A stretch of DNA of 63,794 bases, the filler included, from Stramenopiles sp. TOSAG23-3 (lineage: Eukaryota): NCBI GenBank assembly GCA_900128585.1. It is 9 parts of 9 records of this genome, joined end to end, with 100 filler letters (N's around TTAATTAATTAA, not from the genome) between each part and the next. Parts side by side here need not be neighbours in the genome. Positions count along the whole stretch, not along the records: positions 23,526 to 31,250 come from LT643107.1; 8 more parts are not named here. The stretch is one strand, 5' to 3'. Numbering within the stretch: the stretch's first letter is position 1; each line of letters begins with the position of its first letter. The notes below the pieces were generated by a model, which was not told the DNA's origin, did no database searches, and was given only the letters and a program-made list of their open reading frames with translations. The position numbers and the translations under genes are program-made. Below are positions 1-63,794 of the stretch, piece after piece.

Positions 1-258
1 CAAGTCTTCTTTCTTTTCTTCTTTCTTTTCTTCTTTCTTTTCTTCTTTCTTTTCTTCTTTCTTTTCTTCCCTATTTTCCTTCTCTTTCCTTGCCCTCAGA
101 GCGCGTATTTTCTTCTCTAATTCGAGCTGCTCGGCTTGGCGCATTTTCTCTTGGACGGTGTCGACGTCCTCCTCTTCCTCCTGGATCTCAACGCGCTCCC
201 TGGGCTTTGCACCGTGCTGGCAGGCGGCACCAAAGGTACCGGTGTCGAAGGTCATCAT
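1..258 (-). CDS. Partial ORF running off the window/contig end; charged coiled-coil protein with a KKEE repeat
   Basis: Hand translation from ATG at 258: MMTFDTGTFGAACQHGAKPRERVEIQEEEEDVDTVQEKMRQAEQLELEKKIRALRARKEKENREEKKEEKKEE...KEDL, with no stop before position 1. GC-rich, coding-like composition. Absent from the ORF track because it has no stop. Confidence 0.6.
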   Translation of the reverse strand, partial: MMTFDTGTFGAACQHGAKPRERVEIQEEEEDVDTVQEKMRQAEQLELEKKIRALRARKEKENREEKKEEKKEEKKEEKKEEKKEDL

Positions 259-540
259 CTTGAAAACGAGAGTGAAGGGGTTGGGGGTCGAACGGTCGTC
301 GTCGTATTAATATATATCGTTTTGAATTCTAAATGTCGTCTATTGCTTTATAGATTCAATCAATGTATAACCATATATGAGTTTCCCTAACCTTCTCTTT
401 TCTTTTGTTGTTAAATTATTATTATGTGTATTCTGTATAAATCAGATAGAAATCATAATAATAAAACTGCCGCCGGCCAGCTATGATGATGATGATGTGG
501 TGGGTATATTATAATTTTAATTTTAATTAAAAAAAATACA

Positions 541-950
541 GAGAAGAAAAGAAAGAAGAAAAGAAAGAAGAAAAGAAAGAAGAAAAGAAAGAAGAAAAGA
601 AGGAAGAAAAGAAAGAAGAAAAGAAAGAAGAAAAGAAAGAAGAAAAGAAAGAAGAAAAGAAAGAAGACTTGTTACTTCTTGTATTTTATTATTTATTTTC
701 AAAAAATAAGAAAAACATACTACGTACATGTACTAATTACTACACAGCACAGTAACTACTAGAAAAATTAAAACACTAACGGCCACTCTGAAAGAAAGAG
801 TCGAAAGAAAGAAAGAAAGAAAGAAAAGAAAAGAAAGAAAAGAAAGAAAAGAAAGAAAGAAAGAGTCGAAAGAAAAGAAAAGAAAGAAAAGAAAGAAAAG
901 AAAGAAAAGAAAAGAAAAGAAAGAAAGAAAAGAAAGAAAGAAGGAAGGAT
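541..950. repeat. Purine-rich microsatellites, (AAGAAGAAAAGA)n and (GAAA)n-type
   Basis: Directly visible. Similar tracts at about 7240-7340, 17829-17970, 39210-39365 and 54650-54940. Confidence 0.95.
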
Positions 951-1642
951 TCATTTTTTTTTTTATTATTTTATTTATTTAGATTTTACTCTTCGTATAT
1001 GCATTATATATTTACCTATTTAAATAATACATATTAATTATGTTATATTATAAATACACTCTTTTTCTATTTCATTCTTTAATTTTAATATATCATAATA
1101 CAGTACTGTATTTAAATAGTAAATAAATAACTTATTTATAAAAACTATATTAACAATGCAAACATACTACATGTATAAAACAGTGTTGCACAGTGTATTA
1201 TAGTACATTACGTGATGTATGCAATTATTTTCTTCTTCTTCTTCTCTTTTCTTCTTCTTCATTCTTATTATAATACATTATACTGCTGTACTTCTCTTTG
1301 TGGACTGGTAGGTAGGAAGGAGGTAAGTAGTATAAGGTCTATGTAATCATATGTAGCAAGTAGTAGGTGTTCTTCATCAGTAGTAACTACCAATTGGTAA
1401 TCGGTAATCAAGCTCAACTAAGAACGAACGAACGAACGAACGAACGAATGAATGAATGAATGAATGAGGAAAAAGATTGGCGAAAGAAGAGCTTAAACTT
1501 CTCATACGCCAAAATAACCCAATTCATCCTGTCTCCTGCAATCGTAAAAGAACAACAAAAAGCAGCGCGCGTCCAAACAAACTGGGGCCGATCGATCGAG
1601 TACTACTACTGCTACTGGTGTCGTCGTGGTCGAGCGAGCGCC

Positions 1643-2803
1643 ATGGGAAGACCAACCTTCTCCCCCTGCCCCTCCTCGCTGAGCTTGCTGCTCCTGGCCG
1701 CAACTGTGCTGTTCTCGTGTGACCACCCCCTCGCCGCTTTCAGTAGGTCTCCGGTGAGAGAGCCGGCGTGGGTCAGTGAAGATTTTCCTAGGGCAAACAA
1801 GGCCGCTATGAAGGACGCGTTGGCGTCCGTAGGAATTGTAGATAATAAAAAGCAGGGGCCTCACAGGTTTGCGGAAGTCGGGGAGGTCGGGGGTGGAAAG
1901 GCCCTTGGGATCAAAGGCGTCGGGGGGGCAGACGCCTGCTACAAATTAGTGGGAAAAGATTGCGACGCTTGCCCGAGTCCGGAAAGAAACTGGGCCGGGT
2001 ACGAGGGCTGCGACACGATAACTTCCCAGTGCCAAAACTCCTTCTGCGACCCGCTGTGCCTGGACACGATCCCCTACTGCAAGGTGGAAGGCGTGGAAGA
2101 CAAGGACGGGATGCAGTTTTCCCAGGCAAACAGTCCGGCGACCTCGAGGGCGCTGTGCGCAGTCCTTAAAGCCCACCTTTGCTCGAAGGAAAAGTGCTGC
2201 ATGAAAGACAAGATGCTTCAAAAGTGGACGGAAGAGTTTACCCTGAGCGATGTGGAGAACCCGCCGCTCTCCATCGAAGCGTGCATGCACGACGAGAACG
2301 ACAAAGGGCGGGCGAGCACGCTGTGCAGAGAATGTAAAAAGGCCATGGAGGGGAAAATTGTGGCAAAGCCGTACGCCATTGACAAGGCCTGCGGCGGGCT
2401 GGAGAGTTTTAGTCCCGTGTACGGCGACAACCCCCGGTCTGGAATGCCACAAAAGGAAGAAAGTTTCTATAGCAAAACCACGCCGAAAGCCCCGGTCAAA
2501 GATGAACTAGGGTCCCGCATGCGCCAGGGAAGAACGAACTACGAGTTCGGTTTCCCGGGCGTAGGGGCGCACAAAGCGTTGGTGGAGCGTTGCGAACGCC
2601 TTCACGAAAAGTTGGAGGTCGACTTGCCAAAATTTGCCAAAGAGTTTGCAGCAGAGAACGCGTGCCACTGCATGGGCTGCTGCGATGCTGTAGAAAAGTG
2701 CCATTTTCCAATAGAAGAGAGTGAAGCCGCCCAGGCCAAAGCCCCTCCTGAAGACAAGGACGACCCAAACTTTTCCGTAGGCGGTAAAAATACCGATCAA
2801 TAG
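1643..2803 (+). CDS. Secreted cysteine-rich protein of unknown function
   Basis: ORF 1460..2803. Likely start is ATG 1643 (MGRPTFSPCPSSLSLLLLAATVLFSC..., signal-peptide-like); the upstream ATG lies in a GAAT microsatellite. Many CxxC/CC clusters. Confidence 0.75.
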   Translation: MGRPTFSPCPSSLSLLLLAATVLFSCDHPLAAFSRSPVREPAWVSEDFPRANKAAMKDALASVGIVDNKKQGPHRFAEVGEVGGGKALGIKGVGGADACYKLVGKDCDACPSPERNWAGYEGCDTITSQCQNSFCDPLCLDTIPYCKVEGVEDKDGMQFSQANSPATSRALCAVLKAHLCSKEKCCMKDKMLQKWTEEFTLSDVENPPLSIEACMHDENDKGRASTLCRECKKAMEGKIVAKPYAIDKACGGLESFSPVYGDNPRSGMPQKEESFYSKTTPKAPVKDELGSRMRQGRTNYEFGFPGVGAHKALVERCERLHEKLEVDLPKFAKEFAAENACHCMGCCDAVEKCHFPIEESEAAQAKAPPEDKDDPNFSVGGKNTDQ

Positions 2804-2990
2804 TGCACAATTGTACAAATGTGGCACACTCAAAGTAATTCGTACTGTATTTTTTACTCTTAAACTTACTTTCTACATGTAAAAGATATTTTTTACCGGG
2901 GAGTAGTACAAAAATGCACGAACACACTTCGCCCACACAATTTTAAATATTTTTTCAATTGGTTCATAATAATATTATTAAATACGCCCC

Positions 2991-5669
2991 TCACTGCGCC
3001 TCTGGCCCGGCTTCGTCCTTCGAGCCCTCGTCCTTTTTGCACATGACCGGAAACAACACAATCTTGTCCGAATCCCACCACAAGTCCGGCGTGTGGTCGT
3101 AAATCATACTCCAGATGTAGGGGAGAAAGAAGCTCTCCGGGTTCTCCACTTCCTCGTACGCGTACTTGTTGCCGAAGAGAACGGTGTCCTTTCCCAAAAT
3201 GTCCAGTTCTCCCGGCTCTAGCTTTGCCGCATTCCGCTGCTTGTACCACTGTCGCTGCGCCCGCTCGAGGATCCCCATCACGACTTCGGAGGACCATGTG
3301 CTTGGACTGCTCTCGGAGCGAGCGGCCCTCGTGGCCTCGCTTTCTGCCCCGGCAGCGGAAAGGGGTTCCTGGCCGCCGGCGCTTTCCTGCGCGCCCGCGG
3401 CCTCGTCGGCCGGCGCGCCACCCGCTGCGTTCGACAAGGTGGCCTGCTCCGCCGCCACCGTGCGCTCGAAAAAGTTAATCATCGACAGCATCGACGTGGC
3501 CGCCTTCGACACCTCCTCGTCGGTATCGATCGCCAGGTTGTCGACTATCTCCCTTCTGTGAAGCAGGGCGTACATAAGCTCCAGGTTGTGCGCCAGCATT
3601 TGGGGCCGCAGCGCCACCCCCAGCAGCTCGAGCAGAAGGCCGCAGAGCCGGGTCTCGTTGTCGGCGTCGCCGTCGCGTTCCACCACGCGCTTTCTGCGGC
3701 GCCCGATGACATCCAGCAAGGACATGAGGCGCTGGGCGGCGTACGAGTGGATGCCCCGAATGTGGGGGGCCATGTTCGACAAAATAGCAAAGCAGTTCTC
3801 GTGCACGAACGAGTCCATGGCGCGAGTGCTATTGTACTGCAGAGTGCGCAGCATTATAATCAAGGTCAAACTTCCCAAGGAGATATTATTTACAGCCCGC
3901 TCCTTCAGCCACGGCACGTTCGGGACCGCCATTCGCCGGTGCGCCCCCTCGTTGAACGCCACGTCCTCCGACAGGACGAGCATCAGGATCAAAATAACGT
4001 ACAAGTGGGACGGTGCGATAGACGGGGTGTTGTACATGGTTTCCAGCAACGGCAGCACGACCGTGTCCAGGTCGTCCCGTGCCAAGACAAAGTCTAAAAA
4101 CATCCTGTTCGAGTGGAGCAACGAGTAGAGCATGATGGCCCCCTTCCCGCCGTTCAAAAAGTACTCGAACGCTTGAAACAGCGTTTCAAACGGGATTCGA
4201 GGCGTCCAATCGAACGATATCGCCCCGCCACCACCCCGGGGCGCGAACTGGTCCTCGTTCGCGATGGCCACAAAGCTTTCCCGGAACGGGTTCGTCCACG
4301 GGACGCCTTGGGGCCCGCCGGCCTTCCCCGCGGAGGGGCAGTCCCGGCAGTTGTTCACCAAGACGCAGAGGAGCAGCATGGACCGCTCGGCCAACGGGCA
4401 GCCCTCGGCGGCGGAGGGGAAAAAATACTCGTACAGCTGCAGCGGTATGTGCAGGACTATGTTCGTCGCCATTCTCAGCAAGCTGTTCGACGTGCTAGGC
4501 GCGGTGGCCGGCCCCGCCCCGGGACCCCTCGCGGGCGAGGCGCGGCCGCTGGGCCCCCAGGCCTTTTTCGCGCCCCCCTGCTGCTCGCCGTTGCTCGTCA
4601 TGCTGCTGTACTGCGCGCGGTAGGCCTTGCTGGTGGCCACCGCCGAGACGATGGCGGCGGACGCGGGCGGTCGCCGCCGGAGCGAAAACCTGTTCAAGAG
4701 GGCGAGGACGAACGCGCTCGCAAGCATCGTTCTCGTCGCCACCGATGACTTTCTCCGCGGCACCGGCCCCTCCCCCTCCTCCTCGGCGCCCTTTCCCTTT
4801 CGCTCTTGCCCCTCGGCGTTCGTGCCCGTGGCGGCCGGGTCGCCCTCCGCGAAGCTGGTCACGATCGTGCCGTCCGAGCTGGCAATGTCCATCATAATTC
4901 GAAGAAACAGGTGCGACTTGACTTTGCTCCTCGGGCCCTGGGCCGAGGCCTCGCCCTCTGCGTGAATTTTCTCCTCCTCCTCGGCAAAGTCGGGGGGGGG
5001 CTGGAACATCTGCGTGGAGCAAAGCACGAGGAGCAGGTTCAGGACCTCGACGTGGAGGTCGTACGAGGCCGGGTTCGGGGTGTTTATGACACAAAAATCC
5101 ATCAAGGCGAGAAGGAACCGTCGGGGGAGGGACATCTTCCGCGCGTCGCTGCCGCCTTCGCCGCCCGCGGCCGTCGTCTCAAAAAAGTACCTGGACAACT
5201 CCGCGTCGGTGTCCGAGGTTTCGATAAAATACTGGGAAAATTTACGGACCAGGAAGAGGGCGTTGGTCGCGGACTGGACCGCGGCCACGACGAAGGCGGG
5301 CGTGTCCTGGGTGGCGGCCCCGGGGCCTACCGCTGCCCCGGGGGGCTGGTGGGGGTCCTTGGGCCCCGTCGTGTTCGCCCCGGGCCTGCCAATAAGATCG
5401 TTGGGCAAACCGTTTAAAATCTGTATGGTTTTGCGCAGGAGCATTTGAAAATTCTGCGTGGCCGGGTTGTTCATTTTCAAGAGTGGACTGAACTCGCTGA
5501 CCCTCACCTGGGCGCTCGCGGGGTCCGCAGGCAGCCACCGCCGGAGGCCGAGCGCCGGCGTCAGCAGCTCCCAGTCCGCATCGTCCTTGTCGACCCTTTT
5601 TGAGGACGAAAACCGCTGCAGCGCGCGCTTTTCCTCGACGTCGAATATCGCAGACGTTGTCCCGCCCAT
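2991..5669 (-). CDS. DYM: Dymeclin (Golgi, N-myristoylated)
   Basis: MGGTTS myristoylation-type start; LLLVLCSTQMF, LYSLLHSN and YVILILMLVLSED blocks; C-terminal YEEVENPESFFLPYIWSMIY, typical of dymeclin. Confidence 0.9.
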   Translation of the reverse strand: MGGTTSAIFDVEEKRALQRFSSSKRVDKDDADWELLTPALGLRRWLPADPASAQVRVSEFSPLLKMNNPATQNFQMLLRKTIQILNGLPNDLIGRPGANTTGPKDPHQPPGAAVGPGAATQDTPAFVVAAVQSATNALFLVRKFSQYFIETSDTDAELSRYFFETTAAGGEGGSDARKMSLPRRFLLALMDFCVINTPNPASYDLHVEVLNLLLVLCSTQMFQPPPDFAEEEEKIHAEGEASAQGPRSKVKSHLFLRIMMDIASSDGTIVTSFAEGDPAATGTNAEGQERKGKGAEEEGEGPVPRRKSSVATRTMLASAFVLALLNRFSLRRRPPASAAIVSAVATSKAYRAQYSSMTSNGEQQGGAKKAWGPSGRASPARGPGAGPATAPSTSNSLLRMATNIVLHIPLQLYEYFFPSAAEGCPLAERSMLLLCVLVNNCRDCPSAGKAGGPQGVPWTNPFRESFVAIANEDQFAPRGGGGAISFDWTPRIPFETLFQAFEYFLNGGKGAIMLYSLLHSNRMFLDFVLARDDLDTVVLPLLETMYNTPSIAPSHLYVILILMLVLSEDVAFNEGAHRRMAVPNVPWLKERAVNNISLGSLTLIIMLRTLQYNSTRAMDSFVHENCFAILSNMAPHIRGIHSYAAQRLMSLLDVIGRRRKRVVERDGDADNETRLCGLLLELLGVALRPQMLAHNLELMYALLHRREIVDNLAIDTDEEVSKAATSMLSMINFFERTVAAEQATLSNAAGGAPADEAAGAQESAGGQEPLSAAGAESEATRAARSESSPSTWSSEVVMGILERAQRQWYKQRNAAKLEPGELDILGKDTVLFGNKYAYEEVENPESFFLPYIWSMIYDHTPDLWWDSDKIVLFPVMCKKDEGSKDEAGPEAQ

Positions 5670-6317
5670 GGCTGGTAGAAACGGCGGTTGGTTCTCCCTA
5701 GTGAAACACCGAGGGTGGGGCGTAAGAACGTATACGTATCTCTGATGTGGTGGAGGACGGGGCTAGAATGAACGAATGAAAGGGGGTATATGGTGTGATG
5801 TGTCTGTACAGAATGACAAAACAGTGCCTCTGTATCTCTCTCTCTGTGTGTGTGTGTGTGTGTCTATTCTCCAATTGTTTTTTTCTCCTATTTTTATATT
5901 ATCAATTGTTTTTTTCTTTTTTTTACTGATTTTGTTTACACACAACTTATTATTATTATTTAAAATAATAAGTCAATTCAAAATAATAATGATTTCTCTA
6001 TTATTATTTATTATTATTATTAGAGACAGACGACCGACCGACCGACCTCTCCCTTCTCCTATATAATAATAAATAATAATACGATGAAGTAATTAAATTA
6101 AAAATAGAAGTGGTGGTGCGTGTATTCTATTATTATTATACTTCTTTCTTCTCTCTTCATTCTTCTTCCGATTCTTTCTTCTTCTTCTTCTTTAAAAAAA
6201 TAATATAATAATAATAATTATTATTAATTATTAATGATAATAATAAACCCCTTCTTCTTTCTTCTTCTTTTCCTTCATTCATCATCACATGATATATTTA
6301 TCACTTTACTTTTATTA

Positions 6318-6770
6318 TTAAGCGATATCCATGCCACTGCTTTCAACGGATGCTGCCGTACTTTCCTTAGTGCCATTGCTTGCTTCTTTGGTGGAAGAGG
6401 GTGCTGGGGGAGGAGATGCACTCGACGAGGCGGCCGTCTTGTTCGCGTCCGTAACAACGGCAACTTGTTCCGCCCGTTTGGCTTCCTGGTCCTCGCGGTA
6501 CTTGTTCAAGAACACACGCAGGGGTTCCTTGTACTCTTCAAAATCTACTTCCTCTAAAGCGGCAAAAATATCGGCTGCACTAATGGTGGAACGTTTCGAT
6601 TCCTTGCATATGTCGAGAGCGCATGACGTTAGGTAGAGTACAAATATGCCGGCGGCCTTGGAAAACGCTAGCTTTGCTTCTCGGCCGACTTGTACGCCGT
6701 CGGGCAACCTCGCTTTGACTATCCTGGTAATGGAGGCCACTGGTAAACCAAACTCTGCCTCGGGGTCCAT
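6318..6770 (-). CDS. POLE3: Histone-fold protein, DNA polymerase epsilon subunit 3 / DPB4 / CHRAC17
   Basis: LPVASITRIVKARLPDGVQVGREAKLAFSKAAGIFVLYLTSCA...KRSTISAADIFAALEEVDF matches the POLE3 histone fold. Confidence 0.88.
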   Translation of the reverse strand: MDPEAEFGLPVASITRIVKARLPDGVQVGREAKLAFSKAAGIFVLYLTSCALDICKESKRSTISAADIFAALEEVDFEEYKEPLRVFLNKYREDQEAKRAEQVAVVTDANKTAASSSASPPPAPSSTKEASNGTKESTAASVESSGMDIA

Positions 6771-7744
6771 GGTATCTTACAATAACTCGGTTCTGTTGGT
6801 TGCAATGGTTTGTCTGTTTGCTTGTTTTTTTTTATATATATATATATATATATATCCTTTCTTTCTTAACGATTGTGTATGATATAAACTTGTTTTCCTT
6901 TCTTTCTTTTTACTTATACGTTTATATTATTTATGTATAGATAAAGATATTAAATTATTCAATAATAATCAATTCAAAATGTTACTATTATTATTATTAA
7001 TTATTATTATTATTATTATATTTTTTTTTTCATAATTTTTTTATTATTATTATATTACTGTATTATACTGTAGTATTACTGTATTATTTATTAGACGACT
7101 ATTATTATTATTTATAAATGAATACATTATTATTATTAAATATACATACTGTACCATCCAGACTGTATAATGATGTACACTGTACTGTGATTTAAGAAGT
7201 AATAAAATAATAATAAAATTTAATATATTATTTAGATAGAAGATAAAAGAAGAAGAAGAAGAAAGAAGAAGAAGAAAGAAAAAGAAAATAAAAGAAGAAG
7301 ATAAAAGAAGAAGATAAAAGAAGAAGATAAAAGAAGAAGAAATGCTCACATACAGGCCACAGGCAAAGGGACGAAAACAAATACTTTTTAATAAAACAAA
7401 TTGAACTCGTTCCGTATTCTAAGAACGTATTTGAGTATGTTTAATGTCTTTTGATAGGTATATTGTGATTTTTGGTATTTTGTATAATTTGTACTTGTAT
7501 ACCCAATAACAATATTCTAATTATATATTGTATAGGAATAACCAGGGCGGTTAAAATTTTCAGGAGTTTGGAGTTTAGCATGGTACAGCATTGATGGGGA
7601 ATCCTATTCTATTTATAATTTAAGATTAAGGTTATATTATACTTTCTACTATTAAATGAAAAAAAAGAAATCTTCTCTCTTCTCTCTCTTCTCTTTCTCT
7701 CTTTTATTTCAAATTCCATTTTTATTTTGATTTAATAAATAAAT

Positions 7745-7844
7745 NNNNNNNNNNNNNNNNNNNNNNNNNNNNNNNNNNNNNNNNNNNNTTAATTAATTAA
7801 NNNNNNNNNNNNNNNNNNNNNNNNNNNNNNNNNNNNNNNNNNNN
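7745..7844. other. Artificial contig spacer (N44-TTAATTAATTAA-N44)
   Basis: Identical 100-nt spacers at 15589-15688, 23426-23525, 31251-31350, 39073-39172, 46893-46992, 54708-54807 and 62519-62618. Contig lengths fall from 7744 to 7711. Confidence 0.99.
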
Positions 7845-8056
7845 GATAACTAGAGAAGAATGGGAAATAAAAAAACAAAAAAAAAACAACAACAACAAAC
7901 AATTTGATACATCAGAATGAATCCAAAGAAATGAAATGTAAAAGAAAATCTGGACATTGCAAATGAAGACAAATACCATAGAAAAGAAACGCATAGCTCA
8001 AAATTTACGGAAACAGCAGAAACAAAGAAAGAAAAAGAATAAACATCATTTTCATT

Positions 8057-8920
8057 ATGTCAGAATTGTTATCCAATTTCTTGCCACCTGGATTATCCCA
8101 CGGAATCGACTGGAACGACTCAACCGTGCAAATATGGTTTTTTGGTGTACCAATCTCGCATATTTTGCTGTCCTTGATCTTTCGTTTAATAAATGTATGG
8201 CCTATGCCAACAAAGAGGCCGAGTACAACCCCTGAAACAAATTCAAGAGTTTCAGATATGGTTGCGTATAACATTGTAGCTGGTCTTGTCTGTTGTTACC
8301 AAGCGTGGTATGGAATAATATTCCAATTTGGATTATACGGAAACACAGAGTTAACAACATTGCAGAACGTGAAAGGTGAACCATCATACACACGATTTTA
8401 TGGAAACAGTGAAATGATAAAAAAAAAATTGATGGTTTCCATGTGTGGGTATCAACTTTATAATTTACTGCTTTGTTTTTTCATGAACGATTTATGGTCG
8501 GCGTCTATGGTGGGGCATCACTTTTTCACTGGAACCTTGGCGTATATGGGTCTGCATCCTTATCTGCAGTGCAAGGCAGTTTTCTTTTTTGGGGTCGCCG
8601 AATTTTCAAATGTTTTTCTAGCATTTCGTGATTTCTTTCGATACATCCCAAAGTTAAGAACAGAATATCCCTCGCTTTTTCGTCTATCGTCATATTCGTT
8701 CGGGGTTTCATTCATTATTATCAGAATGATTATGTGGCCGTATATATGTTACGATTTTTGGATGGATTCGATCTATTTGATCCAATCGGGTGAAGCGCAT
8801 TCAAATTTAGTTGTCGTCACGTTCTTGGTTGCAAATGTATTCCTCACTGGTTTGCAATTTTTTTGGGGCAAATTGATCTTTGATATTATTCTTGGGAAAA
8901 AGAAGCAAAAGAACACTTAG
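8057..8920 (+). CDS. TLC (TRAM/LAG1/CLN8) domain membrane protein, TLCD4/TMEM56-like
   Basis: Multiple TM helices; MVGHH, AEFSNVFL, FIIIRMIMW and LTGLQFFWG motifs. Confidence 0.85.
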   Translation: MSELLSNFLPPGLSHGIDWNDSTVQIWFFGVPISHILLSLIFRLINVWPMPTKRPSTTPETNSRVSDMVAYNIVAGLVCCYQAWYGIIFQFGLYGNTELTTLQNVKGEPSYTRFYGNSEMIKKKLMVSMCGYQLYNLLLCFFMNDLWSASMVGHHFFTGTLAYMGLHPYLQCKAVFFFGVAEFSNVFLAFRDFFRYIPKLRTEYPSLFRLSSYSFGVSFIIIRMIMWPYICYDFWMDSIYLIQSGEAHSNLVVVTFLVANVFLTGLQFFWGKLIFDIILGKKKQKNT

Positions 8921-9060
8921 ATGAAACATCAGGAACGCGCACACTTTTCCGAATTTTGAACAGTAAGCAAACAATGCACAGAGCAAATTAATAGAAAAAA
9001 ATGAAATTGGAGACAGAGAAAGAGGAAGAAAAGAAAATTTAACCTGGGAGTGGTTTAACA

Positions 9061-9680
9061 AAAACAAGAAAAATTGGCTGTTATTTTAAATAGTAATTAA
9101 AATGGTTTAACATAAAATTAACCTTGAGTGGTTTAATATAAAATTAACCTTGAATGGTTTAACATTTTCAAATTGAAACATTTTACTCTTTATAATTTCA
9201 GCCAATTTTCTTGTTTTTAATTTTAGATAAACTGAGTTGGGATTTTTTTTCGTGAAAACATTCTCATTTTGAATGTTTATTCTGACTTCAGAACACAAAA
9301 TAATGGCTGTGTTTTGATTTCTTATCTCTGCTCCTGAGATTTTACTAGTAATAATACGCGTGTACATTAAAAGCAAGAATATTGGCTGTTATTTAAGTAA
9401 TCAAAATTAATGTACTGCGAACTGAAATCTATAAATAAAAATGACTCATATTGCTGTTTTTTAGTTGATTTGGCAGAGAGTAAGAGCCACAAATTTTCTA
9501 TTACTGACGAGATACATGTGCGTGTGCGTTTTTATAATTAAAGAAAGTTTTTATAATTGGCAGAATTAATTTTAATTACTTAATAAATAACAGTTCATTT
9601 TAAAATTTTAATTACTTAATAACAGAGTAGTAAATCAATTTTCTTGCTTCTTTATATAAATAACAGCCAATTTTTCGTTT
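9061..9680. repeat. Cluster of AAGAAAATTGGCTGTTATTTAAGTAATTAAA motif copies between convergent genes
   Basis: Plus-strand copies at about 9061 and 9372; minus-strand copies at about 9565-9593, 9602-9625 and 9658-9680. Other copies at about 15499, 23840(-), 43844, 46993 and 52945(-). Confidence 0.85.
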
Positions 9681-10850
9681 TTAGCTTTCTGCCTCCATCT
9701 CTAGCAAAATTTGGTCAAACTGTTTTCGTGCTGCATGGCCTCGATACAGGGATTGCAGCAGGATGACTGCATACTCCTTTTTTTGCAGGCGCCGGTGTAT
9801 TGCTCCCCGCCAGAGTGCCTGCAGTGTTACCATTTTTCGCAGGGTAGCGTCCTCCTCGTCTTCAGAGGATTCGTCATCATCTTCGCCCGAGTCGTCGTTG
9901 ACGGATACATCATTGATCCGTGCAACTGCAATATCGGTCAACAGTACCGACATTTCAACACCTTTTGGGGATTGAAAAATGGTCTTTTCGTCTTCTTCGT
10001 GGAGTCTCAAGTAAAAACTTCTATCACTGTTTTCAAACCCCCATTGGTACAGTTCTGTAAGCTGATACTCATCTATCAGCTTCAAAGTATTGCTATTCAA
10101 TATTTTGATACCATCTGCATTTATTCCAACAACCACTTTGTCAGGAATCCCTTCAGCTGCGTTTGTCTGCGCACACGGGTACAGGGTGCACAGAAACGAA
10201 TCGCAGGTGGACGGCAAGCTTTCCAGCAAACTCAAGTACGTCATTTTTGGGCTAAACACATCGTCAATGCTAAGAATATGGTGGTATTTGTCCAATATAT
10301 CCTCTGCCCATAGTTTTGCGCTTTTGTACTGCAGTAGACCATGCGGGATCAGTTCGTGTATACCAGACTCCAAAATGCCGGTCCGCAACGGATCATTTGG
10401 GTGCCTATTTCCATACCGCTCCACAGCAACTACTGCAGCCAAACGGGCGGCATCTTCTTCATTGACTCTGTATTGCCCAGTTATAACGTAGTGCATTGAC
10501 TGAATATAGAGCAGATGAGAAACAACGGGGCACTTTGAAAGAACGGTGCGGTGCATTAACAGACGAATTTGGAAAACAATTTTGGCACTTCGATCAATAA
10601 GATCCACAATCTTTTCTTTTTTCTCCAGCATTTGGTCGCAGATACTACCGTCAGAGTAATACAAAGCGAAGTATTCAACAGGTATGTTTTCATCTTTAAT
10701 CTGCAAGCGATCGTATATTTCTTGGCAGACTTCGTCTACCTCTGTGTCATCGTTGATGAGAATAGTCTTCGAAGAGTTGTCTAGAAAGTGAATGACGACG
10801 GTTTCTTGGCCTCCGCACGCGGAGCCACTTGCGGCATGGAAAGACGTCAT
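9681..10850 (-). CDS. FERM-domain protein with C-terminal IQ motifs
   Basis: VVIHFLDNSSKTILI (F1), LLYIQSMHYVITGQY...AARLAA (F2), VVVGINADGIKIL...LYQWG (F3); LQALWRGAIHRR and LQSLYRGHAARK (IQ). First ATG at 10850; the frame is open to 11060. Confidence 0.85.
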   Translation of the reverse strand: MTSFHAASGSACGGQETVVIHFLDNSSKTILINDDTEVDEVCQEIYDRLQIKDENIPVEYFALYYSDGSICDQMLEKKEKIVDLIDRSAKIVFQIRLLMHRTVLSKCPVVSHLLYIQSMHYVITGQYRVNEEDAARLAAVVAVERYGNRHPNDPLRTGILESGIHELIPHGLLQYKSAKLWAEDILDKYHHILSIDDVFSPKMTYLSLLESLPSTCDSFLCTLYPCAQTNAAEGIPDKVVVGINADGIKILNSNTLKLIDEYQLTELYQWGFENSDRSFYLRLHEEDEKTIFQSPKGVEMSVLLTDIAVARINDVSVNDDSGEDDDESSEDEEDATLRKMVTLQALWRGAIHRRLQKKEYAVILLQSLYRGHAARKQFDQILLEMEAES

Positions 10851-12334
10851 TTGCAAGAGTGTTTGAGCGTTAGTACTACAAAGTGGGAGGGGTTCCGTTG
10901 CGATTATCTTAGGTATCGGTAAAATTTCCAAGCAGAAGGAACGCTTCAAAATGTAAAAATTGGAATTGGTAGCAGTGTCACCGATGGTCAAACAAGCTTT
11001 TTTAATATTATTTGATTCATGTTGATAACAGCTAAAGTGTCTTTTTCTTTCGTAAGCCAAGTCAATCGTCGTCTATTGCTTTACGGTGGTGGTTGTTATT
11101 TTTTTTTTTAAATCCTTCTTCTGCTGTACTTGCATGTTGATGAGGTAGTGATTGGGGTTGGATCTTTTCCCCTTCTTCAGCAGCTGCAGAGGAGGAGGGG
11201 AAGGGAGCAGTTGGCAGACAAATCGTTTCTAATATCTTCAAAACTTAAGGATATAAGTTCTAATAATGGGAATATAATAATAATCGCTTCGCAATTTTTA
11301 ATAGTTTATTTTGTATAACACGAGGTAATAAATATTAATCCCGAAAGGCCATGCCTTAATTCTTGAAGAGACGTAATAAATTCCATTCTATAAAATACGT
11401 ACATCATCTGAGAACAACAGAGAATTACCATTGGTGACTATAAATTGAACTGCGGCTTCGTACGGTAGGTAGGAACACCGTTGGTTCGTTCTTCTTCCTC
11501 TAGGCTGGTATTTACTCGGTTTCGTTTTTTTCGTTTTAAGCTAAGGGAAGGGCTAAACTACGAAGAGCTTATATTTATTTAGACTATTTATATAGGGTAT
11601 GATAATTTCATCAATACGACCTGTGGCCTGTGTAGGTAAGGTGTAATAGGAGTATAATATTATTTCAAATAATTTAAAATTTAAATGAAGAGGAGTGCTA
11701 TGAGTACTCGTAATCGCGTTCTGTCGTTCTGTCCCCCTGGACAGTCTGGTATCTGGTATCCAGGTATTTTATACCGGTATTTACATCACTGCTGTGCGTA
11801 TGTAGTCTCCATTTTATTATTAGTTTACAAGCTACAGTATACGTATTATTACGGTGTGGTCTCCCATCATCTCACGTATGTTATACGAATAGTCTTTTTT
11901 TTTACTCCTTTTTGGATCCAATTACTAGAAGAAGTTAGCCAGCCCTCTAATTTTAGCTATAATGTACTGCTGTGTCCTCCAGATAAAAAAATTTTACCGT
12001 TGTTGTTGTTGTTTATTTCTCTTATAATAATATAATATGATAGATGATGATGTTTGTATATTATTTTATATTATTTTTTATTAATAATTGCGGCTAGATA
12101 TAATGATAATAATTATTCATATTCCCATATGCTCCACAAAGAAGAAAGAAATTGCATGTAACATATATAAAATATATATATATTTTGCACTCCAGAAGCA
12201 AGAAGCAGATGGATATACCCCCTATCATATTCCACATAGAGTGGCAAACAAACTGTGGTGTGTGTTTCAAGACGCAGCAGATTTTTGTTAAATGAAAAAA
12301 ATTCATAAATAAAAATAATTCAACTAAAGTTACT

Positions 12335-14390
12335 ATGGTACAATTTGAGGAAGCGCTGGTGACTGCATCTCGTCCGTCGGGTATTACCCACAGCTATGAA
12401 AATGTGATTTCTGGTGGTTTGATTATTTTCTTTCTGGGGGGGTTGTCTCTATTAGCTTCTGGTGGAATGTGGTGTTTGGGGATGGGTTACGCCTTCCTCG
12501 GAAGGGAAAATAATAAGAACGGTGGCATACCTGCAGGCGTTGCTTCTAATGCAATGCGTCAATGCCATGTATTCTTGTTGTTTCTACTCTGTTTATTTTC
12601 AACCACACAGCTTGGAGGTTATGGTCCAGAGCTGGATACGTTTTACTACTTTATCCCAGTAACATTTTTTTTCGGCATAATCTCCGTTGTGCTGGGAGCG
12701 TTAAACAATGACCCCCCGCCTGCCGCCAAAGTGGCCATGTATTTGACCGGTGTGGCTTCCACGATAATGTTCCTCGGCTTCTATATCAACGCGTTCACGT
12801 ATAACACACTCAGTCGTCAGTATGTTGGTTTGGATGAGGTAGGGATGTTTACCAGCCCCAACTATGCGTTCCATATTCCTGCAGGATACGGCACTAATGC
12901 TATAGCGGGCTATGGAGTTCCAACATTGAGCAAGGTGACGGTATACAGCTATTACAAAATGCTTGATCAGGATGGTTCAACGAATGGCAAAAAAATTAAT
13001 TCCAAAATGCACGAGAACACAATTGCGTACGACAATGATTTAGGGCTGTCCGAAACTTCCACAATAAGCTGGCTTGCTGCGGTGCCTGGAAATAGTAATA
13101 ACAAATGGTTGTTCTTGAAGACGACAGATGTGAGCACCATCAAGGCGTACGTATTCGTATACTGGGATATTGCTAGTAATAGTAGAGCGAACCCTTTCAT
13201 AATCACCTTCTCCGGGGCCGACGAATTGTTTCCAAAAACGTTCGTTTCATCAGACAATGGTTACGGTTATGTGCTCGGGAAAGTGGATTCGTCTGTCTCA
13301 GTTTACAAGATTGACATTCACGGCACGAAAACGAGTGGGCTGATTCACAAAGTGAACAGTACGAACGACAGAAATGTTACTGTAACATCGGTTGGGACCC
13401 TTCCCGAAGCCAATTACAAAATCCCAAACGTGTGCGGCGATACAAAGCCCGTTCCCAAAACCGTTATCCACGAACAGTTCATTGTTGCATACTTGCCTTG
13501 CAGCACCGAGACAGAAAGCGCTGTAGGAGTGTACGATATTGTTCAAGAAGCATGGCAGTCTGAACTATCCACAGTACTCCACAATGATCTCCACTCGTGG
13601 AACGGTGTTGTGACATATGCCCCTCCCGCATTTGTTCTTATTGGAGGATCTGTGTTTCTGTTTGGAGCAAACAATCGTCCGTACCATGCACTTGGTTTTC
13701 GATTAAAAGACAAAGATTCAAGCCTGGGCTTGGAACAGTTTGTCATGTTTACATCTGGCATACCATCTGGACCAACTGCCATGCAACTTCAATCTCCGCA
13801 CGTAGTGTCAGCTGCTAATGGAAGCGCCGGCAGTTTAACCCTCTTTGGGGGTTTCAATGTAAAAGATGGAGTGTATTCGAACTATGCATCGACCATTGAT
13901 CTATGCAAAGCTCCGAGCGACCACTTGATGTTTTTTTGTCGAAAAAAAACATTGCAAAAAATTAGAGAAGAATCAAGTCCCCCAGATCTCGTTCAGGGGG
14001 GACCACACGTATTTTACTGGCCAAGCCAAAGTAGTCGGTAAAATTGGGAGCAAAACTTGCAGTGATGAGTCGAAAGTGAAAACGGATAAAACATGTGGCG
14101 GTATAAGTAGCGGCGGTAGTGCATCTGAGAATGAGTACTCTATTTATATAGGGGGTGTTCTTTACGGGATCATAACGCACACGTCTGTTTTCGTTGGCAT
14201 GTTGTACTGCAACGTGCTGCTGCTCCCCTTTATATTTGACTCATGCACGGCGACATTTTGTGCTGGTCTCGCTTGTCTTTCTAAGATGCTCACACACACA
14301 TTTTGTGTTGGTCTCGCTTGTCTTTTTAAGATGCTAGCGTGTGTGATCAGTACCCAAAAACTCAAGTTAGGGTTCTCCAAGCCCTTTTAA
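12335..14390 (+). CDS. Membrane protein with about 4 N-terminal TMs and a large beta-rich domain; probably frameshifted at a T7 run (13931-13937), with a hydrophobic C-terminus in the shifted frame
   Basis: ORF 12335..14041. Removing one T from ATG-TTTTTTT-GTC joins it to the open frame that contains ORF 14076..14390 (...VEKKHCKKLEKNQVPQISF...YSIYIGGVLYGIITHTSVFVGMLYCNVLLLPF). Confidence 0.6.
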
Positions 14391-15449
14391 ACCTATCGGT
14401 TAGCAAAGCTTTACAGCTGTACATATGCAAGCAAGGTTTGTACAACTTGTTAGAAACAGCGTGGACTCCGACTTGCGTGGAAAGCAGAATGATAGTTGCC
14501 GGAATATTACACAATTTGAAAAACAATCCGGCAAACCGTTCCGCAATGTACCGTGCAGAGCTTCATGTGAAAGCTGTCATGGAGCAAACGAGTAAGGGCC
14601 TGCTATATGGAAACACAATGACGAATGTGTTGCGCTCGCCAACAAACGCCTTGAAGAAGAAGAAAGCGCGCCATAGGAACAAGGTGAATAAAATAAAGGA
14701 CGACTACATGCAGTGGATGGAAGAGGAAATTTCTACCCCTGCCTCAAACCTTAGCTCCGGAAAACCCGTTCGTCGGAACAGCACCCAAAGGCTCTTGCCC
14801 CAACTTAAATTGGGAGGTAATTTGAGCGGGCCGTCGTTTGACTTCGTTCCCAACTTTTCCACGGAGCAAAAAAATGAGGTTCTGCTCAATTATGAAATAG
14901 GCGAGAACGACGAGGAGCACCTTTTTGCGTTGCCTAAACTTTCTCAAAAACTTCGGAACTCCATGAAAGTTATGTATTTAAGGGGGTTGAATGAACCGGA
15001 AGAAAACATCGATACTCAAGCAGTAAATGCATTTTGGCATCGTGGACCCAAAAATGTAGAGAGCTTAAAACCTGGAGCTAGGAAGGTGTCGACAGACCGC
15101 ACAAAGGCTAGGGGTATTCATCACTGGAAGTTGCAGGCCCCTGCGTACTACTGGCGCTCCTACCGACAGGATGTGGACTCGTTCGGGGTACAAATGCACA
15201 CTACGCACCAAGTTCTTTTGGACCATGACTCGACGCCAGCCCCGCCTATAAATGATGATGGAAAGCTCCATTCGCCCTCAGCAAAGCAAACTAATTGACC
15301 GGCCGTCTGGGGAATGGGGTGCGCCTTGGACAAGGTCACTTGGTAAAAAAGTGCAAGACCTCTTTACGTTACTGATTAGCGTGTTTGATGTCGACGGGGA
15401 CGGTGTTGATGAAGCCGATTTAGAGTACCTCGAAGTAAGACGAATTTAG
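14331..15449 (+). pseudogene. Orphan 3' part of an armadillo-repeat-like gene, possibly frameshifted into an EF-hand-like tail
   Basis: ORF 14339..15298 begins QVRVLQALLNLSV...IVAGILHNLKNNPANR (ARM-like) directly after an acceptor-like ...GTCTTTTTAAG, with no ATG at the start. The overlapping frame 15252..15449 has FDVDGDGVDEADL. Confidence 0.45.
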
Positions 15450-15498
15450 AGAGTGTGTGTTTATATCATACCAAGTACGAAAAAAGTCTACTTTTTTA

Positions 15499-15588
15499 AA
15501 AACAAGAAAATTGGCTGTTATTTAAGTAATTAAATTTAGCTTCGTCGTACCCTAATCCTAAATTGGTTCTGTAATTTCGTCTCATTGA
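15499..15588 (+). repeat. Extended 3'-motif repeat, shared with the start of contig 7 (46993-47066)
   Basis: CTGTTATTTAAGTAATTAAATTTAGCTTCGTCGTACCCTAATCCTAA(A/C)TTG(G/A)TTCTGTAATTTCGTCTCATTGA at both sites, with two mismatches. Confidence 0.92.
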
Positions 15589-15688
15589 NNNNNNNNNNNN
15601 NNNNNNNNNNNNNNNNNNNNNNNNNNNNNNNNTTAATTAATTAANNNNNNNNNNNNNNNNNNNNNNNNNNNNNNNNNNNNNNNNNNNN

Positions 15689-16988
15689 CAGTCTCCGGGC
15701 CAAAACCAACCGTCAGCGATCGGAGACGGCCATGTCCGCGAGGCAGCCCCATGGTGGCAATGCAGCGGCCTAGGCGAGCAAAACTGTTGTCCCACCGACG
15801 TTGCAAGTGTATCTCGAGGGTGAGCGATTGGAGCGCAGAGAGCGGGGGCTCATCCCCGGCCTCCTCTGCCATTTCGATCGCGGCCTTCGGCCAGCCACGC
15901 ACACAACCGAAACCGCCCCCCGGGCCTGCTTCACGTGTGTCAGAGAGTAGTAAGGGCAGCGCCAGACGCTCCAAGCGTGGCACCTGCAACATGAGCTCCC
16001 AGGCCTTGTCCGCACTTGGCGGCCGCTGCGATGCGGCGAGGTCGGTGCCGTCAATGAAATCGAGCTCCCGCATGTTTTCTCGTACGCTCCAGTCACTCTC
16101 GACGTCATCGTGAGCCTGAGGCCCCGCCAGCGCTGACATCATGCACGCGTGCCCTTGCCCCGCTGATGACGAACTGGGACCGCCTGCCACGCCCGATCGT
16201 TCCACGTCGAGCAGTCCAATCCGCAAGCCCGTCAGCCTGTGCGCCATAGCACCAATTAGCCCCGTGATCTTGTTCGACTGCGCCGCGGGGACGCCGCGCA
16301 GGTCTATGTGCTCGAGGGCTCCACAGCACGCACTGAGGAAGTCCGAGAGTTGGGGAGCCTGCACACTCGCACAGCAGCGTAGGTCGACAAATCGCAGGGA
16401 ATCCCCAAAAATAACAAGGGCGTCGCCCGTGAGCCGGTGGCAGTGCGCCAGCGCTAAGAACTCCACGTGCTTGCAGCGACTGGCCAAGTCGCACAGACCA
16501 GGAGTGCCGACGCCGCGGCAGTGCGACAGGTCGAGGTGCACGAGCCCAGGGCAGAACTTGCCGACAGCGGCGAGGATCTCATTGACCCCGTGGCCCAGAT
16601 GTCCACATCCGTTGAGGTCGAGGTAGAGGAGCTGCGGGCAAAACGCTAGCCCGCCGGCTAGCGCGTGGGGTGAGAACACATTCAGGGTAGACACTCGCCC
16701 CCATGCGACATCGGGTAAGAGAGCCGCGCCGTGCGGAAAGACGTGGAGGTCGAGGCGGGTGAGCGGATAGCGGAGCAGTGCAGTAAGCGCGGCGTCGTCC
16801 ACTGCAACTCCCGAGTCGGCATCGTCGAACGCGAGCCCTAGGAGGAGTTGGAGCACCTCGTCCGGGAGTGCGTCGGCCAGAGCATCGGCGCCGCTGCGGA
16901 CGACGGCGTCGAAGAGCGCCCGGGTGCACAGGGACTGGAGCGAGTCCACCAGATGGGCTTTAGCTGCTGGCGCTACGAAGGAGGCCAT
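15689..16988 (-). CDS. Cysteine-containing LRR protein (FBXL/AMN1-like), 3' end cut by the contig end
   Basis: LQSLCTRAL N-terminal box; repeats CPQLLYLDLNGC, CPGLVHLDLSHC, CKHVEFLALAHC and LRFVDLRCC. Confidence 0.8.
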
Positions 16989-18294
16989 GAACCTATTCGA
17001 GACTACAGCAGCACTTTAACTAACTTGGTATGATATCATACTGACGATGACAAGAAAGGTGTATTACAGTATATGTGATGCTCCGACATCAAAAACCAGA
17101 GGGTCAGCCCGCGGAGAAAAATGCCCGAAAACCAATCTTGAAAGTCAGAGTGTTTTGTGTGAGGCAGGGCTGTATTTCGTTTTTTTTTCATTCAACAAAT
17201 TTGGGTTTTGGGTTGCTTGTTTTTTATTATTATTATTATTGTTGTTCGTCGTCTTGATTTGGAGTTGTTGTTAGTTGTTAAACACAAACCCTACAATCAC
17301 ACCAGATCTCTAATAACCTCTTACCTCTTACCTCATCCTACGAAAGAGTTGGAGTAAGGGTACACTCCGAAGAAAGAAGGATAAAAAGAATAAGGAATGT
17401 AGTAATCGCAGTTGCGGTTAAGGAAAAAGTGATGGAAAAGAGGAAGAGAAAGAAAAGAAGTAGGAAGAAGTGATACTTCAAGAAAATAAATGAATGGCTG
17501 TATGAGGTCGAATACAGAAAAAGGAGAAGAAGTGTAGAGTTGATCGTTCGAGTATAACGGACGGGAGTGACACATGTCACTGGAATCGAAAAGAATAAGA
17601 GTGCTTTAAGAGAATTACGTATGTAGTCCTTAGTCCTTTAGACTATAAACAACCTTAAGAAGAAATAGTTTTACGATCAGAACACTGTTCTCAGGTTCCT
17701 TAGTTCTAAGGTATCTTACTTCTATTTTAGTACTTAACAACAAATGGCAGTTATTAATAGATGGATATCATATGTATTTATATATAGACACAGCAAGTAA
17801 CAACATTAATTTTATGAAAAAAATAATAAAGAAGAAAAGAAAGAAGAAAAGAAAGAAGAAAAGAAAGAAGAAAAGAAAGAACTCAAAAAAAGAAAGAACT
17901 CAAAAAAAAAAGAGAAGAAAGAAATAATAATGAAAAAAAAAAAAAAAAGAAAAGAAAAAAAAGAAGAAGTAATTATAAATTCTATATATACACTCTCTAT
18001 CTACTAGATAATGTCACAATGGATGAAGAATGTAACTAAATATAGAAGAAGAAAAAAGTAAACAGTCTCGTTTGTTGCTCAATTGCCTGAAACTAAGCCA
18101 ATCCAAGATCGTTTCCGTCTTGGTTTCTTTTCTTTTCGTTTGCAAGTCTGAGGGGAGTTTTTGTGTCCGTCCGTCCGTGCCCTTTGTGTAGAACGGCCCG
18201 ACCGCGGAGAGCTTGAGCTTGAGAGTTTTGTTCTTGGTAGGTTTCTGTGCCTCTCTCTACGTGGAGAAGTTAGTGTGTGTGAGGGCGCGCAAGT

Positions 18295-18984
18295 ATGCTA
18301 CGCTCGTTCGTATCCTTCGCGCCATTGTGTGCATCGTTGCTAATTGGTATTTTTGTAGGGCTGACCGCTGCGTACCTAGTGGGTCAAAGCTTGATAGAGC
18401 TGGCGTTGTCGGAAATTTTTGCGACCGCTATTGGGTTGTTTTTGTTAATCTTGGGGGCGATTTTAATATGGAGGGTCCAACAGGAAAGGCCGGAGAACTC
18501 GCCGGGGGCGAAGGCCCAGCGGTACGTTGTCCTGGCGTTTGGGACCCTCGTGCTGATGTCTGGAACGTTCTGCTTTATCCTTGAAAAGTCGTGGATGCTA
18601 AAGCTTGGGCCGGCGGAGAAGATCCCCATGTACGTTTGCCTGGGCGTGGCCTTGTCGTTTGCGTACGTGTTTTCCATGATCGAAATAGTCAACATGTGCC
18701 ACTCCCTTCGCTACCAGCAGACGCACTCCGGCTTTGTTCCCATCATCAGCAACACACAGCAAATATGCATCAACCTTGCCGCATGCATCGGTTGCGGCTG
18801 CTACTTTGGGGTCCTTTTCTCGCTGTTGGACCTTGACAAAGAGAGCGACAGCATTGTTATACACAAAGATCGATTGTACACGTTCCCGCTGGGCATGATC
18901 GTGGGGGCGATCGTTGGGGCGGCGAACTACTTTTCGGCCGTTCAATCCGCGACTTACGATCCCCTCGACATCAATATGATTTAA
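18295..18984 (+). CDS. Multi-pass membrane protein of unknown function
   Basis: 229-aa ORF with about 6 hydrophobic segments and coding-like GC. Confidence 0.75.
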   Translation: MLRSFVSFAPLCASLLIGIFVGLTAAYLVGQSLIELALSEIFATAIGLFLLILGAILIWRVQQERPENSPGAKAQRYVVLAFGTLVLMSGTFCFILEKSWMLKLGPAEKIPMYVCLGVALSFAYVFSMIEIVNMCHSLRYQQTHSGFVPIISNTQQICINLAACIGCGCYFGVLFSLLDLDKESDSIVIHKDRLYTFPLGMIVGAIVGAANYFSAVQSATYDPLDINMI

Positions 18985-19377
18985 ATGAAAAAAACCCTCG
19001 TAATGTAGTTGGGCGAATTGCATGGTGTGCGGACAATATATCATCATAACTGGTTAACGCAGTGTCACAGTTAAATATGTTTGTGCTAAGATCGTATGAT
19101 ATTGTACATTTTTAGAGTACGCGCGGCGTAAAATATATAAAATGTTACAAAAGCTTTTCTATTTTCAAATACTAGTAATAAAATACACTTACAGCAGGTT
19201 TTACGACACTCAACCTATTAATATCGAATAATCTATTGAAATAACCTAATTTGAATCCTTCATAAATTGATAAATTTGTCGTAATTAAATCAAACTTACA
19301 TTCGTGATATTTTAATTTTAATTTTTGGGTGGTTCTCTAAAATTTATTTTATTTTGTTCATGCTTAATTCTAGGTAC

Positions 19378-22300
19378 TCAATCGTACCCGCCTCCGCCAC
19401 GTTTGACTTTTTTTGCTTTCCCCGTAGTGGTCGCATGGATCATCTGCTCCAACGTCGACCATGCGCACGCTGTGTCCGGGCTTGCCGTTGCCACCTCGCT
19501 AATCGAGAATGGGGTGAAGAGCCCGTTGCACCCGGCCGCGTCAGCATTCGTGCTTTCGTCCGAAACCAGAAAAGGCTTGTCCACGCCAGAAGTGTTGCTA
19601 TTGAGAACGGACATTTGCTCAGTCGTCAGTGTCGTGCCATCGGCCGACACCCCGTGCGTTGAGACTAGCGGCCAGAGCGCCAAGCAGGCGGCCGTAAAGT
19701 CTTGGGCGGCCTCCGCCATGCTCTTCCTAATTTTTCGACTCAGGTTTCCAATCCGCTTCTTGTTTCGCAGCAACTGCTTCAACAGGAACGGTTCGTTCAA
19801 AATTTTTGGAAACACCTGGAGTGCAGGGTTGTGGATACCGTAGACCGGAGTCGCCATGGAGGACATGGAGCTGTTTGCCGAGCCACGGCGGGAGCCGCGC
19901 CGGCTCCGCCGGCGACGGTAGTTCTCTTCGTCCGAGTCGTTGTCGTCGTCATCCTCGTCGTCCGAGCCATCCCCGCCGTCTTTCCACGCGGTGTGGGCCT
20001 CGGAAATGCTGCTCCCGATGATGTAGCGGTACACGTACAGCAAGGGAAGGACCTCTTGCGAGCATATCACGGTTGGCGGAAGGGCCGCGATGTAGTTGCG
20101 GGTGTCCGACGTCGTGGGCTCCACGGTCACCTTCATCAAAGGCTTGGCGCCGCCAGTGCCATGTTTCATAAAGTGAGTAAACCGAGAGCCCAGTCCCTTC
20201 CGCCGCTGCATGATATCCCCCGGCCGGATCTCAGCGACTTCGTCCAAACTCCCGCCCTGAACGTCCAGTGGAATCACCTTCTTCGATTTCAACTGCATCG
20301 CCTCCTTCAAGGGCAACGCGCACCAGCCGACGGCTTGGATATAGGTGGCGTCCGAAGTGTCGTGCTTCAGCACCGTGCAGACAAGCTCGAACAGGATGTA
20401 CATGTCCCTGGAGTCTGGGTTGGACGTTTGTACGACCATTTTCGCAGACCCAAGCTTGGTGGTAGAGGTGGTAAAACTCCACTCATCCTCTTTCGAGGTG
20501 GACCAGGACGCCGGGCAAATGTGTTGGTTGCCCACGAACCTGTCCTCGGACGATGCCCCGTCCATGTCGGACGGGTCGCCCCGCATCAAACAGACACGCA
20601 CGGACCGTTTCACGACCTGCTTGCGGTAGTTGTCGTCCGGCACAGGAATCCCAACGGCGTTGTTGAGCTTCAAATGGAACGTAACCGACGAGCTCGCCAC
20701 TTTCCCGGCATTCCAAGGCGTTTTCTTCCCGGTCGATTGGGCGGTGAGCACGTCCCTGGACAGCCCTTCGTCCTGTGCACCGGAGAGTGTGTAGGAAAAG
20801 CTGTGCTGCGGGTTCGAATCTAACTTTGCCAGGACACTCGGTCGGAAATTGGCGGGCATTCCGGCAAACGCCTTCAGGTACTCCCTGGGATCTTCGATGG
20901 GGCCCTTTGAAATTTTTTGGACCGCCCGCTCGGCATCCGCGGACATCACCCGGCTTTGGTTGCGCCCTCCGTTCATCTGCATGTCCTCGACGTCTTTCCA
21001 GAGCTCGTTGAATTCCTCGAACTCAATTGTGCCGCTGCCATCCAGGTCGATCTCTTTCACGAGCGCTTTGAACTCTCGTTGGGAAAGCATGATTCGCATC
21101 CGCTTCCTAATCAAGATGTCAAACTCCGACTCCTCGAGGGAGCCACTCTTGTCCGCATCGATTTCATCAAACAATTCCTGAATTTGCTCTAGAGTGGCTT
21201 TCGCCTTGTCTTTCTGCTCCCGGTGGCGCTGGCGCCCCAATTTGGACTTCATCAACTTTCGGAATGCGTTCTTGTCGATGCTACCAGTTCCACTTTGGTC
21301 CGCATCTGTTATGAGCGCATGCACCTCGTCGTCCGTCGGTGTTTGGCCCATCGCCCGAAGGGCAGCCCCGAGCTCGACGGCGTCGATCAAGCCACTCCCA
21401 TCCGTGTCGATTTCCTTGAACGCCCGTTCGTAGGCCTTGTCCTGGTGCTTCTTGAACCACTCGTCCACAGTTAAATTGTCTTCGTCGTCATCGTCTTCCT
21501 CCTCGCTCTCCTCTTCCTCTTCTTCGCTCTCATCCTCTTTAACAGGAGGCGTTGGTGCGGTCTGTTTGGCCGGCTTCGCTTTCCCCTTTGCCGGCTTCTC
21601 TTTCAGCTCATCGGCGTCGAATTCATCGACCTCCCCATCCTCGTACTTGCCCTTGTAGGTATTGTTCTTGGCGTCGAAGCTGACGATCTCAATTTCTTCT
21701 TCGTCGTCCTCCAAGAGCGCGATGACTGTCTGTCCCGCTTTGAATTTCGCATTGTGGGCCGTCTTTCCCTTCGGCTTCGCCTTCGAAGCATCTTTGGCAG
21801 CCTTCTCATCGGCCTTCTTCTTCTTTTCGGCCTTGTCTTTTTTCGCAGCGTCTTTCGCCTTCTTTGCGTCTTTCTTTGCGTCTTTCTTTGCGTCCTTCTT
21901 GGCGTCCTTCTTGGCGTCCTTCTTGGCGTCCTCTTTAACGTCCTCTTTGGCGTCCTTTGCTTTCTGGGCTTCGTCCTCTACGAAGACGAGGAAGGCCTCA
22001 AAGTCGACTTTGTCTTTCGCGTTTGATCGGAACTTGTTGCAAATGGCCGCTAGCTGGTCCTGGTCGGCGCTCTGAAACCCCGAGTCCAGGAGGCAGTCAA
22101 TAAAATCGCTATCGGCAACAAAGTTGTCTTGGTCACCGGCAATGTCCAAGATATTTTCCTCGAATTCCATCAAGTTCTCCTTGTCGCCGTTCACCCATTC
22201 TATGAGCAAAAGCAGGACAGACTCCCAATACTTGTCGTCGGTCTTCTTCCCCGAATTCTTTGTGGCCTTTCCTTTCTCCTCTTTACCGTTCGCGTCCTCT

Positions 22301-23425
22301 GCAACGTCTTCGACAGCATCCAAAAACTCGTCAAAGTCAATTTCGTCATCGTTGTTCGCATCTAATCTATTCAACAGCCCCGCGACGTCCGAGTCCGTCA
22401 ACGGCAATCCGCACGCATCCTTCAAAAACGCCTCGAAAGACTTTCGGTCCAGAGTGGTTTCCTCCCCGGCCGCAATTTCCCATATATCTTCAATGGAATT
22501 TCCGCGGCGCTCGAACACTTTCACTTTGATTTTCAGCTTTTTTAGAAGGCGCTCCACGTCCGGGCTGGGGTCAATGAAGTACATAAAATCTACAAACGAG
22601 GTCGTGGTATCGTCGACCGAGAAACGTTTCGTGACGGCGTTCAACTCTCCGGTGGATAGTTTGGACGACGGAGAGACTTTTGAAAGTGCTGCTTGGAACT
22701 TCTTGCTCTTCATCGTCCCCTTCGTCAGATTGCCCCCGCCCGCCTTGAACTTCTTTCTCATGAATTCGTTTGCAGATTTAAACTTTTGCTTCGGGCTATT
22801 CTCCTTTTCCAGCTGGTCCGCGATACCCTTTCGAAGCTTTTCGGTGGCTTTCTGAACCACAGAGGCGTCGCTGCCGTGCTTGGCGGACGGGGTGGCAACA
22901 AATATTGCAAAATCTAAAATGTTTATTTTCGCATTTTTGTCGTCCTCCCCAAAGGCGTCCGCGATGCTGGCCCAATCGTCTTCGCTCACTTTCTTAAACT
23001 CTAGTTTGGAGCTCAGGGAGAGGAAGTCTTCCCGGTCCACGACGTTGTCCTTGGCCGTCTTAGAGAACGTCTTCAAAATGTGGGTGCGCACGCTGGCTTT
23101 CTTCGCCAAGGAGATCGCCTTGCCGCTCTTCCACAATCGTTTTCTCAGCCTTTTCTTCAACAATGCGTGCTGTGATTCCTTCTCATCGCCCTCTTCGTCG
23201 CTCTCTTCTTCGCTATCGTTCCCAGAGTCTTCCTCGTCCTCGTCTCCCGCATCGATCTTAATTTTGAGCAGATCGGCAAATTCCACCGGGTCGATTTCGC
23301 CGTCACCGTTTTGGTCGAGTCGCATAACAACGTGCCACGCCAGAGATTCTTCTATGGGGATGTTCTGCGAGTTTAAGCCCTCGATGAATTCCTCGGTGGA
23401 TATTTTCCCGTCCCCGTTCCTGTCG
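19378..23425 (-). CDS. NPHP1: Nephrocystin-1-like protein with many EF-hands and a Tudor-like module; 5' end cut by the contig end
   Basis: EF-hand loops DQNGDGEID, DANNDDEIDFDEF, DTDGSGLIDAVEL, DADKSGSLEESEF and DLDGSGTIEFEEF. The C-terminal IPVP...KRSVRVCL...GNQHICPASW...ILFEL...VGWCALPL...QGGS...LYVYRYIIG...HNPALQVFPKILNEP parallels the NPHP1 C-terminal homology region. The frame is open up to the N gap. Confidence 0.78.
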
Positions 23426-23714
23426 NNNNNNNNNNNNNNNNNNNNNNNNNNNNNNNNNNNNNNNNNNNNTTAATTAATTAANNNNNNNNNNNNNNNNNNN
23501 NNNNNNNNNNNNNNNNNNNNNNNNNATAAAATATTTCAGATTCTTATTTACTGTGCTATACTGTCTACCTGCTATTTAATCTTGTCCTCTTCCACAAACA
23601 TATTATTAACCCTAATTCTAACTTCAACTTAAAAAAAATATTTTCAGAGTTCACAAATGACAATTCCTTGATTGGTTGGTTTACAAGAAAGACAACGAGC
23701 ACCTTTAAACCATT

Positions 23715-23975
23715 CACGCCATTGCTTGAAAAACCACACAAGGAATGATTCGGCTATGAGTGAGACATCGGATGAGGAAGTTGATTATAGGTGTTTTGAC
23801 ATCGGCGCAATTCCACACACTGATTCGGATCATGCATGGGCCAATTTTTTGTTTGTAAATAACGGCAAATTTTTTGTTTTTTTTAATTTAATCATCTGAG
23901 AATGATTAGTCAAGGCTAAATGACAAGGGTATATCGATTAGAAAAACCAAAAGAGCAAAGATAATATTTTCAGTT
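23715..23975 (+). repeat. Decayed coding-derived dispersed repeat (MSETSDEE...DSDHAW), copy 1
   Basis: ATGAGTGAGACATCGGAYGAGGAAG...GATTCGGATCATGCATGG...TGACAAGGGTATAT is also present at 29301-29490(-) and partly at 43935-44012(-). Confidence 0.85.
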
Positions 23976-24034
23976 ATCAGTCAAATGACACATCATATGA
24001 ACATTTTTTATCGGGCGCCACATTTATCGCCTGT

Positions 24035-24902
24035 TTACCATTTGGGGTTACGCTTTCTCCCACTGTATTTGCTGTTGTGCCGTACCTTTTTCCCTTGGCG
24101 TTCTTGTCTCTCTTTCTTTGCTTGGATCCAATCTCTTGACTTTGGTGCTGCACGTTTAAACTTCCCCTTCTTTCCTTTATACCGTTCTCTCGTGTTTTCA
24201 TAACGAACGGTGCTCTGCTGCCCCCCGTAGTTCCCCTCTCCTGCAAATTCCTTTTCGTCCATCTCCAGTTTTGGTGCTAAATACGTGTGATTTGTACCTG
24301 CAGTTATGGTTAAATAGTACTTTTTAGCTTTTGTGCTGTTCGGAAGGTCGACCACCACCCCACCAGAGAAGCCGCACGCCGTTGCAGCTCTCACGGCCAT
24401 GTTCATTTGCACAGCAGACTCTGGGTAAAACTGAAATACAGCTCTCGCCCCACGAAAAAGTGAGCTGTATAGTTGGGAGAACAGGGCCATAAGTCGCTTT
24501 CGGGGGTTGTGGCACCTTTTACTGGGGTAAAATAGCCATTGGAGCGCCGAAATGCTGATAGCTCCGTCAAATACACCAGGACGAAATGCTATTCCTTGCC
24601 CCATATCTGCCTCCAGAACGTCCCCATCTACTTCCCTATCTACTGCAACGTTCAACATGTCTGGGCTTATGTCCATACCGACCCACTGGTGTCCCTTTTC
24701 AGTAATAATGCTCCCGCTCAAGGCACTTCCGCAACCGATATCTAACAAGAGACTGGATTTGCCTTCGGGTAAATTGAGAAGTTCAATCGCCCGCTCTGTG
24801 ATAACGCTCTGTATTTTTAGCATACGAGTATTTCTAGTATACTTCAAGGCTTCTTTCTCGAGGCGCCGCATACTCTGGGCGCGTTTTGACGTGCCCTGCC
24901 AT
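24035..24902 (-). CDS. BUD23: 18S rRNA m7G methyltransferase BUD23/WBSCR22 with a frameshifting 5' deletion (pseudogene or assembly error)
   Basis: LLDIGCGSALSG, GMDISPDML, DMGQG, FDGAISISALQWL, RAVFQFYPE, PNSTKAKKYYL and KERQERQGKKV...SKYSGRKR. The true N-terminus MAGHVKTRPEYAAP (ATG 24902) is in a different frame from EKEALKY. Confidence 0.9.
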
Positions 24903-25520
24903 AATCCAAAATTTTCTTCTATATAGTTTATGCGCAAATAAAAAATATTCGCAAGAACAGAACCACTCTCGCTCGATTTGACGAAACGATGGGTGTTGGA
25001 CTTTCGGGTTTCCGTACTATCTGTTTTTACATATAGCTTAATCGATCGGCTTGGTGGAGTCTCATTTGGACTGTCAGTTACAGTGCATGTGGTGATATTT
25101 GATTTTTTTTAATTTTTACAGTGGTGGTGGTGGGGTGGTGTAGTATTATTTTTCTTCTTCTTCTGATGAAGAGACTTCGTAGTCTTTGTTGTTCTTTTTT
25201 TTTTTTTATTATTATTATTTTATTACATTATTACAGTAGTATTATTATTATTATATTAAATTTCCATTATACTACTGTATTATTAGTCTTATTATACTGG
25301 TACTGGTACCGTAATATATAATACTGCTGTATTATTTTATTACGTAATATTATTAATAATAATTTATTAGTAATTATTATTACGACATCATCGTCGTCGA
25401 ATTAGTATTATTATATAGCAGAATATATTATTACATATAGTAATTAAAAAAAAGTGATGATGAAATGATGAGAGTGATGATTATGAGATGACGACTTCTT
25501 CCTCGTTTAATGGTGACCAT

Positions 25521-25580
25521 CGATCGGGAACAGCATCTATACACGATCGAAAGGGAACAGCATCTATACACGATCGAAAA
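25521..25580. repeat. Short tandem duplication (GGGAACAGCATCTATACACGATCGAAA x2)
   Basis: Directly visible 27-nt unit. Confidence 0.9.
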
Positions 25581-26502
25581 AAAGATCTTTGAACTTCTTC
25601 TTGGATTATTTAATTATATGAGATCATGTATTAAACTGTATATTTTATATTTCATTACTAGTCTAGTTACTAGTTTAGTCTATATAATACTACGATATTT
25701 CATTCCCAATGGATACCGTGTAGTACGGTAGTACGGTAGAACGGTACGGAACAAATTGTTTTTTTTAAACACTTTGTCCATTATTTTACATAGTCTAATA
25801 TGATGATTGATGATTGATGCAGAGAAAAAATAAAATAATTACTGTACAGTATTATATTACTAGGACTATTAAATATTATAAAAAAACTAACAAAACAACA
25901 GCAGCTGCTTCTCTCGCTCTTCTTCTTCGCGATTATTAGAACTATTGTATAATATATTTATAATACCGTATATTATTTACCGTATTACATTACATTAATC
26001 TCTTCTTCGCGCAACATCTTTTTATTCCTTCCTCTCCTCTAATATAAATACGATATTTATTTATATATAATACCAAGGAACGGTACTTGTTTGGTAGTAG
26101 AAATAATAATAATTGTCACATCATCTCTTGTCTCTTGTCACACATAATTAAATACCACCACCAAGTATTATTAGAGAATTGTTATTTAAAAATACTACCA
26201 AGGTTGGTAGTAGTGTGTGTAAAGTAGATAGAAGTAGCAAATTTCCCCCGTAATAATACTTCATCAAATTATTACTCTCGCGACGAGATGATTTCGATCT
26301 TGCCATGTTGCCATATTGCCTCTGCGTTGAAAACCTCCAAACCTGTAGGCCCAACATAACCCCACGCCATCTCGTTTCTCAAGCACAGCTTCTGTAATTT
26401 TAAGAAACCCTGTACTTAAGGCATTATTGCGGCACGAAATAATCGCGCGTAGTGTTCGGCCGCATGTAAACGGATAATACAATATCTTGGCTTGGACAAT
26501 AC

Positions 26503-28431
26503 ATGGAACGCAGTGCGCCAGGTGGCTGCAAACGGCGTCGTTTGACCGCGGGAACGCCCAGCCACCGTCTTCTTGCATATTTGCACGAGGAATATGGCTG
26601 CTCTAACACGCATGTGTACATAGGAAAATCCTCTTTAGGGGGGAACGGGCTGTTTCTGGATGAAAATGTCGAACGGAACACGAAAATTTTGACTATTCCT
26701 TTACAACTCCTAATTACTGAGGAACTGGCACTGAATTCTGACGTCGGCCGAGCTGTAAAGGAAACTTTCGGGGACAATATTCCGGGCCGCATTATTTTGA
26801 TCTTATATTTGCTGCATATAAAGCATGCAGTTGCGTCAGATCCCACGCGTGAAAGCCGTTGGGCAGAATACATCGATTCGCTGCCGAGAATGTACAGCAC
26901 TCCCGTATTTCTTGCAAATCAAGGGGAGGACGACAGAACCCTCTCGCGCCTCGAGGGCACAGCTGTCGGTGCCCGGGAATACCGTCGACTAGAACAAATG
27001 AAAAGTACGTACACGGCGCTTTTCCCGACCTTGAGCAGGATGCACCCGCTGCTTTTTGCTGAATGTGCATACACATGGGATGCGTATTTATGGGGGCATA
27101 CGACGGTAGCAACAAGGCTGTTCCCGCCAACGTTTTCGATTCCGAACAATCAAAACGCAGAGACAGTGTCCGACGGACCTGGCGGCAGGACAAGACGCCC
27201 AACAGTGGTGCCCGGTGGTTGTTTGATTCCTTGCGCGGACATGTTGAACCACCAGGCAGGCAGTCGATTGAAATGGAGCACGGACAACCTTTGCCTGTAT
27301 GCGCATTCTACACGAAATATGGAGAGGGGGGAAGAAATTGTGTTCAGTTACGGAGACGAGAAGAGTAATGGGCATTTGCTGGTGACATATGGGTTTACGA
27401 CGCCTTTTAACACCCATGACGTGGTACCTCTAAATTTTTTGCCTCTTGGTACGCCTTGGCTCTCAACGTACCATGAAGACGGCACAGTGCCGAATCGCCT
27501 CTCTGAAATTGGAAAACGTCTGGGCCTTGCGCCAGTTGTAGCTTCTTGTAAGTGTTCGGGCAGTCCTGTTGAAATTTCTCGCTCGTTGCTAATGACCACT
27601 GCGCGTTTGTACTCGAGCAAAAACATCAGGGAAGCCTGTGCTGTTGAAGAGTTTGCGCAGGTTCTTTCGGTACAACTGGAGGAACAAGCGGTGATCTACG
27701 CCAAGAAAATTGTCGATACGGCCATGAGCAAAATGCAGAATCTGTCCGCATTTGATTCAATAGATGGAGATGCGCGGTTTGAGAGTTTTGGAAAGCACGA
27801 CTCTATCACATGGTACTTGCACGGCCAACTTCAGTCTTTGCGGCATACCATGGCTCTCCTGAATGTACACGCGGGTACATTGCAAGACACACGCAAAGGA
27901 CTGGAGCGTACTGGTTCATTTTCCATACATCGTACACACATGCGAATGGCTTTAGAACAAGCCAGGTATGCCCTCCGCGTCGGTGAAGTTCCTGTAGGCT
28001 GTGTGTTCGTAAGGGAGGGGGTGATTGTCGCCACTGGTCACAATAAAACGAACGTCACCTGCAACGCTACTCGACACGCTGAATTAGTAGCGTACGACAA
28101 AAGTTTCGTTGCCAGTGGGCAAAATCCCAAAGTCTTGGAAAACAGTACACTTTATGTTACCGTAGAACCCTGCATAATGTGCGCAGCAGCGCTCCGGGCA
28201 TGCGGCGTTAAGGCTGTATTTTTTGGGTGCCGCAACGACAAGTTCGGTGGAAACGGGTCAGTGCTTTCGCTCCACAAGACAGGTGCAACGGGTTTCACTG
28301 CAACGTCACAAGGATACGTTGTTACTGGAGGTATATTGGAACAAGAAGCAATTCATATGCTCCAATCATTTTACGAAAGAGGAAACACGAAAGCGCCGAA
28401 GCCCCAACGGAAAGTTGCAAAAGTGTGCTGA
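26503..28431 (+). CDS. ADAT2: Fusion of a SET-domain methyltransferase (SETD3/SETD4/Rubisco-LSMT class) and tRNA adenosine-34 deaminase ADAT2/Tad2
   Basis: SET part: GGNGLF, WAEYIDSLP, LIPCADMLNH, GEEIVFSYG, SNGHLLVTYGF. Deaminase part from about 27940: GEVPVGCVFV, NATRHAE, LYVTVEPCIMCA, GCRNDKFGGNGS, FYERGNTKAPKP. One uninterrupted 642-aa frame. Confidence 0.9.
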   Translation: MERSAPGGCKRRRLTAGTPSHRLLAYLHEEYGCSNTHVYIGKSSLGGNGLFLDENVERNTKILTIPLQLLITEELALNSDVGRAVKETFGDNIPGRIILILYLLHIKHAVASDPTRESRWAEYIDSLPRMYSTPVFLANQGEDDRTLSRLEGTAVGAREYRRLEQMKSTYTALFPTLSRMHPLLFAECAYTWDAYLWGHTTVATRLFPPTFSIPNNQNAETVSDGPGGRTRRPTVVPGGCLIPCADMLNHQAGSRLKWSTDNLCLYAHSTRNMERGEEIVFSYGDEKSNGHLLVTYGFTTPFNTHDVVPLNFLPLGTPWLSTYHEDGTVPNRLSEIGKRLGLAPVVASCKCSGSPVEISRSLLMTTARLYSSKNIREACAVEEFAQVLSVQLEEQAVIYAKKIVDTAMSKMQNLSAFDSIDGDARFESFGKHDSITWYLHGQLQSLRHTMALLNVHAGTLQDTRKGLERTGSFSIHRTHMRMALEQARYALRVGEVPVGCVFVREGVIVATGHNKTNVTCNATRHAELVAYDKSFVASGQNPKVLENSTLYVTVEPCIMCAAALRACGVKAVFFGCRNDKFGGNGSVLSLHKTGATGFTATSQGYVVTGGILEQEAIHMLQSFYERGNTKAPKPQRKVAKVC

Positions 28432-29300
28432 AGTAATGATCGCGCCTAATGGTAGGAAGGCGGGGCAATTTTCAAAAAGAAACCGAAAACGCTATTCAGA
28501 AATTTGTTTGCCCAAATGTCCATATTTTTTACGGCAATGAAAAAAAACATTAATATAGTATGTATACTTAGGTACCTCTCTTTTACAAAAATTAGAATTT
28601 GTTTTAAAATTTGTGCAGCGGGTGAAAGATCTTTTACGATTTAATTAAATAAATTTAAGTACACTCGTAATTTAAAAAAATACGCATCAAAGTAAGAAAC
28701 ACAAAAGACAAAAAACAAATTATAGGGATAACGTGGAAACGGATTATACAGGTAACTCCGAGATGAGTATTAAACAAGCGATTTCCCCGCAGGGGTCTCC
28801 AAAACTTGGACAACATTTTAGGGAATTTGATAATCTATCGCCCCCAACATCACAATAGTCGAACAGATCCAGGCAATCAAAAACAAATATAGCCGCTCTT
28901 TGAACTTTGGTAAAAATGAGGAGACTGATTCTCCAAGTAACTCTGTTGGGTCCGAAGAAGTGATTTACTCACAGGAGTCTCCAAAGAGGGGCGAAACTTT
29001 CAGGGACTTTGACTGGGAGAACAATCGATTTGTTGAATACAGATCCCCTTTTCTATAAAAGAAAAAAACACTATTACTATAGGAAAACAATCTTAGATTT
29101 CGAAGAATCGATGACTGATAGTAAGTGAGCGTCTTAAAGCATAATATGATACTATATATAATATGTTTTTTTTAAATTCTTTTTGTTGATGTTATGAATA
29201 CAAAACAAAATTAGTTGTTTGTTAATTTATAAGAAATGAAAATTTATTTTCCTCATCATGTACCGCGAAAATGAACCTGCCCCTTTTGTCCATTCCAATC

Positions 29301-29490
29301 ATCAATATACCCTTGTCACTTATAGTCTTGACTATCATTTTCAGATGTACTCCATGCATGATCCGAATCAGTAGGTGAATTAGCAATGCTTTCATCGAAT
29401 GACCCGTAGTCAGCTTCCTCGTCCGATGTCTCACTCATAGATAACTCAAACCTTGTGTGATTTTCCAAGCAGCGGCTGAAATTATGACGG
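29301..29490 (-). repeat. Decayed coding-derived dispersed repeat, copy 2
   Basis: Translates to RHNFSRCLENHTRFELSMSETSDEEADY...PTDSDHAWSTSENDSQD; homologous to 23715-23975. Confidence 0.85.
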
Positions 29491-29938
29491 ACTTTGACTG
29501 GGATTTGGATCGAGTTGTTGCGCGTACAGATCACCTTTAACAAGAAAAGAAATATTACCACTTGGTAGTAATTCTTCTCATTGGAATATATAAATAATTC
29601 CTCAGTTATTGACAATCAACGAAACGAAATTAACAAATCAAATTAAAACATCAAATTAAAACATCAAGATAGGATCAGCAGGCTTGGAACTGAAATCGTA
29701 ATTGATTTAAAATGAGAGTCGTCTTAAAGCATACCATATAATTTGTTTTTTCATATTAATCGTTACCTCCTTTATTACAATATGGGTATCAACCTACGTG
29801 ACCTTCCTAAGAAAGGCCACAAAATTGCCCCCAAATCGGATTTGCAATTAAAGGAAGTCTCAGACGATTTGTTGCAGCATCCCTTAAACGATTCACGAAA
29901 GCTAGCTGAAAATATTGTCTTCAAGCCGACCAAAATAA

Positions 29939-31250
29939 AAGTCCAAGAAAGGACTGAAGAAAAATGCATGGACTTCCTTTGACTTTGCAAACCACAACTC
30001 GTATGGTGGGGGCACATTTCCTAATATATACGCAGCATTCGCGGGGTTTCAGGTATACAGCAAAAGTGCATTTCCCAACACTGCCGCGGAAGATTTAGAA
30101 CCCAGGCCGTGGTGGCTCTTAGGCTCAAAAGGCAACCGCTTTGCTACGTTCTACTCTACAATGTCCGTCCTACAAGGACTTTCGTTTGGACCAGAAAACC
30201 ATTTTGATTTTAGTGACGTGCAAAACGCAGCCGACGTCGTATTGCGGGAGGCTGTGAGCCTAAATGCAGGCTATTATGGATACGAGCCATACAACGACAT
30301 CTACTCAAAGCACTGTTTGGGGGGTAAAGCTGCCCCGAATCATGTTTTTGAGTATTTAAGACAATTCACCATTGCGGCCACAACACCAGAGGTGCCGTTT
30401 TCTGGCACAAACAGAAGACGAGGAATTGCACAATGGCAATCTTCTGAATGCCCGTATGATCGATGAGCCATTAACGAAGTTCTTGGAAAATATGGAAAGC
30501 GATGGCAGAGGTACTGATACTATTATTATTATAAATGCAGATCACGGTCCGCGATATGGTGGTAGTCAAGACCATGATATTCTCGGCCACCTGTACAACA
30601 TCAACCCTGTCCTTCGCGTATTGTTACCACAGTCACTGTTGGAAAAATATGGGGAAATTTTGGCGGACAACCAGCGGCTGATTACTCAATTCTTAGACTT
30701 GTATGCAACCTTGCGCCATCTGGTCGAAGATGGAAGCACAGGTATGCACTACCGCACCAATAGCAGCATGTGGAGAAAACCGCAGGAGGGGAAAAGTTTG
30801 TTTCGAACAATAAAACCAAACCGAACATGTATCGAGGCGGGAATTAATGAAGTTCGGTGTACCTGCGCTTTTGGCCCCAAGAAAATAATCCTGTCAAATA
30901 GGGTTGGAAGGGAGGTCCAATTGCCGAATGAGTTTTTTAAGATTAAGGAAAGATTAAAAGCCCTCTCCGAGATGCAGTTGTGGCATTTGGGTGGCAATGG
31001 AAAAATTCTGGGGTGCAAGCAGCCCCATTTTAAGCAGATCGATCGGTTAGAGGTTCAGCGTCCACACAAAGATGCTGTAGGGGAGAATGGAGCAGGGCAA
31101 TACACGTTCGAAATGTGGTTCGAGATGGGGACTTTAATGCTTCTACGGCCCTTGCAGGGAGACGGAATCATAAAAGCAATTACATTATCTCCCTGGATCG
31201 GACGACGCCCATGCCTAAATCGTGCAAAGATGCTGTTGCCGCCGCACCGA
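29939..31250 (+). pseudogene. DUF229/sulfatase-like (alkaline phosphatase superfamily) gene remnant; 5' part missing, frameshift near 30375, cut by the contig end
   Basis: FANHNSYGGGTFPNI and CLGGK...VFEYLRQF lie in one frame; DEPLTKFL...IIIINADHGPRYG...NQRLITQFLDLYATL...GKSLF...RTCIEAGI...CTC lie in the next. Confidence 0.7.
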
Positions 31251-31350
31251 NNNNNNNNNNNNNNNNNNNNNNNNNNNNNNNNNNNNNNNNNNNNTTAATT
31301 AATTAANNNNNNNNNNNNNNNNNNNNNNNNNNNNNNNNNNNNNNNNNNNN

Positions 31351-31606
31351 TCTCGAACGGGTTATCAGTTTTATCGATTTCTTTTTGCATTTCTTTGACC
31401 GTTTTAAGACTTTCAGAACGCCGCAGACGTTCTGCTTGAGTTTTTTTGTTCAAGTAATAAGAGGGCGGGACCCCCATTGCTTCATAAAAGGACTGTATCT
31501 GCTGAGGCACTTTTGGTGGTATTTTGAACCTTTCTTTGCGTTTGAACAAATCGACCCGTTCATTCATCACGCCGGGAGAAACATCATTGGCCACACTTAC
31601 AGACAT
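31351..31606 (-). CDS. 5' fragment of an unknown protein, cut by the contig end
   Basis: Open frame from ATG 31606 into the N gap; coding-like composition. Confidence 0.5.
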
Positions 31607-32124
31607 GTGTCACAAACAACTTACAAAAGTGCAAAGTCTGCAATCGCTTCTGCATTGTTTGTAATACTTTAAACAAGCGACAACTGGATGTCTGCTTTTT
31701 TCTACTTTGAACATCAACATTGAATCAATATTTGTTGATGGTACTGCAAAACGAAAACTGTTTTTAATTGTCGGTCATGTGCATCTTCATATATTATTAT
31801 ATTAAAAATCAGAAAAAATATTGGCTGTTGTTGTTTGTTTTTGTAAAGAGAAGAAGAAGAAGGATAGAACGTAGTTAAAAAAAAAGTACTTCTTATTATT
31901 TCTATCAATTCGCACTGCCACCCTAGTACGTCAGGTATTAAAATACTATAATATTTTATATATAATTTGTATTTTCATAGAAAATATTACAATATAATAT
32001 ATTTTTTAAAAGCAAAAAAATAATGGAGCTGGTTCTTTTTTAACAAAAAATAAGTCCAGATTTTATTAAAGAAAATACCGCCATAGTTAGTCTTGACAGT
32101 AATTGCAAACATTTCATTTTCATC

Positions 32125-35100
32125 TCACAGAGACATCAAGGCAATGCCCCCGTCTTCCTCCTCCTTTTCGTCAATTTCTTCATCCCCACTTTTCCCCGCC
32201 GAGGTCTGAAGCCCATGCGCCACGCGCTGGGCTTGTTGCGCGCTGAATGTGAAACCGTCCGGTGAAAACGGCGACGGGTCACTTCTTTTAAAGATTGGCG
32301 AAGATTTTGTGACATGATTTTTCTTCATTCGCGGAGATCGTCTTGGCGAGCCAATCCTTTTCTCAAAATGAAGAAACGCAATGAAGCCTTCTATTTCTGT
32401 ATCGATATGGTTGCCAGCGACGTCCAGCACGCAATCTGGACATTTTAAATTCAAAGTCAAGGCGAGGCGTTTGGCATCTTTTCCGCCAATGTTATTGTCA
32501 GCAAGTTGTAAATTTTGTAATCTAATTGAATTTGTTTCAACCCGCTCATGATCTAACGCGTCCGCGATTGCCTCCGCAGTGTGGTCGCCGATGTTGCACC
32601 GCGAGAGGTTCAAGTCTTCCAGAACACCGTCCGATCTTGTTGCCGCTTTTGCCAATGCAATACCGCCCTTCTCCCCTATGTCCACATTTCCACACAAGTT
32701 AAGCTTTCTAAGCACTTTGTTGTCGGTCCCAATGACGCTGCCCAAAGCACGCGCACCCTTCGAAGAAATACAGTTGTGCTGTAAACTCAGCGAATTTACG
32801 GTATCGTTTATGCGCAGGGTTGCCACCAAGTCTTGGATGCCTTTGTCTGTGATTCGGCTTTTTGCCAGCACAAGCTTTTCGAGACGAACATTTTCAAGGA
32901 GACTTTCCGAAATTGCGTGCAGACCTTCGTCCCCAACGCCCGGGTTGTCCTCCAAGTACAACGCAGTCAAGGTGACATGTTTGCGCTTCAGAGTTGCAGC
33001 CAACGCCTGTGCCCCGCGAACCCCAATTTTGTTATTTCCAAGACCCAGGGTTTGCAGAACAGACACTTCGCTCTCAGCCAAAGCTTGCGCAATCGCCATA
33101 ACGCCCTTGTCACGTATGTCGCTGTTGTACAAGAGCAGCGAGCGAATAGTGGTATTGGTCCGAAGGATGGGGGCAATGGCGTATCTGGCATCGGCTCGCG
33201 TGAATGGTGCAACTTGGGACACAACGCTTTTGCACGTAAACATTTTAACCATTTCTGGCTCTGCAATTGGAATGCCACCGGGGACCATCGCGCACCCACT
33301 GCTGCGTGCACGATAAAGGGCAGACATGATGGCGGTGCCTCTGGCGTGATTCCTCTTCCAAGCATTTCCCGACCCGACGACGTAGGGGGAACGGGGGCCG
33401 TCCACGATCTTCCCCGGCGGAGACAGACTGGCTTGCGGGGACGATGGCGAGGAAGGGGACGATGGCGCACCATTTTGTCGCTCTTTAGACAACATTTTTT
33501 GCTGCCTTCGACGCCTCTTCCCATCGTCCATTGTGGAGCGAATGACGACAGTCGGTTCGTTGGCAATCTGGACCTCTTCGATTGCGTCCCAGACGTTTGC
33601 GTACCATAACGTGAACAAGTCTCGCTTTCTGTTCAGCATGGCGTTTTTCACCTTTTTCTTGATGCGTATGGAGCCTTTGGCGAAATTGTGCCACGAAGAC
33701 CACGACTGATGCAGCACACGGTTAAACATCTTCTTCAGGTTTTTGTGCACCAGCTCATCTTGTTCTCTCCTGTGGGCTTCGATTGCCCGCTTCTCCACCA
33801 ACCTCTCGTCCACCCAGCCATGCCATTTGCCGAAACACTTTGCTTCCATCTTTCCGCAACGGCGGGCGATCATCAACCGTACCCCCTTGTTCGTTTCGTA
33901 CACGTGCTTCCATTTGCCATACGACATAGCAATAACCTTGTTCGTGATTCTTGTCATAAAAAACCGCACCTTCCTTTCCTTTTCTTTCTTCTGCGCCCGT
34001 TGCAATTTTCGGGATGCCCGACCCCTCTGGTACCGATACCAAAGGGCAATGGTGGTGCACGCTCCCGTGCGCTGTTTGCGTCGTACCCTGAGGGCTTTCA
34101 TGCGAACCCTCCCTTTTCTACGGCCTGTTACCCCCCGATGGGCCGACTGTATTTTTACGATCAAGTGCTCTTCATAATTCAACATTTTCTCCCAGTCCTC
34201 ACTCCATCGCCGAAGCAGTGCCCGGACGGTTTGATTGCAACGGTCTATCTCTAAAGCGCTGGCAGCTGCCTGCAGCGCTGGTTCAACGCGCCGTATTTTG
34301 TAGCACGCCCTTGCAATTTCCACCCATTGGTCTACCGAGTGGGTTTCCGACAGTTGAAGAGCTTGCGAGTAAGCATCCACAGCAAAAACATTTAGATCGT
34401 GGCGAACGTACAAACGCGCCCTTTCCAACCACTTGTCCGCGTCCTGGCCCCAAACCAAGAATGCACTCTCGACGTCTTTCCCTTTGTACGGCCCCGAGTC
34501 CTTTGCTGTCGGAAACACGAACGTCTGGAACACGTAGTACATCCAATTCGTACCTTCTTCGGCCCTCCCGACAATTTGATACGCACGGGCGCAGAGAAAC
34601 GTAAGCTGCGCTTCCGTAAATTCGGGAGGCGGCGCGGTGACTGCAGAATACTCCAAGTACGAGATCCCGCTGCTCTGCTGCTCTCCCTGAAAGTCAGGAT
34701 GAAACGATATATCCGCTATCTTTAGCGAAACGATCCCATTCTTCTCGTGCTCAGGGTGATCGGTGACGGCGTTGGAGTATTCGTCTAAAGCCTCATTCAT
34801 CTCACCATACGCTTCATACACGTAGCCCAAAGCCATGCGAAAATCTCGGCTGTGCTTATTTTCTTGGTACTTAAGGGACCTGGTCAAAGAACGGTGCGCG
34901 TTTCTCAGCGCTTCCTGGTCTACCGCGTCCTCTCCCGCTTTGTACTTTTGCAGCTGCGAGAGGCCGAGCGTCAGCAGAAGTCTATGGTCGGCCCGATCCC
35001 CCAGCAGCACCGCTGCTTTTTTCAGATACTCTATTGCTTTTTCGTAATTTTTTTCACGATGCTCCACTAGCCCCATCTCGAAGTTTGCATCCGCATTTTT

Positions 35101-35322
35101 CTCTCCCGCCTTCAGGATCTGTACTAGGACTTCGCGAGATCTGGGTTCTTTCAGCTCCACCCCTTTCCTTGTTCCGGGAGTCGTGTTCATACGAAGCTGT
35201 TCCGTGGCACTAGGGACATAATCACTACCTTCTTCTGCAACATCTTGGCCCGCATCAATTCTCCTCTTCGAAGGCGATTTGCTTCTTTTTTTCTTTCCCG
35301 TTTTTTTACCAGAGTTGCTCAT
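32125..35322 (-). CDS. TPR + IQ + SFI1-like repeats + RI-class LRR protein
   Basis: TPR: ALGYVYEAYGEMNEALDEYSNA. IQ: IQSAHRGVTGRR. Spaced-W repeats: SYGKWK, CFGKWH, SWSSWH. LRRs: LQTLGLGNNKIGVRGAQALA, LSLQHNCISSKGARAL. Confidence 0.85.
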   Translation of the reverse strand: MSNSGKKTGKKKRSKSPSKRRIDAGQDVAEEGSDYVPSATEQLRMNTTPGTRKGVELKEPRSREVLVQILKAGEKNADANFEMGLVEHREKNYEKAIEYLKKAAVLLGDRADHRLLLTLGLSQLQKYKAGEDAVDQEALRNAHRSLTRSLKYQENKHSRDFRMALGYVYEAYGEMNEALDEYSNAVTDHPEHEKNGIVSLKIADISFHPDFQGEQQSSGISYLEYSAVTAPPPEFTEAQLTFLCARAYQIVGRAEEGTNWMYYVFQTFVFPTAKDSGPYKGKDVESAFLVWGQDADKWLERARLYVRHDLNVFAVDAYSQALQLSETHSVDQWVEIARACYKIRRVEPALQAAASALEIDRCNQTVRALLRRWSEDWEKMLNYEEHLIVKIQSAHRGVTGRRKGRVRMKALRVRRKQRTGACTTIALWYRYQRGRASRKLQRAQKKEKERKVRFFMTRITNKVIAMSYGKWKHVYETNKGVRLMIARRCGKMEAKCFGKWHGWVDERLVEKRAIEAHRREQDELVHKNLKKMFNRVLHQSWSSWHNFAKGSIRIKKKVKNAMLNRKRDLFTLWYANVWDAIEEVQIANEPTVVIRSTMDDGKRRRRQQKMLSKERQNGAPSSPSSPSSPQASLSPPGKIVDGPRSPYVVGSGNAWKRNHARGTAIMSALYRARSSGCAMVPGGIPIAEPEMVKMFTCKSVVSQVAPFTRADARYAIAPILRTNTTIRSLLLYNSDIRDKGVMAIAQALAESEVSVLQTLGLGNNKIGVRGAQALAATLKRKHVTLTALYLEDNPGVGDEGLHAISESLLENVRLEKLVLAKSRITDKGIQDLVATLRINDTVNSLSLQHNCISSKGARALGSVIGTDNKVLRKLNLCGNVDIGEKGGIALAKAATRSDGVLEDLNLSRCNIGDHTAEAIADALDHERVETNSIRLQNLQLADNNIGGKDAKRLALTLNLKCPDCVLDVAGNHIDTEIEGFIAFLHFEKRIGSPRRSPRMKKNHVTKSSPIFKRSDPSPFSPDGFTFSAQQAQRVAHGLQTSAGKSGDEEIDEKEEEDGGIALMSL

Positions 35323-36389
35323 ATTTTACGCGACCTATCTTCGCGTCCTATTTACATTCGTCGCACAAAGCTAACTCTCCGCCAACTCTTTCCGTCGTCT
35401 AGAAAGCGTGCTGCTGCGCGTTGAAGTCAAACTCCCTCAGTGCACGCACACACACGCACGCAATCACAGTATTCGCTTCAATAAAGTTTTCTACAGTGTA
35501 AACAATAATTTCAATACATAAGTCTGAAACACAATAAAAGCATCTCTGATTTTTCTTTTCTTCTCCACAACTCCTACTCCTACTCTATAATACTCGAACG
35601 AATTTGAACTTACACACGCCGCGTATTTATTTATAGTAGTAAGTAATAATAATAATAATTATTATTTTATATTTTTTTTTTATTATTTATTATTTTTTGA
35701 GTTCTTCATCGTTCGTACCGTAAGGTACTGTACTACGCACTCCTCGGAGTAGTTACTATTTTAATACCTAACTACAGTCCTGAAACCACAGTGGAAAACA
35801 ACTATAAAAAACGGATGTACCAAAACTTGATCCTTAAAGAAATTGAAGCAACCGATGCGAACCCGTATTATAAAACAAGGAGGTTTTGGTATTAATAAAA
35901 TGGAAGGGTTGAAGAAACGGTAATTTTTTAAAATTCTGACATTTATTATACATTGAGTAGGAGGACTCAGTTCTAATTTACATAACCCTATAACATAACT
36001 CTATTAATGAATACACTTATACTAATGTGTATTCTAATGAACATTGATAGGATGATAGGGTAACAAAACCAAACCAACAATAATAATAAATAATAATAAA
36101 AAAATAAAAAATTATTGTTGTGTGTTCGTCGTTATTATATTGTTGCTTCTTCTTCTTTTCTTTTTTTTGCTTCTCTTTTTTTTTGAGATGAGAGGGAAAA
36201 AGAAGGAAGGGGCACGATATACCATATTAAACGTACATAAATATGGGAACGATCAAAAGAGAAACAGAATAAACGATGAGATCAGAGTGTTTTTTTATAG
36301 TGTATTTTGTACAGGGTGGTTCGTACAAGAACATATGTTTGTTTGATCGAACGGGTCAAGGTTTCTAATCCATTGCGGCTCGATAAGCC

Positions 36390-39072
36390 ATGCCGCGCGC
36401 AAAGGGACGCAAACTTGGCAAAGGGGGAAAAGTTGTCCACACTACTCATGGATCGAACGATGGTGGCGATGATGAGCAGGCTCCGATGGAACAGGATGTT
36501 CATACAAGGGGGGAATTGAGTATTCTTGAACGGCGTGGTCTTCCTGAAATTGAGGACACTTTCTCTGCAGCCGCGCAAGAATATTACACCGCGGCGTATG
36601 AAATTACGCTCGACCTTATCAACAATCCTCTGACAGAGCACCTAGCCCATATTCGGACGGTAGCGAAAGGTTCGGTATCGAATCATCGCACCCCGGGGAA
36701 GGCAGAGAAAGGCGAATGCGCAGAAGGTGTGAACCAAGACAAAGACCGCCACGATGAGAAGAAAGAAGAACTTGGGCGCACGGAAAAGCAGCTCACCAGC
36801 CACCAATTGAAGCGACGGGCTATATTAGTAAATTCTTTGCGAGAGTATATGAAAAGGCAGTGCGACTTGGTAGAGACCCAAAGGCAACAGTACACGCAGC
36901 ATTTGTTGCACGCGGAAACTAGGTCAAAGATGAAATCGGACGAAACCAAAGTACGCATAGAGGGCGCAACAAAGAAGCACGAAGCTCTCCTGCGGGAATG
37001 CAACGCGGAGAAGCAGGGGTTGAAAAAGACCATCCTAGACCTGGAAGAAAAACTGCAAGAAATGGAGTTTCGACACCGGCATGATGTTGCAGAAAAAGTT
37101 TCGCTATTGAAACTTCAATGGGAAAAAAACCTAGAAGCCTTGAAAATATCAAATGTTACCAAAGCCGAGCTTAAGCGCTTCCAAACGATGCATTTTCAGC
37201 ACGAGCAAACCCTGTCGCTCCTGATGACACAGAAACGACAAGCGAAAGACTCCTGCATAAAAATGGAGCAAGTCCTTCAGTCTCTGGTTCGCGAAAAGCA
37301 TTACTTGACCAGGTGTTTGCATGATGGGGTCGCCAAAAATACTCAGCAGGAATTGGCACTTGCTGAAAACGAAACTCGGATAAAATTGATGACCGAGAGA
37401 ATGGGGGAGCTTAAAACAACGAACAAAGGTTTGGAACGGGAGTTGACTGCTAGCAGAAGAGAGCTGGAAAAACTCTCAGAGGCACAGACCAAATCACGTG
37501 TAGACAGAACCAAGCTGGGTTTAGAAAACGGGAGTTTGAAATCCAAAGTAGAGGAGCTGCAAAAACAAATTGGTGCAGCGAAGGAGCAAAGCAGGATTCG
37601 GATGGAGGAATCGAACCAGAACAAGGTGAGTTTTGGTAAACAAATTATAGATCAAAAGAATGAAATAGTACGACTACAAATGGAAGTGGAAAAGGGGAAA
37701 GATAGTACCCAACAGGCTGAAGCAAAGTCTACGGCGACGTTAAAAGAGAAATTGAGGGAGCTAGACTCTCATTTAGACGGCTGTCGTCTTGAAAATACTA
37801 CATTGCAAAATACGCTGCACAATCGCGACATAGAACTTACCAACCTACGGGACACGTATATGTCGGAGAAAAATATAAGGCAAGAAAAGTTCGGAGAGCT
37901 GAGAAAAATGTGCACGGTACTCCTTGCCACAAGTCGCCAAAACGGGCAACACTTGGCACAAGTTCAGAATAACTATAATCGCAAAGTTCAGAATGTTCGG
38001 CAATTGAACCGTACATTTGAAGATCTGAATGTGCAACACAAGCTCCTTCACAATAATTTCAAACATGCCATGGCCGTTTCAAATATGAACAAAGAAAGTG
38101 AACAGAAAAAAGAAAAGGAAGAGCATAGGCTAAAAGAGGAGGAGAACAACCGCCTAATGGAAATGCTATCCTCGCCCTCTAAACGCATAACGGAGGCCGA
38201 AGAAAAAATGAACAGCCTTGCCATGGAGAACAATGCGAAAGAGAAAGCGATAAAAAGGATGCAAGATGAGGCAGTGGTAGTGCAACGAGAGTTATCGTTT
38301 TTGCAACAAGATGTCGGGAACTATAAACAGACCATTAGACAGCAGAAGGAAACCATCTCTCGTCTAGAGATAGAATCGTTAAAGTTTAAATCCGACCATG
38401 AAAAGTCGAAATTTGCCGCATCTGTTGCTGAACAAACTAACAAAGACATACAGCGAAGATTTGAGAAAGAAAAGGAGCTTTTGCAGCTTGAGCACACCTC
38501 ACGGCAGAAAGCCATTCAACACGAGCTTGATTTGGTAACAGGAGATGTGTCCATGCTTGAAAACAAACTTGCAAAAGCAAGAAAGCTTTACCGTGAACGA
38601 CTGGGCGAGGATGGGGTTGCAGACCTGGGGGACGGGGTGCATGTCCCGTACAAAACCTTGTGCAAGCAGGTGGCAGAAATGAAATCGGCGGCTCTTCAAC
38701 AAAACGAAAAGATGCAAGCGCTGGTTGCAGAAAAACTTTCTGTCGAACAAACTCTGAATAATGTTTCCCATGAGCTAACATCTGCCCAGATAATGATAAC
38801 AAAATCCCAGGAAATGGAACAGTCTTCAAAGGACATGATAAAGGTTTTGGAAACTGCACAGGAAAAGCTACTCCACGATTTTCAGAAAACGCGCAAGAAA
38901 CTAAAAGTTGCAAACGAAGAAAAATCCAAAGCTGTAAAGGAATACCGGGAAACCATAGAAAGGGAACGACAAGCGTTGAGGGAGATGCTGGAAGAGAAAG
39001 ACGCCCTTCTAGCCAAAGTAGAAAAAGACAGAGAAGATTCCTTGAACGAAATCATTATGAAAATGAACAGAA
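36390..39072 (+). CDS. Long coiled-coil protein, 3' end cut by the contig end
   Basis: About 890-aa E/K/Q/L-rich heptad ORF running into the N gap. Confidence 0.85.
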
Positions 39073-39900
39073 NNNNNNNNNNNNNNNNNNNNNNNNNNNN
39101 NNNNNNNNNNNNNNNNTTAATTAATTAANNNNNNNNNNNNNNNNNNNNNNNNNNNNNNNNNNNNNNNNNNNNAAAAATACGAAAAAAATAAAACAAAAAA
39201 AATGCCGTTGAAGAAAGAAAGAAAGAAAGAAGAAGAAAGAAAGAAGAAAGAAGAAGAAAGAAAGAAGAAAAGAAAGAAGAAGATAAAAAAAAGAAGATGT
39301 TAAAAAAAGAAGTTAAAAAAAGAAGAAGAAAGAAAAAGAAGAAAGAAGAAGAAGAAAAGAAGAAGAATGAGATTATATTATAGGCCTCTCTTCTCTCTTT
39401 TTGTTTTCTTTTTTTATAACGTTTTTCTTCTTCTTTTTTTTCTTCTATATTTTAAATCCTACCCTAATCCCCTCCTAATCCCCCGTACCGTACGTACCGT
39501 ATATATTCATCATTCATATCATATTTAATATCCTTTTTCTTTATACTTACCCTATTTAAATTATAATGCACACAGCATCCGGCTTGAAAAAATAATATTA
39601 AAAGAAGAAGAAGAAGAAGAGGAGAAGGAGAAGAAGAAACAACACAAAAAAAAAATTAAATAATAATAATTTTTTATTATGTTTTTCTATATCTCACTTT
39701 CCATATTTTTATAAAATGAGAATCAAATGACAAATAGGTCAATTGATTTATTTTTCTCCTTTGAAACGACCAGTTTTTAGAGTCGGATCTGTACGGTCTT
39801 TCTTTGAAACTGACTTGTTGAATCGTTTCGTTTCGTTTGATTGTGCACTGTTATATTTAATATTTAACAGCAGTCGGTTTTATACAGCGTATCGTTAGTT

Positions 39901-41514
39901 ATGGGCGCGAAGGTGCCGGTAAGTAGTTCTTCGTGTTCCATGTTTGTTTCTCTATCTGTCCATTGCCCATTGACTAACATTGACTAACATTGACATTGAA
40001 TATATATAGGTCCCGGATGAAAGGTAAGTTCTCCATGTTAGATTCTCCATTTGTCCTTTGACTAACATTAATATTGAATATACATTAGACTTCAGGCCAT
40101 GATTGGTAAGTTCTTCATGTTCCACAGTAGTTTCACCAGCTGCTCTTTCACTAACATTAAAAATATCTGCAGACAAGCTCCGGCTGAAAAGAAAGGACCT
40201 TGCAAAACTTTATAAACAGTTTCTTAAATATGATAAGGATAAATCAGGTACAATCGAGGTGAAAGAATTTTTCGATTTGATTCGAGAGCCACAAACGTTA
40301 TTTGGTGAAGCAATCTTCAAGATTGTCGACCTGGATGGCTCAGGGGCATTAGATTTCAGTGAATTTGTGGAGGCAGTAGGGGTGAGTACGAGTTCCTTTT
40401 CATATCCTCTCTTCTTCAGTTTGTTTGTTGATTGACTAACACACGGACCCTTTCACAACCCTGCAGACTTTCGCAATGTTCGGAAAAATGGAAATTCTGA
40501 AATTTTGTTTTTACATCTTTGACAAAGATAAATCTGGAGAAATTGAAGAGGACGAGATGCATACGTTAATTGAAACACTTCAGCAAGGCGAAGCTTATTC
40601 GAACACTAAACAGGCTTTGCTCGGGGCTTTCGACGAGGACGGGGATGGAAAGATGAACTTTAAAGAGTTCGTAAGCTTAGATGAAAAGTTTCCCCAGATG
40701 CTTTACGTACGTGGCGTGCACGATTTCCCTTTTCCCCACCCTAACAATGCACTAACAATTCTGTGTTTCAAAATTAATATAATATCGGCGCCTCTTTGGT
40801 ATTTTAGCCTGCATTTAAACTCCAAGACGCAATCGCCCAGCATACGTTGGGAAGAGACTGGTGGCTCGATCGGCGAAGCATGTTTGCGGGCGAACGAGAG
40901 AAGGAAATCATAGACAAACAGAAAAAGAAAGACGCAGAGAAGAAAAAACACGTAGACGGACAGAAGAAACAAATTCGGCGCCGGATAGGTTGGTTCGTAA
41001 GTGTACCCATTACCCACATATCCCTCTCCCCCTCCCTCCATACATGCCGCCCACGTTAAATCTAACACCAAAACAAACAACAAACCCCGTCTCTCTTCAG
41101 AACTACTACTTTAACAGCAAAATGAGAGAGAAATACTTTGAAGACATCGACTATGGGGTCGACGAAGAGGCAGTTGCCCGAGAGAAGAAAGAAAGAGAAT
41201 TAGAAGAATTGGCGCGAAATGTAGAGTTAGAGAAATTGGCCGCTGAACGAAACCGAGCGATGCGAATGATGAACAAAAACCCGCCGAAACAGCCAACGAA
41301 ACCACACCTTACATCGGATGCCCTCAGGACACGATCTACATATGTTACTAGACTCAGCCATCGTGCGCGAAGAGCGAAAGGCTTCATTCCGCCAAAAGAT
41401 CGGCGGAAAGCTTACGAAAAAGAAAAACGTATTGAACGAAGACGGGAAAGGGAAGAGCAAAAATACAGAGAGGAAATGTATTCAAGCAGTGAAAGCAGCG
41501 ACGACGAAAGTTGA
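39901..41514 (+). CDS. Seven-exon EF-hand (calcineurin-B-like) protein. Exons: 39901-39918, 40010-40023, 40089-40105, 40173-40381, 40467-40706, 40808-40996, 41101-41514
   Basis: GT(A/G)AGT or GTACGT donors, CTAAC branch points and YAG acceptors splice in frame to MGAKVPVPDERLQAMIDKLRLKRKDL...DKDKSGTIEVKEF...DLDGSGALDFSEF...DKDKSGEIEEDEM...DEDGDGKMNFKEF...FPQMLYPAFKLQDAIAQHTLGRDWW. Confidence 0.85.
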
Positions 41515-41996
41515 AGAAACGATCAGGAAGAGACGCGGGGGGGGGGGTGCTCAAATCTCATCTTCTATTGGATCTTTAAAAATTAGCACAATAGTCTAAT
41601 GATTAAGGAATACATAATATTATCCATTTTTTAAAACAATTTGTTGTGCTTACATTTATATAACGTTTCATATAATTTAAATATAATTATATTTTATACC
41701 TTAACAAAAGACAAAAAAGAAGAAGAAGAAGCCTTGTTTTGTTCTCTTCCGAGGCGGTGGGGTCCCGGCGTAAAGATATTATGACATGGGTGTAATCAAG
41801 ATGATGAATGGAACACATAATACACCTACATTTAAACGATAGAAACAACAGAAACTTTCGGTCGTTTTTCCTTTAACAACCTACAGGCAGGATTTGTGGC
41901 AGACCATACGTTTGCATTATTTGGAGGAGTTTAAGGATTGGTTTTGGACTTTTTTCGTTGGTCGTTGAACGAACGAACGGACGGACGGGGATAATT

Positions 41997-43700
41997 ATGA
42001 GAGTCACCCGATTGATTCTACACGGGTTTGGCCTTTTAGCCATGCTGTTTTCGGTAGCTGACGGCGTCAGATTCATCGTATCGGCGGGGCAAGTCCCGGC
42101 GACGATGCCCAAGCTTACCTTTAGCGCGTACGCGCCGATGGCATCGTTCGGGGGAACCCCATCCGAGAAACCAGACGACAAAACGGGCTCGTTAGAGCTA
42201 ATGCAACCGAGTAAGGCAGCGGCATGCGACCCGTTCACTCGTTATACAGAGATGAACATGAAGGGAAAGGCCGTACTTCTCGTCCGTGGCAACTGCAATT
42301 TTGTGGAAAAGGCGCGACGGGCTCAAGCCGCAGGGGCGAAGGCGGTCATCGTCGGAAACATGTACTTGGACGACGGCCACCTTGAAAAAATGCCCGACGT
42401 TGGTCCCATCAACATGTTTGGCATTGCGTCTGACGTAACGATTCCAGTCGTTATGGTGTCGAGTCAAGTAAGCATGCGGTTGACGCAGTACCTAATGGAA
42501 GTCCGAACGATACGTGCCGTGGTGAATCGTCAATTTCCTCCAAAGGGCTGCGCATCTTCCGACGACATGTTCGTGAACCCGTTCCAGTGCATCATTGACA
42601 AAGAGGAGCTCGGGGATGAGCACTCGGTGCAGGAAAACAACGACCAGTCGCCCCCAGAGCGCTACCTTTTGGACCCCGCCTCGTGGCTAGCGTCCAGGGG
42701 CACGGTCACCAACAACGAGAGCTGGATGACGATGGCGCTACAAATATTCCACGGTTGCAGCTCCCTGTATTTTTGTTACAAGTTTGTGAAAATACATTAC
42801 AATTTGATGCGAGGGGAGGCAAGGGACGACTCCGGGGCGGCCGCGCTGGAGAGCGAGCTGAAGCGGAAGGTGAAATTTATCCGGATGGCGGCCATCGCCT
42901 ACGTAGTTTTGGGGTACATTTTGTACTCGGACCAGCTAATGTCGTTGGCGCCAAACCCCGCCACCGTCCGCCGCGCCTTATCTACGTACTTTATGTGGCT
43001 GCTGTTGCTGCAGCTCCAAGTGCACGAGACGGCCGATCCTGCGAACATTTACATGTTTCCGGCCAGCGTCCGCTTGGCCAGGACCTATGGGACATGCTGC
43101 CAAAAGGTCTCCATCCTTCGCCTATTCTCTTCTATCGCCGTTGTGCTGATGGCCGTGGACTTCGGGTACATTGGGTTTGGGGGGCGAAGCAACGCCGCCG
43201 TCGAAACGATAGGGTGGGTCCGCATTTCGTGCATTTTTATGCTCTGGCTGTGTGCGATGGTCCTCGCGGCACGGTTCCTTCGGGACATTGTCGTGAACCG
43301 CCATCGGGACATTCCTTCGTCGGTGGAACATATTATGTTGATGAAGAAGCGGGCCTTGTACACCGTAGTGGGGGCGGCATGGGCGACGGTTGCATCGTTT
43401 GCACAGTTTATTTGCATTTTGTGCGTGAACATGCGGGAGAATTTCGACAGCCCAGGGGGGTGGATGACGGCAACGTTCGCCCTGGCGCTGTTCCAAATCG
43501 TCCATTTGTGCGCCATCGCGTACGGGCACATGAACGATATCCTTGCCATCAACTGGATCTTACAGAGCACTACGGATCGCCAGCTTGCAGCAACCTGCGT
43601 CTCTAGAATTTTAATACGAGACGGTTACCCAAGTATGAGCATCGAAGACCAGAAAAGCTACCCTCGGTCCGTGGATAGTTTAGACGCATCGTCGATTTAA
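41997..43700 (+). CDS. Signal peptide + PA (protease-associated) domain + multi-pass membrane region
   Basis: MRVTRLILHGFGLLAMLFSVADG; GKAVLLVRGNCNFVEKARRAQAAGAKAVIVGN...VTIPVVMVS; about 7 hydrophobic helices follow. Confidence 0.85.
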   Translation: MRVTRLILHGFGLLAMLFSVADGVRFIVSAGQVPATMPKLTFSAYAPMASFGGTPSEKPDDKTGSLELMQPSKAAACDPFTRYTEMNMKGKAVLLVRGNCNFVEKARRAQAAGAKAVIVGNMYLDDGHLEKMPDVGPINMFGIASDVTIPVVMVSSQVSMRLTQYLMEVRTIRAVVNRQFPPKGCASSDDMFVNPFQCIIDKEELGDEHSVQENNDQSPPERYLLDPASWLASRGTVTNNESWMTMALQIFHGCSSLYFCYKFVKIHYNLMRGEARDDSGAAALESELKRKVKFIRMAAIAYVVLGYILYSDQLMSLAPNPATVRRALSTYFMWLLLLQLQVHETADPANIYMFPASVRLARTYGTCCQKVSILRLFSSIAVVLMAVDFGYIGFGGRSNAAVETIGWVRISCIFMLWLCAMVLAARFLRDIVVNRHRDIPSSVEHIMLMKKRALYTVVGAAWATVASFAQFICILCVNMRENFDSPGGWMTATFALALFQIVHLCAIAYGHMNDILAINWILQSTTDRQLAATCVSRILIRDGYPSMSIEDQKSYPRSVDSLDASSI

Positions 43701-43934
43701 TACGGATCCAACCACGGAGGATATGTGTGCACACAAAAAGGATACATTTCAGAACAAAATGTGAATGGCTGTTAGGATATCAAACTTTTAATATGATAAT
43801 CAAAAAAACAAATTATAAAGTATGTATGCTAAATCATGTAAATCAAGAAAATTGGCTGTTATTTTAGTAAAAGTAATTAAAATTAATGTACTGCGAACTG
43901 ATTTAGACATTCTTGGTTTGCATTCCTGCGAACT

Positions 43935-44012
43935 TATCATTGCTCTTTTGGTCTTACTAATCGATATACCCTTGTCACTTAGTCTTGACTATCATTCTCA
44001 GGTGTACTCCAT
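43935..44012 (-). repeat. Decayed dispersed repeat, copy 3 (partial)
   Basis: ATCGATATACCCTTGTCACTTAGTCTTGACTATCATTCTCAGGTGTACTCCAT matches 29301-29355 and the reverse complement of 23893-23965. Confidence 0.85.
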
Positions 44013-44096
44013 TTATGATCAGTTCGCAGTACATGAAGGAAGGTGAACCTTTAATGGCCGGTGATGCCAGGCGAAGCAAAAATTAAACCACGCGGG

Positions 44097-45122
44097 TCAG
44101 TCCCGGTTCAGATGAACCCCCAACGAGCCCAAATGAAGCCTCCCGTTTGAGACGGACTGCATCATCATATCGGTCGCATCTTTTGTTTCCTGTTCACTGA
44201 GCTTAACGCTGTGCTGCAACTGGTCGATCTCTTGGTCCTTTCTTTTTATGGCTCGCTGAAGATTCCTGAGCTCCGCGTCCGTTGAAAGTTTTTCGCGGTG
44301 GTGCTCCACACGCATACTTTCCGACAGGGCATGGTGCTCTGTGTTGATTCGGCTGATTTGTTTGCTCATTTCTTCTCGTTTAACGTAATCGGTGAGCAAC
44401 GACGTCTCGAACGTATGGCGCTCGGACGTTAGGGTGCTTTCCTTCTCCACGAGCTGTTCCTTTAATGCTTGAATTTGTTCGACAAGTGCACTATTGGACG
44501 CCGCCAATCGCTTTATCTCACGCTTCGCCTCCTTTGCATTGTTTTCGTACACTCGAAACGTGGTCGTTGCGACAGCCAGCTGCTTTGATAGATTATGGTT
44601 TTCTTTCTGCTTTTCGAGCGTGCTCTCGTGAAACCGTTTGTCCGAGTCCTTCAATGCGCTTTCCAGCCCAGCAATGACTGAATCCTTCTCTGCCAGCTCT
44701 TTCGCCATCCTCTCTATTTGTCGGTCAAAACTCTGCTTGGTGCTGTCTAAAAGCTCGCGGGCCCTGTCGGCGTCCCTGCCCGCGCATTCGACAGCGTGGT
44801 CGGCATGCTCTTGCAGTGCATCCAGTTCTTCGTCTTTAAGACCAAGTTTCTGTTTCATGAATTTAATTTTGGAATGGTACTTTGCCTGGCCTTTGCTTAC
44901 AATAACGGATTCCCTCACGAATTTATGCCGAAGGTGTTCTTCCCGAGCAAGGGCGAGCTTTCTCTCTTTTCTAACCCGCTTCAACGTTTTCTCCAACGCC
45001 TCATTTTCCATCTTCAACTTTAATATGTGATCCCCTACCCGATGCGTTGAATCTTCGATGAGACGAGAAACCGTTACATTTTCCTGGGAACGTGCCCCCC
45101 CGGTGCGAGACGAGAACATCAT
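44097..45122 (-). CDS. Coiled-coil protein of unknown function
   Basis: ORF 44097..45233. Likely start is MMFSSRTGG at 45122, because the upstream part crosses a (GA)n microsatellite. Confidence 0.8.
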   Translation of the reverse strand: MMFSSRTGGARSQENVTVSRLIEDSTHRVGDHILKLKMENEALEKTLKRVRKERKLALAREEHLRHKFVRESVIVSKGQAKYHSKIKFMKQKLGLKDEELDALQEHADHAVECAGRDADRARELLDSTKQSFDRQIERMAKELAEKDSVIAGLESALKDSDKRFHESTLEKQKENHNLSKQLAVATTTFRVYENNAKEAKREIKRLAASNSALVEQIQALKEQLVEKESTLTSERHTFETSLLTDYVKREEMSKQISRINTEHHALSESMRVEHHREKLSTDAELRNLQRAIKRKDQEIDQLQHSVKLSEQETKDATDMMMQSVSNGRLHLGSLGVHLNRD

Positions 45123-46326
45123 AGGTTGTACCCCCTCCCCTCTCTCTCTCTCTCTCTCTCTCTTGGTATCACTTCGTACGTGCCTGCACACTCTCTTTCC
45201 GTTGATAATTAAATTCCCAAAACCCATGTTCATCTAAAATACATATAAGAAATTCAATCTAATGTATTAACGCACACTCACTTTGTGATTCTCACTTCTT
45301 TTTCTGTGTGGTGAGTGATTCATCGAATCTTCTTCTATTATATTTGAAAAAAAAAAAACAAACAAACAAATGATGCTATGCTGTGATCATATATGATGCT
45401 GTGATCATATGTATTCTGTTGGTACACTGCATACCAATTTAAGTATACGTAATATTATACTTGTAAATATAATATATCACCTATGAACCTGGACGTTGGA
45501 ACTTGGATTGACCATAAACCCTAACCCAAACCCAAACTCCAAAAATGTTCCAATTTCTTTAATTTAAAAAATAGTTCCAACTTTAATGTATTCTACTCTC
45601 TATTCTCTATATAATAGCATTAGTAGCTAGTCTAAGTAAGCAGCAGTCCATTTATTTTGCAATTATAATCGTTTTATTTTAAGTTTTAAGTTGTCCATCA
45701 TTCCATTCCATTCCATCAGCCATTCCATCAGCCATCACATGCCATTCCATTCCATGCCATTATGTTATTAATGTCCATTACCGGTAGTCGGTCTACAGTG
45801 TCTACATTCTACACCAATTAATAGCTAACCAAACCAGCAGAGCAGCAGAGTAAGAAAGTTAGTACCGTACCGGTAAGTAAGTAAAACGAACCCCCCAATG
45901 TCCTCCTCGCTATGAAAAGAAGAAGAAGAAGAAGAAAGAAGAAGAAGAAAAGAAGAGAGATCAACGAACAATAAAAAATAATATTATAAAAATATCTTCT
46001 TCTTTTTTTTTTTTTGTTCCTTCCCGTCCCTCTTTTTTTGTTGTTCCTTCTTCTTTCTCTGTTACGACCGACGAGAAGCAAACGTTTGCCGCAAAAAATC
46101 TAAGCTAGATCTCTGGTAGATAAGATGCAAACGTGATCGATGATTGAAATTCTCAGTCATATAACGAACGTTCTATGATTGTTCGAAAGAAAGAAGCAAT
46201 TTCTGTTTTGTCGAATTTACTGCTTTGGCACAGACGGGTAGAGAATAATAACTTTTACCAACTATGCGTCTAAAGTGGTTGTGCCGTTTTTGTTTATTTG
46301 GGCTACTCTGTCTGTGCTAAATATTC

Positions 46327-46892
46327 TTAGATTTCTTTTCTTTGCGTCATTTCTATGTCTCCATCTACTACAACCTTCACCTTTTCCGCGTGGATCCTCT
46401 CTTTTCCCTGCCCTCTTTTCAAACACTTCATGACCCTCTCTCTCAAACATGATGTACTCACGACAATACTTCCTAATCCTAACACTACGCATAAAACGCT
46501 CACGGTAATTAACACCGCACCAAATCCAGCTTTCTGATATTCATCCTGACCAGGTGTCGCATCGTAAAGCTTCAACGCCATGCCAGACACCAGCGTCAGT
46601 AATAAATGTGCTGCTAATATCACTGCGATGATGTTGTCCCACCCTGCCTTGTACGGTTTCTTGTGTATCAGCAAACTCATCCAGAAGGCACAAATGATAA
46701 TTCCTAGGAATACTTGAGCTACGCTCTCTTCACCCATCATGATTAGGCCTCCAGTCAAGAGCAGACGGCGAAACAAGTCGATGATATCGTAATAATAACA
46801 CTCTGGGGTATAGTTGGCGTAGATCGAACCGTACTCTTTCTCCACAACATGCTGCTCCTGCTTCTCTTCATGGGTCATGCCCTCTCGAACGT
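46327..46892 (-). CDS. C-terminal multi-TM region of a large protist surface/TRP-like membrane protein; 5' part beyond the contig end
   Basis: YGSIYANYTPECYYYDIIDLFRRLLLTG...QVFLG...KPYKAGWDN pattern typical of this C-terminal TM module. Confidence 0.75.
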
Positions 46893-47418
46893 NNNNNNNN
46901 NNNNNNNNNNNNNNNNNNNNNNNNNNNNNNNNNNNNTTAATTAATTAANNNNNNNNNNNNNNNNNNNNNNNNNNNNNNNNNNNNNNNNNNNNCTGTTATT
47001 TAAGTAATTAAATTTAGCTTCGTCGTACCCTAATCCTAACTTGATTCTGTAATTTCGTCTCATTGATGGTTACTTCTTTTAATTTTTCTTCTTTCTTCTT
47101 TCTTCTTCTTCTTCTTCTTCTTCCCTCAATCACACTTAAAGTCATGTATTTGTTTCTCTCTTCTCTCTTTTTTTTTTTATTATTATAATAAAATAATATA
47201 TTTTATTCGTATTTTATTATTACTCACACGATTTTTTTACGAAAATTACTTACTTACTTACTTAACTTCATATATTAATTCCAATATTACCGTAAGAACT
47301 TTTATTGGCAATTTATACAACCAAACATGCAATTGTTTTAAATAATCAAGCCAAGGAAAAGAAAACGGCGGGAAAAAAAGATTTACTGTGTGTTTATTTG
47401 CGCACGTCCACGTAAAAC

Positions 47419-48171
47419 ATGGGTGCTTTAGATTTGATTATATGCGCCCTTTGCATCGGCATCGGACTAGAGTTTACCACCGCTCTACCAAACGAACGGG
47501 CCGCCGCTGAAACGCACGACAAGCTGGTCCTTCATTTAGAAACGTTTCCGCTGCGAGCATTGTTGGCGTACGAGTCGCGCCTTCAAGCACAGAAAAAGGA
47601 AAGTATCAAGCGCCACTCCCCGAACACGGGGTTTTTGCAGATCGGCCAAAAGTTCATTAAACCCTCATTAGGCATGGCTGGCCAGAAAATTATCGTTTCT
47701 AAACATTTTGGGGCCTTCGATAAAAGTGGCGGCGGGGAAACGAAGCCGGAGGAAGGCCCCCCTATGAAACATTCAAACACAAACGGGGAGTCCGTGTTTC
47801 CAATGATGGTAAACCCGTCCGATGATGACTCGGAAATAGGGTATCAGCCGGGCTTAGAAGGTTTTTTCCCGTCCACGGGGTACGAGGACGAGCCCGTTGA
47901 ATGTAGACAAAATTTAAATTCTTGGTTTAAAACGTGCCTTTCTCCAACTTCATTTTCACAGAAACCATTAGTTGGTAAGACGGTAAATTTCAAGCGTTTA
48001 CGGTCGTTCCTGTCGCCGAACAACAAAGCCCGCATGAGAAAGGCAGCTTTGCAGGAGCTGAATGCGGGGAAAGAGTTAGGAATAGACGCAGCGAGCACGA
48101 AAAGCCGCCCGGAGGAAAATGATCTAAGGAGTACTATGAGTTACGCAGAGTCCCTCCTGGCCCCCAGGTAG
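47419..48171 (+). CDS. Putative secreted protein of unknown function
   Basis: 250-aa ORF with an N-terminal signal-peptide-like segment. Confidence 0.7.
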   Translation: MGALDLIICALCIGIGLEFTTALPNERAAAETHDKLVLHLETFPLRALLAYESRLQAQKKESIKRHSPNTGFLQIGQKFIKPSLGMAGQKIIVSKHFGAFDKSGGGETKPEEGPPMKHSNTNGESVFPMMVNPSDDDSEIGYQPGLEGFFPSTGYEDEPVECRQNLNSWFKTCLSPTSFSQKPLVGKTVNFKRLRSFLSPNNKARMRKAALQELNAGKELGIDAASTKSRPEENDLRSTMSYAESLLAPR

Positions 48172-48379
48172 TAATTCTTATACGAATAATTCATATGAAT
48201 ATTAAAAAAAACAAATAAGTATTCTGTTCTTTAGGCCCAATTTCGAACCCAGAGAAGGGCAGAGCTCCATCCCTTCCAGTGGTACCATGTCTGCAAAATT
48301 CTAATATGCGCATGTTGTAATTTACGAACTTGGTTTTGTAGAAATATAGTGCACCTAATAATTTCACCGTAGTACGAAA

Positions 48380-48802
48380 TTACGACCCTTGCTTCTTCTC
48401 TTTATCCGCATCGCCCTTTTCACCTTCCGCAGAATCTTCGCCCTCGCCCATGTCATCGAACCGGATTTCGTACGAGCTTCCTAAAGCACAACCCCGGTTA
48501 CAGCCCAACGCGTCGCAGCGCTGGTCGAAGGAGTCCGTGCATTTTTCTCTACACTTTATAACGGTACTCTCCTCATGGCACGCGTTCGCGCAGCCAGTCA
48601 AACACCCCCAACCAATATCAAAACACGCCTTAAAATCCGTCCACGCCTTCCCACACTGTACTCTACATAACTCTTGACACATCAACCGAGGCCGCAAGGT
48701 CGCACGAGGTGGTGTAGGGGCACCGGCGCCCCCCAACAACATCTTCCCCTCTGTCAATGCACACCATCCTACCAATAAAAGAACAAACAAATGGATTTTC
48801 AT
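48380..48802 (-). CDS. Small secreted cysteine-rich protein
   Basis: MKIHLFVLLLVGWCALTEG signal peptide (ATG 48802); repeated CxxxC motifs; acidic tail. Confidence 0.75.
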   Translation of the reverse strand: MKIHLFVLLLVGWCALTEGKMLLGGAGAPTPPRATLRPRLMCQELCRVQCGKAWTDFKACFDIGWGCLTGCANACHEESTVIKCREKCTDSFDQRCDALGCNRGCALGSSYEIRFDDMGEGEDSAEGEKGDADKEKKQGS

Positions 48803-49322
48803 CTTGCCTAAGTTAAGATTCCTTTCTTCTATATTCCACGTGGAGTTCAATGGATACTTGCAATCTTCCTCTCATCTATTGAAAACTGTGTTCAATTTTA
48901 AAAAATTCCTTTTTCTACTTTTAAGATAATGTAAATTACTCTCTCATGGAATTAATTATATAATAATTTTTTACACATACTACACCACTGTGGTGATTGA
49001 TGATCATAATTTAAATATTAATTGTTGTTTTTATTATTTTTAATAATCGCCCCCCCCCCTTTTCCTTTTCTTCTTTTCTTTATCCGCCATCCCACCTCTT
49101 CTTCTTTGCTTTATTCCTACTGTACGGTGTAGTGTATTCCATCCCTTAAAAACTTTATTTCTATCTTGAATACAGGACTATACTATAATTTTAAATTCAA
49201 CTATTCGTCTACAGTGTGGTAGTCACTTCTTATATCTCTCGGTTAAACTTAAAAAACAAAAACAAGAAGAATATATTCAGTAAATTTTATATATCAGGTC
49301 ATACTTCCGTAAATATGTATCT

Positions 49323-52112
49323 CTACTCGTCGCGCTGTTTGTAGAACAAGAGGTACGCGGCTTCGGACACTACTTTGGAAGAGGGCACCTGGCGCACCCG
49401 AGAGTCATCGAATTCAAACCATTGGTTTTGCCCGTCGGTTGAAGTGGTGTCCGTGCTCCTTCGGGCAAAGGCTGTGTAATGCCCGAACCCCATCCGGCCG
49501 TAATGGTTTGACACGGCGTACAAGTCGTAAATTGGTTTCTTGCCGTTGAACGTGCCCCCAACGCAAAAGTCTCCTAGGTCGAGCCCTTCCAAGGGGTACT
49601 CGACCAGGTCGCTGACTTTTGAGGAGTAGAGAGGGTTCTTGTAATGGAACCGTTTGAAGTGTAAGATGAGTATTTTTGGCAGTTTCCACACTTCAATCTT
49701 TTTTGTGGCCGCGACATGGTCTTCGCACTTGCTGCAGTACCAATAGTTTTGCTCGTCCAAAACCTCCGGCGCCACGAGATCTTTGAAGCACTTTCGCAGC
49801 GTCAACCGCCCGCCGTCTTCTTCGCTGTCCGAATCGTTCCCAAAGTTGCGGATGTCGGGCACCAGCTTGCTGTCCCACAGAACCTTCGCGTACGTAATCT
49901 TTGACTTCTTAACGGCCCACTCTTCCCCCATCGTCACGGTCTGCGAAATGGACAGCTGGCCTAGTTTCTCAGAGATCACGGGAAAGGCCTCTTGCTTCAC
50001 CTTTCCTGTCTTGGTGGCAGCGTAAAACGCGCCCGGGCCGCTTTCGTTCTTTGTCGTGCCTCCTATCCTCATTTTGGGGTAGATAAACTCTTTCTGGGCC
50101 AGCATCTGTTGGCGAACCGACAGTGTGGAGTCTTCGGGCGAGCAGGACAGTATCATCGGCAGCCCATAAGTGTCTCGGTCGTCGGACCCGCTGTACACGC
50201 ACATGTACGCCGCGTTGGGCGTGATTTCGTACATGACCACTTGGCCGAGCTTGGAAATGGACGAAATGCTCCGGTCTTTAATAAGCAGCGCCGACACGGT
50301 CCCTTGCCGGTCCACGAGGCACGGCAGCATGTGCTTGATGGCCACCCCGTGTAGGCTGGACAATTTTTTCTTCATATCCTTCAAAGTCGTTGTGCTTTTG
50401 ATGCTAAATTCATGCACGACTACCCTCTTCCCGTCGTCCTCCGCCATTCTACGCGGGCACCGCTTCACGAAGAAAATGCTTCGTGAATCGACGGGATTGA
50501 TGGGCAGCGTTACGTTGCGGAATGGGTTGAACGTGACGGACACTCGGTTGCAGTGGGGGCAGGTCAACGTTGACTTCTCTTGGCCCATCACGTTGTCCGC
50601 CATGATCGAAGCGTTTCGCTTTAGGTAGCCCTCCCACGCCCTGTCTGCAACCTTGCGGTCTGATTTGGTCCCATCGTGCTCTTCCTGCTCGACGTACGGC
50701 TTTTTCTGAATACGGTTCAAATCTTCGTGGATCCCGTCCAGCAAGAACGTCAAAAATTCTTGCGAGTCCTGCTGTGCGAACCCTGAAAATCGCCCCTGCG
50801 CCAGTTTGGCCGTCCACCGCTTGAATTTCAGAGGGTTTATGCTTGTGCTGGACCCGTGCCAAAGCTGCCCAAGGATGTCTCCCCACTGTTCGGCAATCTT
50901 CCCTTTAAACCCCAAAACGTTATCTTTGTTGATCTCTTCCTTGTAACGCCCGCTCAAAAAGTAAGTCGTCAGCGGGCTGGTGTGGCTGATGCACTGTATT
51001 ATGGAGTTCATGAAGCAGGTGTTTCCCAGATTCTGCAAACCACACTTTCCCATCCGTCCAAGGCACCCAGAGGCGGCGGTGGAGCGCACTTTGCACTCTT
51101 TCTTGTGCGTTTTCCAATGCGCCTTTTGGCAACCCTTCGAGCAGTAGTTTGCGTTTTTGCACCGCGTGCAAACCTTTATGTTGCGCTTCTTTTGGTAACA
51201 GAAATCGCACACTTTCAGGGGGGACGCTGGCCGCTTTAGGTTTTGTGGGTCCAGGGCCGCACGCTTCCCTGCGCTGGCACTCTTGGGGGCCTCGGCCATC
51301 ACCGTCTCTTTAGTCTCGGGGTCTTTGCACTCGGCCGTTGCAGTCGGGGATACCGATAGTCGCGCCATGCTTTCTTCCAGCTGCTCTCTGGTGGGCATGC
51401 CCTGATGCTTTGAAAACGGCGGGTCGGGCGGGCTCCCGGTTCCGGTGCTGACAATACGCTCGGGGCCACCTCCGTACCAAGATAGCAGGGCCGACCAGAC
51501 CTGCTTCGGCACGGCCACGTAGTCCTCGTTCAGTTTCAAAACCCTTTTGGCACTGAACGACGTTTCCACTGGGCCGGGATGCGCAATGCCGGCCCGAGGG
51601 GCCGCGGGGGCGCCCTTCTCGTCGTCCAGCCGCTTCAGCGCCCTCGCCAGCAGGTCTTTTTTGTTGCCTTGAATAGGCAACCCCCTGCTCTTCAAGAACG
51701 CCTTAAGGCCTTTCGGGTTCATTTTCCGAAGCTCTTTTCTGAGCAACCCCTGTTCGGCGGGAGGGTCGCCGCTGCCGCCGTCTCTATCTTCGCCGAAACC
51801 AACGAAGGCTTGCCAATTCTCCCACCAGCCCGCGCCGACCGCGTAGAGGGTTTGCCCAACAGCAGACTCTTCCAAGAGTTTCCCTACGGATTTTCGTTGC
51901 ACGGCACGGCAGGGGTAGACGTCACCAAAGGGGCTACTATCCTTCCCCTCTTTCGTCTCCATCGGTTCATTTTCACCCCCACCACGGTTACCCCCAAGTT
52001 TTTGCGGCGTCAACGGGTGTTCTATTTTAGTCGAACTTTGTGTAAAATTTAAGCGAACAACCGTCGACGGGGACCCCGACGAGCCCCGCGGTGTCACTGG
52101 TGAAACCGGCAT
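49323..52112 (-). CDS. Ubiquitin-specific protease (USP4/11/15-like) with DUSP, SAP and MYND zinc-finger domains
   Basis: Cys box GLQNLGNTCFMNS; QQDSQEFLTFLLDGIHEDLNR; His box YDLYAVSNHYGRMGFGHYTA; WFEFDDS. MYND: CDFC...CTRCKNANYCSKGCQKAHWKTHKKEC. DUSP: WWENWQAFVG...WSALLSWYGGGP. Confidence 0.92.
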   Translation of the reverse strand: MPVSPVTPRGSSGSPSTVVRLNFTQSSTKIEHPLTPQKLGGNRGGGENEPMETKEGKDSSPFGDVYPCRAVQRKSVGKLLEESAVGQTLYAVGAGWWENWQAFVGFGEDRDGGSGDPPAEQGLLRKELRKMNPKGLKAFLKSRGLPIQGNKKDLLARALKRLDDEKGAPAAPRAGIAHPGPVETSFSAKRVLKLNEDYVAVPKQVWSALLSWYGGGPERIVSTGTGSPPDPPFSKHQGMPTREQLEESMARLSVSPTATAECKDPETKETVMAEAPKSASAGKRAALDPQNLKRPASPLKVCDFCYQKKRNIKVCTRCKNANYCSKGCQKAHWKTHKKECKVRSTAASGCLGRMGKCGLQNLGNTCFMNSIIQCISHTSPLTTYFLSGRYKEEINKDNVLGFKGKIAEQWGDILGQLWHGSSTSINPLKFKRWTAKLAQGRFSGFAQQDSQEFLTFLLDGIHEDLNRIQKKPYVEQEEHDGTKSDRKVADRAWEGYLKRNASIMADNVMGQEKSTLTCPHCNRVSVTFNPFRNVTLPINPVDSRSIFFVKRCPRRMAEDDGKRVVVHEFSIKSTTTLKDMKKKLSSLHGVAIKHMLPCLVDRQGTVSALLIKDRSISSISKLGQVVMYEITPNAAYMCVYSGSDDRDTYGLPMILSCSPEDSTLSVRQQMLAQKEFIYPKMRIGGTTKNESGPGAFYAATKTGKVKQEAFPVISEKLGQLSISQTVTMGEEWAVKKSKITYAKVLWDSKLVPDIRNFGNDSDSEEDGGRLTLRKCFKDLVAPEVLDEQNYWYCSKCEDHVAATKKIEVWKLPKILILHFKRFHYKNPLYSSKVSDLVEYPLEGLDLGDFCVGGTFNGKKPIYDLYAVSNHYGRMGFGHYTAFARRSTDTTSTDGQNQWFEFDDSRVRQVPSSKVVSEAAYLLFYKQRDE

Positions 52113-52990
52113 GGGTGTAGCGCAGCGAACAAACTAAACTTCGGCTACCTACCTATCTACTTACCAAAATCCATAAAAACTTTCAGTTGGTGATCCGCGC
52201 AATATTGTTTTGATCTGAAGTATTAAAACAGAATGCGGGCAATATAAACGTAAATCAAAAATAATACATTTTTTCATTTCAATAATATTTTATTATTATT
52301 ATTATTATTATTAGTCGTCGTCGTCTTCTTATTATATTTTTTATTATGAAATATTATAATTACATATTATACCGGTACATAAGAAGACGACTAATAATAA
52401 AATTAATATTTGGTGTATTATTATTATAAGTACGACGCAGAAGAAGAGAGAAGAAGGAGAAAGAGAAGAAAAAAGAAGAAGAAAAAAAAAGAAGAGAATT
52501 AATAATAATTATTATTTAGTGAATATACTATTCGTCTATTAATATACTGTAATAATTATATTATAATAAAAAAAAAGAAGAAGACAGGAGGACGACGAGA
52601 AGAAGAAGAAGAAGAATGAGAATGACTAAAAAATAATGAAGAAGTATGAAAAAAAAAACAAATTATAGTAGTATGTTTTAAGACTCTCAAGAAAAGAAGT
52701 ATGATGTACATGTTTTTCTTATCATATATTATTTCAAGTTCCGTACGATATGTAGTAATTTCAAAAATGTATTCCCTCTCGTCTTGAAATAAAGTTGTAA
52801 AATACTAGACCGTACCGCATACGACGGACGACGGTTGGTAGCATTATACATATTTTTATTGTGGATGATGGTGAGAGTTTAAGATAGACGACGACGACAT
52901 CTTTTATTACGTATTTTAAAAAAATCAAAATGCGTACAAGCTTATAAAAGCCAATTTTCTTGTTTATATATTTGTTTTTAAATCTATCCC

Positions 52991-54220
52991 CTATCTCCAT
53001 TTGGCATGCGAATTTCTGGCATCATCTGTTCTGTTTCTATCACTATGATCGGCAAACTTACCAGTGACAGACCCAGCTTCATCGTACATCAGTTCAAACT
53101 GCCCGATCCTTCGTTGGGCAACGCCTGTCGCATGGGACCTGTCCTTTACGTCGATGTAATCGTCGTCCGGGACGACGACACGAAAGATATCATTGATCAG
53201 CTTGTGCTTCATGACTCGGTCGCTGTGGGTCGTTGCGGAGAGGGACGGGGATGCATTTATTTCAATCAACCACGACTTTAGGTTGTCGTCCACCAAAACA
53301 TCGTACCCGTAGCATTCAAAGCAGTGTTTGTCGTTGATCACGACCGATTGGACGGATTTCAACGACAGCAAAATGATCCGCTCGATGTCTTCGAAGACTT
53401 GGGCGGCGCGCTCTTGGCCAAACTGTCCTTCTATGTACAGTCGAAAATTGCGTAGCGACCATTTTCCCCCGTGCTTGTCGTTGTAATCGTCTGCCTTTGT
53501 CTGAATCGACACGTTCGTCAAGTGCATGAACATGTTGTCTAAGTTTGCATTGTCGTTCGAGTATCGCGCACCACTGAACCGGCAAAACCCTTCCCTGTAC
53601 ATGTACACCCGGAGCGGCCGGTACGAGGTGACCAGCGCGTACAGGCGAAGGTCGAATTTTTTCCCACCAATCAGGAGGGGGTTGTCCAAGTACCGGGAGA
53701 TGACGTAATTGTCCCGCATGGATCCGGAGGCCCACTTGTTGTTCGCCCACTTTTTTATTTGACTAAGTTTGTTCACTATAAAGATACCTATCCCGCGCGC
53801 TTTGGACGTTGGCTTCATGATCCAGGTCGTGTTCGGGCGCCTTCGAAACTCTTCCACGAAGAGCGAGTAGTCCGCCGGCAACATGTACGTCGTCGGCACA
53901 AAAAGCGGGACGTGCAGGCCTTCCTTCGCCAGTTCCTTTGCGTAGCGTTTGATGTTCTTGACCATCAAGTCCTTTCTCGTCAGCTCGTAGTGGTTCGGGA
54001 AGTGGTTGAGGATTTGGCGGTCGTTCAGTCGGTACCCGTGGTCTGGGTTGAATATGTGCTTGACCGTGTGGACCGACGCCCAGTAGACGTTCCAATCTTC
54101 GTCCGACTGCGTTTTCACCCACTCTCGCCTCTCAAAGTTGGACGTCAAACACCCTTTCTCCATGTCGGTCCTCCACTTTATCGTCGAAGACCCATAATTG
54201 CTCGAATACCTCCGGTTCAT
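52991..54220 (-). CDS. TTLL1: Tubulin polyglutamylase TTLL1
   Basis: KWRTDMEKGCLTSNFERREW...DWNVYW...GYRLNDRQILNHFPNHYELTRKDLMVKNIKRY; WIMKP; KFDLRLY; FECYGYDV; WLIEINASPS. Confidence 0.93.
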   Translation of the reverse strand: MNRRYSSNYGSSTIKWRTDMEKGCLTSNFERREWVKTQSDEDWNVYWASVHTVKHIFNPDHGYRLNDRQILNHFPNHYELTRKDLMVKNIKRYAKELAKEGLHVPLFVPTTYMLPADYSLFVEEFRRRPNTTWIMKPTSKARGIGIFIVNKLSQIKKWANNKWASGSMRDNYVISRYLDNPLLIGGKKFDLRLYALVTSYRPLRVYMYREGFCRFSGARYSNDNANLDNMFMHLTNVSIQTKADDYNDKHGGKWSLRNFRLYIEGQFGQERAAQVFEDIERIILLSLKSVQSVVINDKHCFECYGYDVLVDDNLKSWLIEINASPSLSATTHSDRVMKHKLINDIFRVVVPDDDYIDVKDRSHATGVAQRRIGQFELMYDEAGSVTGKFADHSDRNRTDDARNSHAKWR

Positions 54221-55274
54221 GGTTTAATATAGCAAAGGAAAAGAAGAAAAAAAAGAGATAGTAGTTGCTCAAAACGATCCTACGCAATACAAAGAGAGAG
54301 AGAGAGAGAGACGATAACCACACAAGAAGACAGGGACAACGCGCAGTTCTGCAATTAAGTATGTGCAGTTGATCAATAGAATGAAAATCACCAACTAACA
54401 CAAAATGCGAACAAAAAGGGAAGTGAAAAATTAAAAGTGAACAAACAGACAAGGGGTGAAAAAGAAAGAAAACAAAACAGATTTAATTATTCAACAATGA
54501 TGCGATTATCAAATTTATTATTATTGTGTTAATATTTATTATAGGTTGAGAAGAAGAAGACGACTAATATTAATAAAATATCATCACACCAAATCAAATA
54601 TAATTTTTAATAATAATAAATAAATAAATGAAAAATAAATTTTATTATTTTTTTTCTTCTTCTTCTTCTTCTTCTTCTTCTTCTTCTTCTTCTTCTTCTT
54701 CTTCTTCNNNNNNNNNNNNNNNNNNNNNNNNNNNNNNNNNNNNNNNNNNNNTTAATTAATTAANNNNNNNNNNNNNNNNNNNNNNNNNNNNNNNNNNNNN
54801 NNNNNNNTCGTTCCTTTCTTCTTCTTCTTTTTCTTCTTCTTTCTTCTTCTTCTTTCTTTCTCTTTTTCTTCTTCTTCTTTCTTCTTATTTTCATTCTTCT
54901 TCTTCTTTCTTTATTATCTTTTTCTTCTTCTTCTTTCTTTATTATTATATTATTGGGGGGGGACACTGATATTTAACGCCAGAAATTAACAAAAATTAAC
55001 ATAAGAACAGCATCGACGACATTTTTGGAAAAAATCAATCTCGGTCAGTATTTCGGCCATTTTTACCGCCCTTAAATTTGTGATGATTTCATCATCAAAT
55101 GATTTATTTTTTTACTCCACCACAAACACGCAATATCACACGAATAATTATTGTACGGTACCCGTTGAACTCATTCCCACCGGTTCAATAGGTTGTACGG
55201 TATCATTCATACAAACTTTATTTTTTTAGTCCTGAATGAAACATTCAAGACACCATTCATTTAATATCTAAAGA

Positions 55275-56110
55275 GGGCGGCTTACTATATTGGTCAACAT
55301 TTTATTGATTTTTGCCCGCCGCCAGCGCTCCGCCGTCGAAGACTCGCCGTGCCCGCCACCATATTTTGCAAACTTTGTCGGGAGCCAGATGTTTGGATTA
55401 TCTTTGCCCTAGCAATGTCCAATATGATCATTGACTGTGCAATGCCTTTAAATTCATTTTCTCCCATTGGCGGGACCATTTATTTTATCAGTGTTTGCTT
55501 GATGCTTACCTTTGATATTTTACATACGAAATCTAGGGGTCTCACTGTAGCGATAGCGACCGTTTTCATGTTACTTACACTCTGGAACATTTTACGTCAG
55601 TACATTGGCAGTGATGACACGGGTGTTGTGCTTCTAAAATACGGGGATAATTACACACTTTATAAGAAGTCCACAAAGCGCTCGATTCTTATTGAAATCC
55701 TTTTATTTACTTTAGAGGGAGCATGGACATTAATCACGGACAAAAAAGTAGAAAAATTTATGTTCATTAAAGCACCAATGTACAGAGAAGCCACTGTGGA
55801 AGGGCGTGAATCATCTAATCCACCCCGATTCAACGCAAATCTTAACAATGAAAGTCTAGTGCGAGACCGAATGCGAGTTCTTTGTGGGCAAAAGGTTCTT
55901 GCTGGTAGCGTATTTTTAACTCTTCTAGTTTATGTATGGAATGCCCTTTGTTGCGATTATAGGAACGTTTTTCTTTCTATTGGGCTTTGTGCTTTTTTTG
56001 TTGTTGGTTTTGCGGGAGTGGTGATGGTATATTACAGAAAGTACTTGAAGAACATAGGTATGTTAAGAAGCGAACGGTCGAAGTGCAAAAGCAAAATTCT
56101 ACGCTTATGA
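55275..56110 (+). pseudogene. Truncated paralog of the membrane protein at 60639-62126
   Basis: KLCREPDVWIIFALAMSNMIIDCAMPLNSFSPIGGTIYFISVCL...KFMFIKAPMYRE aligns to the intact gene. No proper start; diverges after YYRK. Confidence 0.8.
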
Positions 56111-56344
56111 CACAAAGCATGATATGATGTGCTAGATTAAGGTTACCCAAGGTATGCGAAGTATCTTAAATAGTCTACCTTACGTTATAAGGGGTTTTGT
56201 TCATTATTATTATATAAGGTACACGAGAAATTATATATTTTTTTTTAAATAACCTATGTGAAATTATATACGAGAAATTATATATACATTTTTGTAAATT
56301 TACTCACTTAATACGCTTAAAATTAAGAAATACATTTCTTTTCA

Positions 56345-59300
56345 TCACACGCATTCATGACGCTTCCACCCACCTTCTGATCTTTTGCAATCATTATGTT
56401 TCCAAATATGTTTTCTACAGCATTTACCCTCTGTCCCACAAAACGCACAAGTTCCCCATTTTTTGTTGCACTCAGTCCAACAGCCCTTTCCTTTGTTTCT
56501 TTTCTTAAGAATGTTCTTACCTTCTTCTTGTGTGCCATGCTTTTCGCTTCCCGCTAACAACTGCGCGCTCCTATCCTTCTTCGTACAATTTTTGAAAAAT
56601 CTGATTGCATCCTGTTCACGTTTCAAGAGTTTCTCTTTATCGTCGATGAAGAGATAGTTTTGCAGCGCATTCAAGATTATTTTAACAATTCCTTTTGCGT
56701 AAAATTGCATGCAGAGACCTTTACGAAGTTGTCTCAGAACAATATATTCAAAGCCTTTTTTATCAATTTCACCTAGTACACCGCTCTGAAACAGAGTTTC
56801 TAAGATTGCTTGCAAATTCTTCTCCAAAAAAGGTCTCACAGTGTTCTCCATAAATATTTTGTAACCTTCTATTAATTTTTCTTTTTTAAAGTTGCACACA
56901 TTGAAATATTCTCCATAAATTGGCAAGAAACGCAAGTGTGTCCCTCTCCGTACCTTATTCTCCACGTATTTCTCCAGGGACTCATGGTCATAAGGTTGCG
57001 ACTTGAGCAGTCTGGTCCTCTGCCCTTCAATATCATTTTTGAGCTTAGGGGGGAAGGCATCTAAGGACCCCTTATCAAGAACCAGATCTTGCAGATCCTG
57101 CAGATCCTGGATCTGCTGTGGATCTGCACTCTCTGCTTCAAGTCTGTACCTCAAAGGCTTATATTCCAGTTCACGGAATAAGCCTAACCCTTTTTTTCGA
57201 TACTTATAATCCAAATGGTGTTTTACATACCGCTCATCCAGTCCTTTACAACGAACATATTTTAATATGGTTCGAGTCACAGTGTCTAAAGACATACTTT
57301 CATTCCATTTCAGTCCCTTATTTTCAAAGAATTTTTTCAATTCTTCGGTGATGGGATGTTTCACAAACTTTTTTTCTTTCTCTTTTAATATAGATATGTC
57401 TAGATCCTCTTTTCCTTCTTCATCCAGCTTCCAGTCAAAATTCTCGGACCACTTTATATCTTCCGAAAACGAACCAACTAAACTTATATTCATACCTTTT
57501 AACGCCTGTTTCGATGCCATTTCCCCTAACCTTTTCCCTAGCCCCCAAACCGAACACGTACGCTTTACACTTTCATGCTTGTGCTTTGTTGTGAATGCAG
57601 CGGTCCTTCCTGGGCAAATGCCGTCCTTTTCCAATAGTTTTTTTTCATCAAGTGGTGGTGATAACGATTCCGTTCCAGCCAAAACGTTTGAAATGGCATT
57701 TGCTTTGCTCAATATTTCAAACGAATCAATGTATCCGCTCATGGATTTTTCCAATGCAATAATTGGCAATTTTTTAAACCCTAATGGCAATATAAACTTT
57801 AGTGTGAATTCATGGCCTTCTCTTATGCCAAAATATTTGTTGTTGACAGTTGTTACTTTCTTAGTAAGATAGCAGTATTTCTCTGCATTTTTGTCTTCAC
57901 ATTTCACGACCTTCAACAATGTATCTGTGTCCATGCTACCCTTAAATATTTGGCGCTCGTGGAATGCCATGTATTTGTACCCGTTGTCATTGTGTTCAAA
58001 TAGTTCACAGATACTATTTTTCGCTGCCATAAAGTCGTCGTGCATCAAACTAACAATAGTCGGCTTTGGTCCATCCTTATATTTTTCTTGAAGATAAAAC
58101 ACACTTGCAGAAATGCCAGTGTTATCTGTATATGCACCGTCGATCAAGGCGACCTGGTGATTCCCTTGGTGGTGGCCTGTGCTCTCACCTAGGTTAGGGT
58201 TTGGAAAACTAAACCCGTACATTTCAGGGTTAACAAATACACTCTTTTTCACATCCTCGCCTTTGTTCATGAAAGCTTCAATAAAACTGTGGAGTGCGCT
58301 GTCTATCGCTTCGGTTTGGGTTTTCGAGCAACCTACACATCCAAACATACCTTTTTTTTTATCTGTGGAAACAAATGTGATGTCGTTGAACATTTTTCTT
58401 GACATTCCTAAACCCGCAAAAGCACTAGAGGCCGCACTCATTGCACTGGGATCTTCAGCCCACTTACTTTTATAGTATTCTTGGACCATTGTTACGATAT
58501 CGGTTCCTGTGATTTTGCGCTCTGCCAGTGAATTCCCGTCCTTTTCGTCAAATTTATGAGTTTTGCACGTAGGCTGCGTAGCGCTGTCTGATGTTGATGC
58601 GCTGTCTAGTGTCAATTCCAATTCTATTGTTGACAATTTACACTCAAGACCCTTGTAAAAAAACGGTATTTTCACATCTATTTCTGTGTCGCCTTTTGTA
58701 TTGTTGAGGGTAACATAAACAGGAAGCGCAGACGGCATTTTCTTATCCCCGCAAGATATAATGTATTCATACATCTTTTCTTCTTTTTTAAAAGCTGCTG
58801 ATGTTAACAAGGACACTTGCTGTCTCCATATTCCATTTCTTTCTATGTTCGCTTCCCACTTGTCTTTTTCACTCCCCGTAGGGAACACTCGGTGTTTTAT
58901 CCAGTCGACCCACAACCTCTTTTTTGGCCCATAAACTTCCAGCACATGGTCCAGTAGGAATTCCCAAATCATTTCCAGACCCCATGCTCCTTCCCCGGCC
59001 GAGGCCATAGACATCGATGTAGATATCGCAGCAAGAAGAAATTTTTGTTTATTCACTAATTTTTGTTTATTCACTTCATCTCGTTTCATCTCGTTTTCAT
59101 CCAAGGCGTCGTCGCTCCCAGGACAACTTATTTTATTCTTCAAATCTTCAAATTTTTTGTCTTTTGCATCATGGCCGCTCATTAAGTCAACCCATTTTTT
59201 AAGCTCGGCATTTCCCTTTGGATACCCTCCTTTCAGAAATACGCGGTTCATGAGCCACGAAGATCCTGAGTTGGTAGCAATGAATTCGGCGTCTTCCAAT

Positions 59301-59626
59301 AAACTAGTCAGCCCTGCTCCGTTCTTATACCCCTCAATGAACGCCAGCAACCCTATCGCGGCCCTTGTGCCTCCCCCAGAGGATGCCAGCACAAATTTTG
59401 GGACACTCTGCTGCTCGCCGTCAGAGGAAAAGATCTCTTGCTCTGGCGGCGAGGTCTTTTCCTCTGCCAACGTCTCTTGTTTGGGAGGCAACAGTGTATT
59501 TTGTTCTGGTACCGTACGCTTTCCTTTCCTTTTCCTTTTCCAAAATCGGAAGGACTCACCTGTCGTTACCTTATGAGCAACAACGACGCAAAATAGGAGG
59601 AACGCAAACAACTTAAAACGATGCAT
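56345..59626 (-). CDS. Secreted cPLA2/lysophospholipase (patatin-superfamily) lipase-like protein with a C-terminal Cys-rich module
   Basis: Signal peptide; SSGGGTRAA oxyanion motif; ATNSGSSWL nucleophile Ser motif; LIDGAYTDNTG catalytic Asp motif; terminal CWTECNKKWGTCAFCGTEGKCCRK...GGWKRHECV. Confidence 0.75.
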   Translation of the reverse strand: MHRFKLFAFLLFCVVVAHKVTTGESFRFWKRKRKGKRTVPEQNTLLPPKQETLAEEKTSPPEQEIFSSDGEQQSVPKFVLASSGGGTRAAIGLLAFIEGYKNGAGLTSLLEDAEFIATNSGSSWLMNRVFLKGGYPKGNAELKKWVDLMSGHDAKDKKFEDLKNKISCPGSDDALDENEMKRDEVNKQKLVNKQKFLLAAISTSMSMASAGEGAWGLEMIWEFLLDHVLEVYGPKKRLWVDWIKHRVFPTGSEKDKWEANIERNGIWRQQVSLLTSAAFKKEEKMYEYIISCGDKKMPSALPVYVTLNNTKGDTEIDVKIPFFYKGLECKLSTIELELTLDSASTSDSATQPTCKTHKFDEKDGNSLAERKITGTDIVTMVQEYYKSKWAEDPSAMSAASSAFAGLGMSRKMFNDITFVSTDKKKGMFGCVGCSKTQTEAIDSALHSFIEAFMNKGEDVKKSVFVNPEMYGFSFPNPNLGESTGHHQGNHQVALIDGAYTDNTGISASVFYLQEKYKDGPKPTIVSLMHDDFMAAKNSICELFEHNDNGYKYMAFHERQIFKGSMDTDTLLKVVKCEDKNAEKYCYLTKKVTTVNNKYFGIREGHEFTLKFILPLGFKKLPIIALEKSMSGYIDSFEILSKANAISNVLAGTESLSPPLDEKKLLEKDGICPGRTAAFTTKHKHESVKRTCSVWGLGKRLGEMASKQALKGMNISLVGSFSEDIKWSENFDWKLDEEGKEDLDISILKEKEKKFVKHPITEELKKFFENKGLKWNESMSLDTVTRTILKYVRCKGLDERYVKHHLDYKYRKKGLGLFRELEYKPLRYRLEAESADPQQIQDLQDLQDLVLDKGSLDAFPPKLKNDIEGQRTRLLKSQPYDHESLEKYVENKVRRGTHLRFLPIYGEYFNVCNFKKEKLIEGYKIFMENTVRPFLEKNLQAILETLFQSGVLGEIDKKGFEYIVLRQLRKGLCMQFYAKGIVKIILNALQNYLFIDDKEKLLKREQDAIRFFKNCTKKDRSAQLLAGSEKHGTQEEGKNILKKRNKGKGCWTECNKKWGTCAFCGTEGKCCRKHIWKHNDCKRSEGGWKRHECV

Positions 59627-60638
59627 TTCACTAAAATCTGTTTCGTTTCGTTTCCGACCGTAAACGCACGCTTATCCTAAACAACAGTTATTTGAAAAAT
59701 ATTTTTAAGGATCTGGATATATCTCCCCTTTTCGTTTGCCAAACTTTTGCACATTAATGAAAGAGTGACAGAGAATAGTGTTAAGTATATTATTTATCCC
59801 ATTTCGACTTTACCATATTCTCCCTTCAGAAGCAAAGGCGATTACATACACATGCTTATTATCCTTCATCATTACATAAGCTAATACTATTTAATAATTT
59901 CATTTATTATTTACTAACTCTGTACTATACTTGCTTTCCCCTCGTTCATTATTAATATTGACCCCCCCCCTTTTTTTTTTTTTTAATCCCAACGACTTTC
60001 CTTCATCATATACCCTCGTATGCTCGTATGAATGGAGATACGAGTATATTCGTCCGTAGGTTGTATTAATATGCATGGTATTAATATGTTAATGTACTAG
60101 AGATATCATTGTTACTCTATATTCTTCACACATACCAAAACCAAACTAGCCGAATAAAAAATCCCTTTATTTATTCTTTTTTATTCTTTTACTTTGCAAC
60201 TAATAATTTTGAGCGGGACACTGCTGTTATATTTAACGCCAGAAATTATTAATAATGAAGATTACAAAATTAACAAAGAACAGCATGGACGATTATTGGA
60301 AAAAAAATTTTAAATTATATTTTTTGTAAGGAAGAATAATATCCTAATTATTGTTTTCTTCCGCTCTTAAAAGTATTATCAGAAAAACATACCACCCAAA
60401 AGGAGGAGTATATCAATAATATATTATATATAATAAAAAAACTAATTATATATATCACAATCATCATTTTATATTACTAATAAAGAAAGATGGCATCTAG
60501 AACCACTTTATATGGAGAAAAATCTATGTTTGTGTATTAAAGATTCTGCGAAAAAAAACTGGTGATCAACATTAAGCAGGTAGAGGAGTATTTCGTCTGC
60601 CAGCCTACTTACAAATATATTCAAACCTGAGTTTGAAC

Positions 60639-62126
60639 ATGACGAGAGAAAGTCGAAACTCGTGGAGGCGTCAGAGCATAACGATTTTAGGGAAAAATAT
60701 CGAACAAAGCGTCGAGTTGCAGAAGCGGGTATTTTTAGGGCAGCGTGTAATTATCTTGTGCGCCTCCCTTGCATTGTTGTGCTTTTCTGTAAACACTGCA
60801 TTCTTCGCTTATGGCAACGTGTTTCTTCAAGTTTGTCTCGTTTTAAATTTTCTGGGGATATGCGTTGGCTTTGGTTTACTGTATTATGGCAACGTATCTC
60901 TTGTAATTTTACGCAAGCTTTCTCGTGAGCCATATGTTTGGATCGTCTTTACCCTTGCGTTATCGAACATGATAATTGACTGTGCAATGCCTGTCAATGG
61001 ATTTACTCCAATAGGTGGGACGATCTATTTTATATCGGTTTGTTTGACTCTAACGTTTGATGTAGTAAATACCAAGTCTAGGGCGCTCACAGTGGGCACA
61101 GCGATAGTTTTCATGCTGGTCACGCTTTGGAACATTTTGCGGCAGTTCGTTGGCACTGTTGATGCGGGGGTAGTGCTTCTTAAGTACGGAGAAGGTAACG
61201 TCCTTTATAGGAATTCTGTAAAGCGATCAATTTATATCGAAATCTGTTTATTTACCGTAGAAGGTATATGGACATTAATCAGTGACAAAAAAATAGAAAA
61301 ATTTATGTTCATTAAAGCATCAATATACAGGGAAACGCAAACGGAAGAGGGCCGAACGAACGTTGGTACAACCCAAGGCGGTTCAACATTAAATCTAGAC
61401 CAAGTCGATGGGAAAAGAAGATTCAGTCTTATTTTGGGGCAGAGGATCCTCGTTGTTTCCATGTTTCTCTGTTCCATATTATTTCTCTGGAACGCACTTT
61501 GTTGCAACTATGGGAACGTTTTCCTTTTTGTCGGACTTTTCGTTTCTTTTGGTATAGGCCTTTTTGGAATGGGGTCAGTTTTGTACAGAAATATAGCGCA
61601 CTCTTTACTTGCAAAACTGGTTCGAGATATCAATTTTTACATGGTCGTCTCTGCTGGATTGCTTAATTTCATTATTGACTGCACCATGCCAGACAGGATG
61701 ATTTCTCCATTCAACAGTCTTTTTTACCTCACAGCTATTCTAGTCTTTGTGTCCATGGATATAGTAAAAACAAAATCAAGGCCAATGATACTAACAATGG
61801 GTACCTTTTTTCTTGCGCTCGTTTTGTGGAACATTTGTAACCAAATCTTTGGTACAGACGACGGAGTTATCGTCGTGACATTAGGGGAAAAAAACGTTAT
61901 ATACAGGCGGTCGATAAGAAGAACCATTCATATTCAAATTTTTCTATTTTGTTTTGAAGGACTGTTAACCTTGTTTACGGATCGACACATGATGAAATTA
62001 ATGTTTCTTAAATCACCTGTATATCGAAAAACAGGTACCACCTCAAAAGAAGTCGAACTAGAAAGTTTTGTGGAACAACGAATGACAGAAATGCAACAAC
62101 GAATGACAGAAATGCAGAGAATATGA
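60639..62126 (+). CDS. Multi-pass membrane protein built from two homologous halves
   Basis: LGQR...YGNVFL...IIDCxMP...KTKSR/NTKSR...LWNI...EGxxTL...MFxKxxxYR occurs twice. First ATG at 60639. Confidence 0.85.
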   Translation: MTRESRNSWRRQSITILGKNIEQSVELQKRVFLGQRVIILCASLALLCFSVNTAFFAYGNVFLQVCLVLNFLGICVGFGLLYYGNVSLVILRKLSREPYVWIVFTLALSNMIIDCAMPVNGFTPIGGTIYFISVCLTLTFDVVNTKSRALTVGTAIVFMLVTLWNILRQFVGTVDAGVVLLKYGEGNVLYRNSVKRSIYIEICLFTVEGIWTLISDKKIEKFMFIKASIYRETQTEEGRTNVGTTQGGSTLNLDQVDGKRRFSLILGQRILVVSMFLCSILFLWNALCCNYGNVFLFVGLFVSFGIGLFGMGSVLYRNIAHSLLAKLVRDINFYMVVSAGLLNFIIDCTMPDRMISPFNSLFYLTAILVFVSMDIVKTKSRPMILTMGTFFLALVLWNICNQIFGTDDGVIVVTLGEKNVIYRRSIRRTIHIQIFLFCFEGLLTLFTDRHMMKLMFLKSPVYRKTGTTSKEVELESFVEQRMTEMQQRMTEMQRI

Positions 62127-62431
62127 TATAGGCCAGCTGAGAGTAGTATGAACTTTTGTTTGGTTTCTCAGTTTTCCTTATTGTATCTTTTGCAACTATT
62201 GTTAACCCGGTATTAATACGAGGTACAGGAGTAGTAGTCCCTATTATAATATTATTATATATTATATCTTCTTTTTTTTTCTTCTTCTTCCTCTTCTTCT
62301 TTCTTCTTTTTACTTCTTTTCTTCTTCTTCTTTCTTCTTCAAAAAAAATTTTTTTTTTTTTTGATTGTTGTTGTTGAGTTGTTGTTTATTATTTATATTA
62401 TTTTATTTTCCAAGTGATTCATGTCGCATTT

Positions 62432-62518
62432 TAAAATTATTTTGGAAACCAACCCAATGATATGCCTATGTTATAAAATTATTTTGGAAACCAACCCAAT
62501 GATATGTCTATGTTATAA
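62432..62518. repeat. Tandem repeat of about 42-43 nt at the contig end
   Basis: AAAATTATTTTGGAAACCAACCCAATGATATGYCTATGTTAT x2. Confidence 0.9.
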
Positions 62519-62829
62519 NNNNNNNNNNNNNNNNNNNNNNNNNNNNNNNNNNNNNNNNNNNNTTAATTAATTAANNNNNNNNNNNNNNNNNNNNNNNNNN
62601 NNNNNNNNNNNNNNNNNNGAATAGCAAGGGTGGCGCTTGCTAAAAATATTATATTTACCTCTTACCTCATCGGTAATTATTCCTTTTATTGGAGTTAATT
62701 GACGACATAAAATCCTCTTTTGAGAGTATTGTTATTTTATTAAAATACGCGCGTACACATTTTTTAATATTTTTTTTATATAATTATTATACGAAGCGAC
62801 GAAGCGTAATTATAAATTATTTTATTTAA

Positions 62830-63708
62830 GATCCACGGTGTCTAATATCTAGACCTTTCAGGGTACTAAAACGTAAAAAGCTATATATTTAACATTACGT
62901 ACTATAGAGTGTATTTTTAATGGTATTTATATGCTATTTCTACATATTTTTAAGCTCTTTCCGTATGATCATGTCTCTGAGGAGCAAAAAATTTTCAATG
63001 GCATAGTTTTCAAAACTAGATCGATTCACTATCTATAATTTTATGCCGGAAATCGTCATATAATCGTTTATAGGTTCAGAGGGTTTTTAAACACGAAAAT
63101 GAAAAAATACGAGTTTTAGAAGAACCATGCCCTTCAAAAAAAAATATTAAAAAGTTAAACACAAACATTTTTATGCGCACACTTTTTTCTCTGTTCCAAA
63201 TTTCCGATAGAAACCGGGATAACGGCCTAACCTATAAAGAATCATGTCAGCTAGCGTTTGCAAAAAGAATTAGGCATGTATCTAAAGAAATGGCGAAAAC
63301 TATGCCATTGAAAATTTTTTGATGCTTGAAATGGTGTATTATTATAGTGCGTTGGAAGCTATTTTTGGTGAAAAATGATACAAATTGAAGAAAATATAAA
63401 GTTGTTATACTTTATATTATCATAGATATTAAAACTAACCAGGTGGAGAATCTAAAACATTATTATATAATATTAATTAATTAATAAACATTAAAATATA
63501 TAACGATATGTATATATTTTATCTTGTATTAATTTATTTCTACCTACCATTTTCAACAACAAAACACATGTTTTTCAATAAAAAGTAGAAATATATATGT
63601 TAAAGTGGTATAAATGTATAGTTTAGAATACTAAATATTGTACTTAAATATACGCTATTATATTTTAGGATTTACGTTTTCGGGTCTAAATATTAGACAC
63701 CGTGGATC
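62830..63708. mobile_element. Non-autonomous DNA transposon (MITE) with TTAA flanks, Kolobok-like
   Basis: 26-bp TIR GATCCACGGTGTCTAATATCTAGACC (62830-62855) against GGTCTAAATATTAGACACCGTGGATC (63683-63708), one mismatch. TTAA on both sides (62826-62829, 63709-63712). No ORF inside. Confidence 0.85.
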
Positions 63709-63794
63709 TTAATATATTAAAATTTAATAAAATATAATAAAGCCTCACCGCTATCGAATGAACTGAATGAACCTGACGTCCAGCGCGTTCAACG

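Follow-up and report, generated by a model that had tools for sequence, protein, structure and literature searches.

The window considered here is the whole stretch of DNA that was analysed, 63,794 nucleotides joined from 9 records of the Stramenopiles sp. TOSAG23-3 genome (GCA_900128585.1). At 26503..28431 on the + strand it holds a single stop-free open reading frame (ORF) of 642 aa, in which a SET methyltransferase domain and the tRNA deaminase ADAT2/Tad2 lie one after the other. The translation starts with an ATG, the coordinates include the stop, and the frame was recovered exactly as described in an earlier sequence-only reading of this DNA; the closest upstream in-frame stop is at 26467. 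The protein is laid out as a SET domain (about aa 36-310), a probably helical region (aa 311-470) and the deaminase (aa 471-642), and the features are collected in Table 1. The ORF is free of N, and the assembly gaps elsewhere in the window amount to 704 N. Its GC content is 0.45-0.555 throughout, with 0.475-0.51 at the junction (27400-28000), and both flanks drop to 0.25-0.33. Since GC is steady across the ORF and low only on the flanks, there is no intergenic-like spacer within it. The climb in GC, from about 0.30 to 0.43-0.46, starts at ~26200, upstream of the ATG. Two RNA contigs point to a probable 5' leader in front of the ORF, and this evidence is weak because such contigs cannot show a transcript start. 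As for the surroundings, a neighbouring gene looks split over two frames, the neighbouring TTL gene matched TTLL1 clusters in the ESM Atlas, and no tRNA gene was found in the window.

Table 1. Features of the SET-ADAT2 locus, in window coordinates.
Feature	Position	Strand	Evidence
Probable 5' leader of the transcript	26306..26502	+	RNA contigs X15 (26306-26475) and X16 (26469-26623); weak evidence
SET-ADAT2 fusion ORF, 642 aa	26503..28431	+	Translation; relatives of full length (657-721 aa); unbroken ORFs in L001 and L002
SET methyltransferase domain, aa 36-310, SETD3/SETD6/LSMT class, with a large insertion	26608..27432	+	Pfam SET; PDB profile matches
F207, at the SETD3 Asn255 position, Phe in SETD6 and LSMT	27121..27123	+	Alignment; invariant 7/7
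A245-D-M-L-N249-H250: Ala at the SETD3 Trp273 position, then the SET 'NH' cofactor-binding motif	27235..27252	+	Alignment; A245, N249 and H250 invariant 7/7
Y283, conserved SET catalytic tyrosine (SETD3 Tyr312)	27349..27351	+	Alignment; invariant 7/7
Weakly conserved, probably helical region, aa 311-470	27433..27912	+	21-26% identity; low-confidence models
ADAT2/Tad2 deaminase domain, aa 471-642	27913..28428	+	Pfam, PDB matches, 45/45 conserved columns
H525-A526-E527, zinc ligand and catalytic glutamate	28075..28083	+	Invariant 7/7
P556-C557-I-M-C560, zinc-binding PCxxC motif	28168..28182	+	Invariant 7/7
ADAT2-type basic C-terminal tail (ERGNTKAPKPQRKVAKVC)	28375..28428	+	Alignment with the C-terminal parts of human ADAT2 and yeast Tad2

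The presence of a SET domain and ADAT2 in one frame is confirmed as a genuine fusion, and this fusion is kept across deep divergence, in the source organism and in at least four diverged relatives. Seven full-length, near-identical sequences of 642 aa (P0001, P0007-P0010, P0013 and P0014) are found on 12 contigs from ENA, JGI and NCBI; all of these but P0001 were compared with the window protein and show 2-5 residue differences each, all within aa 125-451. The sequence-only reading had raised the question of the same architecture elsewhere, and it does occur in four further clusters (at 90% identity) of proteins of 657-721 aa, which align over 96-99% of the protein with 43-47% identity. The stop between two separate genes that had been envisaged for relatives is not seen: the contigs of two of them, L001 and L002, carry unbroken ORFs of 669 and 721 aa with both Pfam domains in each. 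Identity to the relatives reaches 49-58% in the SET domain and 55-61% in the deaminase, far above the 21-26% of the linker, which argues that both catalytic domains are under constraint. A word search with the SET region returned the same five fusion clusters and P0006, nothing else, and a metagenome locus scan confirmed 2 of 208 pattern matches. The best 150 matches to the fusion profile contain no full-length fusion; they consist of fragments, two SET-only relatives and stand-alone ADAT2s, and none of the 10 longer matches scanned has SET and deaminase together. In the ESM Atlas, the leads obtained with the fusion protein were weak matches to SET clusters (score 0.80).

In the N-terminal part, the Pfam SET profile matches aa 47-284 (E 2.2e-5; 25.3 bits for a cut-off of 22.4), with profile positions 1-105 covered. 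When aa 47-310 were searched as a single sequence against solved structures, the matches were SETD3 (4.8e-9), SETD6 (4e-8) and Rubisco LSMT (2.6e-6); with a fusion-only profile they became 3.2e-15 to 6.2e-17, 3.2e-10 and 1e-9, respectively. SETD3, LSMT and SETD6 are also the top Foldseek matches, the query there being a low-confidence model. The SETD3/LSMT-type SET domain proposed from the sequence alone is thus borne out. Among the matches listed, the closest stand-alone SET relative is P0045, a protein of 495 aa with 36% identity over the SET domain.

The type of this SET domain can be read from its substrate pocket. In the alignment, the positions of SETD3 Asn255, Trp273 and Tyr312 are occupied by Phe, Ala and Tyr; the histidine-pocket pair of SETD3, Asn255 and Trp273, is not kept, and F207 and A245 stand there instead in 7/7 fusions. 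The accessible part of PMC6684798 gives Phe and Ala at these two positions in SETD6 and LSMT, which are lysine methyltransferases, and that of PMC8537074 describes a 13-fold preference for lysine in the SETD3 N255F/W273A double mutant. By its title, 6V62 is this very mutant, and no other SET chain scored better in any of the three sequence searches. As Phe and Ala are found at the two positions separating SETD3 from SETD6 and LSMT, the fusion SET is most likely a lysine methyltransferase. The earlier suggestion of Lys/His methylation is therefore narrowed to Lys, the histidine type of SETD3 having fallen away.

The region that follows (aa 311-470) is probably helical, as the sequence-only reading had it, and this comes solely from two AlphaFold models of low confidence. 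Their mean pLDDT (54.4 for the whole protein, 56.7 for the N-terminal model) is too poor for the domain arrangement to be read, and in the N-terminal model the helices of this region have a pLDDT of mostly 25-60. Few residues are invariant here (W437, Y438, G441, Q442, H448 and T449). The hhalign match stops at aa 310, and the PDB profile match extends only to SETD3 residue 391-397. The Foldseek alignments are ~490 columns long, yet their TM is 0.46-0.47 and their rmsd ~15 A, with a low-confidence model as query.

ADAT2/Tad2 is the zinc-dependent catalytic subunit that, together with ADAT3, converts A34 to I34 in tRNA anticodons. In the fusion, the C-terminal part matches the Pfam profiles dCMP_cyt_deam_1 (aa 476-576, E 5.5e-22) and MafB19-deam (aa 476-589, E 2.2e-24), and the full ADAT2 with intact HAE and PCxxC that had been noticed initially is indeed there, with HAE at 525-527 and PCIMC at 556-560. 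H525, A526, E527, P556, C557 and C560 are invariant in 7/7 fusion proteins. Against solved structures, aa 476-640 match yeast Tad2 (7bv5, 4.9e-36), human ADAT2 (3dh1, 3.5e-35), mouse ADAT2 (7nz7, 1.8e-34) and T. brucei ADAT2 (8aw3, 1.8e-28). Searched with the fusion profile, the deaminase ranks yeast Tad2 (2.1e-47) and human ADAT2 (2.5e-44) before bacterial TadA (5.6e-25), ADAT3 (3.3e-14) and cytosine deaminase (7.5e-9). The C-terminal alignment through 'FYERGNTKAPKPQRK' reaches residue 176 of Tad2 and residue 186 of human ADAT2, and the ADAT2-type tail is seen in all 7 fusion proteins; the ADAT2 C-terminal region assists tRNA binding, according to the accessible part of PMC6382703.

The explanation towards which we lean, and which we hold to be fairly probable, is that of a conserved two-enzyme gene, which joins a lysine-type SET methyltransferase to the ordinary ADAT2 of the lineage and couples methylation to wobble inosine. 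The C-terminal 172 residues would be this ordinary ADAT2/Tad2, presumably working with an ADAT3 partner to make I34, and the N-terminal ~310 residues would be a catalytically competent SET protein methyltransferase with a lysine-type pocket. The fast-evolving helical region would tether one to the other, and the SET module would methylate a lysine on some protein that the fusion keeps nearby. As to the target, which is inferred, the most likely candidates would be one of the components of the ADAT2/ADAT3 complex itself, or else a ribosomal protein or a translation factor associated with tRNA. Lysine methylation would in this way be physically coupled to the formation of wobble inosine. Such a coupling, or else a retargeting of the deaminase, had been suggested from the sequence alone, and both are still inferences.

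It could also be that the fused deaminase is a neo-functionalised paralogue, with a housekeeping ADAT2 encoded elsewhere, and that the SET domain directs it to a different substrate, such as DNA associated with chromatin, mRNA or a further position in tRNA. DNA can be a substrate of ADAT2/3, and in T. brucei the enzyme also works jointly with a methyltransferase on a second site in tRNA (PMC6382703, accessible part). Other N-terminally extended ADAT2-like proteins also exist in the database, in which AAA_33, VPS9 or MRP-L20 is combined with the deaminase. We nevertheless find the paralogue unlikely. The deaminase part looks canonical: 45 columns reach a conservation of at least 90% among 118 stand-alone ADAT2s, and each of the 7 fusion proteins carries identical residues at all 45, although these 118 are the best matches to the fusion's own deaminase domain, a selection that favours agreement. 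Its identity to the stand-alone ADAT2s of green algae, plants, fungi and oomycetes (47-59%) is as high as the identity among the fusions (55-61%), and the ADAT2-type tail is retained. In a quick tree, the 7 fusion deaminases and one contig-truncated fragment of 170 aa form one clade within eukaryotic ADAT2 (SH-aLRT 97); the neighbours of this clade, weakly supported (81-89), are metagenome ADAT2s followed by Viridiplantae. The short-protein search gave no stand-alone ADAT2 closer to the fusion among the matches listed; the two closer short matches are fragments, P0194 (170 aa on a contig of 569 bases) and P0066 (139 aa, starting before the deaminase domain).

A second alternative concerns the SET domain, which might no longer be an enzyme; its role would then be that of a scaffold, helping the protein to bind tRNA, to dimerise or to reach its place in the cell, or it would stand in for the N-terminal domain of ADAT3. 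The region after it would fit this, being without detectable similarity to the substrate-binding domain of LSMT. Rubis-subs-bind (PF09273), a family that the sequence-only reading had named beside SET and dCMP_cyt_deam, is the one for which no match was obtained at E <= 0.1, either in the window protein or in 4/4 relatives scanned, and P0006 as a positive control scored 2.9e-14 in the same scan. Against the scaffold stand the residues themselves: G47 and G49 of the GxG, R205, F207, A245, N249 and H250 of the NH, F281 and Y283 are invariant in 7/7 fusion proteins, despite a domain identity of 49-58%. Since cofactor, catalytic and pocket residues are all kept at such an identity, the pattern is that expected of an active enzyme, and the loss of activity appears quite improbable to us.

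We give equally little credit to the idea that the locus makes two products, the fusion and a stand-alone ADAT2 from an internal promoter or from initiation at M480 (ATG 27940). Only a few residues separate this methionine from the first deaminase helix downstream, and it aligns with Met7 of yeast Tad2, so that the product would be a complete ADAT2. The same position is, however, an internal conserved residue in 97% of the 118 stand-alone ADAT2s, and is no start signal in itself; no promoter-like AT-rich stretch is seen in the GC upstream of 27940, and the frame and the linker are retained in all relatives aligned. Both halves of the ORF are covered in part by contigs from four RNA libraries, and four of these contigs bridge position 27940 (27868-28280, 27845-28380, 27865-28015 and 27773-28247), extending 72-167 bases upstream of it, so that the lack of junction-spanning transcripts considered earlier is not what is observed; such contigs cannot show transcript starts or exclude an internal one, and DNA may be present in RNA libraries. 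No single contig among those of the four RNA libraries spans the SET domain through the deaminase. RNA-library cover is absent in all four runs at 26000-26302, 26808-27009 and 28525-28827, a gap that carries no evidential weight.

Finally, an artefact is hardly credible, be it a chimeric contig or a pair of adjacent genes whose separating stop was lost through an error of sequencing or assembly. The window does have assembly gaps and a neighbouring gene that seems split, but the 642-aa frame recurs on the 12 contigs from three sources and contains no N, RNA-library contigs run across the domain junction, and such an error is contradicted by the four diverged clusters and the continuous ORFs of 669 and 721 aa.

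Returning to the coupled two-enzyme gene, I34 is essential for decoding in eukaryotes, and to our knowledge very little is known on the regulation or the partner proteins of ADAT2/ADAT3. The fusion names a concrete candidate partner for them, an apparently active protein lysine methyltransferase. If its target were found, a point at which methyl-lysine controls tRNA editing might come to light, and an orphan branch within the SETD3/SETD6/LSMT family could be assigned its function.

The nearest precedent that we found for SET-ADAT2 is the SET-Tad3 of basidiomycetes. In the accessible part of Iyer et al. 2011 (PMC3239186), a SET domain is described N-terminal to Tad3, e.g. in Cryptococcus CNBC2910, with the proposal that it methylates editing proteins or makes a new base modification; Tad3 is given there as the inactive partner, without the catalytic Glu of HxE. 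Both architectures join an N-terminal SET to a subunit of the same ADAT2/ADAT3 enzyme, but in basidiomycetes the SET is on Tad3, whereas the present fusion carries it on the catalytic subunit, a Tad2-type domain that retains E527 and scores much higher against Tad2 than against ADAT3. The parallel may be superficial. The SET-ADAT2 architecture itself, of which the sequence-only reading knew no description, was not found in the literature searched (for Iyer et al. 2011, passages of the main text), and the words 'fused' and 'SET' do not occur in the 2024 ADAT review PMC11802342; the SET-Tad3 fusion already in print had gone unnamed in that reading. The basidiomycete Tad2s among the ADAT2s compared are stand-alone proteins of 183-203 aa, so the SET-Tad2 and SET-Tad3 fusions appear independent, and this repeated association makes a functional link likelier than a chance juxtaposition. 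A much broader reading, which we regard as possible but doubtful, is that the two are 'Rosetta-stone' fusions, and that SETD3/SETD6-like lysine methyltransferases and ADAT2/ADAT3 are partners in eukaryotes generally, with methylation controlling wobble inosine. I34 would then be controlled through the methylation of an ADAT subunit, e.g. on the lysine-rich, tRNA-binding tail of ADAT2, or of a translation factor bound to tRNA, a role that in other lineages would fall to SET proteins that stand alone, P0045 among them.

With SETD6, Rubisco LSMT and SETD3, the fusion SET shares a domain split by a large insert, together with the catalytic Tyr and the NH motif. Its best match in both sequence and fold is SETD3, and the Phe/Ala pocket residues are those of SETD6 and LSMT; it differs from SETD3, an actin histidine methyltransferase, by the lack of Asn255 and Trp273, and from all three by being joined to a deaminase and by having no detectable Rubis-subs-bind domain. 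With stand-alone ADAT2/Tad2 (7BV5, 3DH1, 8AW3), it has in common the deaminase domain, HAE, PCxxC and the basic tail. Known ADAT2s are small, most of the best 150 matches being of 165-320 aa, and the fusion adds to them an N-terminal extension of 470 aa made of the SET and helical regions. The Trm140 of T. brucei, a polypeptide in its own right, is a methyltransferase that makes m3C in RNA, whereas the methyltransferase of the fusion is a SET-type protein methyltransferase, covalently joined. Trm140 works physically with ADAT2/3 (PMC6382703, accessible part), and this pairing and the deamination of DNA are in the literature as the sequence-only reading had claimed them (PMC6382703, PMC5733570). 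The trypanosome system is a precedent for a methyltransferase that physically partners ADAT2/3.

In the window, the SET methyltransferase domain and the tRNA deaminase ADAT2 share a single frame that is bounded upstream by an in-frame stop at 26467. GC stays at 0.45-0.555 throughout this ORF, junction included, and its flanks are at 0.25-0.33, like the other intergenic stretches. ORF calling, Pfam, structure matches and the GC profile reproduce to the base the coordinates and the two-domain layout that the sequence-only reading had proposed, and an HMM scan of the 642-aa protein recovers both SET and dCMP_cyt_deam_1. The window contains 704 N (7745-62618), which we read as assembly gaps; none lies in the ORF.

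Features of the window and regions of the SET-ADAT2 protein (aa, residues of that protein unless stated otherwise)
Feature	Position	Strand	Details
SET-ADAT2 ORF	26503..28431	+	ATG start, 642 codons and stop
Pfam SET	aa 47-284		E 2.2e-5; 25.3 bits, cut-off 22.4
Pfam dCMP_cyt_deam_1	aa 476-576		E 5.5e-22
Pfam MafB19-deam	aa 476-589		E 2.2e-24
SET domain	aa 36-310		identity to relatives 49-58%
Intervening region	aa 311-470		identity to relatives 21-26%
Deaminase	aa 471-642		identity to relatives 55-61%
EF-hand protein	19378-23325	-	1314 aa; several EF-hand pairs mid-protein (its aa 632-777), weak Tudor-like matches
Bud23/WBSCR22-type methyltransferase	24035-24937	-	Pfam WBS_methylT 2.7e-15, Methyltransf_11
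DUF229-family gene	29939-31298	+	Pfam 3.8e-22 (30372-31295); overlapping frames 29939..30466 and 30360..31298
Tubulin-tyrosine-ligase family gene	52991-54220	-	Pfam TTL 2.6e-93

The solved structures nearest to the C-terminal part are those of eukaryotic ADAT2. The first structure search gave yeast Tad2 (7bv5, aa 476-640 aligned) at 4.9e-36, human ADAT2 at 3.5e-35, mouse ADAT2 at 1.8e-34, T. brucei ADAT2 at 1.8e-28, bacterial TadA at 3e-22 or weaker and ADAT3 at 1.4e-9; with a fusion-only profile, the PDB ranking was Tad2 2.1e-47, ADAT2 2.5e-44, TbADAT2 8.8e-40, TadA 5.6e-25 and ADAT3 3.3e-14. A search of shorter proteins returned 7264 matches; the top ones that carry a name are stand-alone ADAT2s from green algae, land plants, fungi, oomycetes and cryptophytes (47-55% identity). 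The closer short proteins among these matches are fragments only: P0194 (170 aa, 59% identity) sits on a 569-base contig, and P0066 (139 aa, 75%) starts within the linker. When 118 stand-alone proteins (160-350 aa, P0194 excluded) were aligned with the C-terminal 185 residues of the 7 fusion proteins, all 45 columns at least 90% conserved in the former were identical in all 7 of the latter (45/45), the stand-alone set being selected as the best matches to the fusion's own deaminase domain. H525, A526, E527, P556, C557 and C560 are invariant in 7/7, and the C-terminal tail of ADAT2 type, a region described as helping tRNA binding in ADAT2 (PMC6382703), is retained. A quick IQ-TREE analysis of 126 rows, made up of the 7 fusion domains and 119 stand-alone proteins (150-350 aa), groups the fusion domains with P0194 in a single clade (SH-aLRT 97) within eukaryotic ADAT2, a topology compatible with a fusion that arose once. 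The ADAT2 identity first proposed from the sequence thus holds, and we read this half as the probable ordinary ADAT2 of the lineage; that it is a retargeted paralogue seems unlikely beside the 45 shared columns.

For the N-terminal part, the same first search gave SETD3 (4.8e-9), SETD6 (4e-8) and Rubisco LSMT (2.6e-6), and the fusion-only profile placed SETD3 nearest (wild type 3.2e-15), with SETD6 at 3.2e-10 and LSMT at 1e-9. When aa 1-475 were modelled (low confidence: pLDDT 56.7, pTM 0.52), Foldseek ranked first SETD3, LSMT, SETD6 and the plastid pTAC14/PAP7, at TM 0.38-0.47. All three sequence searches gave their top score to 6V62, by its title the SETD3 N255F/W273A double mutant, because the fusion family has Phe and Ala at these positions: F207 aligns with Asn255 and A245 with Trp273, and Y283 aligns with Tyr312. 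According to Dai et al. 2019, SETD6 and LSMT, which methylate lysine, have Phe and Ala at these two pocket positions (PMC6684798), and a review gives the SETD3 N256F/W274A mutant a 13-fold preference for lysine (PMC8537074). This pocket match and the mutant's preference argue that the module looks like an active lysine, not histidine, methyltransferase; of the Lys/His methylation initially envisaged, Lys is the likelier kind, SETD3 Asn255 and Trp273 being absent. A Rubis-subs-bind domain (PF09273), also considered in the sequence-only reading, had no match at E <= 0.1 in the window's protein or in 4/4 relatives (control P0006, 2.9e-14), and the hhalign match terminates at aa 310. G47, G49, R205, F207, A245, N249, H250, F281 and Y283 are invariant in 7/7, and a non-catalytic SET scaffold appears quite improbable. 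Among the matches listed in a library-wide profile search, P0045 (495 aa; 232 bits; SET domain 36% identical; without a deaminase) and P0096 (310 aa) are stand-alone relatives of the SET half, so this gene exists unfused in other organisms.

Regional identities were taken from an alignment of 7 sequences (A1) with the window's protein as reference. W437, Y438, G441, Q442, H448 and T449 are invariant despite the low identity of the intervening region. Since the catalytic and pocket residues checked are all invariant and both domains are conserved beyond the linker, both enzymatic halves are, by these comparisons, under purifying selection over deep divergence. The proteins show one conserved polypeptide with both catalytic centres intact.

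Contigs from four RNA-library runs of four studies, placed on the window, are present over both halves of the ORF. Four of them cross ATG 27940, bridging the junction at which a check of RNA had been advised, with 72-167 bases upstream included (27868-28280, 27845-28380, 27865-28015 and 27773-28247); no contig of these four runs extends from SET to deaminase. Because such contigs cannot show transcript starts and the libraries may contain DNA, they are consistent with a single mRNA, short of proof. With upstream bases in every crossing contig, an extra internal-start ADAT2 isoform besides the fusion is rather improbable. At 28860-28998, contigs from two runs (higher depth, 12-62, 10 mismatches, 2 gaps, loose ends) probably derive from a conserved gene segment of related organisms, not from the window's organism.

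Of 8000 candidates scored in the full-length search, 6 proteins reached E <= 0.001, the sixth of them SET-only. Besides the window's own cluster, it found four more 90%-identity clusters (657, 671, 718 and 703 aa; 43-47% identity over 96-99% of the query); the sources of the fusion proteins are gene calls on metagenomes and a single EukProt set. Within the window's own cluster there are seven full-length 642-aa sequences (P0001, the window's protein, with P0007-P0010, P0013 and P0014), carried by 12 contigs of ENA, JGI and NCBI; each of the six others departs from the window at 2-5 residues, confined to aa 125-451. A metagenome contig scan confirmed 2/208 pattern matches, L001 and L002, whose ORFs (669 and 721 aa), each with SET and deaminase Pfam matches, run unbroken where two separate genes would be parted by a stop. 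The stretch is present in 20/24 public runs listed, 14 with at least half of the sampled words; almost all bear a marine or seawater metagenome label. With the frame found on 12 contigs and kept in diverged relatives, an artefact is extremely improbable.

The window comes from an intron-poor eukaryote. Its genes, among them dymeclin, TTLL1, a DUSP-UCH hydrolase and a FERM-IQ protein, lie on both strands, with GC above that of the spacers. The Bud23/WBSCR22-type gene, upstream on the opposite strand, means that an RNA-modification-type gene adjoins the fusion gene; in L001, a Kelch/EGF protein lies downstream. The DUF229-family gene appears divided between two frames and its translation enters an N run at the 3' end, which points to an intron, a frameshift or a fault in the assembly. 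The nearest Atlas clusters of the tubulin-tyrosine-ligase gene are TTLL1 polyglutamylase subunits (score 0.98), suggesting a flagellated or ciliated organism. More N-terminally extended ADAT2-like proteins occur in the public library, namely P0056 (AAA_33 kinase-like and deaminase, 410 aa), P0166 (VPS9 and deaminase, 1198 aa) and P0145 (MRP-L20 and deaminase, 335 aa), some of which may result from the merging of gene models.

Judged by its family, the C-terminal domain is the predicted Zn-dependent A34 deaminase subunit, the catalytic one, which is normally paired with ADAT3. The SET module would methylate lysine on some protein kept close by the fusion, candidates being ADAT3, the lysine-rich tail of ADAT2 itself or a component of translation bound to tRNA; the substrates of several yeast enzymes of this SET class include ribosomal proteins and eEF1A. 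The proposed lysine methylation gains weight because SET was fused to Tad3, apparently independently, in basidiomycetes.

That SET-Tad3 fusion is described by Iyer et al. 2011 (PMC3239186), who suggested that editing proteins are methylated or that a base is modified in a new way. A full-text literature search found no description of a SET-Tad2/ADAT2 fusion, the only paper on the topic being that of Iyer et al., whose supplements might list more architectures; the words 'fused' and 'SET' are absent from a 2024 ADAT review (PMC11802342). In basidiomycetes, SET is carried by the partner subunit Tad3, and their Tad2s among the shorter-protein matches are stand-alone, whereas here SET is carried by ADAT2/Tad2. 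We rate as new this conserved enzymatic appendage on a canonical ADAT2, parallel to the known fusion on the partner subunit.
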